12,844 nt of DNA from Candidatus Hermodarchaeota archaeon (GTDB taxonomy: Archaea; Asgardarchaeota; Lokiarchaeia; Sigyniarchaeales; SOKP01). The stretch is from the NCBI GenBank assembly GCA_048885925.1, contig JBHLLG010000078.1, positions 1-12,844 of the forward strand. The letters run 5' to 3'. Positions within the stretch are counted from its first letter, which is position 1; each line of letters starts with the position of its first letter. Positions 1 through 12,844 of this stretch are shown here, piece by piece. The notes under the pieces were generated by a model, which worked only from the letters and a program-made list of their open reading frames with translations, was not told where the DNA came from and did no database searches. The translations under genes and the position numbers were made by a program.

Positions 1-205
1 TTTAAAGGTATTGGAATATTATAGATCATGGTTCTTATAGTTAAGGGATTTAAAAATAGGTTAAGAAAATGAAATTGCAGTAAACAATTAAAATATCAAT
101 TTTATCACTTTTTCATTGTTATTCTAATCCAAAAATAAAAGATATAAAATTGTAATTTTCTTATTAATTTTTATTAAAATATAATTCAAATTATAGTTAT
201 ACTAA

Positions 206-655
206 ATGCAATTAAAAGGTTTGAATTCAAAAGAATTAGAAGAGATTAAATCAATTAATATAGGTAAATGGGACATAATCTCTGAATATCATCGAATTGA
301 CTGGCTTAAAGCTGGACATAATGAAGAAGAAGCAAAGATTCATGGTATTGTGATTGCTATCGTCGGATATCAAGCCCGCTTAGGAAAAGAACCTCAGAAA
401 TATAAATTAGAACAAAAAGGAAAGGAAAAAGGTGTATCCATAACCCATAGAAAGCAAGAAAAATGGATAACAACTAAGGAATTCGATAAAATTATTAAAA
501 AAGTTGGTGAAAAATATTATGAAAGTGTTTTCTCTCCCGCAATAGAGAATCTCTATAATAAAGGTTACTCTTATGATGATGTAAAGAAAGCAGTTGAAAT
601 CCCATCAAAAATAGGAGCCAAAATAACTTTAGATAAATTTTTACCCTTTCTATAA
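206..655 (+). CDS. hypothetical protein (149 aa, soluble, Lys/Glu-rich)
   Basis: Intact ATG-TAA ORF with protein-like composition; no family I can name. Confidence 0.8.
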   Translation: MQLKGLNSKELEEIKSINIGKWDIISEYHRIDWLKAGHNEEEAKIHGIVIAIVGYQARLGKEPQKYKLEQKGKEKGVSITHRKQEKWITTKEFDKIIKKVGEKYYESVFSPAIENLYNKGYSYDDVKKAVEIPSKIGAKITLDKFLPFL

Positions 656-697
656 CACCTCATGTGCTATTAATAAAGCGATATTCCTAAAATTGAT

Positions 698-1129
698 TTA
701 GGGATATAATTGAATAAATGACGTAATAGGAAAGAAAACTATACCTAAACATATAATAAGAATATTTTTGAAAATTAGTATAATTAAGGAAAAAATAAAA
801 GATTCTCCAAGTTCCTTTTTATATACAATCTTGAGTATGAATGTCGCCAAAATACAGTCTATAATTATGATTATAACATTAGCTATCAAAATATAATTCT
901 CGAAGTCAACTAAGAGAATATCATTTAATATATATGTAGGTAATTCAATAATTAACAAAAGTAAAGAATAATAAATTAAACTCCAAATAGACACAAAAAT
1001 ATAAGCATTTTTATATGAGTTATCCCATCCCTTCCTTTCAGCCAGATATTTTACAATTATCGTATCAATTATTAATAAAATTATATTGAATTCAAGATAG
1101 TTAAATATTAGAAATGGTAAATTTGACAT
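698..1129 (-). CDS. hypothetical integral membrane protein (143 aa, about 4 TM helices)
   Basis: Four long hydrophobic stretches separated by short charged loops (LAERKGWD, KIVYKKELGES). Confidence 0.8.
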   Translation of the reverse strand: MSNLPFLIFNYLEFNIILLIIDTIIVKYLAERKGWDNSYKNAYIFVSIWSLIYYSLLLLIIELPTYILNDILLVDFENYILIANVIIIIIDCILATFILKIVYKKELGESFIFSLIILIFKNILIICLGIVFFPITSFIQLYP

Positions 1130-1220
1130 TTTTATTTTAAGTCTAATTTTTTAATTAAAAAAAAACAATTTCTGCATTTAAATGATATACTGATGATTAT
1201 TGTAATTTTACTCGAATTTT

Positions 1221-1236
1221 TTGTAAAGAATTACAA
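1221..1236. promoter_or_regulatory. palindromic candidate operator TTGTAA-N4-TTACAA
   Basis: Perfect 6-bp arms between divergent genes, just upstream of a TATA-like TTTAAATA (1253-1260); extra TTGTAA copies near 1200 and 1302. Confidence 0.35.
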
Positions 1237-1320
1237 AGTTGATGAAATATTATTTAAATATGAATTATTCCATTCTCAATCATAAAATATTTTAGATAGT
1301 TTTGTAAAAATAATCTTATA

Positions 1321-1791
1321 ATGACAATTTCCGTTCATGATTTCATTAATAAATACCAATTGGATAATTTTAACGAAATTCTTTTGTTAGAAGGAGAAAA
1401 AAAAGTTGAATTTTACAATGATTTTGATAGAATTTTGAGATCAGTCTGTAATATATTTGAAAAAATATCAAATTTAATGTCTCTACGAGGAGGGCAAGTT
1501 TTATTGGGTCTCGCTAAATTAAAAAATTCAGATACTATTATTAATAAATCAGATGTTCAGAAGTGTTTAAACATAGATAGATTTGAAAAGTTATTACATG
1601 CTTTTGAATATCTTGAAGACCAGAATTATATAAGGGTTCAAAGAAAGAATCCAAAATTTCATGTTGTAGAGTTAAATGAGAAGGATAACCCTGACTTAAA
1701 AATCTTCAAAGAAATAATCCAAAACTTTTGGATTTCTCCTCAAGAGCAAAAAATAAAATTCCAAAATTGGAGAGGAAAAAAAGATTCATGA
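1321..1791 (+). CDS. putative winged helix-turn-helix DNA-binding protein (156 aa)
   Basis: C-terminal half (INKSDVQKCLNIDRFEKLLHAFEYLEDQNYIRVQRKNPKFHVVELN) has the helix-turn-helix, L..L...gyI and beta-wing pattern of wHTH proteins. The fold call is by eye. Confidence 0.6.
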   Translation: MTISVHDFINKYQLDNFNEILLLEGEKKVEFYNDFDRILRSVCNIFEKISNLMSLRGGQVLLGLAKLKNSDTIINKSDVQKCLNIDRFEKLLHAFEYLEDQNYIRVQRKNPKFHVVELNEKDNPDLKIFKEIIQNFWISPQEQKIKFQNWRGKKDS

Positions 1792-2639
1792 ATAATAAAA
1801 CTCTAAAATCCAGATTAAGTTTTGAAAGTCATACAGATATAATAAAGTCTTTACGTATAATAAAAAAAGAATATATCAGGAATTCAATAAAAGTTTATTT
1901 TTCTTTAATTTTCATAGCTGGAGCATATTTCATCTATTTTATATTCCTTCTACAATTTTTTCCCGATATCTCAAATACTTTTATGATCGATCAAATCACA
2001 GCATGGAGTTTTTTAATTCTATATCTTCTATTTCGTTTTTTCATTTTAAGTTATATAAGGTTTTCTCCAAGCTTGATTCAATATTTGAAAGATGAGATAA
2101 ATAACTTAGGTTTTGATTTAAAGAAGAAATACAAGATTAATTTGAGCTTCTTTTTATTTAATAGTTTTTCTATACTTTTTTTTTTGATTTCTTATCTGCT
2201 TATAACTTTTATAGACGATTTTAATCTCAAGATTTTAATAATAAGAATTTTAATAATTTATTTCTTTATCAGTTTATCATATCCAATTATTAGAGGTCTT
2301 ATGCATGATAAATTCATTGTAAAATTAAAAAATGGTTATTATATTCAATTTCATTTACAGTTCAGAATTATTAAACCTAAAGGTTTGGAACCTCAATCAA
2401 TTAAAATTTTTTTGTCTTCGAATCGTTTGGGTTATAAATTTAATAATGAAAAAAAGATAATATATAACAATATTACGGAAACAAGGTGGCTTCCCAAGAA
2501 TGGAAGGAAAACTTTTCCAATTTTCTCGCTTAACCCATGCTTATATTTTCATGAATTTGCTATTCCAATTAATTTTCAAACTCAATTCTTTAATTTGGTT
2601 GAATCAATTAGAGATTGGGATCTTAAATATAAAAAATAA
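1788..2639 (+). CDS. hypothetical membrane protein (283 aa; about 4 TM helices plus soluble C-terminal domain)
   Basis: Start re-assigned to ATG 1788, which overlaps the upstream stop as ATGA (1788-1791), typical of translational coupling; purine-rich GGAGAGG upstream; four hydrophobic segments. Confidence 0.8.
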   Translation: MNNKTLKSRLSFESHTDIIKSLRIIKKEYIRNSIKVYFSLIFIAGAYFIYFIFLLQFFPDISNTFMIDQITAWSFLILYLLFRFFILSYIRFSPSLIQYLKDEINNLGFDLKKKYKINLSFFLFNSFSILFFLISYLLITFIDDFNLKILIIRILIIYFFISLSYPIIRGLMHDKFIVKLKNGYYIQFHLQFRIIKPKGLEPQSIKIFLSSNRLGYKFNNEKKIIYNNITETRWLPKNGRKTFPIFSLNPCLYFHEFAIPINFQTQFFNLVESIRDWDLKYKK

Positions 2640-2728
2640 TAAAGTTAGTATTTCTAAAAGAGATTCAACAATACAACCTCTAAATATAAGAACTACAGTA
2701 GAAAAGAACTTAACATAAAATTATATAA

Positions 2729-2998
2729 ATCAAATATCATAACTTTAATATTGCAGCTTGGAAATCTTTAGGTTCTCTCTACTATGAAAATAAAAAATTC
2801 AAAAATGCTAGAAAGGCATATAAGCATGCTATTAAGCTCGATTTCGAAGATTTCGAAGTGTGATACGAAATGGCATATATTTTTTATGAACAAGGAAATT
2901 TGAGTAAAGCCATTAAAACAAATGCTCGAAGCTTAAGAATTAACCCTCAATTTGAACCAGCCTTAAAACTACATGAAAAATTATTATCTTCTAAATAA
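2729..2998 (+). pseudogene. tetratricopeptide-repeat (TPR) gene remnant
   Basis: Not in the ORF track. Frame reads ...IAAWKSLGSLYYENKKFKNARKAYKHAIKLDFEDFEV*YEMAYIFYEQGNLSKAIKTNARSLRINPQFEPALKLHEKLLSSK*, i.e. two TPR units. TGA at 2861-2863 occupies the TPR Trp position; no ATG between the upstream in-frame TAA (2726-2728) and the first repeat. Confidence 0.8.
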
Positions 2999-3126
2999 CA
3001 CTCCTATTAGGATTGAAATATAAAAGTCAAATCTAATCACTTTTCTTCTCAAATATTATATGAACTTACCAAAAAACATCCTTGGGTAAAAATCTTATAA
3101 AAGAAATAGAAATTAATTAAATAAAA

Positions 3127-3468
3127 TTACAATATACTTTTAATTTTTTTTGCTAATTCCTGAGCATCTGCCTCGGAACTCTCAAGAATCTTGAATAATT
3201 CTTCAGGGGCAACTATCAGAGCCGCATCGATGAGCTTTTGGAGCCCAATAACCGTACTAATACGCTCATTCTTCTGAAGATGGAAAATAACTGCTCCTAA
3301 CTGATTTTTGAGCTTTCCTTTCTCCGAATTTAATGCCAAGCGTAATAGTGCGGGACACACCTCCTCCAACGTCTCATGGCTTATCCTCCTCGCATGCTCA
3401 TAAATCTCATTCCTTTGTACATCCGTTAGTTGTTTTACTTTCTCTTCTAGTTTCGATAATTGTTCCAT
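3127..3468 (-). CDS. hypothetical alpha-helical protein (113 aa)
   Basis: Intact ORF, SD-like AGGAGT at 3486-3481, amphipathic helical composition. Confidence 0.85.
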   Translation of the reverse strand: MEQLSKLEEKVKQLTDVQRNEIYEHARRISHETLEEVCPALLRLALNSEKGKLKNQLGAVIFHLQKNERISTVIGLQKLIDAALIVAPEELFKILESSEADAQELAKKIKSIL

Positions 3469-3550
3469 TTTTTGTTATCAACTCCTATAATTTTTGATTT
3501 TTTTATGTCTATTTTTAATATTTTTTGACTAATTACAATATTATCACTCT

Positions 3551-3573
3551 TATATTTAAATGTTTTCGATCAT
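3551..3573 (-). promoter_or_regulatory. candidate archaeal BRE-TATA promoter of the 113-aa gene
   Basis: Minus strand reads ATGATCGAAAACA-TTTAAATATA: purine-rich BRE-like element directly before a TTTAAATA box, about 85 nt from the start codon. Confidence 0.5.
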
Positions 3574-3981
3574 AAAAGAGATTGCTTTTCGCGAAATCTG
3601 TCAAAATTAAATTTTTAATACTTTTTTTTCTAGCGAAATGATGAAAAAATGAAAATAGGTCCGGATGGGATCTTTTTTTGTCCTATCTATTAACTCATAA
3701 TCTCCCATGATTTTAAGAGTACTCTTGATATAACCAAGTTGACCGAAAAATGAGGGAATGCATGGGGAAAGTAACTTTTCCGGAACAACACTACGAAAAA
3801 ATGATCGATATTCGACACTCAAAATTAATCCAATAATGAAAGTAATCACAATCACCGTTTTTCGTAACTGAAAATCACTATTATTATCAATTATAAATTT
3901 TTGAAACTAGTAAAATTGATGTAATAAATCATCAATTTCTATCAGAATTATATATTATGTTGATCGTTATATCGCAACAAG

Positions 3982-4008
3982 ATGATCGAAAACCGACACA
4001 TTTATATA
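3982..4008 (+). promoter_or_regulatory. candidate archaeal promoter of the 89-aa gene
   Basis: ATGATCGAAAACCGACACA-TTTATATA; TATA box at 4001-4008, about 55 nt upstream of ATG 4061. Confidence 0.5.
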
Positions 4009-4060
4009 TTATTTTTTATTATTATATCTTAGAAACAAAAAAAATGATTGAGGGAACAAG

Positions 4061-4330
4061 ATGGGTCAAATAAATACTGGTAAAAAATTGGATGAAGTGA
4101 TGGCACGTTATAAAAACATTCGTGAATGCTTAACTGGGTTGGCTGATATTGTAAGCATTAATTTTAATGAGAAGGATTTTTATCATGCAGCTGCGCTTGA
4201 TAATTTGAAGGCTTTACATGATAATATTATTGAAATGTTAAAAGCTTCTTTTACTCCTCGTGAAATTCGAATTAAATTACGGGAGCTGGAATTTGACGAG
4301 AAAGAAGCTGAGAAAGTTTTTCCTTTATAA
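4061..4330 (+). CDS. hypothetical protein (89 aa, helical)
   Basis: Intact ORF with SD-like GAGGG upstream and a T-rich tract downstream. Confidence 0.85.
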   Translation: MGQINTGKKLDEVMARYKNIRECLTGLADIVSINFNEKDFYHAAALDNLKALHDNIIEMLKASFTPREIRIKLRELEFDEKEAEKVFPL

Positions 4331-4350
4331 TTTTTTATAATTTTATTTTT
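4331..4350 (+). terminator. oligo-T tract, possible archaeal terminator
   Basis: TTTTTTATAATTTTATTTTT immediately after the stop codon; weak evidence in an AT-rich genome. Confidence 0.3.
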
Positions 4351-4534
4351 CACTTATTTTTAGATTTTATTCCATTTTCTGAGGTTTTTTCTATTTCCCA
4401 ATTGATATCTTCTTCTGCTTCGTAATACTCTTGGCAGTTCTAGCAACATTCATTTTTAATTATTTGCTTGAATCAATTCTAACAATAAATTATTGTATAT
4501 TTATATTACTACTAAATGTAAGTCCCTTTGCTAA

Positions 4535-5219
4535 TTATGATTTTAATTCCTTAAATATTTCTATTCCTTTTTCAATTCCCAGATGTAATGCTTTGATATT
4601 CATATCAGGATCTCGAAGCCATTCTTTAATTACTTCTTCATAATGTTCAATCTCGATAAATGGAATTTTTCCTGTAGGAATAGCAAAGCCTAACATGATG
4701 AGATTTACATATTGATTAGAATTGAAATAATCAAGAGATAAGTTGGTAGCATTCATAAAAAAAACTTGATTAGAGTATCCATGGAGGATTTCATTGATTT
4801 TTTTTAAAGGAGGATATTCTTCTAAATTAGCAGTAATCATAATTCCTGGAATGGTTCTTGAATTTAAAACGAAAGTTGTTTTATTTGAAGCGAAAATTCC
4901 TCTCCTCAGTGCTTCTACGGGCTCAAAACAAATATACAGATCAGCATCCCCATAACAAATTAAAGATGAATGCAAATTTTTACGCTCATCTTCAAAAATC
5001 TCCTTTTGATACCTGGTATGACTCGTGATAGCTCCTTCTCGTTGAGCAAGCCCGTGCATTAAGTGTAAAAACTTGATTTAAGTTCTATATTTCACTTCCA
5101 AAAGCCCGCTTTATTCCCGCTTTTTGAGCTGCAAATTCAATTAACCTCTTTAAAGTAATAACTCCCTGTCCTGCAGTTCCAGCTATTACTATATTTATAA
5201 TATCCGTTTCTTTAAACAA
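4535..5219 (-). CDS. iorB: indolepyruvate:ferredoxin oxidoreductase beta subunit, split gene: join(5219..5091, 5059..4535), 217 aa if spliced
   Basis: Exon 1 starts at TTG 5219 with SD AGGAGGT at 5233-5227 and encodes MFKETDIINIVIAGTAGQGVITLKRLIEFAAQKAGIKRAFGSE (the G.aGQG motif of IorB/PorC). Exon 2 begins MHGLAQREG and carries AD...FEPVEALR and NLIMLG. Lies directly downstream of iorA. Confidence 0.92.
5060..5090 (-). other. candidate 31-nt bulge-helix-bulge (BHB) intron in iorB mRNA
   Basis: Insertion AUAUAGAACUUAAAUCAAGUUUUUACACUUA with in-frame UAG; 4-bp central helix AGUG/CACU flanked by 3-nt bulges AA^A and UA^A; removal restores the frame and the motif SE-MHG. Confidence 0.85.
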
Positions 5220-5226
5220 TTCTATA

Positions 5227-5233
5227 ACCTCCT
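5227..5233 (-). promoter_or_regulatory. Shine-Dalgarno site of iorB exon 1
   Basis: AGGAGGT 7 nt upstream of TTG at 5219. Confidence 0.8.
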
Positions 5234-5260
5234 ATTTTTATAACTTTAATTTCAATTTCA

Positions 5261-7204
5261 TTAAATCTCGCGGAAAGGCACTTCCTCTGCAAATAAATTT
5301 ATAGTAGATTTACGTATTGCGCCATTTGGGCAAATTTCATAACAAACTCCACATCTTATGCACCGATCTTGATCAATTTGCATTTCTTCTATCCCGTTTG
5401 TCTCAATTCTTCTAATAGCAGGGCAGCTTAAAACCCGTGCACATTCATAGCACATTTGGCACCCTCCAATGAAATATGATACATCTTGTACTTTTTTTCC
5501 TTCTCTTTCTAATGCCCGAATTTGTTCCATACGCCATCTGTGAGCTTGAAGACCACATTCTCTTTTTACAATGATAACTTTAAACCCCTCTGTTTCTAAT
5601 GCTTCTCCAATAGATTTCACAAGTTTTTTAGGATTATATGAATCTTCCACTCTTAGCCAAGAAACACCAATAGATTTGCAAATTTCTTCGATAGAGAATC
5701 CTTTATTTAATAAATACCGAAGAACATCATTTTGATGCCCCGTCATCGCAGTCCAAGAATTTTCAAATATCATTAATAACATATTTGAGTTATATCCTAC
5801 TGCTTCGGCAAGAGGAGACAATCCGGTATGGAAAAAAGTGGAGTCTCCAATCATAGCAATTATTTTCTTATCAGTTTTTGTAGACATCCCTATAGCCGCG
5901 CTTATTCCTCCAGACATACAAATCACCAAATCACTGCATTGTTGTGGAGGAAAGAAAGACATCACATAACATCCTATATCTCCACTGATTATGGTATTTT
6001 CTAGATGATTAGTAGCCTTTAAAATTGCATAAAGCGTGGCTCTTTCGGGACATCCTGTACAGAAAGTAGGAAATCTGCTTGGGATAATCTCTTTATACGA
6101 ATTAAAATTATCAATAGCCTTATTTATTTGTTGATTAGGAGGTTTATTGAAAATCTGTGCTAAGCTTGTAACAACCAATCCCGTAGAGAATTCATTATAT
6201 TTAGGAAAATATTTTTCCCCAATGATTTCTACACTAATATTATGATTATGGGCAATTTCCGCAATTTTCATCTCCAAAAAAGGTTCTAATTCTTCGATTA
6301 TGATGACTCTTTCAAGCTTCTTGATAAAACTAGTGATTTCTGCATAATTTAGGGGATAAATCATTCCCAGTTTTAAAACTGACACATCACTTAGGTTCAA
6401 CTGATTGAGAGCTTCCATTGTATAACCAAAAGGCATTCCACTGGTAATAATTCCAACTTTATTATTACCCTCGAACACTTTATTAATCCTGAGTTCAGGA
6501 ATTGCCTCACGCAATTTCTCAATACGCTCATACAATCTAATATGGTTATTAATTGCATGTGGTGGTAATGAATTATATTTAGGGATATTTCGAATAAATT
6601 CACCTTTCTTTTTTCCCTTTGATAAAGGTTTTAAATCAACAAATCCTCTAGAATGAGCAGTTCTTGTTGAAGTACGAACATTAATAATCAAATCATACCT
6701 TTCTGAAAGATCAAAAGCAATTTTAACCCAATCCTTACATTCTTGAGGTGTATGGGGTTCTAAAGTAGGAAGATGAAGCATCCATGCGTAAAATCGTTCA
6801 TTTTGCTCTTGATGAGATCCTAATGATCCTGGATCAGAACCTACATTTATAACCATCCCTCCTGGATTAGGTCCATTTAGGGCTATCACACTTAAAGCAT
6901 CACTTGCAACATTTAATCCTACATGTTTCATAGGATTAAAACTCCTGCATCCTGTCCATGCAACGCCAGCACATGATGAAACTGCAACCGCTTCGTTTAC
7001 CGCCCATTGATGCACTAAATAATCTGCTATATTCTGATCCTTTTGTATTATTTGTTGAAAATATTCTCCAATATCACTTGTAGGAGTACCAGGATATTGA
7101 GAAACATAAGATACACCCGCTTCAAGGCATCCCCTTACGAGAGCCTCATTTCCAAGCATTAGGGCTCTACCTTCATTAATAGAAAAACGATTATCTTTAA
7201 TCAT
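5261..7204 (-). CDS. iorA: indolepyruvate:ferredoxin oxidoreductase alpha subunit (647 aa)
   Basis: LGNEALVRG..YPGTPTSDI, NEAVA, MKHVGLNVASD, SDPG..SHQEQ, FCTGCPER, GDIGCY, TPP-binding IGDSTFFHTG...N..TAMTGHQ, and C-terminal ferredoxin motifs CxxCxxC....CP and CxxCxxCxxxCP. Confidence 0.96.
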   Translation of the reverse strand: MIKDNRFSINEGRALMLGNEALVRGCLEAGVSYVSQYPGTPTSDIGEYFQQIIQKDQNIADYLVHQWAVNEAVAVSSCAGVAWTGCRSFNPMKHVGLNVASDALSVIALNGPNPGGMVINVGSDPGSLGSHQEQNERFYAWMLHLPTLEPHTPQECKDWVKIAFDLSERYDLIINVRTSTRTAHSRGFVDLKPLSKGKKKGEFIRNIPKYNSLPPHAINNHIRLYERIEKLREAIPELRINKVFEGNNKVGIITSGMPFGYTMEALNQLNLSDVSVLKLGMIYPLNYAEITSFIKKLERVIIIEELEPFLEMKIAEIAHNHNISVEIIGEKYFPKYNEFSTGLVVTSLAQIFNKPPNQQINKAIDNFNSYKEIIPSRFPTFCTGCPERATLYAILKATNHLENTIISGDIGCYVMSFFPPQQCSDLVICMSGGISAAIGMSTKTDKKIIAMIGDSTFFHTGLSPLAEAVGYNSNMLLMIFENSWTAMTGHQNDVLRYLLNKGFSIEEICKSIGVSWLRVEDSYNPKKLVKSIGEALETEGFKVIIVKRECGLQAHRWRMEQIRALEREGKKVQDVSYFIGGCQMCYECARVLSCPAIRRIETNGIEEMQIDQDRCIRCGVCYEICPNGAIRKSTINLFAEEVPFREI

Positions 7205-7212
7205 AAACCTAC

Positions 7213-7289
7213 TCTGAAATTTAATTTTAAGAATTCTTTATGAAATCTAAAATAAAAATTCACGGAATAATTATTAATTAAATTTCAGA
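7213..7289. repeat. perfect 14-bp inverted repeat upstream of iorA
   Basis: TCTGAAATTTAATT (7213-7226) and AATTAAATTTCAGA (7276-7289), 49-bp spacer. Confidence 0.6.
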
Positions 7290-7511
7290 ATATAATAGAA
7301 GTTATACAACTTGCGATTTTAGATGCGATAAAATAAGAGATTTAATAATAAACTAGAGAAAAATCTTCCTACATAGTTTTTATAATTTTTCTTTTTAATC
7401 TTTTCTATTTTGAAAATGTTACATTATATAATTCAAAACAATAAATATCATGATTAATTTCAATAATTATTAAATATGATCAAAATTAATTAGGTAGGGA
7501 TAAATTAAAAG

Positions 7512-8177
7512 ATGACAATAATAACCACAAAAAAGCCCTTTGAAGAAGTTTTAGGCGCTTTGCGAAATGTAAAAAAGATCGGACTTGTATCTTGTGGTAG
7601 TTGTGCTGCAATGTGCCAAACTGGTGGTACAGAAGGCGCTAAAGAAATGGCTGAGAAATTAGAACAGGAAGGATTTGAAGTTGTTGTCACGATTGTTCCT
7701 GAAGAAGTTTGTGACAATCGAGTTATGATGAAAGATTTTCGGCAAATAGATGAAGATTTAAAGAATATCGATGCCATTTTGACACTAAGTTGTGGATTAG
7801 GGGTTGCAAGTATTACTAATGTTCTTGAAAGGAAATATCCTCATATTCCTGTGTTTATTGGGACAAATACAGAATTCATGGGCATGACAGAAAGAATTGG
7901 TCGCTTCTATATGCGATGTCGCGGCTGTGGTGATTGTTTATTAAATGAAACAGGAGGGATTTGTCCAATTACAACCTGTGCTAAATCCCTTATGAATGGT
8001 CCTTGTGGAGGCATGGTTAAGGGAAAATGTGAAGTTGGGAATTATGAGAAGGATTGTGGATGGATTTTAATTTTTAATCGCTTGAAAGAGTTAGGAAGGC
8101 TCGATTTATATACTAAATTGAGAGATCCAGTGGATTGGAGTGAATCTGGTCACCAAAGAGAAGTGGTTTGGAGGTAG
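7512..8177 (+). CDS. metV: methylenetetrahydrofolate reductase small, Cys-rich subunit (MetV-like)
   Basis: SCGSCAAMCQTGG, SCGLG, CRGCGDCLLNETGGICPITTCAKSLMNGPCGG...GKCEV...CGW motifs; directly upstream of metF. Confidence 0.9.
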   Translation: MTIITTKKPFEEVLGALRNVKKIGLVSCGSCAAMCQTGGTEGAKEMAEKLEQEGFEVVVTIVPEEVCDNRVMMKDFRQIDEDLKNIDAILTLSCGLGVASITNVLERKYPHIPVFIGTNTEFMGMTERIGRFYMRCRGCGDCLLNETGGICPITTCAKSLMNGPCGGMVKGKCEVGNYEKDCGWILIFNRLKELGRLDLYTKLRDPVDWSESGHQREVVWR

Positions 8178-8184
8178 ATGAGTT

Positions 8185-9117
8185 ATGGCAGAGAAAAAGA
8201 TTTATTCAAAATTAGGGGAGAAGCTTGCGAATGGAGAATTCATATTAACAGGAGAGCTTGAGCCTGAAAAGACGTGTGATCTTTCCCATACAATAGAAGA
8301 AGCTAAAGAGATGGCACCTTATGTAGTAGCGGCAAATGTAACAGATAGCCCACTAGGAATTGTCACAATTAATAGTATGGCAGCATCTTATATTATTCAG
8401 GATGCATCTGGTTTAGAATGTATTTGGCAATTAACGGTTCGAGATGTAAATAAATTAGGGATTGCAGGTATGATAATGGGAGGTCATGCCTTAGGATTGA
8501 GAAATATACTTTCTCTTACGGGAGATCATCCCTTTCTGGGTGATATGAAAGAATCTAAACCCGTTTTTGACCTTGATTCTGCAACTTTAGTTAAACTTGT
8601 TCGAGAAATGGTTGATAAAAAATCAATAAATGGTAATGAGATTGAACATCCTCCAACATTTCATGTAGGAGCTGCTGCAAATCCAAATGCTGATCCTATG
8701 GAAGCAGAAATCCTTAAAATAGGGAGAAAGGCTGAAGCAGGGGCTGAATTTATACAGACTCAGGTTGTATATGATTTAGATAGAACTATTGAATTTTTAA
8801 GTGAGATTAAAAAGTATAATGTTCCTGTTTTACTTGGAATTTTTCCAATGAAAAGCTATAGTATTGCAAAAGGTTTCGACATGTTTGTTCCGGGCGTGGA
8901 TGTGCCAAAAGACATTTTAGCTAAATGGAAAAATATCAAAACAGAATTTAAAGATGATAAAAAGGAACAGAATAGAATGTATGATCAAGCCAATTATGAA
9001 TTTTTCAAACCTTTTATTTCAGAGCTCAAGAGAAAGGATTTGTTGGCTGGTGTACATTGTATGGCTGTTCATTATCCTCGGATTTTCCCTAAATTGGTGG
9101 AGGTAATTAAAGCTTAG
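8185..9117 (+). CDS. metF: 5,10-methylenetetrahydrofolate reductase catalytic subunit
   Basis: T.ELEP, NVTDSP, QLTVRDVN, NILSLTGDHP, GAAANP, K..AGAEFIQTQVVYD, GVHCM; SD GGAGGT at the end of metV. Confidence 0.95.
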   Translation: MAEKKIYSKLGEKLANGEFILTGELEPEKTCDLSHTIEEAKEMAPYVVAANVTDSPLGIVTINSMAASYIIQDASGLECIWQLTVRDVNKLGIAGMIMGGHALGLRNILSLTGDHPFLGDMKESKPVFDLDSATLVKLVREMVDKKSINGNEIEHPPTFHVGAAANPNADPMEAEILKIGRKAEAGAEFIQTQVVYDLDRTIEFLSEIKKYNVPVLLGIFPMKSYSIAKGFDMFVPGVDVPKDILAKWKNIKTEFKDDKKEQNRMYDQANYEFFKPFISELKRKDLLAGVHCMAVHYPRIFPKLVEVIKA

Positions 9118-9198
9118 CAAATTATTAATTAATTTTTTTATTTTTTCCTTAACAATTGAGAAATATTACTTTTGGAAACATAAGATATGATTTATTCC

Positions 9199-10011
9199 TT
9201 ATAAGCACGATTTGAGCAAATCCTTAATAACCTTCCAGAAATCTTTTGGATTTTCAAAAAACATATTATGACCAGTATTAGGTATATAGATAACCGGTAA
9301 ATTCTGGCTTTTAACTAATTCTTCCGATGTGAATCTTCCTTTATTTTTCTCTCCGAATATAAAATATACTGGAAATTCAATTAACTTTTGTAATCGAGGA
9401 AGCAACTCATTTGCCTCAGATAACTTTACTACATCATAAGCCGATCCCCAGATTGAATAGGGTCCATTTATACTATAATCTAAATTAATTTGGATAATCA
9501 TATCCTCTACCCAATCGTTAAATTTTGTTTTAAATTCTTCAAAAGGATATTGAGAAATAGTTGAAGATAAAAAGGTATCGTTCTTATCAAGATTCCCTTC
9601 AAGGTAAAACAAACCCTTTACTTGAATCTCCCTATGTGACTGATTTTGGATTTTATCGATGAGGGAAATTGCCACGGGACCTCCCATGGAATGTGCAATT
9701 ATTATAACCTTACGAACTTTTTCAAAAAGTAAGAGTTCAAATAGATATCGACCTTGATTTTCCATACTGTAAACTTCAAGTTTATCAGGTTTTTCAGATT
9801 CACCAAATCCTATCAGATGAGGAATTATCCAGGAGAAATTAGAGAGAGAGTATTCATTATGTTGACGAGTAAATTCTTCCATAAACAATGAATTTATGGG
9901 CCCTAAACCGTGAATATATAATATAATCACATTATTTTTTCCACCTATAAATTTATAATATATTAAATTGCCCGCGTTTGTTTGAAGTGTTCTTTTCATT
10001 GTTTCTGCCAT
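9199..10011 (-). CDS. alpha/beta fold hydrolase
   Basis: YIHGLG oxyanion loop, LIGFGES, nucleophile elbow AHSMGG, catalytic His in TGHNM. Confidence 0.92.
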   Translation of the reverse strand: MAETMKRTLQTNAGNLIYYKFIGGKNNVIILYIHGLGPINSLFMEEFTRQHNEYSLSNFSWIIPHLIGFGESEKPDKLEVYSMENQGRYLFELLLFEKVRKVIIIAHSMGGPVAISLIDKIQNQSHREIQVKGLFYLEGNLDKNDTFLSSTISQYPFEEFKTKFNDWVEDMIIQINLDYSINGPYSIWGSAYDVVKLSEANELLPRLQKLIEFPVYFIFGEKNKGRFTSEELVKSQNLPVIYIPNTGHNMFFENPKDFWKVIKDLLKSCL

Positions 10012-10246
10012 TGTTTTCTCACTAACGTGATTAAGGAATATTGGCTAAAATATTTTGTTTTTTTTGAACTTAATATCGTAAATTAATTGGAGTAAAAGCT
10101 TAAGGCTCTTGTTAATAAAATCTTTTTCTTTTATCTTTTTCCTTTAGAAAGAATAGTTTATCAAAAACCAATATAAGTGTAGGAATAATTAACTATATAT
10201 AAATTATAAAAATGTATATAATAAAACTTAAAGATAAGAAAAAATC

Positions 10247-10669
10247 ATGTCTAAGGAAAATCTAGACTTTTTAAGGAGCCATTTAGGTTATACTGATGAA
10301 GAAATGAAAGTTTTTATGGAAAATCCAAATAATATGGAAGTTCTTAAGAGAGCTCCTAAATTAATGAATAAGACAATTGTATTAGAAGTGGTTGAGTCTC
10401 ATGGCTGCAACAGTCAGCATAAGGTTGGAGATAAATTTTACTTCGATGGTTATGGGAATTTGTTAACTAAACTTTGTCCGAAAAGAATCTGTATTTCTGC
10501 GTTGGGTGCTGCGGAAAATTTAATACATACTGCTAATGCCTTGATGTTTGCTGACCAAGATCCAAATGAGCTATTATTTAAAAGAGCAGGATGCCCTGAT
10601 GTAGGATTAAAATGTGGTGGCTGGGGTAAAATTGTTATGGAACTTAAAGTAATAGATCGTGAAAGATAA
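10247..10669 (+). CDS. TIGR04076-like Cys-containing protein (140 aa)
   Basis: EVVESHGCNSQHKVGDKFYFDG...C..A....CPD.......V.ELK pattern typical of this family; recognised by eye. Confidence 0.7.
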   Translation: MSKENLDFLRSHLGYTDEEMKVFMENPNNMEVLKRAPKLMNKTIVLEVVESHGCNSQHKVGDKFYFDGYGNLLTKLCPKRICISALGAAENLIHTANALMFADQDPNELLFKRAGCPDVGLKCGGWGKIVMELKVIDRER

Positions 10670-10874
10670 TAAGTAAACCTCTTAAAATTAATCGAAACTT
10701 AATGATATCCTACTAACAACTGCATTTAAGAATTTTTAATTTCTATTTTAATATTTTTTCATAATTATATTTGAGATCTCTCAAAATAGCATAATCTTCT
10801 TTTTCACAAATATGTAAAGATTTAAATCTAAATTCCGATTAAATTAAACTTAAGAAATTCAATGGTAATTAAAA

Positions 10875-12032
10875 ATGGATATAAGTGACACAAAAATAGG
10901 AATTGAAAGTACAATTATCCCTCCTTTTGAAACTAACCTCAAGGCAGCAAATATGTATGAGAAACTTGGTTTCGATTCTCTATGGTTTGGAGATCATATA
11001 ATGTCCTTATGGCCTGATGCAATTTGGACACCAGATATTGTAAATATGGCATCATATATGAAAAATCCTCATGATATGTATAACGCATTTCCAACTATGG
11101 CTGTGGTGGCTAACAATACAAAAAAAGTATTTTTAGGGACCTCAGTTACAGAAAGTTTTCGACATCCACCTTCATTACTTGCGCATATGATTCTGACTAT
11201 AGATCATATTTCAAAAGGTAGGGTAATTCTAGGAATAGGTGCTGGCGAGGGAGAAAATATTGTTCCTTATGGGATTAAATGGGAAAAACCAATTGGGCGT
11301 TTAGAAGAGGCTATTAAAATTATTAAACTTCTATGGAAGCATGATAAAAAAGTAAATTTTGAGGGAAATTTTTGGAAATTAAAAGATGCTGTTCTCTCTT
11401 TAAAACCATATAAGAAAAATAAACCACCTCCTATATGGATAGGTGCTTTTAAACCTAAAATGCTTGAGTTAACAGGTAAAATAGGAGATGGATGGTTGCC
11501 ATATAATTTAAATCCTAAAAGATATAAAGAACGTCTCGAAATAATTCAAAGGTCAGCAAAAAATGAAGGACGTAATCCAGATGAAATAACATCTGGAATT
11601 GAGGTGAGTGTAATCATTGATGAAAAAATCGAAGAATGTGATAAAATGATTGAACATCCTCTTGTAAAAAATCATTTATTGTTTTCAGATAATGAAACAT
11701 TTAAAGAGTATGGTCTTTCACATCCATTTGGGGATAATTTCTATGGAATTTTAGATTACATTCCAACAAGGTATGATAAAAAAACTCTAATAGACGCTTT
11801 TGAGAAGATTCCAATAGAGATGTGCAAAGATTTTTATCTAGTTGGGACACCAGATGATATTATTGGGAAATTAGAAGAATATGCTAAAATAGGGGTAAAA
11901 CATATAGTAATTCATAATTTAACAAGCGCCTGCGATATTAGAAAGGTACAAAGCTCTACTTTATGCATTAAAAAAGTTTTAGATCATATTAAGGAAGATG
12001 AATTGAAAATGATCGAACCTATTCCAGGCTAA
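10875..12032 (+). CDS. LLM-class (luciferase-like) flavin- or F420-dependent oxidoreductase
   Basis: GFDSLWFGDH, RHP..LA....TIDHISKGRVILGIGAG, PPIWIGA..P.ML.LTG.IGDGW, VGTPDDIIGKL. Confidence 0.93.
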   Translation: MDISDTKIGIESTIIPPFETNLKAANMYEKLGFDSLWFGDHIMSLWPDAIWTPDIVNMASYMKNPHDMYNAFPTMAVVANNTKKVFLGTSVTESFRHPPSLLAHMILTIDHISKGRVILGIGAGEGENIVPYGIKWEKPIGRLEEAIKIIKLLWKHDKKVNFEGNFWKLKDAVLSLKPYKKNKPPPIWIGAFKPKMLELTGKIGDGWLPYNLNPKRYKERLEIIQRSAKNEGRNPDEITSGIEVSVIIDEKIEECDKMIEHPLVKNHLLFSDNETFKEYGLSHPFGDNFYGILDYIPTRYDKKTLIDAFEKIPIEMCKDFYLVGTPDDIIGKLEEYAKIGVKHIVIHNLTSACDIRKVQSSTLCIKKVLDHIKEDELKMIEPIPG

Positions 12033-12060
12033 ATAATATAAATCAATATACTAATTTTTT

Positions 12061-12844
12061 TTAAGCTATTTTAATAGGTTTTCCAACTTTCAAGTCCGTG
12101 TAAGCTTCTTTAAATGTATCTTTAAAAGCATCTATACTTTCCATACTGCTATCATGTGGTGAAAGCGCGACCAGTTTAGGTTTTCTTGCTTTTAGATACT
12201 CTATGGTGTCATCTCGATCCCTTTTATGCCAAGGCTCCCAAGGAGGTCTTCTTGTTACAATAAATTTATATATAGGTAATCCTGCCAATGTTATATCATC
12301 TCCGGGGAATTCTGGGATTGGTAAATGTAATCCTCCTATAATTCCATAAATAGGAGTATCAAATAAAGCTTCAGTACGATCTATTATTTTATGTATTCCT
12401 TGATGTCCACAACCGACTATGATTAGAATTCCTTTTCCTTTGACATTTATAGCAAGTGCCTGTTCGAATGTATCTCCAAAGAAAAACATAGGATTCCGTA
12501 TTGAACCTATAGAAGCGATTCCATTTGTGATAACAATCGGTTCTTTTACATGATGAACCTTAGCTGTGGGGTGATTCATTGAAACAGGTGTAAATGCTTT
12601 CACATGATTTAAATTAACCTGGGTTCCTGAAAGCGAGAATGTATTATTACTAGCCCATTTAGATCCTCCTACATGGTCACCATGCAAATGGGATATGACA
12701 ACATAATTAAAATCTTCTAATGTAATCCCTAATGACTCCATATTTTTCAGGAGTGGAGAAGGATGTATTTCTTTGTCATTTAAGCCTGTATCAAATAAAA
12801 TACCTGTATCGTCCGCTTTAATGTAATAAGAAACTCCTTCTTCA
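12061..12844 (-). CDS. MBL-fold metallo-hydrolase (COG1237-like), 5'-truncated by the window edge
   Basis: Frame stays open upstream of the ORF-track ATG to the window end (EEGVSYYIKADDTGILFDTGLN...LLKNM); motifs SHLHGDHVGG, EQAL, GCGHQG, GGLHL. Confidence 0.9.
   Translation of the reverse strand, partial: EEGVSYYIKADDTGILFDTGLNDKEIHPSPLLKNMESLGITLEDFNYVVISHLHGDHVGGSKWASNNTFSLSGTQVNLNHVKAFTPVSMNHPTAKVHHVKEPIVITNGIASIGSIRNPMFFFGDTFEQALAINVKGKGILIIVGCGHQGIHKIIDRTEALFDTPIYGIIGGLHLPIPEFPGDDITLAGLPIYKFIVTRRPPWEPWHKRDRDDTIEYLKARKPKLVALSPHDSSMESIDAFKDTFKEAYTDLKVGKPIKIA

Follow-up and report, generated by a model that had tools for sequence, protein, structure and literature searches.

Putative bulge-helix-bulge mini-introns in protein-coding genes of an Asgard archaeon

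The split beta-subunit gene and its orthologues

The window, i.e., the whole stretch of 12,844 nucleotides analysed here, is contig C78 of an archaeal genome of 3.9 Mb (29% G+C, 95% complete) and carries on its minus strand two adjacent genes of a 2-oxoacid:ferredoxin oxidoreductase. The upstream gene of this operon (iorA-like, 5261..7204, an ORF of 647 aa) encodes an IOR-like alpha subunit that matches Pfam TPP_enzyme_C, POR_N and Fer4 and reaches 548.9 bits against NCBIfam TIGR03336 IOR_alpha, below the cut-off of 650.9. Directly downstream of this IorA-like TPP/ferredoxin subunit gene lies a POR-domain beta-subunit gene, which the ORF list of the window presents as two separate frames, 5085..5219 (44 aa) and 4535..5059 (174 aa). 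Its first part, exon 1 (5091..5219, minus strand), is conserved in orthologues (tblastn) and runs for 43 codons from a TTG start, which has a Shine-Dalgarno-like AGGAGGT (5227..5233, minus strand) 7 nt 5' of it, to a final GGA AGT GAA. There follow 31 nt (5060..5090, minus strand) with an in-frame TAG (5087-5085) and a +1 frame shift, a predicted bulge-helix-bulge (BHB) intron, and then exon 2 (4535..5059, minus strand), which starts with ATG CAC GGG, comprises 174 codons and a stop, and has no comparable Shine-Dalgarno motif ahead of it in the window sequence. This order of exon 1, 31 nt with stop and frameshift, and AUG CAC GGG is the one read in a preliminary description of the locus. Exon 2 covers profile positions 29-173 of the 173 of Pfam POR (PF01558), and a contiguous orthologue (L003) covers positions 1-173. 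The best-matching NCBIfam family of this intact orthologue is TIGR03334 IOR_beta, despite a score (110.1 bits) that does not reach the curated cut-off of 205.8. Since the scores of both the beta and the alpha subunit are below curated cut-offs, we call the enzyme "IOR-like" and use iorB as a best-match name only; the preliminary description was right that the gene is split, but its name iorB does not hold at the curated score (110 vs 205.8 bits). The host genome has no close copy of the beta gene besides the split one (the other match is 30% identical), and an Rfam search of the window returned no matches. Three contigs from an independent metagenome run bridge 5060-5090 without gaps, so the insert is real DNA and not the assembly artefact against which the preliminary description had advised checking. 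Among sequencing runs containing the locus none was of RNA, and three metatranscriptome runs, belonging to the studies of two DNA runs that do contain it, gave 0 contigs on 4400-7300, a result that carries no information on expression.

Sixty related genomes were searched with exon 2, and both exons were then placed by tblastn in the fetched loci. The open frames of the same-genus orthologues from this search were either full length or cut short. An insert of 30 or 31 nt between GAA and the next codon was present in 20 of the 54 genome loci scored and the others were contiguous, one distant locus showing a 3-nt alignment offset at the boundary; seven more loci and L178, all with no scorable exon 1, lie outside the 54. 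Metagenomes contributed 54 fetched loci, 6 of them incomplete, and among the 48 scored an insert of 30-32 nt was found in 18 and none in 30. Altogether, alleles distinct by their 60-nt flanks numbered 31 intron-bearing and 44 intronless ones, and 28 distinct intron variants of 30-32 nt were left after duplicate removal. The insert is widespread, and its site is identical in all intron-bearing loci, a single codon boundary, GAA|next codon, so that the orthologue alignment proposed in the preliminary description gave presence or absence at the exact boundary, along with compensatory changes (see below). The genome loci comprise five distinct variants of 30 nt, each with an in-frame stop, and an unspliced message would thus be unable to give the full protein. 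The relatives carrying orthologues are named Promethearchaeota or Promethearchaeia, with a few under other Asgard names; the phylum Promethearchaeota sits within the kingdom Promethearchaeati, the name under which the Asgard archaea are formally classified. A loose DNA-pattern search returned 119 stretches, nearly all of them bacterial chance matches, and five archaeal loci were kept.

Fold, covariation and coding constraint

The minimum free energy (MFE) fold of the RNA 5115..5040 (-17.3 kcal/mol, z = -2.96, matched by 1 of 200 shuffles) comprises an outer exon-exon helix of nine pairs plus three proximal pairs and a 7-bp intron hairpin with the loop AAAUC. All elements lie on the minus strand. 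In the central 4-bp helix (H), which is present in the MFE fold and in the alignment, AGUG of exon 1 (5093..5096) pairs with CACU of the intron (5062..5065); it is flanked by a 5' bulge AAa (5090..5092), whose exon-intron border matches the intronless orthologues, and by a 3' bulge uaA (5059..5061), backed by both the MFE fold and the intronless orthologues. The outer helix (h) joins codons of exon 1 (5097..5110) to codons of exon 2 (5045..5058) and is recovered in the MFE fold, by RNAalifold and in the alignment, and in the inner intron hairpin (h', 5066..5089) positions 5089-5080 pair with 5074-5066 around the loop 5079-5075. In the window allele all four central pairs form, the inner hairpin has 9 bp and 12 of 14 outer pairs are present. 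A G.G mismatch in the outer helix, which had been noticed earlier, is present and adjoins the 3' bulge. The hand-drawn fold of the preliminary description agrees with the MFE fold in the central helix, the 3' bulge, the hairpin loop AAAUC and the outer helix, but its 3-nt 5' bulge (5092-5090) is not drawn there, as this requires two more U-A pairs at the base of the hairpin that are open in the MFE fold.

The archaeal splicing endonuclease EndA cleaves a BHB motif behind the second base in either bulge. Such cuts would fall at 5091|5090 and 5060|5059 and would yield one open frame matching that of the orthologues. Sequence alone leaves the cut ambiguous by +/-1 nt, since the same A recurs at the two borders; among these ambiguous borders the modelled BHB geometry selects 5091|5090 and 5060|5059. 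These are the cuts that had been predicted at the outset, and they fall just where the intronless orthologues read through without a gap.

Despite great differences in sequence, all inserts share one arrangement, i.e., a hairpin from intron base 2, four bases facing exon AGYG, and two more bases that lead up to the first A of the exon. A 28-row MAFFT alignment of the variants was scored under an imposed hBHBh' structure (a 13-row version yielded the same picture): standard pairs occupy 94.3% of the 665 pair cells, changes on both sides are seen in 8 of 24 pairs, and compensatory changes occur in all three helices, the inner hairpin h' alone having both-sided changes in 5 of its 8 counted pairs. 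None of 500 column shuffles reached the observed pairing or covariation score, a comparison that ignores relatedness and overstates significance; when the partners were slid by 1-3 columns instead, a control free of this weakness, pairing fell to 15-49%. Run with no imposed structure, RNAalifold predicted the outer and inner helices and did not draw the 4-bp helix. One pair of this central helix (alignment columns 23/53) is U-A in 18 variants, C-G in 8, U-G in 1 and another combination in 1 of the 28, with a synonymous serine change from AGU to AGC in the exon matched by a change from A to G in the intron. When 49 canonical BHB registers were compared, the borders defined by orthology scored best in 21 of the 28 variants. 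Central pairs number 4 of 4 in 20 variants, three in four and two in four (a relaxed motif), and one variant of 32 nt (L283) can be fitted only with a 3' bulge of 4 nt.

Purifying selection acts on both exons. In comparisons of 12 intron-bearing alleles (L104 was omitted, its exon 1 being cut by a contig end), exon 1 has a median dN/dS of 0.07, from 55 usable pairs out of 66, and exon 2 one of 0.08, from 25 of the 66 (dS was saturated in the others); this is not the relaxed selection that the preliminary description had named as the mark of a pseudogene. The nine distal positions of the outer helix are paired on average in 8.5 of 9 cases in 13 intron-bearing alleles against 5.0 of 9 in 18 intronless ones (Mann-Whitney p = 2e-6, not corrected for relatedness). 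On the tree, a phylogenetically independent test of the same pairing is underpowered, with only four well-supported contrasts, in 3.8 of which, on average, pairing goes with the intron (p = 0.125). The serine codon is AGY and the codon after it ATG in all 13 intron-bearing alleles; intronless alleles also use TCT, GCA or GCG at the serine position and then also GAT, TCT, CAT or CAA. We take the exon sequences to be shaped by the intron, with exon-exon pairing retained in intron-bearing alleles alone.

Further inserts and the history of the putative iorB intron

Two other genes of the host genome carry inserts of the same kind. On the minus strand of contig C31, a gene for a 4Fe-4S ferredoxin, placed after an aldehyde:ferredoxin oxidoreductase-like gene, is interrupted by 32 nt (G000:C31 18988..18957; 1489..1458 in locus L181) that form a canonical hBHBh' in the MFE fold. 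The insert splits a codon within the CxxCxxCxxxC motif and its removal restores the motif. Among 30 orthologous loci, 27 are contiguous, some of them 98% identical in protein, and three have a 32-nt insert, namely the host genome, G016 and G023; the inserts of the latter two are unrelated in sequence to that of the host and sit 1 nt further along. For the ferredoxin inserts, the top-scoring BHB register is the one that restores the motif. The other gene encodes a cooS-type CO dehydrogenase (TIGR01702 above cut-off) and contains a 32-nt insert with BHB geometry (C4 38336..38367; 1937..1968 in L212) between an exon 1 that matches Pfam Prismane positions 3-457 and an exon 2 that matches 458-512. 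Here, 29 of 30 orthologous loci are contiguous, the insert being found only in the host genome, and the intronless alleles already hold the inverted repeat from which the outer helix is made. The absence of the ferredoxin and cooS inserts from 27 of 30 and 29 of 30 loci suggests that they are recent gains.

A genome-wide scan for canonical BHB geometry rejoining two open frames (relaxed filter, compared with six decoy registers) showed no overall excess, with 1780 true-geometry candidates against 1692-1795 in the decoys, and its candidates were therefore judged one by one. The scan recovered iorB, and its best match was the ferredoxin insert. With a no-start/SD filter, 151 candidates stood against 118-127 in the decoys, a difference that is suggestive only. 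A paralogue-spanning test gave 25 true-geometry matches against 15-25 in the decoys; none of the 12 flagged loci examined was intron-like, two (C62 and C45) being plain frameshifts and the other ten having no intron-type break, with a paralogue alignment crossing the candidate site in one frame in five of them. A suspected interruption of iorA in L035 and L165 turned out to be just a different gene order or an extra ORF.

The history of the iorB intron was followed on an IQ-TREE phylogeny of 37 rows, for which the final 380 aa of the alpha subunit were combined with the beta subunit; nine duplicates, three loci with a truncated exon 1 and loci of <45% identity were dropped. All 14 intron-bearing rows fall inside a genus clade of 31 rows, and all six outgroup rows are intronless. 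The best tree needs at least eight changes of state, at least four of which are forced by its starred branches. A single intron clade is rejected by the AU test (p = 2.9e-6), though the tested group is defined by the trait itself, which weakens the test. Owing to the common hairpin core of the inserts, and to their falling into groups that follow exon types, we read this pattern as one gain within the genus, divergence with the structure kept, and several precise losses. Interspecies transfer of the intron by recombination may be considered as an alternative history. Elsewhere in the host genome the iorB intron has partial matches of 18-20 nt, two within coding frames that run on unbroken and two in stretches rich in stops and of doubtful coding status; given these contexts, we took them for chance matches and not for genomic copies of the intron.

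Taken with the ferredoxin and cooS inserts, these results suggest that BHB mini-introns occur in several protein-coding genes of this Asgard group. We also find it rather probable, judging from at least three in one genome, two of them nearly absent from sister genomes, at pre-existing inverted repeats, that the genus is being colonised by BHB mini-introns of 30-32 nt.

Splicing model, rival explanations and meaning

In the transcript, codons of exon 1 would pair with codons of exon 2 to form the outer helix, the last full serine codon region of exon 1 (AGUG) would pair with the 3' end of the intron to form the central 4-bp helix, and the intron body would fold as a hairpin, so that two 3-nt bulges are presented on opposite strands. 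EndA, the tRNA-splicing endonuclease, would cut after the second base of each bulge; RtcB would join the exons into ...GSE|MHG... and probably circularise the 31-mer, and the joined mRNA would be translated into a full-length beta subunit. The host genome encodes EndA (PF01974, 101.7 bits; TIGR00324 above cut-off) and RtcB (569.6 bits), and of the 31 tRNA genes predicted by ARAGORN 19 have introns. Among solved structures, the chains nearest to the host's EndA are 3p1z_B and 3ajv_B (E = 5.5e-38), with an alignment that is gapless until one 2-residue gap near the C-terminus; both chains are presumably the catalytic subunit of the Aeropyrum EndA heterotetramer. Searches with PF01974, with PF02778 and with the alpha protein itself found no EndA beta subunit in this 95% complete genome. 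Passages of PMC5829648, where the BHB motif is restated, describe the Asgard EndA as an (alpha-beta)2-type enzyme, with an L1 loop linked to broad specificity and relaxed-motif cleavage. The comparative evidence supports a functional BHB intron of the EndA/RtcB type, from which we infer the splicing, the cut sites and the ligation. As a whole, it is very likely best explained by the 31 nt being a BHB intron in the mRNA of the IOR-like beta subunit, spliced by EndA and RtcB, that arose within the genus and was lost repeatedly.

The two frames of the ORF list could also be taken at face value, i.e., as an N-terminal polypeptide of 44 aa and another of 174 aa whose translation restarts at the ATG at 5059, with the insert as a spacer and no splicing at all. 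Exon 2 does open with an ATG in 27 of the 28 variants. However, this is the ancestral codon, present in 6 of 6 intronless outgroup alleles, and one variant (L281) has ATT instead. None of the inserts holds a Shine-Dalgarno-like motif of the kind that exon 1 possesses (AGGAGGT), and a pair of polypeptides would explain neither the exon-intron and exon-exon covariation nor the lower exon-exon pairing in intronless alleles. A restart would moreover be impossible in the ferredoxin gene, where the insert splits the Cys motif inside a codon, and we regard two separate polypeptides as very unlikely. The in-frame stop, the frameshift and the patchy presence in relatives might equally be expected of a pseudogene made by a small insertion, e.g., of a mobile hairpin element or by a replication slip. 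Against decay speak the low dN/dS of both exons in 12 intron-bearing alleles at saturated synonymous divergence, the existence of 31 distinct intron-bearing alleles and the position of the split gene as the sole close orthologue in its genome, and the insert has no real copies elsewhere in that genome; a pseudogene is scarcely credible in view of these findings.

Removal of the insert at the RNA level by an activity other than EndA/RtcB would account for the same reading frames. This possibility draws on the four of 28 variants with only two of four central pairs, the one variant with a 4-nt bulge and the missing EndA beta subunit. Yet EndA substrates have precisely the geometry conserved here, the genome encodes both EndA and RtcB, and 31 nt are too few for a ribozyme that splices itself. 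Relaxed-motif cleavage is moreover, according to passages of PMC5829648, tied to a loop that the Asgard EndA possesses. Nothing calls for another activity, which we hold to be very improbable. We give next to no credence to a translational hop over the 31 nt, as in phage T4 gene 60. A stop two codons past the proposed take-off site and a hairpin thereafter would suit such an event, but matched take-off and landing codons are lacking, as GAA precedes the gap in 28 of 28 variants, while the intron ends in varying triplets, none of them GAA. Gaps of 30, 31 and 32 nt together with an exon-exon helix fit a BHB motif and not a hop, and the same geometry recurs in two unrelated genes (ferredoxin and cooS).

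The putative EndA/RtcB-spliced intron has a precedent in the pre-mRNA of crenarchaeal cbf5 (Aeropyrum, Sulfolobus), where an intron of this type was reportedly described by Watanabe in 2002, Yoshinari in 2006 and Yokobori in 2009. According to passages of PMC2738675, cbf5 was in 2009 the only confirmed BHB-spliced protein-coding gene of archaea, others being merely predicted, and the patchy distribution of its intron was read there as gain and loss. The iorB insert resembles it in being a BHB or relaxed-BHB intron of a protein-coding gene, in a size within the range of tRNA introns and in its patchy distribution. Another likeness would be the cleaving enzyme, for cbf5 the tRNA-splicing endonuclease from an archaeon whose EndA is of hetero-oligomeric type, and for iorB predicted to be such an enzyme as well. 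The host gene of the cbf5 intron, in contrast, encodes an RNA-modifying enzyme and belongs to the phylum Thermoproteota, whereas here a subunit of a 2-oxoacid:ferredoxin oxidoreductase in the Promethearchaeota is concerned. Unlike cbf5, iorB shares its genome with at least two further insert-bearing genes, and two of the inserts are apparently species-specific. Splicing of cbf5 was shown experimentally, whereas that of iorB we infer from DNA comparison. A second point of reference is HAC1/XBP1 splicing in eukaryotes, in which an mRNA loses a short intron independently of the spliceosome and a tRNA ligase, RtcB in metazoa, reseals the exons. The endonuclease is in that case Ire1, which recognises paired stem-loops and is stress-regulated, in contrast to the EndA BHB motif found here.

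Closer at hand are the tRNA introns of Asgard archaea, for which a preprint (bioRxiv 10.64898/2026.10.13.758758), in the passages drawn on here, describes repeated gains at sites able to form the splicing motif. They are like the iorB insert in motif, presumed enzymes and size class. Unlike them, the iorB insert resides in an mRNA, and its outer and central helices are built from codons, i.e., coding and pairing constrain the same bases. The main text of that preprint does not contain the term mRNA, and its single "protein-coding" passage concerns neighbour genes by which tRNA loci were matched. More broadly, the full-text literature searched reports no BHB intron in iorB or in any protein-coding gene of Asgard archaea, in line with the earlier remark that no such report for iorB was known; subscription papers and supplements lie outside that scope and may hold predictions. 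As BHB mRNA introns are already known from crenarchaeal cbf5, what would be new is the lineage, the metabolic genes and the signs of ongoing gain and loss.

The finding would thus extend BHB mRNA introns to genes of central metabolism and to a new phylum, the Promethearchaeota, the closest archaeal relative of eukaryotes, whose tRNA genes are already unusually intron-rich. Twenty-eight variants of one intron, together with near-identical intronless sister alleles of two others, offer a natural experiment on the arrival, persistence and loss of introns, and the iorB intron would also illustrate how an RNA structure constrains codon choice. Split genes that are called as two ORFs or as pseudogenes may distort metabolic reconstructions of Asgard archaea, the functions affected here being 2-oxoacid oxidation, CO dehydrogenase and an aldehyde-oxidoreductase-linked ferredoxin. 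If the genus is indeed being colonised by such introns, routine splicing of mRNA by the tRNA-splicing machinery, with ongoing gain and precise loss, would take place in the closest archaeal relatives of eukaryotes, and gene callers would systematically mis-annotate the genes concerned as split or broken.

Coding-sequence inserts in the ferredoxin and cooS genes

Besides the predicted 31-nt bulge-helix-bulge (BHB) intron of the IOR-like beta-subunit gene iorB, a second BHB insert in coding sequence is found in the genome under study (G000), in a 4Fe-4S ferredoxin gene lying downstream of an AFOR_C gene. This insert (minus strand, contig C31 18957-18988, i.e., 1458-1489 of the fetched locus L181) is 32 nt long and in phase 2, and its removal restores the CxxCxxCxxxC motif of the ferredoxin. 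The gene is contiguous in 27 of the 30 orthologous loci, and the loci of two related genomes, G016 and G023, carry a 32-nt insert of unrelated sequence placed 1 nt further on. A third insert, also of 32 nt but in phase 0, is located on the plus strand of contig C4 (38336-38367, i.e., L212 1937-1968) within a cooS-type CO dehydrogenase gene, where it breaks the Pfam Prismane profile at 457|458. It is absent from 29 of 30 orthologous loci, and the inverted repeat of the outer helix is already present in the intronless alleles.

Variants of the predicted iorB intron and genome-wide candidates

Two metagenome contigs provide variants of the iorB intron. In the intron-bearing allele of L281, the first codon of exon 2 is ATT (Ile) rather than ATG, which replaces the outer-helix G.G mismatch with a G.U pair. 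The only 32-nt variant is that of L283, in which just two of the four central-helix pairs form in the canonical register and a 4-nt 3' bulge is required. This variant is a relaxed substrate or else a copy in decay.

A filtered whole-genome scan of G000 (candidates of 20-60 nt, missing start and Shine-Dalgarno motifs, canonical BHB only, i.e., blind to relaxed-motif introns) returned 151 ORF-rejoining candidates with true BHB geometry versus 118-127 in six decoy registers, and further coding-sequence introns may be among them. Breaks in genes for long proteins that form a large paralogous family (minus strand, contigs C62 at ca. 14.3 kb and C45 at ca. 5.9 kb, minus-strand index) were rejected as introns, as they are simple frameshifts without additional sequence, due to sequencing error, pseudogenization or programmed frameshifting.

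tRNA genes and the splicing endonuclease

Only 31 tRNA genes were recovered by ARAGORN, 19 of them with introns (the longest 1335 nt). This set is probably incomplete owing to unusual or multiple introns, such as have been reported for Asgard genomes (bioRxiv 10.64898/2026.10.13.758758). The genome encodes a 198-aa EndA alpha subunit (contig C22 7621-8214, i.e., L001 1177-1773) resembling the catalytic subunits of crenarchaeal heterotetramers. Searches for a beta subunit found none in the genome, which is 95% complete.

Neighbouring genes and C1 metabolism

At 7512-9117 (plus strand), the window also harbors a gene that matches DUF5981, the family of the methylene-tetrahydrofolate reductase C-terminal domain, and is immediately followed by an MTHFR gene. 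A luciferase-like monooxygenase gene is located at 10875-12032. Combined with the CO dehydrogenase gene, which lies outside the window, these genes fit a C1/Wood-Ljungdahl-type metabolism.
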